Source: Escherichia coli (GTDB lineage Bacteria; Pseudomonadota; Gammaproteobacteria; Enterobacterales; Enterobacteriaceae). From it: DNA of 1,842 nucleotides. Shown piece by piece: positions 1 through 1,842 of this stretch. The stretch lies in the NCBI RefSeq assembly GCF_044324875.1, contig NZ_CP172193.1, one strand, 5' to 3'. How positions within the stretch are numbered: position 1 is the first letter of the stretch; each line of letters starts with the position of its first letter. The position numbers and the translations under genes were made by a program. The notes beneath the pieces are model-generated. The model was not told the origin of the DNA and did no database searches. It saw nothing but the letters and a program-made list of their open reading frames with translations.

Positions 1-113
1 ATACGAAACGTTATTTGCATGTGTATACGCAAACATGTTTGCGTGTGTTGTTTCGTACTGTACGATATAAATTTCGTAAGGTACGAAAGATTGTTGCAGG
101 TAAGGATGCAAGT
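1..113 (+). promoter_or_regulatory. Palindrome-dense leader / operator-like region upstream of ORF1 (possible autoregulatory operator or iteron-like Rep binding sites)
   Basis: Seen directly: 18-bp perfect palindrome acgcaaacatgtttgcgt at 27-44; 13-bp palindrome tcgtac-t-gtacga at 53-65; inverted repeat tttcgta-agg-tacgaaa at 72-88. The half-site TACGAAA / TTTCGTA recurs at 2-8, 51-57, 72-78 and 82-88. A TATAAA-like element lies at 66-71. Function is inferred from position immediately 5' of the ORF1 start. Confidence 0.5.
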
Positions 114-638
114 ATGCTGGAACAGCGATTTGAAGACTTTGAACAGCAAAAACGGCGAGATCACAAGGCACAAGATCAAGCCCAAAACACTAAGCAAAAA
201 CGAGATCGGTTGAATCCACCTGACTGGTCACAAGTCACTAAGGCTGGTTGGAATATGTTGGACGCTATATCCGAGAAGGTTCCTAGGGCATTTAGGCTAT
301 ATTCTTTTTTTGCTCAAAATATAGATAAATCGTGTGGAGCTGTTGTATGTGATCAAAAATTCCTAGCTGATTATTTCGGGGTTAGTTTAAGGACAATTCA
401 ATATTGGATCGGAGATTTAGAACGTATTGGTGCAATAGTAAAAATACCAGTAGGTATTTATTATGCTTATGCTTTAGATCCTTATCAGGTATGGCGTGGA
501 TATAATAAATCTAAAAAATATGCAGCATTTAACGCAAAAACATTAACTCAAAAAGATGGTGTTATTGATCGTAAGTTGCGGCTCATGCTCTCTAGAAGAG
601 AAGATTTTGAAAGCTCACTCAAGCCCTCTAAATCATGA
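114..638 (+). CDS. Winged-helix (HTH_36/RepL-like) DNA-binding protein; candidate plasmid replication initiator or replication-associated regulator (~175 aa)
   Basis: Six-frame ORF 15..638. Start reassigned to ATG 114 because AAGGA at 102-106 sits 7 nt upstream, whereas ATG 15 has no Shine-Dalgarno and its first 33 codons overlap the palindrome array and encode an atypical Cys/Arg/Val-rich peptide. Stop TGA 636-638. Motif FLADYFGVSLRTIQYWIGDLERIGAI (nt ~360-437) fits the recognition-helix pattern of HTH_36-type winged helices found in small-plasmid Rep proteins. N-terminus is a charged low-complexity stretch (EQRFEDFEQQKRRDHKAQDQAQ). AT-rich codon usage. Family assignment is from recall, not a search. 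Confidence 0.65.
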   Translation: MLEQRFEDFEQQKRRDHKAQDQAQNTKQKRDRLNPPDWSQVTKAGWNMLDAISEKVPRAFRLYSFFAQNIDKSCGAVVCDQKFLADYFGVSLRTIQYWIGDLERIGAIVKIPVGIYYAYALDPYQVWRGYNKSKKYAAFNAKTLTQKDGVIDRKLRLMLSRREDFESSLKPSKS

Positions 639-656
639 CTAGTCTTGGAGGTCTAG

Positions 657-875
657 ATGAATACTGAAGATAAGCTAATGCTAAAAGTTGATCGATTACT
701 TAGTCATGATGCGTTAAATCAACGCAATATTTTAAATAATTGGGAAAGACAATTTTTAACAAGTGTTTTAGCTATCTATAGGAGGATCAATAAATATTCT
801 TTAGTTGGGCTATCACCAAAACAGAAAAATGCAACGTATAACATTTTAAAAAAATATAAATTTCATACTGATTAA
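657..875 (+). CDS. Hypothetical small basic protein (72 aa), co-transcribed with ORF1
   Basis: Strong RBS GGAGG at 647-651 with 5-nt spacer to ATG 657; stop TAA 873-875. Only 18 nt separate it from the ORF1 stop, same strand and same AT-rich composition. No Cys or His, Lys/Asn-rich, no recognisable catalytic motif. The tail FLTSVLAIY...LSPKQKNATYNILKKYK loosely resembles, from memory only, C-terminal segments of some plasmid Rep proteins. Confidence 0.55.
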   Translation: MNTEDKLMLKVDRLLSHDALNQRNILNNWERQFLTSVLAIYRRINKYSLVGLSPKQKNATYNILKKYKFHTD

Positions 876-919
876 AAGTGAAATATTTTAAAGAGCCAGC
901 GGCAGGGGGACAATCGGAT

Positions 920-955
920 TCAAATGTTAACATTTGACATCGGATTATCTATCCT
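920..955 (+). promoter_or_regulatory. Candidate sigma70 promoter (-35 TTAACA 927-932, 17-bp spacer, -10 TATCCT 950-955) overlapping an 18-bp perfect palindrome (920-937)
   Basis: Seen directly: tcaaatgttaacatttga at 920-937 is a perfect palindrome. TTAACA and TATCCT are separated by exactly 17 bp. A TTGACA hexamer at 934-939 has no well-spaced -10. The element sits exactly at the AT-rich/GC-rich junction and points into the structured GC-rich block. Promoter activity is inference. Confidence 0.3.
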
Positions 956-1063
956 GCATTGCTCTTTTGCCGCCTCAAAATCCCTTGCGTGTTTTTGCTC
1001 CCCGATCTCCAGAACGACCGAGCCGCCACGGTTCCGGCAGCGCCTTGAGCGCAACCGGAAACC

Positions 1064-1083
1064 GTCTGGGGAGAACCCCAGAC
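1064..1083. other. Perfect hairpin: 8-bp GC-rich stem (gtctgggg / ccccagac) with AGAA loop
   Basis: Seen directly: 1064-1071 is the exact reverse complement of 1076-1083. Not followed by a T-run on either strand, so not a canonical intrinsic terminator. An imperfect longer stem (acggttccgg 1028-1037 / ccggaaaccgt 1053-1063) lies just upstream. Consistent with a structured RNA or DNA element. Confidence 0.4.
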
Positions 1084-1379
1084 CCCCATCGCTGTAACAC
1101 CGACGGTCTACGACCACCTACCAACCGCGTGACTGTCTGTTTCGTGCAAATGGGCTTTGCAGGGGGCTGGCGCGGTTCCTGGCGACCTGAAAGCCCCTGG
1201 TTAGGGGTATCGGCGCGCCTGACCTCCTGAGAGCCTCTGTAAGCGTTTTTCGCGCCTTCCATGCCCTGGCGGGCATCTAAAACCCGTTTCGTGCGTCTGA
1301 GAGCTTTTGAGCGCGTTTGAGGGGCTATCTGGCGACTCATCCCCGAAAGAACAACAACGGGATCACCGACAACATGCGA

Positions 1380-1447
1380 GAGGTGATCCCGCTCGCCGCA
1401 AGTCGATGACCGAGCGTAGCGAGCGAATCGACGAGGAAGCGGAAGAG
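1380..1447 (+). other. ColE1/pMB1-family conserved origin-proximal segment (region between oriV and bom; possibly the primosome assembly site region)
   Basis: Hand alignment of 1380-1447 (gaggtgatcccgctcgccgcaagtcgatgaccgagcgtagcgagcgaatcgacgaggaagcggaagag) with the pBR322/pUC sequence gagctgataccgctcgccgcagccgaacgaccgagcgcagcgagtcagtgagcgaggaagcggaagag (recalled from memory) gives about 53/68 identities with no gaps. Orientation and distance to the bom homology match ColE1-type plasmids. The primosome-site assignment is inference. Confidence 0.6.
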
Positions 1448-1483
1448 AACCGGAAGCCACATTGAGCACTTACGCACTGATGC

Positions 1484-1508
1484 GGGGTGTCGGGGTGAAG
1501 CCCTGACC
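1484..1508. repeat. Left arm of a 25-bp inverted repeat (23/25 match to the reverse complement of 1711-1735)
   Basis: Seen directly: ggggtgtcggggtgaagccctgacc at 1484-1508 versus the reverse complement of 1711-1735, ggggtgtcggggcgcagccctgacc. Arms are about 200 bp apart and bracket the predicted nic region. Confidence 0.8.
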
Positions 1509-1513
1509 AGGTG

Positions 1514-1551
1514 GTAATCGTATCGGCGTGCGTGCGCGGTCATACGATTAC
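1514..1551. other. Hairpin with 10-bp perfect stem (gtaatcgtat / atacgattac) and 18-nt GC-rich loop, inside the oriT region
   Basis: Seen directly: 1514-1523 is the exact reverse complement of 1542-1551. Lies between the two arms of the 25-bp inverted repeat. Function unknown; possibly an accessory protein binding site or single-strand initiation structure. Confidence 0.4.
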
Positions 1552-1672
1552 ACATCCTGTCCCGATTTCTGAGGCGTTTTAACGGTGAACGGACGGCAAA
1601 AACACGATAGAGCTGTTGAACGTGAAAACCACGAAATCTGGCAAAAATCACGGCTGGCGAGGCTTGCAGAGG

Positions 1673-1735
1673 AGTAAGCCAGTATACACTCCGCTATCGC
1701 TACGTGACTGGGTCAGGGCTGCGCCCCGACACCCC
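1673..1735. other. ColE1/pMB1-type oriT (bom) nic region; predicted nic on the minus strand within CTGG/CTTA (between + strand positions 1678 and 1679)
   Basis: ccagtatacactccgctatcgctacgtgactgggtcagggctgcgccccgacaccc (1679-1734) differs at a single position from the pBR322 bom sequence recalled from memory (complement strand ...tcatggctg... versus ...tcagggctg... here). The preceding taag gives the CTGGCTTA nic octamer on the minus strand. The nic position is recalled from the ColE1 MbeA literature and is approximate. Confidence 0.75.
1711..1735. repeat. Right arm of the 25-bp inverted repeat (partner of 1484-1508); corresponds to the canonical bom inverted-repeat arm
   Basis: Seen directly (see partner feature). 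This arm is the copy that matches the pBR322 bom sequence; the left arm is the extra inverted copy. Confidence 0.8.
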
Positions 1736-1842
1736 AAATGCTCGATAAACACGTTAAACCTTGTGCAACAAAAAAGTGCTTTGATAGATCTTTAGAGCAA
1801 AAATCAACATTTCGATTAATATCAATGACTTATGACACCATC

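Follow-up and report, generated by a model that had tools for sequence, protein, structure and literature searches.

A 1.8-kb Col(MG828)-type Escherichia coli plasmid likely joins an AT-rich replicon to a non-coding GC-rich arc with three oriT homologs and a priming-like site

The window, by which we mean the whole 1,842-nucleotide stretch analysed here, is a complete circular E. coli plasmid of 1.8 kb and of the Col(MG828) type. A deposited E. coli plasmid, NZ_CP070127.1 (1,843 bp), matches it at 99% over the full length and is typed as Col(MG828) and mobilizable; MOB-suite gives the same Col(MG828) type to the nearest relatives. The window falls in the size class of pMG828-1 (NC_008486), NZ_CP070127.1 and other small cryptic plasmids of this type, and shares with them the rep gene (90-99.9% nucleotide identity) and a GC-rich arc (90-98%). 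Its features are the following:

1739-1842 plus 1-892, arc A (GC 0.35): putative minimal Rep-dependent replicon
893-1738, no strand, arc B (GC 0.57): shared GC-rich module, non-coding, with the same boundaries in relatives
1-113, no strand: region upstream of rep, with a palindrome, 7-mer repeats and inverted repeats
114-638, + strand: rep, whose 174-aa winged-helix product is a probable initiator of the RepL / pKL1-RepA-like type
657-875, + strand: ORF72, a small orphan gene preceded by the ribosome-binding site GGAGG
908-959, + strand: IncX4-type oriT homolog (homology, hairpin, nick motif)
1005-1388, + strand: conserved, hairpin-dense GC-rich core, nearly half of arc B
1389-1447, + strand: primosome-assembly-like site (phiX174-type n' pas / ssiA), with motif GAAGCGGAAGAG on this strand
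1483-1568, + strand: IncI-complex (IncK2/Z-like) oriT homolog (homology, inverted repeat, nick motif)
1675-1734, - strand: nic-proximal part of a ColE1-type oriT (bom), in the reverse direction to the other two oriTs
1739-1842, no strand: AT-rich tail (GC 0.33), which runs on into 1-113 around the circle

The sharp switch of composition described in the first-pass annotation is real, and the computed GC profile is two-state rather than uniform. GC content is 0.35 across 1-892 plus 1739-1842 and 0.57-0.59 across 893-1738. The best circular split with two breakpoints delimits a GC-rich arc at 969-1735, with a GC of 0.589 inside it and 0.351 outside, and has a log-likelihood ratio of 51; over 200 shuffles this ratio averaged 4.8 and never exceeded 10.5. 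The A/T-ending codons reported for the AT-rich part are reflected in GC3 values of 0.26 (rep) and 0.19 (ORF72). Dense secondary structure had been reported for the GC-rich part, and as single-stranded DNA arc B does fold better than shuffled sequences, more strongly on the + strand (z-score -6.2) than on the - strand (z-score -3.5). Its high GC probably reflects stacked stem-loop sites and not a GC-rich donor genome. The geometry, on the other hand, has to be redrawn. The 18-bp perfect palindrome that had been taken as the junction, TCAAATGTTAACATTTGA, exists, but at 920-937 and not within 880-920. Homology to the shared module begins at 893, which puts the palindrome 27 bp inside it, and GC rises only further on (at ~940-970); the palindrome is therefore not the junction. 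Homology in relatives breaks at the composition boundaries 640, 893 and 1738. Besides, a second boundary is present at 1735-1738, and because the AT-rich composition returns in the last 104 bases, which adjoin position 1 on the circle, the plasmid consists of two arcs and not of two halves.

Regarding arc A, the AT-rich tail contains a match to the IHF consensus (TATCAATGACTTA, 1820-1832) and is conserved only among RepL-type relatives (39 records, 82-100%). The origin of pKL1, oriV, lies upstream of rep and contains an IHF box, a perfect inverted repeat and Rep-binding sites (PMC3832669), and the layout of the window is alike. By analogy with pKL1, we place the vegetative origin upstream of rep, and 1739-1842 is probably its upstream part together with the rep control region. 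A second 18-bp perfect palindrome, ACGCAAACATGTTTGCGT, is found at 27-44, flanked by four copies of TACGAAA/TTTCGTA (2-8, 51-57, 72-78 and 82-88) where 0.05 would be expected; none of 2,000 shuffles reaches four. These sites within 1-113 are probable Rep-binding sites and the probable rep promoter or origin.

The start codon of rep is preceded at 7 nt by the ribosome-binding site AAGGA. Its product is identical to WP_045145680.1 (record L001), annotated as RepL by the NCBI pipeline, and matches the Pfam RepL family (PF05732) over residues 48-142 (i-Evalue 2e-4, 21.3 bits); an NCBIfam search gave no match. In the AlphaFold model, the core (residues 43-121) is arranged as helix-strand-helix-helix-strand-strand with pLDDT of 74-92, and Foldseek matches ArsR/SmtB-type winged-helix proteins (probability about 1.0, E about 5e-3). 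The family match, the core topology and the fold matches all bear out the winged-helix protein that had been claimed for the AT-rich half. The HTH protein of the 1.5-kb pKL1-like plasmids (e.g. NZ_CP075678.1) is a homologous winged-helix Rep, 42% identical (E = 3e-41), followed there by a GC-rich arc in the same order. These plasmids differ from the window in their highly diverged Rep, in lacking ORF72 and in carrying another variant of the IncX-type palindrome; they are likened here to pKL1, not equated with it. ORF72, which lies in the most AT-rich segment of the window (GC 0.27), belongs to no family in Pfam, NCBIfam or PHROG. Its homologs number only 7; each lies directly 3' of a small rep-like gene, in an E. 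coli plasmid or a metagenome contig. Its predicted fold has three helices (model pLDDT 84.6), for which a fold search returned no significant match. Only three PLSDB records have ORF72, and its position is occupied by unrelated DNA in pMG828-1 and in the 1,822-bp relatives.

Arc B is 96% identical to its counterpart in the 1.5-kb plasmids and 90% identical to that of pMG828-1. As judged from these alignments, it moves whole, and also piecewise, among small RepL-type plasmids. Substitutions in its long ORFs lack codon periodicity in every case (p = 0.58-0.96), hence we regard it as non-coding. The core at 1005-1388, with its best-conserved blocks at 1043-1092 and 1143-1292 by variable-site density, is found, at a coverage of at least 80%, in about 545 plasmids, and an Rfam scan of it matched no family. 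In an IncX1 plasmid, sub-blocks of the core stand in collinear order; in IncX4 plasmids, pNORD1_2 and an Arsenophonus plasmid, they recur at a distance of ~400-700 bp from rep genes. We propose a role in single-strand priming or in leading-region processing; that the core stands near rep genes and not near oriTs in larger plasmids suggests that a replication role would fit at least as well as one in transfer.

The neighbouring segment, 1389-1447, resembles a PriA-type primosome assembly site and is predicted to act in priming. It may be the equivalent of ssiA, AAGCGG being the hallmark of such sites. Its blocks CCGCTCGCCGCA, GACCGA and CGAGGAAGCGGAA are invariant in small plasmids, IncX4 plasmids and pNORD1_2, while the stem between them varies. 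It matches ColE1 1309-1367, between the origin region and the oriT, at 83% over 59 bp, and ssiA of ColE1 has been located just 3' of the RNA/DNA switch (PMC3167613).

Three segments of arc B can be assigned as putative oriTs on homology and position. The palindrome at 920-937 is the centre of the predicted hairpin of the IncX4-type oriT, an inverted repeat with arms of roughly 20 bp. Just 3' of it, the MOBP-type nick motif TATCCTGC at 950-957 predicts a nick between 956 and 957 on the + strand, and homology to an IncX1 plasmid starts at 957. The IncX4 plasmid pFS170G carries two inverted copies of the 908-959 element, 95-96% identical to it: one at 29564-29617 (96%), 51 bp upstream of taxA-taxC, and one at 1311-1370 (95%), just downstream of rep and an adjacent hypothetical gene. 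IncX plasmids of the R6K family have two oriTs (alpha/beta) in long inverted repeats at such positions (PMC3402527, PMC3332091), and the duplication of the IncX oriT is also found in 10.1101/2024.01.30.577996; the window, unlike these plasmids, has a single copy of this oriT and no TaxA/TaxC in cis. The stem covaries: 92.9% of the cells are paired, compared with 78.6% in shuffles (none of 500 reaches the observed value), with compensatory changes in 7 of 17 pairs. One position is mismatched in the window, where GATTATC stands for GATTGTC in relatives. Near-identical plasmids have different palindromes between the same flanks, as a 33-bp cassette that differs even between the window and its 99%-identical relative. 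A variant palindrome from relatives finds a 94.5% match in another IncX4 plasmid, upstream of ddp1(taxA)-taxC. We know of no experimental mapping of an IncX4 oriT at such coordinates, and our literature search found neither experimentally defined IncX4 oriT coordinates nor a published description of the plasmid in the window.

The IncI/K-type oriT homolog comprises a 25-bp GC element (1484-1508), an inverted repeat (1514-1523 / 1542-1551) and the nick motif CATCCTGT at 1553-1560, which predicts a nick between 1559 and 1560 on the + strand. Its segment matches about 1,900 conjugative plasmids, among them an IncK2/Z plasmid (93% over 86 bp, in intergenic DNA directly upstream of nikA-like and relaxase genes) and an IncI-gamma/K1 plasmid (83%, in DNA upstream of annotated nikA-nikB). 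The 1,822-bp relatives lack it, and MOB-suite classes them as non-mobilizable. The ColE1-type oriT noted in the first-pass annotation is indeed present: 1675-1734 is identical to ColE1 1462-1521 (60/60, 100%). The piece covers only the nic-proximal 60 bp and may be incomplete. Its distal 25 bp (1711-1735) are an inverted copy of 1484-1508, forming with it the inverted repeat I2 (92% complementary). From the pBR322/ColE1 bom sequence, its nick would be expected at about 1678/1679 on the - strand. YATCCTGY, the MOBP nick consensus (C/T)ATCCTG(C/T) (PMC3772185), is matched exactly twice in the window where 0.10 matches would be expected, and none of 200 shuffles reaches two; the two matches lie on the + strand, each with an inverted repeat shortly before it. 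The IncI/K-type oriT and the IncX4-type oriT, to which the palindrome belongs, had both escaped the first-pass annotation.

Overall, we consider it likely that the plasmid is made of two arcs that recombine and evolve separately on one circle, the AT-rich arc replicating the plasmid and the GC-rich, non-coding arc gathering three oriT homologs and a priming-like site. Arc A would be a minimal replicon, with an origin/control region, the 174-aa Rep and an orphan gene, and arc B a cassette of cis-acting DNA-processing sites. No relaxase or mating-pair-formation gene was found on the plasmid (two credible genes outside arc B; Pfam, NCBIfam and PHROGs), and we therefore propose that it is mobilised in trans. 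The IncX4-type oriT would be nicked by TaxA/TaxC of a co-resident IncX4 plasmid, the IncI/K-type oriT by NikA/NikB of an IncI-complex plasmid, and, with a conjugative helper also present, the ColE1-type oriT by Mbe proteins of the ColE1 type. The predicted polarity would send the + strand from the two MOBP-type oriTs. This is the strand with the pas-like site and the strongest folding, which could help to turn incoming single strands into duplex; the same site might also prime the lagging strand in vegetative replication. IncI plasmids supply their own primase in transfer, so that a pas is perhaps needless on that route.

How the two arcs came together can be read in several ways. An assembly chimera joining two unrelated molecules is extremely improbable, since the window is matched over its full length by independent, complete circular records (1,843 and 1,865 bp) that come from different hosts and countries, and since 80% or more of it is present in 16 complete E. 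coli genomes, even if certain related records resemble assembly products (L005 is a 2,544-bp linear hybrid and L022 a 5,537-bp trimer). We also give very little credence to the idea that a foreign rep or cargo module has recombined into a ColE1-type backbone, the latter supplying the oriT together with an RNA-primed origin that needs no Rep. The plasmid is a recombinant mosaic, and the oriT and pas-type segments keep the order and orientation that they have downstream of the ColE1 origin. Yet BLAST against ColE1 upholds the proposed ColE1/pMB1 homology for these two segments and nowhere else (60 bp at 100%, 1675-1734; 59 bp at 83%, 1389-1447), and the ColE1-type origin that had been claimed is lacking. 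Rfam found no RNAI in the window at E <= 1, whereas a ColE1 control scored 73.8 bits by the same method; a permissive search of the window with ColE1 600-1310 stayed at shuffle level (best 19.7 bits; shuffle mean 20.0, maximum 25.4), and RNAII, origin, rom and mob genes of ColE1 were not found in it. Unlike ColE1/pMB1 replicons, the window encodes its own initiator. Nor does the Rep module look foreign to its backbone, as had been suggested: the fetched small plasmids with the GC core all have a small RepL-type winged-helix Rep or, in L010, a protein placed and aligned likewise, including L008, which at first seemed Rep-less. For most of arc B, ColE1 offers no counterpart, and among large plasmids the closest relatives of the arc are those of the IncX and IncI types. 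Functional constraint within one long-associated lineage, with no recombination of foreign modules, would in turn suit the layout of AT-rich Rep and GC-rich arc seen in all related small plasmids (L008 included); oriT segments are GC-rich in helper plasmids too, and constraint probably does account for the GC-richness of arc B. As an account of the whole contrast it is nevertheless improbable, because the two arcs have discordant histories. Plasmids whose Rep is only 42% identical share an arc B that is 96% identical, and arc A of the L022 monomer shows 2 differences from the window (99.8%) against about 66 in arc B (about 92%). The exchanged 33-bp cassette and the replacement of ORF72 by unrelated DNA in relatives also speak against it. 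In agreement with the mosaic originally claimed, the arcs have different nearest relatives and alternative partners: searched separately, 1-900 matches 171 plasmid records and 900-1842 more than 5,000, and arc B is paired with five divergent Rep lineages. Of the 23 columns at which the window and L001 differ, most fall within 915-947. The mosaic would result from the exchange, presumably by recombination, of arc B among small plasmids and helpers, and even of the inner arms (roughly 30 bp) of its oriT hairpins.

A last reading concerns function. Arc B, or at least the core with the pas-like site (1005-1447), could mainly be a cis-required replication element of RepL-type replicons, a single-strand or lagging-strand origin that would turn a displaced + strand into duplex, with the oriTs as secondary passengers; we hold this to be possible, albeit rather unlikely. 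In small plasmids the core always accompanies a RepL-type winged-helix Rep or a candidate for one, the pas-like site and rep share the + strand, which folds more strongly than the - strand, and sub-blocks of core and pas alike keep the distance to rep genes given above. In pNORD1_2, two pas copies flank RepA and point outwards, and ssiA is known to prime the lagging strand in ColE1 (PMC3167613). The position of the core directly 3' of the predicted IncX-type nick, in the window as in the IncX1 plasmid, is leading-region-like and argues the other way. A winged-helix Rep without nuclease motifs would not be expected to nick for rolling-circle replication, which also counts against this reading. 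It is compatible with our main explanation and does not exclude it.

Under that main explanation, the two-arc plasmid with its three oriT homologs would be a relaxase-less hitchhiker (pOriT) of a known class (PMC10123127), with transfer predicted from its sequence. The hitcher plasmids pEC156, pKPN2 and pSe-Kan likewise have no relaxase and, as in the window, carry oriTs homologous to those of conjugative or mobilizable helpers, and relaxase-less plasmids with an R64-type or F-type oriT have been mobilised experimentally (PMC4743918, PMC9282650). About 88% of the oriT-bearing E. coli plasmids have only one oriT, and multiple oriTs usually accompany multiple relaxases (PMC10123127). Among the hitchers there is a precedent for a single small plasmid with two oriT types, F and R64; in comparison, the window brings together three (R6K/IncX-like, R64/IncI-like and ColE1-like) on 1.8 kb, in a plasmid that is presumably Rep-dependent and not ColE1-like.

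Nearly half of this 1.8-kb plasmid seems to consist of arrayed transfer origins (oriTs) fitting the IncX4, IncI/K and ColE1 systems. Over its full length, the window shows 99.0% identity to NZ_CP070127.1, an E. coli plasmid recorded as complete and circular (1,843 bp), so the window represents an entire plasmid in which position 1842 is joined to position 1. Its identity to another circular record (1,865 bp) is 97.4%. NZ_CP070127.1 is typed as Col(MG828) and 'mobilizable'. Plasmids of this type are very common, have been associated with ST131 clades (PMC6949217) and are usually written off as cryptic; the literature that we searched contained only passing mentions of the anatomy of pKL1 or Col(MG828) plasmids. 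Among 5,426 complete E. coli genomes, 1,313 contain pieces of the window and 16 contain at least 80% of it. NZ_CP090002.1 (1,822 bp), labelled Staphylococcus aureus, hardly differs from the Col(MG828) plasmids of that size in E. coli, and is most likely a case of contamination or mislabelling, not a real host. One Corynebacterium record is also found among the matches.

The best circular two-breakpoint segmentation separates a GC-rich arc at 969–1735 (GC 0.589) from the remainder (0.351), with a log-likelihood ratio of 51 (200 shuffles gave 10.5 at most). Hence, the sharp switch in composition described in the first-pass annotation is far beyond chance. The A/T-ending codons and dense secondary structure it described for the two parts were also recovered: GC3 is 0.26 in rep and 0.19 in ORF72, and folding of the GC-rich arc as single-stranded DNA gave z-scores of -6.2 (+ strand) and -3.5 (- strand) relative to shuffled sequences. 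The 18-bp perfect palindrome that it placed at the switch does exist, at 920–937, but lies 27 bp inside the module, whose boundary common to relatives is at 893, and the increase in GC comes after it, at ~940–970. A second composition boundary is found at ~1735–1738, and a second 18-bp perfect palindrome at 27–44. We refer to 893–1738 as the GC-rich arc and to 1739–1842 plus 1–892 as the AT-rich arc.

Features of the plasmid (plus-strand coordinates)
114–638: rep; an identical protein is named RepL by NCBI
657–875: ORF72, an orphan with a good ribosome-binding site
908–967: IncX4-type oriT homolog, including the 920–937 palindrome; pFS170G, an IncX4 plasmid, has two copies in inverted orientation (95–96% identity)
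1005–1388: core, highly conserved (most so at 1043–1092 and 1143–1292) and full of GC hairpins
1389–1447: piece resembling a primosome assembly site (pas); 83% identical to ColE1 1309–1367
1483–1568: IncI/K-type oriT homolog; 93% identical to intergenic DNA directly upstream of nikA-type and relaxase genes in an IncK2/Z plasmid
1675–1734: ColE1-type oriT; identical to ColE1 1462–1521 at 60 of 60 positions
1820–1832: IHF-consensus site

ColE1 matches in the window are limited to two short pieces, 1675–1734 and 1389–1447. The former bears out the ColE1-type oriT proposed in the first-pass annotation. The ColE1 origin proposed alongside it was wrong: Rfam detected no RNAI in the window even at E <= 1 (73.8 bits in the ColE1 control), and the ColE1 RNAI/RNAII/origin segment, searched for under permissive settings, scored no better than shuffles. 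The GC-rich arc is not a ColE1 origin. The only known RNA family hit in the window, a group II intron fragment, was at chance level (E = 0.45). Regarding 1389–1447, its counterpart in ColE1 lies between the origin region and oriT, where the ssiA primosome assembly site has been described (PMC3167613). The blocks CCGCTCGCCGCA, GACCGA and CGAGGAAGCGGAA are invariant in all aligned plasmids, including IncX4 plasmids and pNORD1_2, while the stem between them varies.

Sound as it was in its observations, the first-pass annotation missed two other oriT-like elements. The one at 1483–1568 is also 83% identical to DNA upstream of the annotated nikA-nikB genes of an IncI-gamma/K1 plasmid, and is matched by ~1,900 conjugative plasmids. 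The other, at 908–967, has one copy in pFS170G 51 bp upstream of taxA-taxC and another just downstream of rep and its neighbour gene; two oriTs in long inverted repeats, near taxC and near rep, are a hallmark of IncX plasmids (PMC3402527, PMC3332091; 10.1101/2024.01.30.577996). The window has exactly two matches to the MOBP nick consensus, (C/T)ATCCTG(C/T) (PMC3772185), both on the + strand and directly 3' of an inverted repeat (TATCCTGC at 950–957 and CATCCTGT at 1553–1560), compared with 0.10 expected; a count of two was reached in 0 of 200 shuffles. Homology to an IncX1 plasmid starts at 957, immediately past the predicted nick. An F-type oriT, as in pEC156, was judged unlikely from the match lists of the module, which comprise only a few hundred to ~1,900 conjugative records, of IncX and IncI type where inspected. 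At the distal end of the IncI-type oriT (1484–1508), and again at that of the ColE1-type oriT (1711–1735), lies a 25-bp GC-rich element (GGGGTGTCGGGG..GCCCTGACC); its copies are inverted and 92% complementary, and it is present in an IncX1 plasmid too. The 1,822-bp relatives lack 1491–1572, which places a deletion endpoint inside the left copy.

Ten variants of the IncX4-type hairpin, taken from small and IncX4 plasmids, have the flanks GGACAATC and GATTGTCTATCCTGCAT in common and differ in the inner 26–28 bases. Compensatory changes were found in 7 of 17 pairs, 92.9% of the cells are paired (78.6% in shuffles) and the covariation score is 0.371 (0.132 in shuffles), both values being reached in 0 of 500 shuffles; slid controls were 30–44% paired. 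The hairpin is thus preserved despite the change of its inner sequence, and by sequence comparison the 920–937 palindrome is a putative swappable part of an oriT hairpin. Between the window and a 99%-identical relative with the same Rep protein (L001), 23 alignment columns differ, mostly inside 915–947, so that only the inner palindrome has been exchanged. The variant present in the 1,822-bp relatives is 94.5% identical to another IncX4 plasmid, directly upstream of ddp1(taxA)-taxC. A role as Rep operator was rejected because the palindrome variant does not track Rep relatedness across plasmids: near-identical Reps come with differing palindromes, and distant Reps with the same one. None of the consensus sequences for Xer/cer, ARG-box or Ter sites fits 920–937 by eye, and these candidates were dropped after the IncX4 oriT homology was found. 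A 37-bp IncX4-type piece (window 925–961, 97%) is also present at 301–337 of L014, from an unrelated family of Col(BS512)-type 2.1-kb plasmids encoding a 321-aa 'protein rep', so this oriT piece circulates beyond RepL-type plasmids.

The rep product matches Pfam RepL weakly (E = 2e-4), has a predicted winged-helix core and is 42% identical (E = 3e-41) to the HTH protein of abundant 1.5-kb plasmids, which resemble pKL1 in size and layout. The pKL1 origin is reported to lie upstream of rep and to comprise sites for Rep binding and an IHF box as well as a perfect inverted repeat of 16 bp (PMC3832669). Analogous features here are the IHF site at 1820–1832, the palindrome at 27–44 and four copies of TACGAAA/TTTCGTA (0.05 expected), and by this analogy we place the putative vegetative origin at 1739–1842 plus 1–113. 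An AACAT/ATGTT core is common to the palindromes at 27–44 and 920–937, which arrange it in opposite ways (CAAACATGTTTG and AAATGTTAACATTT, respectively), and a weaker copy of the latter is found at 1798–1812, in the putative origin region. ORF72, whose homologs always have a small rep-like gene upstream, is predicted to be a three-helix protein and gave neither a family nor an informative fold match.

Mosaicism, also claimed in the first-pass annotation, is evident from the relatives. These share 1–640, 893–1738 or 893–1842, which puts the breakpoints at the composition boundaries, and the two arcs have different closest relatives: the GC-rich arc is 96% identical to the 1.5-kb plasmids and 90% identical to the plasmid's own Rep relatives. 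The trimer record L022 combines the same Rep arc (2 differences) with a GC-rich arc showing ~66 differences. MOB-suite assigns the Col(MG828) label to relatives (L004, L008, L009 and L010) with Reps 43%, 18% and 14% identical to that of the window, and the GC-rich arc is the sole part common to L004 and pMG828-1. The typing marker is therefore probably located in this common non-coding arc and not in the rep gene, so the label should not be taken as a replicon type. The GC-rich arc is non-coding: its ORFs at 934–1230 (+), 1307–1465 (+) and 975–1469 (-) accumulate substitutions without codon periodicity. The 'hypothetical proteins' annotated in this arc in relatives (L004 525–815 and 892–1050) match the first two of these ORFs and are probably spurious calls in GC-rich non-coding DNA.

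The segment 1005–1475 is found with five Rep lineages (93, 43, 24, 18 and 14% identity to the window's Rep), and 957–1510 is collinear over its whole length in an IncX1 plasmid. In IncX4 plasmids, pNORD1_2 and an Arsenophonus plasmid, sub-blocks of the core are found at a distance of ~400–700 bp from rep genes. We propose for the core (1005–1388) a putative role in single-strand priming or as a leading region. Alternatively, the core may act in cis in the replication of RepL-type replicons, a rival reading to be taken seriously and compatible with the proposed role. A Rep-independent origin, suggested by the seemingly Rep-less 2,255-bp relative L008, was rejected, as identical records annotate RepL in its unannotated stretch.

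In the mechanism that we envisage, the AT-rich arc would replicate the plasmid through its own initiator, while the GC-rich arc, encoding nothing, would offer landing sites for TaxA/TaxC (IncX4), NikA/NikB (I-complex) and ColE1-type Mbe relaxosomes. Both MOBP-type nicks are predicted on the + strand, at 956/957 and 1559/1560; this strand also bears the pas-like site and folds most strongly, so the transferred strand would carry its own priming signal. The putative ColE1-type oriT has the opposite orientation, with a candidate nick at ~1678/1679 on the - strand. Small relaxase-less plasmids with R64-type or F-type oriTs have been mobilised experimentally (PMC4743918, PMC9282650), and the class of relaxase-less oriT plasmids is well described under the name pOriT, ~88% of oriT-bearing E. 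coli plasmids having a single oriT (PMC10123127). The plasmid is a member of a known group and of a known functional class; what stands out is the three putative oriT types on 1.8 kb and the apparent cassette-like exchange of oriT hairpin arms. Tentatively, and with considerable doubt, the GC-rich arc might be a retunable hitchhiking cassette, a relaxase-less oriT array whose specificity-setting arms are swapped as ~30-bp units between conserved flanks by recombination with co-resident helpers, possibly relaxase-catalysed at nic, and in which 1005–1447 is a leading-region single-strand priming element common to small and IncX plasmids. If so, a 1.8-kb plasmid would stay matched to the IncX4 or IncI sublineage present in the same host, whichever that may be. 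The array offers a concrete, testable account of the spread of such plasmids. IncX4 and I-complex plasmids bear resistance genes such as mcr-1, carried by pFS170G, so the small plasmids would be tied to the helpers that spread these genes.

Several related records present unusual arrangements. L022 (CP164390.1, 5,537 bp) is a head-to-tail trimer with three rep-ORF72 units, and several copies are also found in NZ_CP019270.1 (7,475 bp, four places) and NZ_CP146569.1 (3,631 bp, two places); such records hold either genuine multimers or concatemers that arose as artefacts of long-read sequencing. The window has no recognisable Xer/cer-like resolution site. In L005 (NZ_CP069986.1, 2,544 bp, linear), a window-type RepL/ORF72 arc is joined to a 1.5-kb-type rep via the common GC-rich arc, the start of which is repeated at the end of the record; the record reflects either a real cointegrate, produced by recombination in the common arc, or the erroneous joining of two co-resident plasmids. 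In L008, Rfam gave a match to the SymR antitoxin RNA (37 bits, E = 7e-4) below the gathering score of 61; it lies at 64–136 (-), upstream of the first gene. Finally, the metagenome scaffold L020 (7.8 kb) has the GC core twice, together with a RepL-like gene and a NikA-like one that adjoins an R64-type oriT. It also carries a 179-aa rep-like gene with an ORF72 homolog (80% identity) downstream, and seems to be a larger composite of these modules.

Follow-up and report, generated by a model that had tools for sequence, protein, structure and literature searches.

What does a dense cluster of palindromes do at the head of a small Escherichia coli plasmid, upstream of its replication gene? The window analysed here, the whole stretch of 1,842 bp, is a complete small circular E. 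coli plasmid. NZ_CP070127.1, an E. coli plasmid record of 1,843 bp, covers 100% of the window at 99% identity, and the 1842/1 junction is continuous in this independent record (row L001). MOB-suite assigns the replicon type Col(MG828) to NZ_CP070127.1, pMG828-1 (NC_008486), and pKL1 (NC_002145). By the typing of the 99%-identical NZ_CP070127.1, the window is classed as a Col(MG828)-type plasmid of the pKL1 family. NZ_CP069986.1 (L005, 2,544 bp, filed as 'linear') looks chimeric or concatenated, made of the window plasmid and pKL1, and was left out of the junction analysis. In it, a pKL1-type repA is fused to a plasmid of the window's type, so that it is either a cointegrate or the result of wrongly assembling two co-resident plasmids of the Col(MG828) type.

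Rep homologues were found by tblastn in 575 PLSDB plasmid records, 40 of which belong to the window's subgroup (at least 87% identity) while the rest fall below 60%. Subgroup plasmids are present in 30 of 5,426 complete E. coli genomes, and about 2,500 enterobacterial plasmid records match parts of the window. An 1,822-bp subgroup member, NZ_CP090002.1 (H26/H36), is filed under Staphylococcus aureus, probably through contamination or mislabelling. The repeats of the pMG828-1 subgroup were not described in any paper found; these papers use Col(MG828) only as a typing label.

The original prediction placed three symmetric elements upstream of ORF1, and all three are present. The 18-bp sequence at 27–44, ACGCAAACATGTTTGCGT, is identical to its own reverse complement, the element at 53–65 is the 6-1-6 inverted repeat TCGTAC-T-GTACGA, and that at 72–88 is the 7-3-7 inverted repeat TTTCGTA-AGG-TACGAAA. 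The heptamer TACGAAA/TTTCGTA occurs four times in both orientations, as claimed, at 2 and 82 on the plus strand and at 51 and 72 on the minus strand. Beyond these four copies in 1–88, it is absent from the 1,842 bases. The repeat named in the heading of the prediction stands as a fourfold heptamer but not as an 8-mer, as GTACGAAA occurs just twice (81 forward, 51 reverse). It had also been suggested that the array may extend further upstream of position 1. Because the plasmid is circular, that DNA is 1741–1842 of the same window, and it contains no heptamer copies, so the extension is not borne out.

The density of these elements had been judged to lie beyond chance, which was confirmed with 20,000 dinucleotide-preserving shuffles of 1–113. 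All three features together were found in 0 of 20,000 shuffles. Taken singly, an arm of at least 9 has a probability of 0.0037, at least three inverted-repeat centres with arms of at least 6 a probability of 0.00025, and a 7-mer present four times on both strands a probability of 0.0042.

Two tandem repeats underlie these symmetries. Positions 1–24 and 25–48 form a 24-bp tandem repeat, missed in the original prediction, with 18 of 24 positions identical (P = 0.002, 3,000 shuffles). Positions 50–70 and 71–91 form a 21-bp tandem repeat with 15 of 21 identical, and each copy holds TTTCGTA-N3-TACGAWA. The array is therefore better described as two 24-bp tandem units (1–24, 25–48) followed by two 21-bp units (50–91). 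Neither unit is detected by Tandem Repeats Finder, the copies being only 71–75% identical. An Rfam scan of the whole window identified no known RNA element, with one sub-threshold chance match far from the array. Coordinates of the array, its flanks, and the adjacent genes are given in Table 1.

Table 1. Features in and around the repeat array (window coordinates; sites and functions named as candidates are predictions).
Feature	Position	Strand	Description
AT-rich stretch	1768..1842	.	71% AT; directly upstream of the array; candidate DNA-unwinding region
IHF-consensus box	1820..1832	+	TATCAATGACTTA, a perfect match to the consensus WATCAANNNNTTR; within the 71% AT stretch
Unit A1	1..24	+	ATACGAAACGTTATTTGCATGTGT; degenerate first copy of the 24-bp unit; half-sites ACGAAA (3-8) and TTTGCAT (14-20)
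Unit A2	25..48	+	ATACGCAAACATGTTTGCGTGTGT; contains the perfect 18-bp palindrome 27-44
Dyad B1	51..67	.	TTTCGTA-CTG-TACGATA; overlaps the spacer and the -10 candidate
Dyad B2	72..88	.	TTTCGTA-AGG-TACGAAA; 21 bp after B1 (two helical turns)
Rep promoter candidate, weak	39..66	+	-35 TTGCGT (39-44), 16-nt spacer, -10 TACGAT (61-66)
Alternative promoter candidate, weak, equal score	45..73	+	GTGTTG (45-50), 17-nt spacer, TAAATT (68-73)
AAGGA ribosome-binding site	103..107	+	6 nt before the ATG; read from sequence
ORF1 (rep gene), 174 aa	114..638	+	Winged-HTH protein, pKL1 RepA homologue; RepL in GenBank
ORF2, 72 aa	657-875		Follows rep directly; GGAGG ribosome-binding site

The four heptamers are not equivalent. 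Since 1–24 and 25–48 are a tandem repeat, the copy at 2–8 is the left arm of the degenerate 24-bp unit A1. In a Haemophilus parahaemolyticus plasmid with two tandem dyad units, it is the first to which unit A1 can be aligned. Counting ACGAAA, ACGCAAA, and TTTGCRT as variants of one element, as read from the sequence, the array holds eight half-sites with centres near 5.5, 17, 30, 41, 53.5, 64.5, 74.5, and 85.5. The gaps between them are 10–13 bp, with a mean of 11.4. Half-site orientation mostly alternates along the array, and both relative orientations occur. With both orientations present at intervals of about 11 bp, a picture of one dimer per palindrome may be too narrow.

The array is under strong conservation, above that of the rep gene. 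Positions 1–88 are 98–99% identical in subgroup relatives whose rep gene is 89–91% identical (Fisher p 0.005–0.01). Identity is 88% in the leader (89–113), 73–81% in the flank (1741–1835; array versus flank, p < 1e-4), and 47–48% in the ORF2 region. The few array substitutions seen in relatives are G43A, A83G, and C58A. G43A and A83G strike half-sites and break the perfect symmetry. C58A changes the 6-1-6 repeat to 5-3-5 and retains the 7-3-7 register that this dyad shares with B2, and it therefore supports TTTCGTA-N3-TACGAWA as the real repeat unit.

By BLASTP, ORF1 is a homologue of pKL1 RepA, with 42% identity across 156 aa (E 3e-41), and its ATG at 114 is the annotated start in relatives. 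An alignment of nine Rep sequences has 52 invariant columns. Several HTH families match ORF1 in Pfam; the match to RepL (PF05732) spans the winged-HTH core and is weak and partial (E 2.1e-4, 21 bits, model positions 49–136 of 164). PF05732 is found at E ≤ 0.001 in only three of the nine Rep family members. The Pfam search of ORF1 gave no match to Rep_3, and the NCBIfam search gave no match. An AlphaFold model of ORF1 has pLDDT values of 80–94 over residues about 50–120 and shows a helix-turn-helix followed by a beta-hairpin wing. The nearest PDB structures to this model by Foldseek are dimeric winged-helix DNA binders (ArsR/SmtB, MarR, TubR), all weak matches at E > 0.04, with none at E ≤ 0.001. 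A family-profile search of solved-structure sequences returned marginal HTH matches only (E > 0.2). The single histidine of ORF1 is H17; the protein therefore lacks an HUH rolling-circle nuclease motif.

The IHF box upstream of the array is the sole match to the consensus in the plasmid, where 0.14 are expected. At least one match is carried by 28 of 200 shuffles, so the box alone is not significant. DnaA boxes in the plasmid are at chance level, with 4 found and 4.06 expected. Both promoter candidates score 6.6 bits in a position-weight scan, and a stricter consensus scan found no sigma-70 promoter in the array. Measured from the ATG, the top-scoring promoter in six of seven other Rep groups has a -35 between -59 and -84 and a -10 that ends between -31 and -56. 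At this family-typical distance, the window's best candidates fall inside the array. With either candidate, the promoter and the start region would be covered by dyads B1 and B2 together with the palindrome's right arm.

The 260–320 bp upstream of rep were compared in nine other Rep groups, ten with the window. The nine are represented by pKL1, seven enterobacterial plasmids, Histophilus somni p9L, and the H. parahaemolyticus plasmid. A common order is found in all ten: an IHF-like box, two tandem dyad units of 24–26 bp, promoter-proximal short inverted repeats, and rep. Often, pKL1 being one example, an imperfect first tandem dyad is followed by a perfect second one, and the short inverted repeats near the promoter use each group's own half-site. 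A perfect IHF consensus lies in an equivalent place upstream of the dyads in five of the ten groups (the window, L010, L012, L013, and L015), in the opposite orientation to the window's in the other four. An IHF-like box with about one mismatch was read by eye in pKL1, L011, and L014. AACGTT lies between the two tandem dyad units in pKL1 (L003), L010, L013, and L014, and inside unit A1 (6–11) in the window, a hexamer kept although the repeats around it are otherwise unrelated.

The sequence of the repeats differs from group to group. The most repeated upstream hexamer is GTCGCA in pKL1, GTTGCA in L014, TGACAT in L010, TAGGAA in L011, GAGCTA in L012, GAGACA in L013, GGACAC in L015, ACGAAC in p9L, ACGAAA in the H. 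parahaemolyticus plasmid, and TACGAA in the window, and each is scarcely found elsewhere in its plasmid. Dyad symmetry is thus kept while the sequence changes, the signature expected of sites that co-evolve with a symmetric binder of specific sequence. In the window's Rep clade, all three plasmids have the recognition-helix motif R-(T/S)-(I/V)-Q-x-W and an ACGAA half-site core. Their arrays align base for base, and TACGAA at 82–87 (dyad B2) is invariant. Similarly, the helices of pKL1 (SRSTIIRW) and L014 (NRSTIIRW) are near-identical, and their half-sites (GTCGCA and GTTGCA) resemble each other.

The closest Reps outside the subgroup are those of two Pasteurellaceae plasmids, p9L (NC_004345, 58%) and the 1,295-bp H. 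parahaemolyticus plasmid (NZ_CP069511, 54%). Both have arrays alignable to that of the window, with the ACGAA core and tandem dyad units that start ATAC and end GTGT. The corresponding inverted repeat of p9L, GTTCG-TATAAT-ACGAAC, has a perfect -10 at its centre. They differ from the window in their half-sites (CACGAAA and ACGAAC versus TACGAAA and ACGCAAA), in half-site spacing (8 bp in the H. parahaemolyticus plasmid versus 4–5 bp in the window), and in having neither ORF2 nor the ColE1-like region.

The best-studied comparison is pKL1 (E. coli KL4, 1,549 bp). Burian et al. (1999, J Mol Biol; 2003, Biochemistry) reportedly found that its replication requires RepA, which acts as a repressor of its own promoter and assembles into hexamers when more concentrated. 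The two plasmids have homologous Reps, the same Col(MG828) type, and a near-identical GC-rich backbone. Both carry an IHF-type box, an imperfect and then a perfect dyad 24–25 bp apart, smaller promoter inverted repeats, and rep, in that order. However, the repeats themselves are unrelated (GTCGCATCC in pKL1 versus ACG(C)AAA in the window), and the recognition helices differ (SRSTIIRW versus SLRTIQYW). The window also differs in its AT-rich rep module, nearest to Pasteurellaceae, its inverted IHF box, and the extra ORF2. A passage in a published account (PMC3832669), which cites Burian et al. 2003, places the pKL1 oriV upstream of rep and lists among its parts a perfect inverted repeat of 16 bp, an IHF box, and several sites for Rep.

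From these comparisons, the array is most probably a combined element, an ORF1-bound origin of replication and the autoregulatory operator of rep. This agrees in essence with the original prediction of operator or iteron DNA bound by ORF1 that may also be its replication origin. The IHF box and the AT-rich stretch, preceding the two tandem 24-bp dyad units (1–48), would form the origin. Rep bound to the dyad units, with bending by IHF, would melt the AT-rich DNA next to them and bring in replication proteins of the host. The -35, spacer, -10, and start region would be covered by the two TTTCGTA-N3-TACGAWA dyads (51–88) and the palindrome's right arm, so that rising Rep would shut off its own transcription and set the copy number. 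The A-type (ACGCAAA) and B-type (ACGAAA) half-sites differ by one inserted base, so that their reading by one protein is an assumption. The array is most likely an expected, ordinary part of the known pKL1/Col(MG828) plasmid family.

The proposed arrangement resembles that of iteron theta replicons such as pSC101, R6K, F, and RK2. In these, initiator sites are clustered by an AT-rich region and an IHF site, and inverted copies at the rep promoter give autorepression. Iteron replicons have at least three direct iterons of 17–22 bp, DnaA boxes, and a two-winged-helix Rep_3 protein. The window follows the same logic of clustered sites with inverted copies at the promoter, but it has two-copy units only (24 bp ×2, 21 bp ×2), each of them dyad-symmetric, and its Rep is a single small winged-HTH protein. 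A classical iteron (Rep_3) replicon is ruled against by the two-copy units, the lack of a Rep_3 match, and the chance-level DnaA boxes. The RepL family (PF05732; pSN2-type staphylococcal plasmids and phage P1 RepL) is a second comparison. ORF1 shares with it the GenBank label and a match over the winged-HTH core that is marginal and partial (E 2e-4).

In phage P1, whose RepL is the name-giver of the Pfam family, the origin oriL lies inside the repL gene. A RepL annotation therefore does not guarantee an upstream origin. The array could be an operator only, at which ORF1 represses its own promoter, with replication starting elsewhere, for example inside rep as in P1 or within 900–1740. Such a reading would suit an array that overlaps the promoter candidates, a protein named RepL by both Pfam and PGAP, the lack of a DnaA box above chance, and an AT-rich flank that is poorly conserved. 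We regard it as unlikely. The RepL match is weak, and the IHF box and distal tandem dyads are kept family-wide, beyond what a promoter needs. The Pasteurellaceae relatives are just 1.3 kb long and have little besides rep and the array region. In pKL1, according to the passage cited above (PMC3832669), the oriV and its Rep-binding sites lie upstream of the gene.

The palindromes may instead work as nucleic-acid hairpins, in an intrinsic terminator, a leader RNA structure, or a rolling-circle double- or single-strand origin. A terminator scan does flag 23–48, and 1–113 as a single strand has an unusually stable fold (z = -4.3), but good folding is a trivial consequence of palindromes. Terminator-like matches in the window are at chance (2 found, 2.1 expected). 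The stem has 3 G-C pairs in 11 and a poor T-run, and no upstream gene needs termination; an intrinsic terminator at 23–48 was rejected on these grounds. A rolling-circle (HUH) double-strand origin was rejected as well, H17 being the sole histidine of a small protein with a winged-HTH fold. The lone half-sites (2–8, 14–20), the two orientations, and the spacing of about 11 bp fit protein sites and not stems. Hairpin function is accordingly given little credence.

A host regulator may bind the array in place of ORF1. Its 18-bp palindrome is built from two ideal PurR half-sites, ACGCAAAC and GTTTGCGT, identical to those in E. coli PurR sites such as ACGCACACGTTTGCGT, TCGCAAACGTTTGCTT, and ACGAAACCGTTTGCGT, which are 16 bp with a central CG (PMC3159470). 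In the palindrome, two extra bases (AT) split the halves and give 18 bp with a central CATG. A PurR operator was rejected because the half-sites match these published sites but the length and centre do not. Binding by a host regulator instead of ORF1 is very improbable: other family members have unrelated dyads at the same place, and the plasmids of Pasteurellaceae from which the ACGAA core is inherited space it differently. Unit A1 (3–20; ACGAAACGTT..., ACGAAAC...) also resembles natural PurR sites (PMC3159470), probably by coincidence. That AT-rich sequence gave rise to the repeats by chance is hardly credible, for AT bias alone (65% AT) would have to account for a combination absent from every shuffle and for an array this highly conserved.

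Two bolder readings of the array have, together, only a slim chance of being correct. In the milder one, ACGAAA and ACGCAAA may be read by different oligomeric forms of Rep, which, if true, would separate initiation from repression. In the other, a host PurR or another LacI-family protein may bind the palindrome; if so, the origin and operator would be coupled to the purine supply of the host, or PurR would be titrated by a plasmid of high copy number.

Beyond the array, the plasmid is a mosaic. The rep module, from about 1741 through the junction to 900, is AT-rich (27–45% GC), and its nearest relatives by Rep are in Pasteurellaceae. The block at 900–1740 is GC-rich (up to 65% GC), nearly identical in pKL1, and common to pKL1 and ColE1-type enterobacterial plasmids. 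Searches of ORF2 against Pfam, NCBIfam, PHROGs, and PADLOC gave no match. In pMG828-1-type relatives, its place is taken by an unrelated ORF of 95 aa, and the position of ORF2 appears to be a variable cargo slot.

The GC-rich block contains two candidate transfer origins. An inverted repeat joins 1484–1508 and 1711–1735 (25 nt, 92% complementary), placing an inverted copy of the end of GCCAGTATACACTCCGCTATCGCTACGTGACTGGGTCAGGGCTGCGCCCCGACACCCC 200 bp upstream. GCCAGTATACACTCCGCTATCGCTACGTGACTGGGTCAGGGCTGCGCCCCGACACCCC (~1660–1740) resembles the bom (oriT) region of ColE1/pBR322 and would be a second orphan oriT; MOB-suite labels the near-identical plasmid 'mobilizable'. The other lies at 920–957, where a second perfect 18-bp palindrome, TCAAATGTTAACATTTGA (920–937), is found 12 bp upstream of the octamer TATCCTGC (950–957). 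This octamer equals the nick sequence of RP4 and conforms to the MOBP consensus for nicking, (C/T)ATCCTG(C/T) (PMC3772185). CTATCCTGCATT is also present in pKL1 and both Pasteurellaceae plasmids. The segment looks like an orphan MOBP-type oriT on a plasmid without a relaxase.

No concept of plasmid biology is changed by these observations. They provide a testable origin and operator map for the pMG828-1 subgroup of Col(MG828), tiny cryptic plasmids that frequently turn up when resistance-surveillance isolates are typed. Across the family, Rep recognition helices paired with their half-sites make up a natural series of specificities, from which incompatibility could be predicted or orthogonal minimal replicons built.

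Follow-up and report, generated by a model that had tools for sequence, protein, structure and literature searches.

Does a small winged-helix protein encoded close to ColE1-related sequences drive the replication of the Escherichia coli DNA that carries it, or is it a DNA-binding regulator riding on a ColE1-type backbone? The question is raised by ORF1 of a 1842-nucleotide stretch of E. coli DNA (hereafter the window, meaning the whole stretch analysed). The initial annotation favoured a small-plasmid Rep gene lying behind operator or origin repeats, and kept the regulator on a ColE1-type backbone as its alternative.

The window represents an entire small plasmid circle. Over its full length it is 99% identical to the 1843-bp E. 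coli plasmid NZ_CP070127.1, and pMG828-1 (NC_008486) and other plasmids of 1.8-1.9 kb align at 90-97%. All are typed Col(MG828), the type name given by PlasmidFinder and MOB-suite, and MOB-suite types the closest record as mobilizable. This is a very common, cryptic 1.8-kb plasmid type, and the observation, though real, is an ordinary one. Among ST131 genomes, 530 of 880 were scored positive for Col(MG828) (PMC6949217). The exact rep module of the window is rarer, being found in 30 of 5426 complete E. coli genomes and on a plasmid in every case. A literature search for pMG828-1 returned typing mentions only. The circle is made up of an AT-rich module (approximately 27-45% GC; 1741-1842 together with 1-892), which holds the only two credible genes, ORF1 and ORF2, and a GC-rich module (approximately 55-65% GC; 893-1740). 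Their features are collected in Table 1.

Table 1. Coordinates of the features of the 1842-bp plasmid
Feature	Position	Strand	Details
Distal pair, tandem 24-bp units	2-25 and 26-49		16 of 24 positions identical; read from the sequence
Proximal palindromes	51-65 TTTCGTAcTGTACGA; 72-88 TTTCGTAagGTACGA(AA)		21 bp apart; flank a TATAAA hexamer (66-71)
rep (ORF1)	114-638	+	174 aa, 20.4 kDa, pI 9.6; helix 2-32, winged helix-turn-helix 43-121
ORF2	657-875	+	72 aa, pI 10, small basic protein, GGAGG Shine-Dalgarno sequence
GC-rich non-coding backbone cassette	893-1475		approximately 90% identical copies in pKL1-type plasmids and a 4237-bp plasmid
ssiA-like stretch	1389-1447	+	83% identical to ColE1 nt 1309-1367 (BLAST against NC_001371)
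Inverted second copy of GGGGTGTCGGGG...CCCTGACC arm	1484-1565	+	inverted pairs I1, I16
ColE1-type oriT (nic/bom) core	1675-1734		60/60 nt identical to ColE1 1462-1521
AT-rich leader of rep control region	1741-1842	+	GC approximately 0.33 versus 0.58 in the backbone; continuous with position 1 on the circle

ORF1 begins with an ATG at 114, 7 nt downstream of an AAGGA Shine-Dalgarno sequence (102-106), and its stop codon ends at 638; codon 175 is that stop, and the 175 aa given in the initial annotation must be corrected to 174. On near-identical plasmids PGAP calls the same coordinates and names the product "replication/maintenance protein RepL" (WP_045145680.1), from which the ORF1 protein differs at 1 residue. 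The helix-turn-helix motif pointed out earlier, FLADYFGVSLRTIQYWIGDLERIGAI, is present at residues 83-108 (nt 360-437), and in the AlphaFold model it covers a helix (81-88), the recognition helix (92-104) and the first wing strand. This model, of the monomer, was built on an alignment of 78 sequences with a pLDDT of 88.8 and supersedes a poor run with 8 sequences (pLDDT 67.6). It reveals a single winged helix, with the wing at 108-121, a long N-terminal helix and a C-terminal tail that is less certain. The charged N-terminus, previously regarded as unusual low-complexity sequence, is modelled as that single long helix (2-32) with pLDDT 94-97, and the charged segment aligns in all relatives. 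In the monomer model the helix is compatible with oligomerisation, which it probably mediates. The claim that ORF1 has no HUH motif holds, since the sole histidine of the protein is H17. Neither an HUH metal-binding motif nor a catalytic Tyr motif in a nuclease fold was encountered in ORF1, and the search for a nuclease fold in the protein returned a winged helix only.

Profile searches gave the Pfam outcome that had been predicted for a Rep protein: ORF1 matches RepL (E 2e-4, 21.3 bits) and HTH_36 (E 0.02). The RepL match covers the winged helix (residues 48-142) and is marginal at 21 bits. When 78 relatives were scanned singly against Pfam (E<=1e-3), HTH_36 was found in 54 and RepL in 42, with a best RepL E of 4.5e-10. 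Rep_3 gave no Pfam match for ORF1 and was absent from the 20 families that the scan of the 78 relatives listed, and NCBIfam held no match for ORF1 or ORF2. A phage repressor or excisionase family, the result that had been expected to speak against a Rep, was not seen; the best PHROG match, a weak one, is a replication initiation protein. Sequence searches of the PDB with shallow and deep profiles retrieved just generic HTH or wHTH segments, e.g., from terminase small subunit and GntR/AsnC proteins. An exhaustive profile search puts the family at 498 representative clusters (E<=1e-3), mostly of 150-230 aa, and Y119 is nearly invariant across it. Alignment of ORF1 with the PGAP-annotated RepL of plasmid L024 by hhalign is weak (E 0.0015 over 44 columns), and a tblastn search of phages with this RepL found nothing and provided no bridge to P1 RepL. 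The match to pKL1 RepA (protein taken from NC_002145) is full-length, with 42% identity over 156 aa and an E of 3e-41. These sequence comparisons place ORF1 in the family of pKL1 RepA, which has a distant affiliation to the Pfam entries RepL and HTH_36. Part of this is already known, in that a near-identical protein stands in RefSeq with a replication annotation and the 42%-identical homolog has been studied biochemically.

If ORF1 were instead a regulator or passenger, the plasmid would have to replicate from a ColE1-type RNA-primed origin in 900-1740, a region with two ColE1-derived stretches on a plasmid whose type name is Col(MG828). One of these stretches is the oriT core, which approximately 2000 further plasmids, mostly mobilizable, match at 95-100%. 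The other corresponds to ColE1 1309-1367, which in ColE1 has the origin region on one side (upstream of 1309) and the nic site on the other; 1389-1447 is probably ssiA, the n' primosome assembly signal. In ColE1-type origins an ssiA/n'-pas is exposed just downstream of the RNA/DNA switch (PMC3167613). BLAST against ColE1 (NC_001371) found only these two short stretches related and no similarity to the RNAII/RNAI origin region. Rfam at E<=1 returned neither RNAI nor any ColE1-related RNA, its lone hit being a chance group-II intron fragment (E 0.45), and a search for relaxase (mob/mbe) genes found none on the plasmid. With no RNAI, no similarity to the ColE1 origin and no mob genes, the plasmid does not count as a ColE1 replicon. 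It is very probably Rep-dependent and has an oriT served in trans, as any mobilisation must use a relaxase supplied from elsewhere when the plasmid has no relaxase gene. In papers citing the work on pKL1, moreover, RepA is described as an autoregulated initiator or replication protein (PMC3832669, PMC3526173), and the homologous gene is the sole gene of circles of 1.2-1.5 kb that have no region equivalent to 900-1740 (see below). Rfam, BLAST, the one-gene relatives and this literature largely refute an RNA-primed origin of ColE1 type, which we regard as barely credible. The combination of a Rep replicon with a ColE1-type oriT was at first called uncommon. It is common: pKL1 has both, and at least 80% of the same backbone is present in 495 PLSDB records.

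Other parts of the plasmid were also considered. The backbone has two long open reading frames, one of 164 aa (minus strand) and one of 98 aa (plus strand); neither was accepted as a gene, as the relatives L007 and L024 do not keep the frames intact. ORF2 occupies an accessory slot between rep and the backbone, in which pMG828-1-type plasmids have an unrelated 95-aa ORF. It has no Pfam, NCBIfam or PHROG match and only near-identical homologs, and in L027, where it is syntenic with rep, its product is 80% identical (12 synonymous and 13 non-synonymous codon differences). The segment at 1484-1565 is a possible second oriT-like element, in which the arm is followed by a perfect 10-bp inverted repeat (1514-1523/1542-1551). 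The same segment is present in other small plasmids (H41).

How little DNA does such a rep gene need? A distant DNA search with the rep module recovered approximately 130 plasmids of about 1.55 kb, 65% identical inside the gene, one of them pKL1 (NC_002145). Outside E. coli, the closest homologs are 51-61% identical and were found in assemblies of Gallibacterium anatis and in metagenomes, of which one carries the label gut. All lie on contigs of less than 2 kb on which the rep homolog is the only complete gene called, and every such contig has a terminal direct overlap of 30, 55, 99, 127 or 265 nt. Overlaps of this kind are the signature of an assembled circle and give unit lengths of 1224-1465 bp; an element of 1224/1225 bp was recovered from four independent samples. 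The Klebsiella plasmid p8WGR351, a complete RefSeq plasmid of 1240 bp, likewise encodes only a pKL1-like Rep. The region 893-1475 is absent from these 1.22-1.47-kb relatives and from p8WGR351, and the minimal relatives carry other large hairpins in its place. These circles have one gene and no cassette; in the relatives, then, the gene with a few hundred bp of non-coding DNA probably makes a self-sufficient replicon. Every E. coli plasmid examined with this rep or with pKL1 repA also carries the 893-1475 cassette, so that in E. coli the cassette may be required in cis.

The non-coding DNA upstream of ORF1 bears out the palindromic, iteron-like array described in the initial annotation. TTTCGTA/TACGAAA occurs four times in the plasmid, all within 2-88, versus 0.29 expected, and 0 of 200 shuffles reach four; the upstream 88 bp hold four palindromic elements built on this half-site. 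The second distal unit (26-49) contains a perfect palindrome, ACGCAAAC-AT-GTTTGCGT, at 27-44, the distal pair is bracketed by TACGAAAC (2-9) and GTTTCGTA (50-57), and a terminator scan reports an 11-pair hairpin at 23-48. Judged from its sequence, the distal pair is proposed to provide the Rep-binding sites of the origin. The proximal pair, recovered by the repeat search as paired 15-nt palindromic units (51-65 and 72-86; direct family D3, inverted pair I3), is proposed to be an autorepression operator over the rep promoter. Between MG828 subtypes, positions 1-88 are 97.7-98.9% identical, compared with 89-91% for the rep genes and 72-85% for the upstream flanks. In L027, an 88%-identical relative, the first distal unit and the block GATATAAATTTCGTAAGGTRCGAAA are retained though the sequence between them is rearranged. 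Retention of these parts speaks for TATAAA being the -10 element and for the last palindrome acting as an operator across the transcription start, as we infer them to be. A sigma-70 consensus scan called no promoter before ORF1, and the putative promoter is therefore assigned from conservation and analogy.

Further upstream, across the circular junction, the block GCTTTGATAGATCTTTAGAGCAAAAAT (1778-1804) is identical in the window, L002 and L007, with flanks that are 72-85% identical. The IHF-consensus match TATCAATGACTTA at 1820-1832, the single exact match to WATCAANNNNTTR, is separated from the first repeat by 11 bp. It agrees with what is described for pKL1, but such a match also arises in 28 of 200 shuffles and alone is not significant. 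The AT-rich leader is a candidate for the DNA-unwinding and IHF part of the origin. DnaA boxes in the plasmid are not above chance.

In all five lineages examined (pKL1, p8WGR351, two metagenomic types and the Gallibacterium type) the control region has the same plan. It consists of an AT-rich stretch, a tandem pair of internally palindromic units of 25-26 bp, and two half-palindromic repeats 22 bp apart. The plasmid analysed here follows it, its tandem units measuring 24 bp and its proximal palindromes being spaced by 21 bp. In three of the lineages, the Gallibacterium type and both metagenomic types, the half-palindromic repeats overlap readable -35/-10 hexamers. The half-site itself differs in each lineage, being TACGAAA here, TGTCGCATCC in pKL1, GGACAC in p8WGR351, ACACGACA in the Gallibacterium type, and GCGGAAG and CTGGAAGTC in the two metagenomic types. 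The exposed residues of the recognition helix vary in step with the half-site, while the framework residues T94, I95, W98, L102 and E103 are invariant. Such covariation is the pattern expected of a sequence-specific initiator co-evolving with its sites.

The recurring palindromes, the one-gene circles and the exclusion of a ColE1 replicon together identify ORF1 as a putative initiator and autorepressor. That ORF1 encodes the plasmid's own replication initiator is, on this comparative evidence, very probable, and the reading of a Rep gene behind operator or origin repeats is strengthened by the full-length pKL1 RepA homology and the profile matches. A caveat is that the studied relative, pKL1 RepA, is only 42% identical. 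Where Rep binds, that it represses its own gene, where the origin lies and how the plasmid replicates (theta is assumed) are what we infer in addition, and an upstream origin and a theta mode are considerably less sure than the identity of the initiator. In the mechanism we propose, Rep dimers would bind the TACGAAA/TTTCGTA half-sites of the four palindromic elements ahead of rep. Occupation of the proximal palindromes that bracket TATAAA would turn off rep transcription, and the level of Rep and the copy number would thus be autoregulated. On the distal tandem units a higher-order Rep oligomer would open the duplex and recruit the host replisome, with the IHF-type site and the AT-rich stretch around the invariant block 1778-1804 assisting in opening. 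The ssiA-like element, probably a primosome assembly signal of the PriA type, would prime the opposite strand, and the ColE1-type nic site would allow mobilisation in trans.

The origin could lie elsewhere, with 1-88 serving as an operator only and replication starting inside rep or in the 893-1475 cassette. There is a precedent in phage P1, where the AT-rich target of RepL, oriL, is part of the repL gene itself (PMC9948254). The rep gene of the window is AT-rich too (GC 0.33 at 300-600) and contains a tandem 14-nt repeat, TTAACGCAAAAACA/TTAACTCAAAAAGA, at 529-556. However, this repeat encodes the conserved residues FNAKTLTQKD, and coding constraint explains it. As to the cassette, it travels in E. 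coli with three different Rep modules (the MG828 Rep, pKL1 RepA and an unrelated RepL), with abrupt junctions, and in the 4237-bp plasmid it stands directly upstream of the RepL gene, but its absence from the minimal relatives and p8WGR351 counts against an origin there. The oriV of pKL1, too, is reported to be upstream of rep (PMC3832669). An origin in either place is quite unlikely, and an upstream origin is the reading retained here.

A different objection concerns the mode of replication. Staphylococcal plasmids of the pSN2 type encode RepL proteins of about 18 kDa with an HTH and are classed as rolling-circle plasmids with ssoA (PMC5703833), so that the assumed theta mode may be wrong. 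ORF1 would then still be the initiator, acting by rolling-circle or strand-displacement replication as in pSN2/RepL: Rep or a recruited host factor would open one strand at the upstream palindromes, and the displaced strand would be made duplex from the ssiA-like, hairpin-rich cassette as single-strand origin. The family-wide though weak affiliation with Pfam RepL fits this route, as do the nearly invariant Y119, the large hairpins that replace the cassette in minimal relatives, and the make-up of the cassette itself, structured, with its ColE1 ssiA-like piece and its abrupt junctions to three Rep modules. Each strand of 893-1350, folded as single-stranded DNA, does better than its shuffled versions (z -2.3 and -2.7). 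The cassette opens with a hypervariable hairpin at 908-950. Rolling-circle plasmids, pSN2-type RepL plasmids included, exchange lagging-strand-origin cassettes with abrupt junctions (PMC5703833). Conversely, the single histidine of ORF1 and its lack of an HUH motif and of a nuclease fold argue against this route. The pKL1 origin is described (PMC3832669) with an IHF box and multiple Rep sites, which are typical of theta origins, and the literature search for the family found neither a nick-site hairpin nor single-stranded intermediates. We consider rolling-circle or strand-displacement replication unlikely, and theta replication from the upstream origin remains the working assumption.

Related to this is the speculation, which we hold with little confidence, that the cassette with its ssiA-like stretch is an exchangeable, host-specific module for priming or a lagging-strand origin. 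Gram-positive rolling-circle plasmids use such a separate single-strand origin. If the speculation were true, the whole family of single-winged-helix initiators would use a strand-displacement or rolling-circle-like route with a separate single-strand origin. This would be a non-theta route for a family of 498 clusters without a nuclease motif, in a plasmid with no enrichment of DnaA boxes.

The main value of the analysis is a clean annotation: the Col(MG828) plasmids of hundreds of E. coli genomes are not ColE1-like replicons but, very probably, Rep-dependent replicons of the pKL1 type with no more than a nic site of ColE1 type. It seems to be the shared non-coding backbone, and not the rep gene, that the typing label follows, and plasmids with initiators just 42% identical are therefore lumped together. 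With sizes down to 1224 bp, the family also ranks with the smallest autonomous replicons known. Its initiator is a simple helix with a winged helix, for which the literature search found no description of mechanism, and it could therefore serve as a minimal model for origin opening.

How does this plasmid compare with known systems? The Rep_3 initiators (RepE of F, pi of R6K, RepA of pPS10) contain a pair of winged-helix domains and recognise direct iterons in arrays. ORF1 resembles them as a plasmid-encoded winged-helix initiator with an origin adjoining its gene and a promoter of its own repressed through an inverted repeat, all on the reading preferred here, but it has one winged helix and an N-terminal helix, no Rep_3 match, and palindromic sites. 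With ColE1/pMB1 the plasmid shares the identical 60-bp nic region and the 59-bp ssiA-like stretch, in the same order and orientation, whereas RNAII, RNAI, rop and mob genes are lacking. The likeness to Pfam RepL (PF05732; staphylococcal plasmids of the pSN2 family, phage P1 RepL) lies in a small HTH initiator of approximately 18-20 kDa, and a small basic ORF, which this plasmid has in ORF2, is also frequent on pSN2-type plasmids (PMC5703833). The P1 origin inside the gene and the rolling-circle class of pSN2 set these systems apart, neither being established for ORF1. pAES1 of Paracoccus, likened here by its description, has an HTH_36-type Rep with a reported identity of 46% to pKL1 RepA and inverted repeats in front of the rep gene, and its cloned REP module replicates autonomously in Alphaproteobacteria (PMC3832669). 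It differs in its alphaproteobacterial host, a GC content of 64% and a linked MOBV relaxase.

The comparison with pKL1 reaches furthest into detail. RepA (158 aa versus 174 aa for ORF1) is likewise the sole or main gene of a plasmid of less than 2 kb, with tandem palindromic units upstream of rep and with the GC-rich backbone and ColE1-type nic site at approximately 90% identity. The protein was reportedly studied in Burian et al. 1997, 1999 and 2003, and the last, as cited in PMC3832669, has hexamerisation of RepA in its title. The rep modules are only about 65% identical at the DNA level, the half-site is TGTCGCATCC in pKL1 versus TACGAAA here, the exposed residues of the recognition helix differ too, and the small ORF2 is extra in the present plasmid. 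Papers citing this work describe pKL1 as a 1549-bp plasmid carrying only repA (PMC3526173; PMC12839544), in whose oriV a perfect 16-bp inverted repeat is found along with several Rep sites and an IHF box (PMC3832669). The palindromes at 2-88 and the IHF match at 1820-1832, as predicted sites, would give the present plasmid a control region of this same type directly upstream of its rep gene.

Three distinct Rep modules, namely the MG828 Rep encoded by the window, pKL1 RepA and an unrelated RepL carried by the 4237-bp plasmid L024, have one GC-rich cassette of non-coding DNA in common, at ~90% identity. The first two proteins are 42% identical at the amino acid level, and no significant pairwise similarity was found for the third. 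The junctions of the cassette are abrupt, and the ORFs within it lack conservation. Each of the two strands of window 893-1350 folds better than shuffled sequences. Coordinates of this and the other features are collected in the table.

Coordinates of the features compared between the window and related small plasmids
Feature	Window	Other plasmids	Remark
GC-rich cassette	893-1475	L004 (pKL1-type) 959-1550; L024 151-767	non-coding
Hairpin with variable inner part	908-950	L023 1501-1560; L024 151-195
Second GGGGTGTCGGGG..CCCTGACC arm with following inverted repeat	1484-1565		inverted relative to ColE1 nic region
Block GCTTTGATAGATCTTTAGAGCAAAAAT	1778-1804	L004 about 285-310 (core ATAGATCTTT)
ORF2, small basic orphan ORF	657-875	L027 869-1066	strong Shine-Dalgarno
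Tandem-repeat arrays		L011-L015, about 180-450 nt downstream of rep	non-coding

At the start of the cassette lies a hairpin whose outer arms are conserved (GGACAATC / GATTRTC) around an inner part of 27-28 nt that occurs in at least four unrelated versions, the majority with a palindromic centre. These versions differ between plasmids that are 90-99% identical elsewhere; the 1843-bp E. coli plasmid NZ_CP070127.1, though 99% identical to the window, carries another one. The hairpin might act as a terminator, as a site of recombination, or as a determinant of incompatibility or antisense control. The window's version is also found in IncX4 plasmids, close to the replication gene.

The label "Col(MG828)" is given by MOB-suite/PlasmidFinder to pMG828-1-type and pKL1-type plasmids alike, and their rep genes are only ~65% identical (typing lines of L001, L002, L004, L006 and L024 were compared). 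L024, which lacks the counterpart of window 1476-1740, does not receive it. Since the label spans both rep types and is absent from L024, the typing probe seems to lie in the non-coding backbone near oriT that both types share, and not in rep; the label would therefore merge two initiator lineages.

ORF2 is syntenic with rep in L027, an 88%-identical relative, where its product retains 80% amino acid identity and the codon changes comprise 12 synonymous and 13 non-synonymous substitutions. No match to a known family was found for ORF2, and in pMG828-1-type plasmids its position is taken by a 95-aa ORF unrelated to it. One record, L010 (NZ_CP069986.1, 2544 bp, recorded as linear), holds an MG828-type rep with ORF2 together with pKL1 repA, and represents either a cointegrate formed via the shared backbone or the assembly collapse of two co-resident plasmids.

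What do minimal plasmids carry in the absence of the E. coli cassette? GC-rich hairpins (CGTCAAGG...CCTTGAC) are common to their non-coding regions (L016, L020, L025, L011), those of Klebsiella p8WGR351 and of a gut-metagenome plasmid matching at 91% over 47 nt, and L016 and L020 have an additional long inverted repeat (TCTTGGTG...CACCAAGA). These structures may act as a corresponding signal for single-strand initiation. The Gallibacterium-type circles L011-L015 (1.27-1.47 kb) contain short tandem-repeat arrays with units of ~10-11 bp (TTTGATGTCTA, AATGCTGTCTA, TTGTAGTATA); every sample differs in copy number and mixture, which accounts for their size differences.

The second arm is 92% complementary over 25 nt to the copy in the ColE1-type nic region and is followed by its own perfect 10-bp inverted repeat (1514-1523 / 1542-1551). 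The element, which pKL1 likewise possesses, may be a second oriT, belonging to another MOB type. Upstream of rep, the block GCTTTGATAGATCTTTAGAGCAAAAAT shows no variation across the MG828 subtypes compared, and its core ATAGATCTTT also occurs upstream of pKL1 repA. As a weak lead from sequence, this block may be a candidate DNA-unwinding element; its GATCTTT is similar to the start of the oriC 13-mer GATCTnTTnTTTT.

Follow-up and report, generated by a model that had tools for sequence, protein, structure and literature searches.

A small basic protein encoded behind repL in a Col(MG828) plasmid resembles the C-terminal tail of pSC101 RepA

Replication initiators of the RepL family (PF05732), known from the P1 lytic replicon and from small Firmicute plasmids, are treated in the described replicons as single-protein systems. 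Accessory parts of initiators are a known kind, and the Rop/Rom and Cop-type copy-number proteins are examples of small helical plasmid products that replication can do without. RepA of pSC101, which ranks among the replication proteins most widely used in E. coli genetics and in synthetic biology, contacts DnaA via its N-terminal part and also contacts DnaB (reviewed in PMC4980987). The published structural and mutational work that we found on this protein stops at its two winged-helix domains (e.g. PMC5785507, PMC4980987), and the papers that we found on RepA mutants do not mention the C-terminus. A literature search that lacked some early papers on the RepA domains returned no functional data on the RepA tail or on the protein family described here.

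The stretch of DNA that we analysed (the window, 1842 bases) is a complete small plasmid typed Col(MG828), and a circular E. coli plasmid of 1843 bp (NZ_CP070127.1) matches it end to end at 99%. Its AT-rich half (1–890, 35% GC) contains two genes, both on the plus strand. The features of this half are as follows.

1–110, no strand assigned: repeat-rich region upstream of repL, with TACGAAA/TTTCGTA direct and inverted repeats (families D1, D2 and I1–I5)
114–638, plus strand: ORF1, a RepL-family replication initiator of 174 aa by Pfam and PGAP names, the same protein as WP_045145680.1
647–651, plus strand: GGAGG, the ribosome-binding site for ORF2, 5 nt upstream of its start codon, as read from the sequence
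648–876, plus strand: exchangeable ORF2 cassette (ribosome-binding site and ORF2), delimited by comparison with locus L020 and by the slot replacement in pMG828-1
657–875, plus strand: ORF2, encoding a 72-aa protein of pI 10.0 that is identical to WP_141071555.1 (annotated as “hypothetical protein”)
663–716, plus strand: predicted helix 1 of ORF2 (residues 3–20), with the conserved N-terminal E4..L7 motif (x-E-E/D-K-L)
738–788, plus strand: predicted helix 2 (residues 28–44), opening with the signature W29-E30-x-x-F33-L34
810–854, plus strand: L-S-P-K-Q-K cap (residues 52–57) and predicted helix 3 (residues 54–66), with conserved K55, Q56, I63 and L64

ORF1 is a member of the RepL family. It matches the Pfam RepL profile with an E-value of 2e-4, it bears the PGAP name “replication/maintenance protein RepL” in records that are 97–99% identical in DNA, and the RepL proteins of pMG828-type plasmids are 93–96% identical to it. 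The possibility that ORF1 is a Rep_3 protein that has lost its tail was thereby ruled out. ORF1 ends with TGA at 636–638, and a gap of 18 nt (639–656) separates it from the ATG of ORF2, which ends with TAA at 873–875. These coordinates agree exactly with the position, ribosome-binding site and spacing given by a first-pass annotation of the window. ORF2 and the RepL gene probably share one transcript, with ORF2 translated directly after RepL.

Upstream of repL, copies of the TACGAAA/TTTCGTA repeat lie at 2–9, 50–57, 51–65, 72–86 and 82–95, and a perfect 18-bp palindrome occupies 27–44. By its position and repeat content, the region 1–110 probably comprises candidate RepL operator or binding sites, part of the origin, or both. 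No Rfam family matched the window or any of three related plasmids, no antisense-RNA replicon was detected, and a scan for promoters and terminators found nothing above chance.

ORF2 is a real gene. A run of 72 stop-free codons has a probability of 0.0025 at the base composition of the AT-rich half, homologs share 41–71% identity with ORF2, and pairwise dN/dS values against homologs range from 0.06 to 0.43. WP_141071555.1 is annotated in two of three near-identical plasmid records, and this ORF2 cassette is carried by 3 of 5,426 complete E. coli genomes. The protein is rich in Leu (11), Asn (8) and Lys (8), with five Arg, in agreement with its earlier description as basic and Lys/Asn-rich. Its C-terminal segment L-S-P-K-Q-K-N-A-T-Y-N-I-L-K-K-Y also reads as first quoted, whereas the spacing in the preceding motif is F33-L34-x6-Y41, not x7. 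The AlphaFold2 (AF2) model of ORF2 consists of three helices (residues 3–20, 28–44 and 54–66) with a pLDDT of 87.

We compared ORF2 with pSC101 RepA (316 aa, translated from NC_002056.1; WP_010891056.1), whose tail comprises residues ~251–316. BLASTP aligns residues 17–67 of ORF2 with residues 265–313 of RepA at 33% identity (E = 5e-5). An HMM of the ORF2 family matches the last ~65 residues of three pSC101-type RepAs with 16–19 bits, namely those of pSC101, p64-A and a K. aerogenes plasmid (the latter two being ~70% identical to pSC101 RepA and aligned over profile positions 2–67). With a decoy set of 3008 six-frame fragments from 46 sequences (the window and 45 loci), these three proteins were the only matches outside the family (E = 7e-5 to 6e-4), and the next decoy had an E-value of 0.13. 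An hhalign comparison of the ORF2 profile with a profile of 11 RepA tails gave a probability of 94.8% and an E-value of 5e-8 over 65 columns; the score was 41.2, whereas none of 200 column shuffles scored above 18.0 and the reversed alignment reached 13.0. As a negative control, a 142-aa gene that follows a tail-less Rep_3 gene in Proteus (L037) was considered as a detached tail and found to be unrelated (E = 0.45).

The region of RepA that aligns with ORF2 lies outside both of its annotated domains: Pfam assigns WH1 to residues 6–149 and WH2 to residues 166–221, and nothing to residues 222–316. In the AF2 model of RepA, a linker (residues 226–250) is disordered, with pLDDT below 50, and is followed by three helices (254–268, 276–292 and 300–312; pLDDT 77–89). 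In the predicted structures, the second and third helices of ORF2 agree with those of the RepA tail in both length and register, with F277 of RepA equivalent to W29 of ORF2 and T299 to S53. The signature that opens helix 2 of ORF2 matches F277-E-A-K-F-L of RepA, and the L-S-P-K-Q-K cap together with helix 3 matches L-T-Q-K-Q-R...N-I-L-A-K-Y (RepA 298–313). Positions shared by the two are L7, L26, W/F29, E30, F33, L34, S/T53, K55, Q56, I63 and L64.

Among RepAs, conservation of the tail (0.65–0.83) resembles that of the winged-helix domains, and conservation of the linker is 0.28–0.36. All of the ~190 pSC101-type Reps that we found among the plasmids of the collection have the tail. For more distant Rep_3 relatives, the alignment covers residues ~1–230 only, and two of them (L036 and L037) end right after WH2. 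Searching 5.8 billion proteins with the RepA tail returned near-identical fragments only; tblastn of the tail against plasmids recovered the pSC101 lineage and no further initiator family with the domain; and the family libraries gave the tail only one faint hint, phrog_7521 (E = 0.027). Many large plasmids of IncF size hold orphan fragments that encode only a pSC101-type RepA tail, ~89% identical; those listed overlap or abut IS26. These fragments are remnants of captured pSC101-like replicons.

We conclude with high confidence that ORF2 is homologous to the tail of pSC101 RepA, a likeness that the first-pass annotation had suggested and that BLASTP, HMM, hhalign and the AF2 helices now bear out. 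Taken together, the profile similarity, the predicted helices, and the conservation and distribution of the tail show that the last ~65 residues of RepA form a separate folded domain that was added in one Rep_3 lineage, and that ORF2 is its free-standing homolog. The resemblance extends over the whole domain, with three helices of matching length and a pI of about 10 on both sides. The differences are that the RepA tail is fused behind WH1–WH2 by the disordered linker of ~25 residues, whereas ORF2 is a separate 72-aa protein; that the partner initiator of ORF2 is a RepL, which belongs to another Pfam family; and that sequence identity is only 23–33%. ORF2 is not covalently attached to the WH1–WH2 unit of a Rep_3 protein, and it is thus a homolog of the domain and not a RepA.

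ORF2 also defines a small protein family that is absent from Pfam, NCBIfam and PHROGs. A HMMER scan of 1.84 billion representatives identified 11 clusters of the family (50% identity representatives), and a profile search of 5.8 billion proteins identified 35. All consist of proteins of 60–87 aa, without a Pfam domain and in no case part of a longer fusion. The positions conserved in the family are E4, L7, L26, W29, E30, F33, L34, R42, S53, K55, Q56, K57, I63 and L64, and the pI is 9.6–10.2 in all members and in the RepA tail. Searches of Pfam, NCBIfam and PHROGs with ORF2 gave no significant family (the one faint hint being RsgA, E = 0.13) and detected no helix-turn-helix (HTH), ribbon-helix-helix (RHH) or other DNA-binding family. 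Pfam gave no hit even at E≤10, including Rep_3 WH1/WH2, ParB/ParG/ParR and Rop/Cop-type families, and a profile search of PDB sequences with the ORF2 family likewise found nothing at E≤10. The predicted fold is a generic three-helix bundle, and its structural neighbours were uninformative. One family member is named “DNA-binding protein” in UniProt, a label that is probably automatic.

Two members of the family (L031 4001–4210 and L033 5001–5210; HMM E ~1e-15) adjoin a DNA methylase gene and have no RepL gene nearby. Their contigs are 7.5 kb and 203 kb long, the 7.5-kb one also carrying PIF1-helicase and ribonucleotide-reductase genes, and may be phage or megaplasmid. An ORF2-like sequence of the pKP13a-plasmid type lies at the very end (172340–172555) of the 174-kb Klebsiella phage KP13MC5-1 (OP617746.1). 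The host of this phage, K. pneumoniae KP13, shares its name with the source of pKP13a, and the sequence is therefore probably plasmid DNA joined in assembly.

In many small gammaproteobacterial plasmids, a RepL gene is followed by an ORF2-like gene; ORF2 itself has no similarity to RepL. In about ten lineages (the window, L004–6, L011, L016–19, L020–23, L024–26, L027–29, L034, L035 and Aeromonas L041), a statement that covers every small-plasmid lineage examined, the ORF2-like gene is directly downstream of a RepL-family gene encoding 141–205 aa, on the same strand, and either follows it after 0–19 nt or overlaps it. One of the lineages with this arrangement is the pKP13a family, with about 60 records. 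The upstream proteins are only 14–23% identical to ORF1; Pfam identifies RepL in three of nine of these partners at E≤1e-3 and in five of nine at E≤0.1, and the rest were assigned by transitive BLAST. With similarity to a Rep C-terminus found and with co-occurrence conserved across lineages, the core idea of the first-pass annotation stands.

Plasmids of ~4 kb from Salmonella and E. coli (L013 and L015) carry an intact ORF2-like gene behind a RepL gene of which only the last 13 codons (ELPPPDQADLELN*) are left, the two joined by a TAATG overlap, at the following positions.

L013 400–465: RepL remnant and start of the ORF2-like gene
L015 175–240: RepL remnant and start of the ORF2-like gene

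Judged from the remnant, this apparent exception fits the pattern of RepL linkage after all. Plasmids of this type also contain a DnaJ-domain gene and a ParE toxin gene, the latter beside an 89-aa gene that is a possible antitoxin. In one subgroup of RepL proteins, the C-terminus ends in P-P-P-D-Q-x-D-L-E/D-L-N/T just before the start of the ORF2-like gene, and this conserved tail may serve as a short linear motif that a partner protein recognises. Such tails were located at three places.

L011 ~920–967: P-P-P-D-Q-x-D-L-E/D-L-N/T tail
L024 ~3110–3155: P-P-P-D-Q-x-D-L-E/D-L-N/T tail
L013 420–463: P-P-P-D-Q-x-D-L-E/D-L-N/T tail

On the other side of the ORF2-like gene, a DUF4160/DUF2442 gene pair follows directly in three loci (L027 991–1465, L034 1706–2180 and L041 932–1406). 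In Arsenophonus plasmids, an ORF2 homolog closes an operon that is opened by a gene for “replication initiator protein A”, another type of initiator. The domain is thus fused to one initiator family and encoded beside two others, which provides a Rosetta-stone argument for a shared role.

The position behind repL is a variable slot. Most Col(MG828) plasmids have an unrelated 95-aa gene (WP_049092722.1, WP_023909281.1) in the place of ORF2. The replacement lies between conserved flanks in pMG828-1 and in no fewer than 36 further plasmids of this type, which are circular and complete and have RepLs 93–96% identical to ORF1. It was located in three of the loci compared.

L002 152–439: 95-aa gene
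L009 1408–1695: 95-aa gene
L010 1070–1357: 95-aa gene

The 95-aa gene shares with ORF2 its position, strand, close spacing after repL, small size and possession of Arsenophonus homologs (~39% identical, in conjugative plasmids of Arsenophonus nasoniae). It differs from ORF2 in that the two have no sequence similarity and in that its product has an acidic middle and a Lys-rich tail; the ORF2-family HMM finds no match in L002, L009 or L010. The complete RepL plasmids L040, L042, L043 and L044 contain no ORF2-like gene, and neither does the fetched part of L045, even though its RepL and the one of pKP13a share 74% identity; these five fit the single-protein view of RepL replicons. The slot after rep genes holds ORF2, the 95-aa gene, a MerR-like gene or nothing, and represents a site of module exchange in tiny plasmids. 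From this distribution, ORF2 is dispensable for RepL replication.

Comparisons between lineages show that the cassette moves. The window and L020 are similar (82%) only at 648–876 and along a 76-bp stretch at 1369–1444; their RepLs belong to different subgroups and have no BLAST similarity, whereas their ORF2 proteins are 71% identical. The cassette 648–876 was exchanged between RepLs that lack mutual BLAST similarity. The converse is seen between L027 (301–1000) and L035 (2001–2679), where the RepL proteins are identical, with 12 synonymous differences in 477 nt, whereas the ORF2 alleles are only 70% identical and dS is saturated; this contrast indicates that recombination broke the sequence where the two genes meet. 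Overall, the phylogeny of ORF2 does not follow that of RepL, which speaks against a close protein-protein fit between ORF2 and its initiator. Since ORF2 swaps freely among RepLs that are ~15% identical, an interface tailored to RepL is unlikely, and a target that all these plasmids share, for instance a host factor or a nucleic acid, is the likelier binding partner of ORF2.

We favor, with moderate confidence, the interpretation that ORF2, a basic three-helix protein, serves plasmid replication initiators as a portable accessory module that is not essential. Under this model, the module would be attached in cis through a flexible tether in the pSC101 lineage and supplied in trans, from the same operon, in RepL plasmids of Gammaproteobacteria. 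ORF2 would most likely act at the origin alongside the initiator, binding a target that does not depend on the initiator, be it a host replication factor or a nucleic acid, and such binding could improve initiation or its control. Both the cooperation of ORF2 with an initiator and the nature of its target are inferred, and naming any specific binding partner would be speculative at best. The high pI and the conserved patch of E30, R42 and S53-x-K55-Q56-K57 suit DNA, RNA or an acidic protein surface. Family members without an intact RepL, namely those of L013/L015 and of the methylase-adjoining phage-like contigs, count against the accessory module.

Because the first-pass annotation had read ORF1 and ORF2 as a split or two-component initiator, we asked how well obligate halves, both of them required, would account for the same data. 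In pSC101 the domain belongs to the polypeptide chain of an initiator, and the two genes are closely spaced here and often overlap in other lineages. Against this stand the RepLs 93–96% identical to ORF1 that are paired with the unrelated 95-aa gene in complete circular plasmids, the RepL 74% identical to that of pKP13a with no ORF2-like gene downstream, the identical RepLs paired with ORF2 alleles only 70% identical, and the identity of ORF1 as a RepL and not a truncated Rep_3. With RepL found beside another gene or without a partner, and with the cassette swapped, the split-initiator proposal was not borne out, and we consider it very unlikely. The partition adaptor (a centromere-binding protein) that had been offered as an alternative is more improbable still: ORF2 is small, basic and plasmid-encoded, but the 1.8-kb plasmid has no ParA/ParM-type gene, the AF2 model has no ribbon-helix-helix strand, and no ParB/ParG/ParR family is hit in Pfam even at E≤10, so that this proposal found no direct support.

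Two other explanations are unlikely to a lesser degree. ORF2 could be an independent cargo gene, with a role in establishment, anti-defence or another process, that belongs to a pool of small accessory plasmid genes and happens to reside in a variable slot, the pSC101 fusion being a frozen accident of stop-codon loss with no role in replication. The varying contents of the slot are consistent with this, as are the exact recombination of the cassette at gene borders, the homologs that ORF2 and the 95-aa gene each have in large conjugative plasmids of Arsenophonus, and the family members found beside a DNA methylase gene in large phage-like contigs and next to a truncated RepL. However, every pSC101-type Rep found retains the tail, which is conserved like the DNA-binding domains while the linker drifts, the tight and often overlapping linkage to RepL is seen again and again in about ten lineages with RepLs as little as ~15% identical, and a third initiator family precedes the ORF2 homolog in Arsenophonus; a cargo gene is thus rather unlikely in our view. 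We give slightly less credence to a regulatory role of ORF2, directed at the rep operon or at copy number, in which a small basic DNA-binding protein or co-repressor would tune RepL and the pSC101 tail would serve in RepA autorepression or handcuffing. Such a role agrees with the pI of about 10 in all members, with the shared operon, with the probably automatic UniProt label, and with the conserved S/T-x-K-Q helix cap, a kind of cap that often touches the DNA backbone. Yet none of the databases searched detects a DNA-binding family in ORF2, no promoter or operator evidence rises above chance, and exchange among unrelated RepLs with different upstream repeats is hard to square with sequence-specific operator binding. 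A copy-number regulator had also been among the earlier suggestions and gained no direct support; the predicted three-helix bundle differs from the helical hairpin or RHH fold of Rop/Rom and Cop-type proteins, and neither Pfam nor Rfam gave a match.

Within the accessory-module interpretation, a more specific version can be proposed tentatively. The domain shared by ORF2 and the RepA tail might be a portable recruitment module for a host component of replisome loading (e.g., DnaB/DnaC, primase or a chaperone) or for single-stranded origin DNA, one that can be plugged in cis or in trans onto unrelated initiators (Rep_3, RepL and RPA-type RepA). We regard this as possible but doubtful. If true, no interchangeable “adaptor subunit” would have been described for plasmid initiators before this one, and it would explain the unexplored last 65 residues of pSC101 RepA. 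What is new here is the occurrence of one domain in fused and free forms and the exchange of the free form as a cassette. The circulation of the RepA tail as a separate small gene offers a simple handle on the role of the domain, since ORF2 can be deleted, swapped or supplied in trans, and a domain that recruits a host factor or tunes copy number could be used in replicon engineering.

The other half of the window differs from the replicon in composition. Positions 891–1740 are GC-rich (57% GC versus 35% elsewhere in the window) and are common, at 90–99% identity, to more than 2,500 plasmid records, most of which are typed mobilizable. The segment 1683–1735 (AGTATACACTCCGCTATCGCTACGTGACTGGGTCAGGGCTGCGCCCCGACACCC) is almost identical to what we take to be the bom/oriT region of ColE1/pBR322, which makes the plasmid a combination of a RepL replicon with a mobilisation site of ColE1 type that lacks a gene for a relaxase. 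A further Col(MG828)-type plasmid of 1822 bp (NZ_CP090002.1), which is 91.5% identical to the window across 79% of its length, was deposited as Staphylococcus aureus, a label that is likely due to contamination or a labelling error.

Follow-up and report, generated by a model that had tools for sequence, protein, structure and literature searches.

The closest described relatives of the DNA studied here are pKL1 (NC_002145, 1549 bp, from E. coli) and pMG828-1 (NC_008486), whose Rep proteins belong to the same family as the one found here. The oriV of pKL1 is reported to lie upstream of rep, with Rep sites, an IHF box and a perfect inverted repeat of 16 bp (PMC3832669). Plasmids of the Col(MG828)/pKL1 type were detected in 530 of 880 ST131 genomes (PMC6949217). 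They are among the commonest small E. coli plasmids, and typing and mobility tools call them 'Col' and 'mobilizable'. We found that the window, by which we mean the whole 1,842-nt stretch that was analysed, corresponds to an entire E. coli plasmid of this family, 1.84 kb in size and 99% identical to NZ_CP070127. Its layout is like that of pKL1 and pMG828-1, with an AT-rich inverted repeat and repeat region upstream of rep, and its positions 893-1738 are 86-97% identical to the GC-rich half of pKL1, whereas the AT-rich halves of the two plasmids are only ~65% alike in their DNA. The window plasmid belongs to the pMG828-1 branch and differs from pKL1 in having a Rep of 174 aa instead of 158 aa and an extra 72-aa frame, ORF2 (657-875, + strand). 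ORF2, taken from the open reading frame list, is present only in the pMG828-1 branch and matched nothing in Pfam and NCBIfam searches; its counterparts in relatives are annotated as 'hypothetical protein'. The plasmid is an ordinary, largely known system of the previously described pKL1/Col(MG828) type. In the explanation that we consider probable, positions 900-1480 are its non-coding, cis-acting half, made up of an IncX4-type oriT, conserved origin-side DNA and a primosome-type site, on a plasmid whose replication is started by Rep and not by a ColE1 RNAII.

The rep gene (114-638, + strand) encodes a 174-aa helix-turn-helix (HTH) initiator of the pKL1 RepA or 'RepL' type. The protein is 42% identical to pKL1 RepA (WP_000469298; E=3e-41) and ~93% identical to pMG828-1-type RepL, with a weak match to Pfam RepL (PF05732, 2e-4), and the counterpart of the gene in NZ_CP070127 is annotated RepL. 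The presumed Rep-dependent origin and operator region (1-113, + strand) precedes the gene and runs on across the circle into 1741-1842. We observe that the heptamer TTTCGTA occurs there four times (2-8, 51-57, 72-78 and 82-88) and nowhere else in the window, a count reached in 0 of 200 shuffles, and that a 16-bp perfect palindrome, CGCAAACATGTTTGCG, lies at 28-43; the inverted repeat I6 was also seen upstream of rep. The AT-rich continuation of the presumed oriV region (1741-1842, + strand), recognised by a drop in GC content, contains the IHF core consensus TATCAATGACTTA at 1820-1832, the sole match to WATCAANNNNTTR in the window, where the chance expectation is 0.14. The window therefore holds both parts of a pKL1-type replicon, namely a gene for an HTH initiator and, upstream of it, a predicted oriV with inverted repeat, repeats and IHF core. 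As part of the whole explanation, and judging from the sequence, replication is likely to start through the plasmid's own Rep at this AT-rich repeat region.

Plasmids of the IncX group are described as carrying a pair of oriTs, which lie in long inverted repeats close to taxC and to repX, respectively (PMC3402527). Window 908-961 is 96% identical to positions 27876-27929 of the IncX4 plasmid pmcr1_IncX4, where this copy lies 50 bp upstream of taxA-taxC, and window 908-967 is 95% identical to positions 1311-1370 of the same plasmid, where the copy adjoins pir/bis; the two copies form a 94-bp inverted repeat. This pattern of homology fits the published description of the double oriT. Within the IncX4-type oriT (908-967, + strand), the inverted repeat CAAATGTTAACATTTG at 921-936 is followed by the invariant GATTaTCTATCCTG/CATTG, in which, as in the nick motifs below, the slash marks the presumed cut. 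The nick motif TATCCTGC (TATCCTG/C) lies on the + strand at 950-957, within an invariant 19-nt block of the alignment, and YATCCTGY occurs twice in the window, a count that 0 of 200 shuffles reach. Positions 908-967 thus combine homology to oriT-bearing repeats with an inverted repeat that is followed by a nick region of the YATCCTG/Y type, the motif at which we assume an IncX relaxase to cut, by analogy with RP4/R64-type nick regions. On the same analogy, we infer that TATCCTG/C would be nicked by the IncX4 TaxA/TaxC relaxosome. Counting against this reading of 908-967, work based on oriTfinder assigns the 'oriT-like' region of IncX4 to another inverted repeat in another place (PMC6287198). 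The TaxA/TaxC-processed oriT of the R6K/IncX family is matched in its placement, the window oriT lying downstream of the rep operon as it does in IncX4. IncX4 plasmids, however, have two oriT copies together with taxA/taxC, whereas the window plasmid has one copy and neither gene, so that its oriT could work solely in trans, served by an IncX4 helper. For the palindrome in 908-967, a Xer/cer-type site and a Tus ter site were also considered, and both were dropped by eye as fitting poorly to the consensus sequences.

Downstream of the IncX4-type oriT, at 1388-1476 in + orientation, lies a predicted single-strand initiation (ssi) site of the primosome-assembly type (phiX174 or n'-pas type; pas below). 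Its homologue in ColE1 lies ~110-170 nt past the origin, and as the first-pass annotation had claimed, a ColE1-like post-origin segment is present: window 1389-1447 and ColE1 1309-1367, the latter being the factor Y/PriA site, share 83% identity over 60 nt. Eleven copies from six plasmid types share the pas core, CCGCTCGCCGCA...GAGGAAGCGGAA, and the TACGC downstream of it, and pas-type sites are common to ColE1, ColE2-type, IncX4, IncX-like and FII-like plasmids. All 11 copies preserve the outer stem, the ColE2-type copy showing a compensatory change on both sides, and the inner pairs are ambiguous. Counts of G:T versus A:C pairs, taken over pas and the conserved element A described below, were contradictory on both strands and did not identify the active strand. 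The polarity of pas relative to the nearest origin is mixed, with the origin followed by pas (+) in ColE1, ColE2-type and FII-like plasmids, and pas (+) followed by the origin in IncX4, the plasmids L029 and L011, and the window plasmid. These arrangements cannot all be reconciled with a single lagging-strand role. When phage relatives were searched for, nothing came up but mislabelled copies of the window plasmid and vector-derived copies of pas.

Two further transfer origins follow. An oriT of the IncI-complex (I/K/B/O/Z) type (1483-1568, + strand), with the inverted repeat GTAATCGTAT...ATACGATTAC and the nick motif CATCCTG/T at 1553-1560, is 85-93% identical to DNA that immediately precedes nikA-nikB in IncK2/Z and IncI-gamma/K1 plasmids. 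The other, at 1675-1735, is a ColE1-type oriT (bom/nic region) that shows 100% identity to ColE1 1462-1521 across 60 nt and for which the minus strand is presumably the nicked one, judging from the ColE1 nic sequence; its 25-nt arm at 1711-1735 is an inverted copy of 1484-1508 (inverted repeat I2). The strand and order of pas and this oriT agree with those in ColE1/pMB1, and the spacing between them is 95 nt in ColE1 versus 228 nt here because the IncI-complex-type oriT lies in between. ColE1/pMB1 also has RNAII, RNAI, the origin switch sequence and rop, whereas the window plasmid is without all four and would be Rep-driven. A different comparison is offered by the relaxase-less 'oriT-only' plasmids pBuzz and pCERC7, which, like the window plasmid, are tiny and cryptic and carry copies of conjugative-plasmid oriTs, some of them opposed, with no relaxase gene. 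In contrast to the window plasmid with its pKL1-type Rep, pBuzz has a rolling-circle Rep, and plasmids of the pBuzz/pCERC7 type carry two copies of one oriT type whereas three types (IncX4, IncI-complex and ColE1) are present here.

The relation to ColE1 had been drawn further in the first-pass annotation, which saw in 900-1480 the surroundings of a ColE1-type RNA-to-DNA transition. In ColE1, RNase H cleaves and Pol I begins synthesis at the origin switch sequence, and the switch itself (ggaaaaa/cgc) is at ~1198 of ColE1. ColE1 spacing does place an equivalent in the window, at ~1278 instead of the ~1250 first given. It was also correctly recognised that there is no room for a 555-nt RNAII, whose start would fall at ~720, inside ORF2, where GC content is 0.27-0.36. 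The GC-rich character of 900-1480 (0.45-0.66) was borne out as well, and folding recovers the hairpins at 1028-1063, 1064-1081 (previously 1064-1083) and 1261-1276. These are, however, a few local hairpins, and the description of the region as very structured was too strong, the ssDNA folding of 960-1480 being only marginally more stable than that of shuffles (z = -1.7 for the + strand and -1.6 for the - strand).

Such hairpins downstream of a promoter-like match, together with a ColE1-like post-origin segment at the right distance, would speak for a compact or divergent ColE1-like replicon, in which a ~300-nt transcript from 927-955 folds, its hybrid near 1250-1280 primes DNA and an antisense RNA exerts control. 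We regard this as highly improbable. The match at 927-955 exists (TTAACA-17-TATCCT, 9/12), but it is not the only candidate promoter, a second weak match at 607-636 (+) having been overlooked, and promoter-like sites are no commoner in the window (5) than in shuffles (3.5 +/- 1.8). Furthermore, 927-955 is precisely where the IncX4-type oriT has its inverted repeat and nick motif, the -10 of the match being the nick motif, which argues against its being a promoter. Upon searching for RNAI (Rfam RF00106), we obtained no match in the window at E<=10, with 73.8 bits for the ColE1 control, and none at E<=0.1 in pKL1, L011, L023, L020 and L021. Rfam scans of the window and its relatives, for RNAI or any other RNA family, yielded chance-level matches alone, for example to CRISPR-DR18, group II and miRNAs. 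In blastn comparisons at word size 7, the window showed no similarity to the RNAII region of ColE1 (640-1300), similarity to ColE1 being confined to pas and oriT, and there was no match in + orientation to the origin switch sequence (G-run ... ATGGAAAAACGC; ColE1 1170-1200) upstream of pas. The presence of a predicted Rep gene argues against replication with Pol I and without a plasmid protein, and this Rep is accompanied by an upstream region of putative Rep sites, repeats and an IHF core, as in pKL1. Finally, the same GC-rich DNA adjoins iteron, FII-like and pir-type origins that use no RNAII, and it is absent from relatives with the same Rep family. The alternative offered alongside, that 900-1480 is a truncated ColE1 origin remnant kept for its primosome site and oriT, comes close for 1388-1476 and for the ColE1-type oriT at 1675-1735, but descent from a ColE1 origin is not demonstrated, because the primosome-type site is a widely shared cassette and no ColE1 origin or RNAII sequence survives.

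We next turn to the GC-rich module at 1023-1380, between the IncX4-type oriT and pas, none of whose parts is assigned to a strand. Its left end (1023-1086) consists of the two adjacent hairpins seen by folding, at 1028-1063 and 1064-1081, and its left boundary, ~1017-1023, is set by the plasmids L005, which has a 1.3-kb insertion between window 975 and 1023, and L015. The conserved non-coding element A (1087-1278), with its long invariant blocks, is 80-83% identical to FII-like plasmids. Its terminal hairpin ATGCCC-TGGC-GGGCAT at 1261-1276 is kept in plasmids L006 and L014 with a compensatory G/C insertion; the stems of element A are almost invariant, so that covariation support for its structure is absent. 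In L006 a DnaA-box, oriR-like region immediately precedes element A and a pas copy follows it, and in L014 element A is present in two direct copies. In IncX4 and IncX-like plasmids the conserved non-coding element B (1229-1380) and the primosome-type site are contiguous. IncX4 matches window 1229-1444 at 79-82% identity, ~660-870 bp upstream of its rep gene, and window 1287-1444 is present in L026. In L029, which has window 1144-1325 and 1344-1476, a DnaA box, an AT-rich tract and four 22-bp iterons lie ~110 nt away, and in L011 module DNA is found directly upstream of rep. Element A thus recurs beside origins of other Rep families, and a priming or ssi role is the one that we favour.

The module was also examined for more conventional content. 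The minus-strand open reading frame at 975-1469 (164 codons) lacks codon-position bias and is interrupted in L011, L015 and L005, and on this evidence a 164-aa gene was rejected. The best DnaA-box matches in 900-1480 have no fewer than two mismatches, which is chance level. The minus strand also carries CTGCAAAGCC (complement of 1153-1162), which matches exactly the 10 nt of G4 around its CTG primer start site; the complementary positions fall in an invariant block of element A. A G4-type (primase-only) ssi has three stem-loops, with the CTG primer start just 3' of stem-loop I, whereas the window has no equivalent of stem-loop I preceding this sequence; the 10-nt identity is not significant, 24 of 200 shuffles reaching the local alignment, and this candidate was discarded. 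Additionally, the Rep-family plasmids L020 (1240 bp), L021 (1306 bp) and L022 (2953 bp) are without the module, and since related Rep plasmids of 1.2-3 kb thus lack the whole of it, the module is accessory. The apparent dispensability of 900-1480 for the window plasmid is read from natural variants only.

That Rep-family relatives live without it would suit the view that 1023-1380 is functionless passenger DNA, co-transferred with pas and oriT cassettes, as would its mosaic breakpoints and the absence of covariation, coding signal and any known motif. This is unlikely, however, given that copies in unrelated backbones, although only ~80% identical overall, still share invariant blocks of 17-35 nucleotides, that 80% or more of 1000-1380 is present in at least 564 plasmid records, that ~360 nt are retained in plasmids of 1.5-1.8 kb, where size is at a premium, and that placement beside origins is recurrent. 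Quite unlikely, in our judgement, is that part of 1023-1380 is a further oriT mimic, aimed at the MOBC/MPF_T FII-like plasmids of 24-30 kb, on a plasmid that has collected the oriTs of several helpers. Three oriT-type sequences are indeed already present, element A is common to conjugative MOBC plasmids at 80%, and it has an oriT-like layout, in which the hairpin GCCCCT-GGTT-AGGGGT (1192-1208) is followed by the strictly invariant ATCGGCGCGCC. Its resemblance to RSF1010-type GGTAAGTGCGC is weak, and no similarity to a known nick region was detected. The copy in the 24-kb MOBC plasmid adjoins repA/oriR, with mobC and the coupling-protein gene ~6 kb away; rep genes are likewise the neighbours of element A in L029, IncX4 and L011, and L029 is typed as non-mobilisable. 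Since the contexts in the 24-kb plasmid and in L029 indicate origins and not mob genes, element A was rejected as an oriT. More tentatively, and as a possibility to which we give limited credence, the recurrence of 1023-1380, next to the primosome-type site, beside the origins of at least five unrelated Rep families may reflect an undescribed host-dependent priming or establishment signal, more than padding round the known pas. As such a signal, it could be a primase or primosome entry site that defines the start of the first DNA strand, or it could be used on the incoming strand after IncX4-type transfer.

For the Rep-started plasmid that we favour, the following working is proposed. With an IncX4 plasmid in the same cell, the TaxA/TaxC relaxosome would nick 908-967 at TATCCTG/C on the + strand. 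Whenever the region becomes single-stranded, 1388-1476 would load the host primosome and the complementary strand would be primed, the GC-rich DNA upstream of 1388-1476 probably assisting. Single-strandedness could arise by passage of the fork in Rep-driven replication or by conjugative entry, in which case the region would form the first ~500 nt of the + strand to come in after the nick at 955/956.

The analysis reveals no new replication mechanism, and the 'Col' label of Col(MG828)/pKL1-type plasmids is unrelated to ColE1-type RNA priming. The borrowed cis sites, three oriT types and a primosome-type site, would let a relaxase-less 1.8-kb plasmid use several helpers, which bears on how plasmid typing is read and on co-transfer with mcr-1 IncX4 or IncI plasmids.

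We found that the window represents an entire small plasmid, circular and 1842 bp long. Over its full length it is 99% identical to NZ_CP070127 (1843 bp) from E. coli; its identity to pMG828-1 (NC_008486) is ~90%, and all three are assigned to type Col(MG828). The AT-rich half (1-890 and 1741-1842) encodes rep (114-638, 174 aa) and, directly after it, ORF2 (657-875, 72 aa), and the GC-rich half (~900-1740) has no annotated genes. ORF2 obtained no match in Pfam and NCBIfam searches; it is missing from pKL1-type relatives and has a weak promoter-like site upstream (607-636). Rep is 42% identical to RepA of pKL1 (NC_002145; E=3e-41) and matches Pfam RepL weakly. For pKL1, the passage of PMC3832669 that cites Burian et al. 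2003 places the origin upstream of rep and describes in it a 16-bp perfect inverted repeat together with an IHF box and several sites bound by Rep. In the window, TTTCGTA occurs four times, all inside 2-88 (reached in 0 of 200 shuffles), a perfect 16-bp palindrome lies at 28-43, and the sole match to the IHF core consensus is at 1820-1832; the presumed origin shares the reported pKL1 layout of repeats, 16-bp palindrome and IHF core upstream of rep.

The first-pass annotation had described 900-1480 as ColE1-like origin-proximal DNA with too little space for a canonical RNAII, an observation that is largely right. Using ColE1 (NC_001371) as the control for an Rfam scan and for sensitive blastn against the window, we recovered RNAI in ColE1 at 645-749 on the minus strand (73.8 bits), with the origin switch sequence ggaaaaa/cgc at ~1198. 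The same Rfam check, which had been proposed earlier, gave no RNAI in the window at E<=10, nor in pKL1 and four relatives (E<=0.1). Three similarities to ColE1 were found by blastn, namely 1389-1447, the conserved post-origin segment recognized previously (83% to ColE1 1309-1367, ~110-170 nt past the origin), 1675-1734 (100% to ColE1 1462-1521, the bom/nic oriT), and 24 nt that repeat one oriT arm in inverted orientation; beyond the post-origin and oriT segments, the ColE1 RNAII region showed no blastn similarity to the window. By ColE1 spacing, the origin equivalent falls at ~1278 and the RNAII promoter at ~720, inside ORF2, leaving no room for a canonical RNAII; the spacing arithmetic and the hairpins given earlier are both correct. 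We reject a ColE1-type replicon, and the suggestion of a compact RNAII replicon is wrong, given the absence of RNAI and of RNAII similarity and the pKL1-like Rep and origin layout. The other earlier reading, a remnant retained for its primosome site and oriT, came near the mark, but is better put as a pKL1-type plasmid, Rep-driven, with a set of shared cassettes.

Copies of the primosome-assembly-type site (pas) align with 1388-1476 in ColE1, in one ColE2-type plasmid, in IncX4 plasmids, in a small IncX-like plasmid and in an FII-like 24-kb plasmid, which has two; the ColE2-type copy lies just downstream of rep, the IncX4 copies ~700 bp ahead of the rep gene. The core is nearly invariant, with a conserved TACGC ~20 nt further on, and the outer stem is kept in 11/11 copies, both of its sides having changed in the ColE2-type one; counts of G:T versus A:C pairs gave no answer as to the active strand. 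In ColE1/pBR322 the homologous segment is the factor Y/PriA primosome assembly site, at which priming of the lagging strand takes place. From these alignments, the ColE1-like post-origin segment appears to be a shared priming cassette.

A promoter had also been proposed at 927-955, and a consensus scan does report this site, but such sites are no commoner than in shuffles and it coincides with an oriT. Window 908-967 aligns with IncX4 plasmids, 4.2-kb RepL plasmids and 2.1-kb Col(BS512) plasmids, sharing a core of the inverted repeat CAAATGTTAACATTTG followed by the invariant GATTGTCTATCCTGCATTG. In pmcr1_IncX4 the element is present twice, forming a 94-bp inverted repeat, with one copy 50 bp ahead of the relaxosome genes taxA-taxC and the other just past pir/bis-like replication genes. 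This is the published picture of IncX plasmids, whose hallmark is a pair of oriTs within long inverted repeats, one of them near taxC and one near repX (PMC3402527). The window matches YATCCTGY only twice, at 950-957 and 1553-1560 of the + strand (0/200 shuffles reach two). The proposed -35 TTAACA is the inverted-repeat centre and the -10 TATCCT the nick motif, and the supposed promoter is part of a predicted transfer origin. Nicking of this IncX4-type site at 955/956 would send the + strand into the recipient with 956-1480 first, and the + strand primosome site, ~430 nt from the leading end, would then prime complementary-strand synthesis; in IncX4, oriT and pas have the relative orientation seen in the window.

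Window 1483-1568 is 85-93% identical to the DNA that immediately precedes nikA-nikB in plasmids of the IncK2/Z and IncI-gamma/K1 groups, and corresponds to an IncI-complex (I/K/B/O/Z)-type oriT with inverted repeat GTAATCGTAT/ATACGATTAC and CATCCTG/T at 1553-1560, whereas the ColE1-type oriT (1675-1735) lies in opposite orientation. Positions 1484-1508 and 1711-1735 form a 25-nt inverted repeat (92% complementary, GGGGTGTCGGGG..GCCCTGACC), whose arm is present in both oriT regions, here facing each other ~200 nt apart; one arm is therefore common to the oriT families of IncI type and ColE1 type. The 1.8-kb plasmid thus carries three putative oriT types (IncX4, IncI-complex and ColE1) and no relaxase gene, resembling pBuzz and pCERC7, described oriT-only hitchers, in having oriT sequences without a relaxase gene.

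Between the IncX4-type oriT and pas, 1023-1380 is non-coding; a 164-codon frame on the minus strand shows no bias at third codon positions and does not stay open in the more distant copies. An insertion of ~1.3 kb with two hypothetical genes, present in a 2.8-kb relative (L005 560-1834 versus window 976-1022), defines the left edge of the GC-rich non-coding module (~1017-1023). Because it separates this module precisely from the oriT of IncX4 type, it marks a permissive junction. Element A (1087-1278) shows 80-83% identity with FII-like plasmid DNA, 17-35-nt invariant blocks persisting in the alignment, and in one FII-like plasmid the order is repA, an oriR-like DnaA-box region, element A immediately after it, and then a pas copy. 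In IncX4 plasmids and in L026, element B (1229-1380) adjoins pas without a break. One IncX-like plasmid (5.2 kb) has A', B and pas ~110 nt from a textbook origin with DnaA box, AT-rich stretch and four iterons, and one RepL plasmid (4.2 kb) has all of 908-1475 immediately ahead of its rep, with none of the other oriTs. Because it recurs beside the origins of FII-like, IncX4, IncX-like and RepL plasmids, the block is an origin-side accessory that moves between replicon types. A further oriT within 1023-1380 is disfavoured by the genomic contexts. In a 29.8-kb plasmid (L014), direct copies homologous to window 1088-1265 (2145-2322 and 3001-3178) flank a ccdA-ccdB toxin-antitoxin pair, which hints at recombination or duplication involving element A.

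No covariation backing a specific fold was found in 1023-1380. The hairpin ATGCCC-TGGC-GGGCAT (1261-1276) recurs alone with its flanks in the 1306-bp Rep-family plasmid (L021 836-860), in L026 (382-411) and in Sodalis and Arsenophonus plasmids, unrelated plasmids in some of which it is inverted; a compensatory G/C insertion lengthens its stem in L014 and in the FII-like plasmid L006, and no T-run follows it on either strand. On the minus strand, CTGCAAAGCC (1153-1162), within an invariant block of element A, agrees in all 10 nt with the segment spanning the primer start (CTG) in the complementary-strand origin of phage G4; by itself this identity is not statistically significant, and we set it aside.

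Complete circular plasmids of 1240, 1306 and 2953 bp encode a Rep of the same family (44-47% identity), and no part of 900-1480 is present in any of the three. Since these exist without it, the module is not a general requirement of the Rep family, as judged from natural variants that are plasmids other than the window. The Col(MG828) call in PLSDB (L003, L004, L016) covers pKL1-type and pMG828-1-type plasmids, whose Rep halves are only ~65% alike, and the 1240- and 1306-bp relatives, without the GC-rich half, are also without the call. Because the call spans divergent Rep halves and is absent where the GC-rich half is missing, the typing probe may lie in the shared non-coding module, outside the replicon proper. 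Three records deposited as 'Escherichia phage' (OR844749, 1423 bp; OR844798, 1626 bp; OX638291, 1949 bp) are 92-95% identical to the full length of 900-1480 and look like copies of the plasmid family and not phages. Overall, this plasmid system is a known and common one.

Follow-up and report, generated by a model that had tools for sequence, protein, structure and literature searches.

A widespread, structurally conserved pair of hairpins in the unannotated GC-rich block of small RepL-type Escherichia coli plasmids, most likely an ssi-like palindrome of single-stranded DNA

Described initiation elements and the plasmid compared with them

In plasmid ColE1, ssiA is a single-stranded motif that is exposed by leading-strand synthesis and recruits PriA (PMC3167613). 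Palindromes resembling ssi sites were also described in further enterobacterial plasmids of very small size whose Rep proteins are of the wHTH kind; there they are dispensable for replication and affect copy number and multimerisation (PMC6854812; bioRxiv 10.1101/2022.12.05.519187), and the Reps of those plasmids were linked to pSN2/RepL-like rolling-circle families (PMC2831885). For plasmid pKL1, a Rep-dependent origin with an IHF box and Rep sites was reported upstream of rep (PMC3832669).

We analyzed a stretch of 1842 nt, hereafter the window, which is a complete small cryptic E. coli plasmid of the RepL type, Col(MG828). From end to end it shares 99% identity with NZ_CP070127, a 1843-bp plasmid typed as Col(MG828), and its kin include pMG828-1 and plasmids of the 1549-bp pKL1 size class. 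The left half (1-950; 26-48% G+C) contains a RepL-family rep gene and an ORF of 72 aa for which no protein family was matched, and the right half (950-1740; 55-66% G+C) is non-coding. The rep gene at 114-638 is RepL by annotation in NZ_CP070127 and shares its strand with the module described below. The origin position reported for pKL1 falls outside the GC-rich block (PMC3832669). No record holds an annotation for this block, which makes up more than one third of the sequence of these plasmids of 1.5-2 kb. The features of the window are as follows.

114..638, + strand: RepL-family replication protein gene (Pfam RepL PF05732, E = 1.3e-4, above the curated cut-off)
1027..1087, no strand assigned: two-hairpin cassette (~60 nt), from its left edge CACGG (1027-1031) to a trailing C-run (1083-1087)
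1032..1060, no strand assigned: hairpin 1, TTCCGG[CA]GCGC-CTTGA-GCGC[AA]CCGGAA, imperfect, 12 positions, extendable to 1030-1063
1064..1083, no strand assigned: hairpin 2, GTCTGGGG-AGAA-CCCCAGAC, perfect 8-bp stem (arms 1064-1071/1076-1083, loop 1072-1075)
1088..~1300, + strand: conserved non-coding core, which starts ATCGCTGTAACAYCGACGGTCTACGACCACC, with further local hairpins supported at 1195-1208 and 1261-1276
1092..1094, + strand: CTG trinucleotide, 8 nt past the 3' end of hairpin 2 and unpaired in the ssDNA fold; a candidate start for DnaG on analogy alone
1195..1208, + strand: core hairpin CCCCT-GGTT-AGGGG, with compensatory variants
1261..1276, + strand: core hairpin ATGCCC-TGGC-GGGCAT, fully paired in 118/118 copies
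1389..1485, + strand: homologue of the ColE1 ori-to-bom segment (ssiA/n'-pas region), 75% identity over 99 nt to the ColE1 record
1483..1568, + strand: IncI1-type oriT-like segment, inverted repeat 1514-1523/1542-1551 followed by ACATCCTG
1673..1735, - strand: ColE1 bom/oriT-type segment, 100% identity over 60 nt to ColE1

The cassette is thus followed by the core, by the ColE1 ssiA/n'-pas homologue ~300 nt downstream of the cassette, and then by two oriTs. The IncI1-type segment has its match in an IncI1/B/O plasmid, 15 bp ahead of the mobA(nikA)-relaxase operon, and the bom/oriT-type segment was found in at least 5000 plasmid records. Relative to ColE1, the + strand of the window is the RNA II-sense, displaced strand. 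The hexamer AAGCGG, the n'-pas/ssiA motif, occurs only at 1437-1442 and only on the + strand. The segment at 1389-1485 combines the two sequence features of a phiX174-type n'-pas/ssiA, homology to ColE1 ssiA and AAGCGG; the cassette does not.

A 'hypothetical protein' annotated over 934-1230 was rejected as coding, and the region is regarded as non-coding because indels break the frame, which is not kept among homologues. The length of the hairpin segment ranges from 83 to 87 nt among variants through +1 to +3 nt indels in the C-run, which is length-polymorphic at the end of the cassette. L010-type plasmids carry an 11-nt insertion and L204 a 38-nt deletion, and the left part of the ORF is swapped for unrelated sequence in many lineages. 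The placing of the hairpins in a non-coding block by the original prediction is supported.

The ssi-like elements of pHW126, pIGRK and pIGMS31 are likewise non-coding palindromes or hairpins near the replication region of very small plasmids, whose Reps are distantly RepL/pSN2-like. However, those plasmids are AT-rich with iteron origins, whereas the GC-rich surroundings of the cassette are a mosaic that includes ColE1 and IncI1 segments, and the likeness is one of general description. ColE1 ssiA/n'-pas forms hairpins in exposed ssDNA, as is proposed here for the cassette, and its true homologue in the window is at 1389-1485; the cassette itself shows no sequence similarity to ColE1 and lacks AAGCGG. 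Stem-loop I of the G4 oric is also a short, perfect, GC-rich hairpin with an A-rich loop of 3-4 nt, further hairpins on its 5' side and, a few nucleotides to its 3' side, a CTG within an unpaired, C-rich stretch, and in the annotated G4 complementary-strand origin stem-loop I is followed by CTA and then CTG. This likeness is an analogy only. The hairpin-to-CTG spacing is 8 nt in the cassette and 3 nt in G4, the hairpins number two in the cassette and three in G4, and, unlike in G4, the CTG is not universal (it is lost in L006, CGG, and L011, CTT) and several lineages have no hairpins. A blastn search in distant mode against 50,697 phage records returned only three mis-filed copies of this plasmid, and no match to a microvirus, G4 or other phage origin. 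Finally, the sso of rolling-circle plasmids is, like the module, long, highly structured, non-coding and fixed in orientation to rep; moreover, one plasmid with the core encodes Rep_1, and a link exists between Reps of the RepL type and rolling-circle families. However, the orientation of the module to Rep_1 is mixed, and the likeness is to the general architecture of an sso. No homology of the cassette to any characterised ssi was found.

Structure and conservation of the hairpin pair

The perfect 8-bp GC hairpin with an AGAA loop is present at 1064-1083 as the original prediction claimed, and so is a second, imperfect stem upstream. The latter, which had been placed at 1028-1063, pairs best at 1032-1060, where positions 1038-39/1053-54 make a 2x2 internal loop and 1044-1048 the terminal loop, and its extended form (1030-1063) carries one bulged A. 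Hairpin 2 is the sole perfect hairpin in the window whose stem has 8 bp or more and whose loop has 3-8 nt. It had been called isolated, which is not quite apt: it stands second in a tandem pair and opens a series of several conserved hairpins within a module of 450 nt. When folded as ssDNA, the hairpin pair (76 nt) gave -21.7 kcal/mol on the + strand (z -5.3) and -23.1 kcal/mol on the - strand (z -4.1), and hairpin 2 alone gave -9.0/-9.3 kcal/mol (z -3.8/-4.3); 0/200 shuffles folded as stably. A perfect hairpin of the same stem and loop size was seen in 15.7% of dinucleotide shuffles of the whole window and in 7.6% of those of the GC block alone. Taken alone, hairpin 2 is within chance expectation, and its reality rests on conservation across homologues.

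Stable GC hairpins just downstream of two + strand ORFs and near the AT/GC boundary might suggest that a terminator or insulator separates the AT-rich rep half of the plasmid from its GC-rich transfer half. However, neither hairpin is followed by a T-tract on either strand, a terminator scan of 850-1842 returned 0 sites versus 1.2 expected, and the contexts upstream of the cassette in other plasmids are unrelated. This role is scarcely credible, in agreement with the earlier statement that the hairpins are not simple terminators.

Conservation was assessed in about 110 copies of the segment (35 distinct variants), which came from metagenome loci and PLSDB loci. The metagenome scan, which yielded 84 loci, was anchored on invariant sequence just 3' of the hairpin, so that the hairpin itself was not selected. 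A scan of genome contigs with a 16-nt degenerate anchor gave ~117/120 loci that were chance matches, the genuine ones being L069, L087 and L122, and a scan of viral contigs with a 23-nt anchor gave no match. In the about 110 copies, stem positions varied at 0-3% per site and unpaired positions at 6-27%, and the hot spots of variability fell exactly on the unpaired positions of both hairpins. The internal loop of hairpin 1 was hypervariable (12-27% per site, with 12% at 1038-39 and 27% at 1053), while its stems were 98.6% paired and its terminal loop was invariant except in inversions. Hairpin 2 was represented by twelve variants, with a variability of 3-15% per site in the loop (1072-75) versus 0-3% in the stem; the loops found were AGAA, AGAC, AGAG, AGTA and GGAA, as well as the flipped TTCT and GTCT. 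Neighbouring core sites varied at 20-55%, and few positions anywhere in the module vary as little as the hairpin stems.

When 22 distinct variants were aligned without gaps, 92.6% of the cells were paired, versus 24-48% with slid partners, and two-sided change was found at three pairs. The covariation score for the 22 variants was 0.042 versus 0.027 for shuffles, and was reached by 3/500 shuffles. The search for compensatory changes in homologues, which the original prediction had proposed as a check, thus ended in a weak pass. In hairpin 2, T.A was replaced by C.G in L190 (GTCC..GGAC), with a one-sided intermediate in L179; the hairpin was rewritten as GTGTGGGG-TGGC-CCCCGCGC in L204, where C.G became G.C along with two T.G pairs, and as GTT(C)GGGGG-CACG-CCCCCAAC in L148/L173, and these rewritten versions (L148, L204) still fold. 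In hairpin 1, C.G was replaced by T.A in L149/L164/L194 (GTGC/GCAC). About 6 one-sided stem breaks, mostly singletons, were also present. Both hairpins show what is generally expected of a conserved single-strand secondary structure, and the constraint on them is real; the support for it is only modest because the family is young and independent covariation events are few (2-4).

Most stem positions are conserved in sequence and not in pairing alone, which would also suit a palindromic binding site in duplex DNA, or a cruciform, for a dimeric protein such as Rep, a relaxosome factor or a partition factor. The invariant loop of hairpin 1 points the same way, and inversion of a spacer would leave a palindromic operator unchanged, which fits the tolerated flips described below. 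However, the variants that change the arms and keep the pairing (L190, L149, L204 and L148) would harm a sequence-specific site, no single protein is common to the RepL-type, Rep_1 and large-plasmid contexts that have the cassette, and the Rep-binding sites of pKL1 were reported upstream of rep, not at the cassette. We regard such a site as distinctly improbable, and the original suggestion of a protein recognition structure is weakened by these compensatory variants and by a loop that varies and flips freely. Two other identities were dropped: a ColE1 cer/Xer site, as no XerCD-core-like sequence was visible in the stems, and an Frpo-like ssDNA promoter, as no -35/-10 hexamers were visible there.

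Recurrent hairpin inversion and the edge of the cassette

At least five times, and on different backgrounds, one of the hairpins was found flipped to its exact reverse complement while its neighbour was not. In hairpin 1, the flips of L009/L185 and L087 are exact whole-hairpin inversions, one from each parental form. In hairpin 2, the loops TTCT (L156, L190) and GTCT (L219) are the exact complements of AGAA and AGAC. The flips are not solely a metagenome artefact, given that the assemblies behind L009 and L087 are finished ones or from isolates. Intrastrand template switching at an extruded hairpin yields exact inversions of this kind repeatedly. Since exact flips are the signature of this process, their recurrence argues that the hairpins form in vivo and that the orientation of the loop is immaterial. 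The flips are like quasi-palindrome template switching and hairpin-associated small inversions in being exact, recurrent inversions between short inverted repeats; template switching is a mutational process, not a function, and is used here as a sign of extrusion in vivo. The pair would offer a clear case, in nature, of hairpins that invert again and again, of use as evidence of in vivo extrusion. Template switching from arm to arm may also copy changes between arms, and some of the 'compensation' may therefore be mechanistic and unselected.

The cassette adjoins at least 10 unrelated left flanks, always with the break at CACGG (1027-1031), and cassette and core move as a unit into these flanks. 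In the L133, L011, L141 and L154 types the cassette is absent, unrelated sequence reaches ATCGCTG and the core is kept. Because these four lineages have the core without the cassette, the cassette is an add-on that is accessory at most.

These observations bear on whether the hairpins are neutral or selfish quasi-palindromes at a recombination junction, which have no role of their own, keep their symmetry by arm-to-arm template switching and hitch-hike with a useful core. The position of the cassette, exactly at a breakpoint with many unrelated flanks, is consistent with such a passenger, as are the lineages with the core alone, the frequent flips, the drifting loops, the mimicry of compensation by copying between arms, and the fact that a single 8-bp hairpin is not improbable by chance. 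However, stems vary at 0-3% where neighbouring core sites vary at 20-55%, the cassette was kept intact through at least 10 independent flank exchanges, the rewritten L148 and L204 hairpins still fold, and the terminal loop of hairpin 1 is invariant save in inversions. We consider it unlikely that the hairpins are mere passengers; if they were, the finding would be an ordinary one.

A candidate single-strand-initiation module

Altogether, the element is an unannotated, widespread and structurally conserved hairpin pair, most likely a priming or ssi-like palindrome of ssDNA, and the hairpin is most likely a secondary-structure element at the DNA level, not an RNA gene or a terminator. The best explanation, which we put forward tentatively, is that the hairpin pair is the accessory ssDNA structure of a single-strand-initiation (ssi/sso-like) priming module. 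According to this proposal, the two GC-rich stem-loops would extrude from the plasmid strand in its single-stranded state, as in replication or following transfer. The cassette would be the 5' accessory part of a portable module made up of cassette, invariant core and ColE1 ssiA/n'-pas homologue. The hairpins would be stable enough to withstand coating by SSB and would offer a fixed structured landmark adjoining the invariant unpaired sequence CCCCC-ATCG-CTG-TAAC, where DnaG primase directly, or the PriA primosome, might start complementary-strand synthesis at a defined site. Within this reading, direct entry of DnaG at CTG 1092-1094, which is suggested by the analogy with G4, would be unlikely. 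We infer the priming function, the acting strand and the enzyme alike. In favour of priming are the stems, which are conserved as loops drift and flip, the lack of a promoter or terminator, and the linkage to origin-proximal DNA and to the ColE1 pas; each time, the core is followed by the ColE1 ssiA/n'-pas homologue in the displaced-strand orientation.

The core, or in the IncX4 case a part of it, was found in non-coding DNA close to the origin in at least four types of replicon: RepL-type, Rep_1, IncFII-RepA-like and IncX4. A conjugative plasmid of 24 kb has core and pas homologue about 400 bp downstream of its IncFII-RepA-like gene; a plasmid of 4.2 kb has both upstream of a gene for Rep_1 (rolling-circle, E = 4e-86); and a partial core lies about 790 bp upstream of an IncX4 initiator gene. 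The module is co-oriented with rep in 91/91 RepL-type and 4/4 RepA-type contexts (95/95), and its orientation is mixed in the Rep_1 contexts (4 opposite, 1 same). The Rep_1 plasmid was therefore rejected as a guide to the displaced strand, as the nick strand could not be assigned. A rolling-circle double-strand origin was likewise rejected, as most cassette-bearing plasmids have no Rep_1. The CTTGA loop of hairpin 1 was also rejected as a Rep_1/phiX-type nick site, as CTTGATA is absent and the Rep_1 loci share another motif, ATCCCTTAAGTATAAATACAAGGAT.

Within the core, invariant and variable blocks alternate. Pairing was judged by targeted counts for each hairpin, which replaced a global RNAalifold consensus of 34 sequences; the covariation term of the latter was only -0.34, in a set that included hairpin-less lineages. 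The core hairpin at 1195-1208 becomes CCCGC-TGGC-GCGGG in L010/L150/L148, which amounts to two compensatory pairs, and its variants TCCCT, CCCTT, TCCTT and TCTTT have T.G wobbles that pair on the + strand only (7 cells vs 0). The hairpin at 1261-1276 varies in its loop (TGAC, TGGC, TGAT, TAAC), and its stem is 7 bp long (ATGCCGC...GCGGCAT) in the L133/L011/L154 types. A long hairpin of the MFE folds, GACGGTC...GACTGTC (1102-1139), was rejected, as its left arm is invariant and its right arm varies without compensation. The evidence on strand is weak: wobble events favoured the + strand in about 5 cases and the - strand in 1. The majority form of hairpin 1 is slightly better paired on the - strand, and ssDNA folding gave near-equal z-scores for the two strands (-2.3 vs -2.1) that do not discriminate between them. 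From the wobble bias and the orientation of the pas, the acting strand of the core is probably the + strand.

The original prediction had noted a likeness to the stem-loops of antisense-regulated primer RNAs, which would make the pair the 5' domain of a rightward primer or regulatory RNA under antisense control, as in ColE1 RNA II/RNA I. Several features would suit such an RNA: the stem-loops are in tandem, the + strand of the window is RNA II-sense relative to the pas and bom homologues, the wobbles of the core are biased towards the + strand, and the unit 908-1475 is present in L005, a plasmid of 4.2 kb in which no rep gene could be recognised. Furthermore, the proposed folding of 960-1260 as RNA, when done on both strands, gave a z of -2.3 on + versus -0.9 on -. 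However, no Rfam family was matched; a search with RF00106 gave no match at E <= 10 in the window, nor at the gathering score in L005, L008, L010 and L011, whereas the ColE1 record, used as a control, gave RNAI at 73.8 bits. Permissive BLAST scoring (word size 7) found the pas and bom homology only, and no similarity to ColE1 RNA II/ori. No promoter-like site was seen in 956-1842, and a weak sigma-70-like site lies within 260 nt in only 4-5/35 unrelated left-flank types, so that no promoter is conserved; nor is there a terminator. Finally, the host plasmids have their own Rep and origin, and the cassette is dispensable in several lineages. On this evidence the likeness is not supported, and a structured RNA is quite unlikely.

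An inverted repeat followed 8-11 nt on by a conserved ATCGCTG/T could also be a third nick site (oriT- or dso-like), served in trans by a relaxase or an HUH Rep. An inverted repeat with a conserved 3' flank is typical transfer-origin architecture, the block already contains two oriTs, and the module junctions are sharp. The consensus for such nick sites is YATCCTG/Y, however, and ATCGCTG/T fits it only with an inserted base; in addition, the core-only lineages lack the inverted repeat, no relaxase co-occurs with the element, and the cassette had no matches to oriT-bearing plasmids beyond its own family. We therefore think a nick site very unlikely.

Returning to the priming module, a bolder version would make cassette plus core an unannotated, portable complementary-strand origin of at least four unrelated replicon families, with the flip-flopping hairpins as a new class of host-primase entry site that is G4-like in design without G4 homology. 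We hold this version to be unlikely. If it were true, hundreds of 'cryptic' 1.5-2 kb E. coli plasmids would share an exchangeable device for priming the lagging or recipient strand, and the frequency at which this device is single-stranded could be read off, in nature, from the hairpin flips. If the block is a mosaic in which priming signals are combined with a pair of transfer origins, three matters would be accounted for: the completion of the second strand by such minimal plasmids, their mobilisation by helpers of the ColE1 type as well as the IncI1 type, and the exchange of the block as one piece when replicon families recombine.

The hairpin and core sequences had no match in a search of paper full text whose scope did not extend to the pKL1 primary papers. 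Plasmids of this sort, of 1.5-2 kb, are among the commonest E. coli replicons. The block at 940-1300 was matched in 757 plasmid records, and the cassette with the start of the core was found in 512/5,426 complete E. coli genomes (about 9%), where 616/619 of the places holding it are plasmid-borne.

Variants of the cassette and core in other plasmids

Homologous loci were found that carry altered forms of the two-hairpin cassette (1027-1087) and of the conserved non-coding core that follows it. In a 2078-bp contig (L204), a second copy of the module (1570-1865, minus strand) lacks 38 nt from the beginning of the core (ATCGCTG...GACCA). Its hairpin 2 (1064-1083 in the window) is rewritten with pairing kept, and in this copy the hairpin is no longer coupled to the CTG or to the start of the core. 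The C-run 3' of hairpin 2 (window 1083-1087) varies in length from C4 to C8. Since either C-run can serve as partner for GGGG at 1068-1071, pairing may slip into alternative registers.

The 145-kb IncF plasmid CP099153 (L012) carries, at 3001-3106, the cassette and ~45 nt of core joined directly to bom-like sequence. This copy, which adjoins IS26 and whose left flank recurs in two other loci (L150 and L153), is a truncated relic within a large plasmid. In the lineage of L010, L150 and L148, the stretch aligned to window 1168-1195 is rewritten and contains an 11-nt insertion, which adds an imperfect hairpin, GTAGTT-CCGGT-AACGAC.

The ssiA/n'-pas homologue and two transfer origins

The following features were located in the window.

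1389-1485, homologue of ColE1 ssiA/n'-pas, with AAGCGG at 1437
1483-1568, plus strand, IncI1-type oriT, matching a sequence of an IncI1/B/O plasmid that precedes the nikA/mobA-relaxase operon by 15 bp
1673-1735, minus strand, ColE1 bom

Across homologues of the ssiA/n'-pas segment, 1401-1407 and 1427-1431 change jointly at a frequency of ~26%, a pattern that looks like arm-to-arm covariation of the GTCGAT/ATCGAC stem.

The plasmid carries two different transfer origins in mutually inverted orientation. The 25-nt arms common to both (1484-1508/1711-1735, 92% complementary) constitute a long inverted repeat. The arrangement suggests that helpers of two types mobilise the plasmid.

Palindromes and repeats in the rep half and upstream of Rep_1 genes

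Three elements were noted in the rep half of the plasmid, the first two just upstream of the RepL gene.

1-110, nested repeats TTTCGTAC/GTACGAAA
27-44, perfect palindrome ACGCAAACA|TGTTTGCGT
909-949, imperfect palindrome centred on GTTAAC, at the AT/GC boundary

The repeats and palindrome within 1-110 are probably the operator of Rep or the origin that is reported for the related plasmid pKL1. The GTTAAC-centred palindrome, a possible operator or origin element, is present in two copies in a 4237-bp plasmid (L005) that has no recognisable rep gene, one of them inverted beside a regulator gene. In all five Rep_1 (rolling-circle) loci (L011, at 3400-3430; L152, L159, L175 and L208), ATCCCTTAAGTATAAATACAAGGAT was found upstream of rep and is a probable double-strand origin hairpin.

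Unusual records of the plasmid family

Three records of 1.4-1.9 kb from a phage collection, labelled 'Escherichia phage' (OR844749, OR844798 and OX638291), belong to the same plasmid family, with 94-96% identity over 321 nt. The E. coli-type plasmid was also found in Gram-positive assemblies, namely Streptococcus parasanguinis (L087), Macrococcus hajekii (L069) and Staphylococcus aureus (H26, NZ_CP090002), most likely reflecting contamination rather than true host range.

Follow-up and report, generated by a model that had tools for sequence, protein, structure and literature searches.

The inverted repeat at positions 1484-1735 of a small Escherichia coli plasmid very probably marks a compact double oriT. 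In this 252-bp span, an I-complex-type oriT and a ColE1-type oriT lie together on a nearly gene-free, relaxase-less 1.84-kb replicon, each presumably being used in trans. Mobilization of the plasmid by either of two types of helper plasmid is thus probable. The window, meaning the whole stretch of DNA analysed (1,842 bp), is essentially the whole circular plasmid. An initial annotation had read the repeat as an inverted duplication of the arm of the ColE1-type bom, placed around nic and a separate hairpin, and had regarded this oriT architecture as unusual. The repeat itself has been confirmed, and the explanation given here for it is different.

The repeat is real and lies far beyond chance. 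A mechanical repeat search reproduced exactly the annotated pair of arms, 1484-1508 and 1711-1735, which are 25 nt long, complementary at 23 of 25 positions (92%), and 202 nt apart. The two mismatched bases are the 13th and the 15th of the arm (TGA vs CGC), and they fall within or adjacent to the loop of its small hairpin. The best 25-mer inverted match in the shuffled window was 16-20/25, and 23 was never reached in 200 dinucleotide-preserving shuffles; the chance expectation of the arm pattern is 0.00 occurrences. A perfect 10-bp hairpin (1514-1523 with 1542-1551, 18-nt loop) was recovered by the same kind of search. The enclosure of nic between the arms was also borne out, as the ColE1 nic block GTATACTGGCTTA (1675-1687, minus strand) falls within the inverted repeat. 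The annotation had given a single arm next to nic in the ColE1/pBR322 lineage, and for ColE1 itself this holds, with one copy in its 6,647 bp.

Along its entire length the window is 99% identical to NZ_CP070127.1, a 1,843-bp plasmid of E. coli FDAARGOS_1292 that is typed Col(MG828) and has one annotated gene, 'replication/maintenance protein RepL'. Table 1 collects the features of the window, which constitutes a complete plasmid of the Col(MG828)/RepL type, 1.84 kb long and devoid of a relaxase gene. A 72-aa ORF at 657-875 is conserved and was assigned to no family by Pfam. NCBIfam gave no match for seven ORFs of the window, and no NCBIfam family was obtained for the five further ORFs (59-164 aa) in its G+C-rich half. 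Neither a relaxase, nor an accessory protein of the NikA/MobC type, nor a coupling protein was detected anywhere in the window with the ORF list, NCBIfam, and Pfam. An Rfam scan of the window returned one sub-threshold chance match and nothing else, and a promoter and terminator scan of 880-1842 placed nothing inside the span 1484-1735. The segment 1389-1447 has matches in thousands of plasmids, and its ColE1 counterpart sits between the replication origin and bom. We take it to be, probably, an n'/PriA primosome-assembly or single-strand initiation (ssi) site. This ssi-like flank is part of the context and lies outside the inverted repeat.

Table 1. Features of the 1,842-bp plasmid window; a slash within a motif marks the predicted nick.
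Feature	Position	Strand	Remarks
Replication gene, RepL-like, 174 aa	114..638	+	Sole ORF with a Pfam family match (weak RepL, E = 2e-4); RepL in the 99% identical record
IncX4-type oriT mimic	908..967	+	GGACAATC, palindrome CAAATGTTAACATTTG, then GATTATCTATCCTG/CATTG; predicted nick 956/957
ColE1-like flank containing GAGGAAGCGGAAGAG	1389..1447	+	83% identical to ColE1 3880-3938
Left 25-bp arm, distal hairpin module of the I-complex-type oriT	1484..1508	+	Internal 8-bp stem 1489-1496/1500-1507, loop GAA
Proximal inverted repeat of the I-complex-type oriT	1514..1551	+	10 perfect bp, 18-nt loop; counterpart of the R64 17-bp repeat B/repeat A
Presumed NikA-binding repeat A	1542-1551	+	Right arm of the proximal repeat
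I-complex-type nick block CACATCCTG/TCCCG	1551..1564	+	Predicted nick 1559/1560, 8 nt past the repeat
Spacer between the two predicted nick sites	1565..1674		Conserved within the plasmid family; non-family matches cover the oriT modules only
ColE1-type nic region (bom), ...GTATACTGG/CTTA	1675..1710	-	Predicted nick between 1679 and 1678
Right 25-bp arm, distal hairpin module of the ColE1-type oriT	1711..1735	-	Differs from the ColE1 arm at the first base only

The right module is a ColE1-type oriT on the minus strand. Positions 1675-1734 are identical to ColE1 4033-4092 at 60/60 nt, covering the nic block and the arm of the ColE1/pBR322 bom. The motif CTGGCTTA maps to 1469..1462 of the reference ColE1 sequence NC_001371.1, which we take to be the coordinates of the MbeA nic mapped by Varsaki et al. 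(2003). This module is present in 4,792 plasmids, mostly mobilizable. No mbe or mob genes accompany it in the window, and it is an orphan bom as in pBR322, which also lacks mob genes; it is still a member of the ColE1-type oriT family. ColE1, unlike the window, has a single arm and no I-type module. The replicon of the window is not of the ColE1 type, and its ColE1-like parts are the ssi-like segment and bom only.

Judged by its sequence, the left module, on the plus strand, is an entire oriT in its own right and belongs to the I-complex (R64/K/B/O) type. The left arm is contiguous with a hairpin and a nick block, and the whole 86-nt unit is 93% identical to oriTs of conjugative plasmids that bear the arm natively. 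Three large conjugative plasmids of the IncI/K type, typed MOBP and MPF_I, have nikA and nikB next to this sequence: the nikA start codon is 14 nt away from the beginning of the match, and nikB comes after nikA. The annotations of the two genes read 'IncI1-type relaxosome accessory protein NikA' and 'relaxase NikB'. When the left module was searched alone, 1483-1568 matched 3,704 plasmid records, 1,919 of them conjugative.

The anatomy of this module was examined in an alignment of the window with IncK-, IncI1-, and pESI-like oriTs and both oriTs of a pBuzz-like plasmid. The arm and the nick block CACATCCTGTCCCG (1551-1564) are invariant in all aligned I-complex and pBuzz-like oriTs, and the 8-bp stem inside the arm is unchanged in 6/6. 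The region between them varies in sequence by lineage, and the hairpin always forms. Compensatory changes occur at 7/17 pairs of this proximal hairpin, with the observed covariation being reached in 0/500 shuffles, and sliding the partner by 1-3 columns lowers the pairing from 95% to 29-49%. Since the hairpin is kept by compensatory changes across lineages, the segment 1514-1551 can be recognized as the proximal inverted repeat of an I-complex oriT. The internal 10-bp hairpin of the initial annotation exists, and it is not a separate element, being the presumed NikA-site repeat of the second oriT. In the window its pairing comprises the 10 perfect bp and a partial extension, and its nick-side arm differs at one base from that of an IncK-type plasmid. 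The last base of the repeat is 1551, and the G of CCTG occupies 1559. The plus-strand nick is predicted here from the MOBP rule and from the R64 oriT nick position reportedly determined by Furuya and Komano in 1991. The core of the R64 oriT has been described as consisting of the nick region and repeat A (PMC4743918).

The presence of two oriTs explains the inverted repeat. The 281-bp span searched against the 72,556 plasmids of PLSDB gave matches that form two populations. Positions 1672-1735 match thousands of small, mostly 'mobilizable' ColE1-type plasmids, and positions 1483-1568 match conjugative plasmids of 80-300 kb. There is exactly one arm in ColE1 and exactly one in each I-complex plasmid, each beside its own nick, so that the 25-bp element is native to both oriT families. 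Two oriTs sharing this module and placed head-to-head make it appear as an inverted repeat.

The mode of action of the double oriT can be proposed from these parts. The plus-strand oriT would comprise the distal 8-bp-stem hairpin (left arm), the proximal repeat with its NikA-binding nick-side arm, and the nick block ATCCTG/T. The minus-strand oriT, of the ColE1 type (MOB-HEN), would consist of the same distal hairpin (right arm), 32 nt, and the nick CTGG/CTTA. Both would face inward, with the nicks inside and the arms outside. The left oriT would be served by NikA/NikB and the type IV secretion system from an I-complex conjugative plasmid in the same cell, and the right one by MbeA/MbeC from a co-resident ColE1-type plasmid, plus any compatible conjugative helper. 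The choice of helper would thus determine which of the two opposite strands is transferred. Homology, anatomy, covariation, and precedent lead us to predict nicking and mobilization, by I-complex helpers and by ColE1 together with a conjugative helper. In the host strain of the 99% identical plasmid there are, besides it, a colicin E1 plasmid (MOBP relaxase) and a conjugative IncF plasmid, so that the ColE1 route, at least, is available there; none of the three co-resident plasmids checked in that strain is an I-complex helper.

Comparison with R64 and other I-complex oriTs (MOBP) shows a common distal 8-bp stem, a proximal repeat, and the nick block at 8-nt spacing, with 85-93% identity. I-complex plasmids carry nikA-nikB beside oriT, whereas the window has neither gene in cis. 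The proximal repeat of the window is closest to that of an IncI-gamma/K-typed plasmid and not to that of R64-type IncI1. Several points count against the double-oriT reading. Besides the absence of an I-complex helper among the co-resident plasmids checked, the proximal repeat has 10 perfect bp vs 17 in R64, with recognition by NikA being assumed, and relatives of 1,822 bp that lack the I-type module are common. The frequency of this 1,822-bp class indicates that the module is dispensable for persistence. The class lacks window positions 1491-1572, an 82-bp indel that corresponds almost exactly to the I-type unit. Its junction, GGGGCGT, is intermediate between GGGGTGT (1484-1490) and GAGGCGT (1566-1572), which suggests that the indel arose at an imperfect direct repeat of short length.

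Other explanations of the paired arms were considered. The arms might act as crossover points, at which the interior flips or whole oriT modules are swapped to give new helper combinations. This is unlikely, and it has some evidence in its favor. The junction expected from an arm-to-arm flip was constructed and searched in PLSDB, and it was found in five records, one of which proved to be the native arrangement. A 1,395-bp Salmonella plasmid joins the ssi flank through the arm to the ColE1 nic; its other arm leads to a divergent I-like oriT (ATCTTG/TCCCG) with a pBuzz-like interior and flank. A 2,967-bp plasmid holds both junction types, and arm-bounded cassettes exist in the combinations I+I, I+ColE1, and ColE1+I-variant. 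Against the crossover reading, 8/8 sampled close relatives are colinear with the window, and the alternative junction is present in only 5 of several thousand records. The 2,967-bp record is a larger inverted duplication, either real or a long-read or assembly artefact, and 25 bp is marginal for homologous recombination. Among the records involved, NZ_CP019265.1 has been called a likely sequencing artefact (bioRxiv 10.1101/2024.01.30.577996). Simple inversion isomers were discarded, as none of the five junction matches is a clean flip of this cassette. As to the past inversion or duplication suggested by the initial annotation, no duplication is seen, and a few relatives show reshuffled modules whose breakpoints lie at the arms, which suggests an occasional exchange of modules at these points.

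Alternatively, the arms could be kept complementary in order to pair in the transferred strand, forming a panhandle that encloses both nicks and holds the 5' and 3' ends for recircularization. The folding energies are compatible with such a structure. The arm-arm stem is part of the minimum free energy structure of the 268-nt naked single-stranded DNA for both strands (-61.6 and -52.3 kcal/mol; z = -5.6 and -4.6). Under DNA parameters, pairing of the two arms yields -32.6 kcal/mol vs -3.2 to -6.6 for the local arm hairpins, and forbidding pairs that span more than 150 nt changes the energy from -61.6 to -45.8 kcal/mol, a cost of about 16 kcal/mol. A pBuzz-like plasmid has the same geometry, with arms out and nicks in. 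However, the opposite geometry was found in other dual-oriT plasmids (two sampled), and known termination mechanisms reportedly use local hairpins, according to work on R64. Arm-arm covariation is unavailable as a test, as the arms are near-invariant. Conservation of the arm is no weaker in ColE1, the I-complex plasmids, and the 1,822-bp class, where a partner is missing, so that nothing indicates that arm-arm pairing is what selection maintains. The panhandle is accordingly quite improbable as the reason for the repeat. The large stem that had been envisaged for single-stranded DNA is thermodynamically favored in the naked molecule and bears no sign of selection. A long-range stem under selection is not supported, since the arm stays the same in replicons that have just one. 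In duplex DNA, extrusion of a cruciform with a 202-bp spacer is implausible, and the cruciform was set aside on these general grounds.

A further reading sees in the arm a target for a relaxase of the CloDF13 kind (MOBC), which would add two inverted nick sites to the window. The nic of CloDF13 has been reported as GGGTG/GTCGGG (PMC5935869). It marks the 5' border of the hairpin GTCGGGC-GTGA-GCCTGAC, and the layout of the arm is alike, GGGTG-TCGGGGC-GCA-GCCCTGAC; in both, GGGTG immediately precedes a GC-rich stem of 7-8 bp with a short loop. This reading is nevertheless very unlikely. There are indels at the nick itself (GGTCGGG vs GTCGGGG), the exact CloDF13 nic is absent from the window, the stem sequence is different, and the remaining CloDF13 oriT is unrelated. 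The likeness may reflect common ancestry only, or it might point to an additional function.

The recent inverted duplication of the ColE1 bom arm is the least credible explanation and can be dismissed: the arms are 92% identical, and in some relatives they are one base apart, but the left arm runs directly into an I-complex hairpin and nick block, which are missing from ColE1 and match I-complex oriTs at 93% over about 60 contiguous bases, the 86-nt unit as a whole belongs to oriTs with a native arm, and the 1,822-bp class differs by the entire I-type unit and not by an arm alone.

The double oriT thus offers the best account of the repeat. A broader proposal would treat the 25-bp arm as an autonomous exchangeable module, common to ColE1-type, I-complex-type, and, in diverged form, CloDF13-type oriTs. 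On this view, the tiny Col(MG828)/pKL1-like plasmids would represent 'oriT arrays' in evolution, three mimics being packed into 1.84 kb, and would gain new helper specificities when hypervariable hairpins for the accessory protein are exchanged and when recombination takes place at the arms. Pairing between the arms, or nicking at an arm, might then have an additional role in transfer. This proposal is tentative, and we consider it doubtful.

The plasmid appears to carry three oriT mimics. Outside the span 1484-1735, positions 908-967 are 95% identical to an element that is found twice, in inverted orientation, in IncX4 conjugative plasmids, one copy being about 50 bp upstream of taxA-taxC. 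Duplicated oriTs are a feature of IncX (R6K-type) plasmids, with IncX4 plasmids having two inverted copies of one oriT; the window has a single copy and lacks taxA and taxC. The sampled members of the plasmid family have the frame and the nick block of this element in common, and their palindromes differ. The difference between the window and its 99% identical relative falls exactly at the 908-967 palindrome, and the variant in that relative resembles elements present twice per record in plasmids of 34-47 kb.

This kind of oriT arrangement is already known, and it occurs frequently in the plasmid family. A single uninterrupted match to at least 80% of the span was found in 361 PLSDB records, and in 351 records belonging to 329 of 5,426 complete E. 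coli genomes. The same pair at the same spacing in these collections does not agree with the unusual architecture that had been proposed. The element order and an arm-to-arm distance of 227-229 bp are shared by pMG828-1, by 1.5-kb plasmids with a different (helix-turn-helix) Rep, and by other sampled relatives, with the cassette being located at the same spacing on two different Rep backbones. Between cassette classes, the arms of the proximal hairpin are strongly different, and the nick block and flanks are constant. Such variability is what would be expected if the specificity for the helper (NikA) were set by the hairpin. The loop of the 25-bp arm was tried as a family marker (CGCA for ColE1, CGAA for the I type) and abandoned, as several ColE1-side arms in relatives carry CGAA. 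The typing of the family by MOB-suite is inconsistent, some members being called 'non-mobilizable' and others 'mobilizable'.

Several small plasmids offer precedents for this organization. One is pBuzz, whose primary description is said to be that of Moran and Hall (2019, Plasmid 101:10). Available accounts depict it as cryptic, about 2 kb long, devoid of a relaxase, and mobilized in trans, with two oriT mimics in inverse orientation (PMC9282650, PMC11389934, PMC7448864). According to one account, its oriT region was acquired from a conjugative plasmid (PMC11389934), and a relative of pBuzz has been described with two L/M-like oriTs (PMC7448864). The pBuzz-like plasmid pNMEC-O75E (1,983 bp) has its arms outside and its nicks inside, with the 25-bp arm at both ends, as in the window. 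Both of its oriTs are of the I-complex type, whereas the window has one I-complex and one ColE1-type oriT. Its replicon is a ColpVC 'protein rep' (pBuzz having been described as rolling-circle), in contrast to the RepL-like Col(MG828) replicon of the window. The plasmid studied here would work like pBuzz and is not a member of the pBuzz plasmid family.

Two oriTs of different families are also found in the ColE1-type plasmids pEC156, pKPN2, and pSe-Kan, which are small and relaxase-less like the window. In these plasmids the partner oriT is F-type and not ColE1-type, and there is no arm-bounded inverted cassette. For pEC156, F-type and R64-type oriT mimics have been reported as both functional in trans in a plasmid with no mob genes (PMC4743918). 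The 'oriT_pKL1' entry has been assigned to the R64 family (bioRxiv 10.1101/2024.01.30.577996). No paper on a pair formed by an I-complex and a ColE1 oriT was found in our literature search, which did not include the primary paper on pBuzz.

The value of this finding is that a striking inverted repeat receives an ordinary explanation. Plasmids of this family are present in about 6% of complete E. coli genomes. According to the summary of a large survey, pOriT plasmids use conjugative or mobilizable helpers 'but not both'. Contrary to that summary, the I-complex, ColE1-type, and IncX4-type mimics on a single 1.84-kb replicon would imply a dependence on both kinds of helper.

Besides the two inward-facing oriTs bounded by the arms, the window carries a third candidate oriT mimic, of IncX4 type. 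In the ~33-kb IncX4 conjugative plasmids, the counterpart of this element is found as two inverted copies, one of which sits ~50 bp upstream of taxA-taxC. The element contains a perfect palindrome, CAAATGTTAACATTTG, and a nick-like motif, CTATCCTG/CATTG. A frame of the form GAGCCWGCGGCAGGS…GGACAATC…GATTGTCTATCCTGCATTG is common to the window and all the relatives compared with it (plasmids L001, L007, L008, L009, and L018), and its middle is occupied by at least four different palindromes across these family members. The difference between the window and its 99% identical twin, NZ_CP070127.1, falls exactly in this palindrome. Such variation points to the exchange of a hairpin that would determine specificity.

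The I-type oriT displays a comparable pattern. Its proximal hairpin diverges sharply among the cassette classes of the relatives (alignment A3; GTAATCGTAT, GGCATTTGTC, and GGCAAACGG…), while the nick block and both flanks are identical across them. This divergence is consistent with adaptation to differing NikA specificities. The I-type oriT corresponds to an ~82-bp indel with respect to L008, from the 1,822-bp class. It is flanked by an imperfect direct repeat, GGGGTGT / GAGGCGT, and the junction in the 1,822-bp class reads GGGGCGT.

Features of the window
Feature	Coordinates	Strand	Details
TTTCGTA…TACGAAA motifs, repeated and inverted	1-90		examples at 51-65 and 72-86; inverted 51-68/71-88
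Family frame with variable palindrome	895-962		
Putative third oriT mimic, IncX4 type	908-967		95% identity to IncX4 plasmid element
Segment with weak non-coding matches	~1087-1444		73-82% similarity
Perfect 10-bp inverted repeat	1358-1391		CGGGATCACC / GGTGATCCCG, 14-nt loop; directly upstream of the ssi-like segment
ColE1-like (ssi-like) segment	1389-1447	plus (motif)	contains GAGGAAGCGGAAGAG; 83% identity to ColE1
25-bp arm	1484-1508 and 1711-1735	plus and minus	
I-type oriT indel with its bounding direct repeat	1484-1572		
I-type proximal hairpin	1513-1552		

The ColE1-like segment matches thousands of plasmids, both small and large, and is probably a primosome-assembly or single-strand initiation (ssi) site. 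Transfer from the I-type and X4-type oriTs would involve the strand carrying its GAGGAAGCGGAAGAG motif, the plus strand. At ~1087-1444 the window is weakly similar to non-coding DNA in plasmids of 24-51 kb; one of these was inspected, an IncX4-typed plasmid whose matching stretch precedes the replication initiator gene by ~650 bp. Some of the G+C-rich block may therefore originate from IncX-like backbones. The TTTCGTA…TACGAAA motifs, located just upstream of the Rep gene, probably mark a Rep binding site and origin, or an operator region.

Larger inverted duplications or many cassette copies are present in two records, L027 (NZ_CP138471.1, 2,967 bp) and NZ_CP019265.1. These structures could reflect genuine rearrangement at the arms, or else artefacts of long-read assembly. 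The MOB-suite labels in PLSDB are inconsistent for near-identical relatives ('non-mobilizable' or 'mobilizable'; L007, L008, and L010 versus L001 and L009); the oriT modules of these plasmids are the same.

The 25-bp arm is similar to the nic hairpin of CloDF13 (9752-9775), GGGTG/GTCGGGC-GTGA-GCCTGAC. Because of this resemblance, one kind of module would be present in three oriT families with unrelated relaxases.

Follow-up and report, generated by a model that had tools for sequence, protein, structure and literature searches.

The window, a stretch of 1,842 nucleotides from Escherichia coli, is a complete circular plasmid of 1.84 kb without transfer genes. It carries a ColE1-type origin of transfer (oriT) core at positions 1675-1735 on the minus strand, and this core is probably usable through relaxase-in-trans mobilisation in cells that also contain a ColE1-type plasmid and a conjugative helper (probability roughly 0.7). 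Sequence and database comparison establishes which cis sites are present, that the circle is closed, and that trans functions are absent; the mechanism is inferred from these results. The ColE1-type site appears to be one of three helper-specific entry points of the plasmid and would be the most demanding of them, requiring both a mobilisable ColE1-type plasmid and a conjugative plasmid. Judged by its sequence, the plasmid is unremarkable among small plasmids that hitch-hike on helper plasmids.

The ColE1-type (MOBP5/HEN) core is a hairpin-to-nick segment. The minus strand of the window contains the ColE1 60-mer GGGTGTCGGGGCGCAGCCCTGACCCAGTCACGTAGCGATAGCGGAGTGTATACTGGCTTA once and without a mismatch (1675-1734), and 0 of 200 shuffles matched it even when 3 mismatches were allowed. 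BLAST revealed 60/60 identity with positions 1166-1225 of NZ_CP070126.1, a genuine colicin E1 plasmid of 6648 bp with cea, rop, MobC, MbeB, and MbeD. Positions 1675-1734 are likewise identical (60/60) to the ColE1-like mob plasmid RCS76_pII, and thousands of ColE1-like plasmids match the core at 93-100%. Against the pBR322 sequence, the core has one mismatch. The minus strand has the octamer CTGGCTTA at 1682->1675. If the nick of ColE1 is CTGG|CTTA, as we take it to be after Varsaki et al. 2003, the predicted cut would fall between 1679 and 1678. The distal hairpin GGGGTGTCGGGGCGCAGCCCTGACC (1735-1711, minus strand) is followed by 33 nt and then by CTGG|CTTA, and the distal 25-mer is predicted to fold as a hairpin in single-stranded DNA. 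Two hallmarks of ColE1-type oriTs are therefore present, the nick octamer and homology 5' of the nick that includes the GC-rich hairpin, and the near-identity to the ColE1-family bom proposed in the earlier note, with the octamer at 1682-1675 of the minus strand, is confirmed.

The extent of the bom homology needs to be restricted. BLAST against ColE1 supported the hairpin-to-nick core and gave no homology beyond 1675-1734/5; the similarity extends no further than 4 nt past the nick on its 3' side and the base of the distal hairpin on the other. Immediately 3' of the nick, the window reads CTTAC-TCCTCTG versus CTTAAC-CATGCGG in ColE1. The reference ColE-type oriTs in oriTDB span 83-89 bp, compared with 60-61 bp of homology kept here. 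On the hairpin side, ColE1 has rop and the mob genes, while the window has the boundary with an AT-rich replicon module. Other nick motifs (F, R388, RSF1010, and CloDF13) were searched in the window, and none was found exactly.

The site thus resembles the ColE1/pMB1 bom in pBR322, with the same nic-proximal core and the CTGG|CTTA octamer. Like pBR322, its carrier is without mob genes and would need them in trans; the bom of pBR322 is mobilised in trans by ColE1/ColK mob functions. Unlike ColE1, the plasmid keeps only the hairpin-to-nick core; rop and the second priming site are replaced by other sequence, as is everything from 5 nt 3' of the nick onward. Its replicon is RepL-like and of the Col(MG828) type, not the RNAI/RNAII replicon of ColE1 and pBR322.

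The core lies in a GC-rich cassette of ~850 bp (893-1738), which also holds an I-complex oriT, an IncX4-type site, and a site similar to single-strand initiation (ssi) sites. The I-complex (R64-like, MOBP) oriT occupies 1484-1575 on the plus strand, with a predicted nick between 1559 and 1560. It is composed of the 25-mer GGGGTGTCGGGGTGAAGCCCTGACC (1484-1508), the inverted repeat GTAATCGTAT/ATACGATTAC (1514-1523/1542-1551), and, 8 nt on, CATCCTG|T. The same 8-nt spacing from inverted repeat to nick was reportedly seen by Furuya and Komano in R64. The site shows 93% identity over 86 bp to intergenic DNA located 14 bp from the mobA(nikA)-relaxase gene of the IncK2/Z plasmid pBOKZ_020007, and ~85% identity to the same position adjoining nikA-nikB in IncI-gamma/K1 plasmids. 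The two repeat arms are exactly those of K2/Z, and the z-score of the fold of the site is -4.0. Both the inverted repeat with CATCCTG|T 8 nt later and the homology to nikA-adjoining DNA are consistent with an oriT of the I complex. This site (plus strand) and the ColE1-type site (minus strand) are convergent, and their predicted nicks are 119 bp apart.

The IncX4-type oriT-like site is found at 909-957 on the plus strand. Its inverted repeat of ~40 nt (909-928/929-949) is directly followed by TATCCTG|C, and the predicted nick is 956/957. The site matches, at 57 of 60 positions, a sequence of pIncX4_LSP295/15 located just downstream of pir and the next ORF. The anatomy is equal in R6K, where a long inverted repeat is followed by CTATCCTGCAT in two inverted copies, one beside ddp1 and the other between bis and ddp3. 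The site thus has two traits expected of an IncX (R6K-like) oriT: TATCCTG|CAT directly after a long inverted repeat, and homology to the sequence adjoining pir-bis. By analogy with the positions in R6K/IncX1, the site in the IncX4 plasmid itself is likely to be a functional oriT. The motif YATCCTGY occurs 2 times in the window versus 0.22 expected, and each occurrence follows an inverted repeat. Among relatives of the plasmid, the outer arms and TATCCTGCATTGC are invariant, and the inner palindrome exists in 4 versions. The palindrome of the window is the variant of the IncX4 plasmid pLSP295, and that of pLH09-a-F is another IncX4 variant. Literature searches for Col(MG828) with oriT, or for the IncX4 oriT, returned nothing specific.

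The ColE1-type and I-type sites were compared among relatives by aligning ten family members and counting the variable columns in each region. In the ColE1 core (1675-1735), 1 of 61 columns is variable, versus 23 of 99 in the adjoining spacer (1576-1674); the Fisher test of this difference gives p = 7e-5, and such p-values are only indicative because the aligned sequences are related. The I-type nick region (1552-1575) has 2 variable columns out of 24, and the I-type inverted repeat (1509-1551) has 24 out of 43. The changes in the arms of this repeat are compensating, as seen in pMG828-1 (CATTTGTC/GACAAATG). The near-invariance of the ColE1 core points to either constraint or repeated homogenisation against ColE1.

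These data bear on a rival explanation, which is unlikely: the ColE1 core may be a non-functional relic of ColE1-derived DNA containing ssi and bom, in a plasmid mobilised only via the I-complex oriT, the IncX4-type oriT, or both. The homology is cut to 60 bp with both flanks replaced, and the ssi and nic homologies remain in the order and orientation of ColE1, as expected for a leftover block. The experimental precedent, pBuzz, concerns I-complex-type oriTs. In addition, the relatives that have the core only are typed as non-mobilizable by MOB-suite. These relatives, which are common, belong to a lineage of 1822 bp (NZ_CP107125.1), in which the I-type core (1491-1572) is deleted and the left 25-mer and the ColE1 core are kept; the closest relatives of the window are typed as mobilizable, and the core alone therefore fails the oriT criteria of MOB-suite. 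However, a relic is not expected to remain nearly invariant beside a variable spacer, nor to be kept in a lineage that has lost the I-type core. The retained stretch is, moreover, exactly the hairpin-to-nick segment that such relaxases would recognise, judging from the biochemistry of MOBP and MOBQ relaxases. Use of the core in mobilisation remains the preferred reading.

The 25-mer of the I-complex oriT has a counterpart in the ColE1-type core. The two 25-mers (1484-1508 and 1711-1735) are 92% complementary and constitute a long-range inverted repeat that brackets both convergent oriTs. The 25-mer opens both the I-type and the ColE1-type sites here, and it occupies the homologous place in the oriTs of ColE1, the I complex, and pSZECL_a. 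Within it, the hairpin motif GGGTGTCGGGG (1485-1495 and 1724-1734) is common to the oriTs of ColE1, the I complex, and the L/M type (pSZECL_a). This motif is one base off the CloDF13 nick sequence GGGTG/GTCGGG, which is cited in PMC5935869.

Such an inverted repeat raises the question of whether the core is kept for a role other than transfer, either in recombination with ColE1 mediated by the relaxase or RecA (forming cointegrates) or as an inverted-repeat arm in replication. The perfect identity to ColE1 could reflect gene conversion, and two records of 7475 bp and 2544 bp resemble multimers or cointegrates. However, the conservation spans the whole 61 bp including the nick octamer, beyond the 25-mer, and a replication function was supported by no tool result. 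A stretch of 60 bp is also short for efficient homologous recombination. A role outside transfer is thus improbable as the reason for the conservation of the core. Of the two records, NZ_CP069986.1 (2544 bp) joins the RepL module to the Rep of 1549-bp plasmids, and in NZ_CP019270.1 (7475 bp) the family sequence is present four times. Both may be natural, having arisen as cointegrates or multimers through the shared cassette, or they may be artefacts of assembly.

The window was shown to be a closed circle by comparison with NZ_CP070127.1, a circular E. coli plasmid of 1843 bp, which is 99.0% identical across 100% of the window. It is typed as Col(MG828), and its sole annotated gene encodes RepL (WP_045145680.1). 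The last 60 bases of the window joined to its first 60 bases were found in this circular sequence with 0 mismatches. Since the end-to-start junction is exact in a circular relative, the sequence beyond 1842 is position 1, in the upstream region of rep. Among the 19 differences between the two plasmids, 13 are inside the inner palindrome of the IncX4-type site, and the hairpin at 915-947 is the only cluster of differences.

No gene for mobilisation was found on this circle. Searching the doubled window by tblastn with MbeA, MbeB, MbeC, MbeD, Rop, NikA, and NikB gave nothing significant. The only ORFs with any support in the window are rep (114-638) and an ORF at 657-875, both on the plus strand. 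Pfam gave no match for the ORFs at 657-875, 975-1469 (minus strand), and 1337-1651 (minus strand); the latter two overlap the GC-rich cassette and are treated as spurious because of the lack of a Pfam match. Coding potential for a relaxase, MbeC, NikA/B, or Rop is absent from the entire window, and mbeA and mbeC, which would adjoin the oriT in a complete ColE1-type mob region, are found nowhere on the circle. The ORF list, Pfam, and tblastn thus agree with the earlier note on the absence of a relaxase, mbeC, and rom, whereas its suggestion that mob genes may lie beyond the window is contradicted by the closed circle. An ordinary complete mob region with its relaxase gene just outside the window can be dismissed as extremely improbable, for although ColE1-like plasmids do have rop and mob genes on that side of nic, the window is the entire circle and the tblastn searches for MbeA-D were empty.

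The right flank was described earlier as AT-rich and without an obvious gene start, and this description is correct; the GC content drops after ~1740, and no ORF starts there. The AT-rich flank (1739-1842) continues across the circle junction into 1-113, the upstream region of rep. Inverted repeats with TTTCGTAC motifs are found upstream of rep at 23-48 and 51-68/71-88. This region (1739-1842 and 1-113) is probably a promoter or a replication-origin/Rep-binding region rather than the start of a mob gene. A promoter and terminator scan of the window performed no better than on shuffled sequences.

The rep gene (114-638, plus strand) encodes a protein of 174 aa, a RepL-like helix-turn-helix initiator of the Col(MG828) type. 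It was matched by Pfam RepL with the E-value 2e-4, and a search of NCBIfam with it gave no match. The ORF at 657-875 encodes 72 aa, is preceded by a strong GGAGG ribosome-binding site, and corresponds to a hypothetical protein (WP_141071555.1) in relatives; it belongs to no family in Pfam or NCBIfam. This ORF is kept in the closest relatives, and an unrelated ORF of 95 aa is in its place in pMG828-1-type plasmids. RNAI/RNAII was not found in an Rfam scan of the window, and the plasmid is therefore not a ColE1 replicon. The same scan gave a weak match to a group II intron D1-D4 fragment at 1311-1396 (plus strand), with 13.6 bits against a gathering score of 49 and E = 0.45; it is regarded as a chance match. 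This segment overlaps a 10-bp hairpin.

As no cognate relaxase is encoded in cis, any use of the ColE1-type oriT needs Mbe proteins in trans. A co-resident mobilisable plasmid of the ColE1 family would supply MbeA and MbeC (and MbeB/D). With the relaxosome assembled on the segment from hairpin to nick, the cut in the minus strand would be made at CTGG|CTTA, 1679/1678. A co-resident conjugative plasmid (of F, I, P, or W type) would then give the coupling protein and the pore through which the minus strand leaves the cell. For each of the I-complex and IncX4-type sites, its cognate conjugative plasmid alone would suffice, and the exported strand would be the plus strand, on which the ssi-like site is located. 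A cassette of borrowed cis sites may in this way let the plasmid exploit several types of helpers and export either strand. The earlier prediction that the element is mobilizable only with a ColE1-family relaxosome in trans thus holds for the ColE1-type site, which needs the Mbe proteins, but not for the plasmid as a whole, in which the I-complex and IncX4-type sites are also present.

Evidence on the co-residence of helpers comes from two hosts only. In the host of the 99% relative NZ_CP070127.1, a colicin E1 plasmid that has mob genes and a conjugative plasmid of the IncF type are also present. This trio matches what the mechanism would need, although the match is circumstantial. The host of a 97% relative has conjugative plasmids of IncI-gamma/K1, IncX3, and IncF.

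The ssi-like (primosome assembly) site is found at 1389-1447 on the plus strand, with 83% identity to positions 1013-1071 of the ColE1 plasmid NZ_CP070126.1. We take it to be the equivalent of the factor-Y site of pBR322. In ColE1, positions 1013-1071 follow the oriV motif at a distance of ~115-175 nt and precede the nic region by ~95 nt. The ssi-like site and the nic core of the window have the same order and orientation as in ColE1, and the I-type oriT is between them. A perfect 10-bp hairpin (1358-1367/1382-1391) precedes the ssi-like site. Weaker matches to the site are seen in Col156 (ColE2-like), just after rep, and in IncX4 plasmids. The role of ssi in the ColE1 family has been described (PMC5935869), and 1389-1447 is a possible lagging-strand or single-strand origin of the plasmid. 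The second priming site of ColE1, which is on the transferred strand of ColE1 beyond the hairpin, is absent from the window. The strand exported by the ColE1-type oriT would seem to carry no evident priming signal, which counts against the use of this oriT in transfer.

The cassette is widely distributed. It is 90-98% identical in other Col(MG828) plasmids with different Rep alleles, including pO26-S1 and pMG828-1. At least 359 PLSDB records carry at least 80% of 1480-1740, and they are mostly 1549-bp plasmids such as pO26-S1. Both pMG828-1 (NC_008486) and pO26-S1 (NC_011266) belong to the same replicon family as the window and share the GC-rich cassette, but their recognition hairpins of the I-type and IncX4-type sites are different, as are their Rep alleles or accessory ORFs, and neither record has an annotated oriT. 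As a tentative reading, the cassette could be a portable mobilisation unit in which the nick motifs are frozen and the hairpins are patch-swapped to match helper variants, so that the plasmids track their local helpers. This reading covers hundreds of Col(MG828) plasmids of 1.5-1.9 kb, with three MOBP-class oriT mimics and a priming site. No description of such a hairpin-swap cassette for Col(MG828) plasmids was found in the literature covered, outside of which Moran & Hall 2019 lies. If anything in the analysis is new, it is this combination of three oriTs with exchangeable hairpins in one cassette.

Several known systems are comparable. According to papers that cite it, pBuzz (Moran & Hall 2019, Plasmid 101:10) is a small rolling-circle plasmid without a relaxase; it has two oriTs in inverse orientation, and a B/O plasmid mobilises it. 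The plasmid analysed here resembles pBuzz and relatives such as pSZECL_a in being a cryptic plasmid of ~2 kb with no relaxase and with two inversely oriented oriT mimics. It is distinguished by the origin of the inverted oriTs from two families (I-complex and ColE1) and by the third, IncX4-type site. The relative pSZECL_a has a ColpVC replicon with a Rep of 330 aa, and only the 25-mer is common to both plasmids. Two inverse oriTs are thus shared with pBuzz-like plasmids, but the replicon, judged on the relative pSZECL_a, is not the same. Because of this different replicon and the sharing of the 25-mer only, the plasmid is not regarded as a member of the pBuzz family.

Orphan oriTs have been observed in other plasmids. 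The plasmid pST1030-3 has an orphan mob-associated oriT and was transferred together with two others, a mob plasmid and an IncI1 plasmid. The orphan ColE-type oriT of pSe-Kan was not used by IncP functions alone, which indicates that the dependence on Mbe proteins is strict. Plasmids with an oriT and no relaxase (pOriT) that have ColE1-like oriTs have been described, and they depend on a mobilisable plasmid (pMOB) and a conjugative plasmid (pCONJ) (Ares-Arroyo et al., NAR 2023; PMC10123127). The pOriT plasmids with a ColE1-like oriT mostly have a ColE1 replicon and are thought to arise by relaxase loss, and among the E. coli plasmids that bear an oriT, ~88% have just one (PMC10123127). The window corresponds to a pOriT, being a complete circle with rep, three oriT-like sites, and no relaxase. 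Unlike those pOriTs, it has the ColE1 core on an unrelated replicon and within a multi-oriT cassette.

The oriT mimics of Staphylococcus aureus, which are carried by non-mobilisable plasmids and used by helpers of the pWBG749 family, have helper-specific subtypes whose specificity is reportedly set by hairpin variation. The likeness to the cassette is in principle only, since the relaxase family and the hosts are unrelated.

Tiny plasmids of this kind are very common in E. coli, and typing based on relaxases overlooks their potential for transfer. The calls of MOB-suite conflict within one plasmid family, and the RefSeq records carry no annotation of the oriTs. If the ColE1 core, the I-complex oriT, and the IncX4-type site were recognised, these plasmids could be placed in helper-dependency networks. 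The plasmid would also be a compact natural system for asking how many helpers are within reach of a plasmid of 1.8 kb. The practical value is modest, and no concept is changed, as orphan oriTs and relaxase-in-trans mobilisation are established. The finding is unsurprising to specialists because orphan ColE1-type oriTs are established and near-identical plasmids are already public.

A similar pair of oriTs was observed in CP098988.1 (2524 bp), in which positions 566-1021 contain, one after the other, a ColE1-type core (97%), rop, and an I-type oriT (79%). The plasmid is relaxase-less and has a ColE1 replicon, and its oriT pair is the same but divergent. As it carries both oriT types around rop, the pairing recurs on different backbones.
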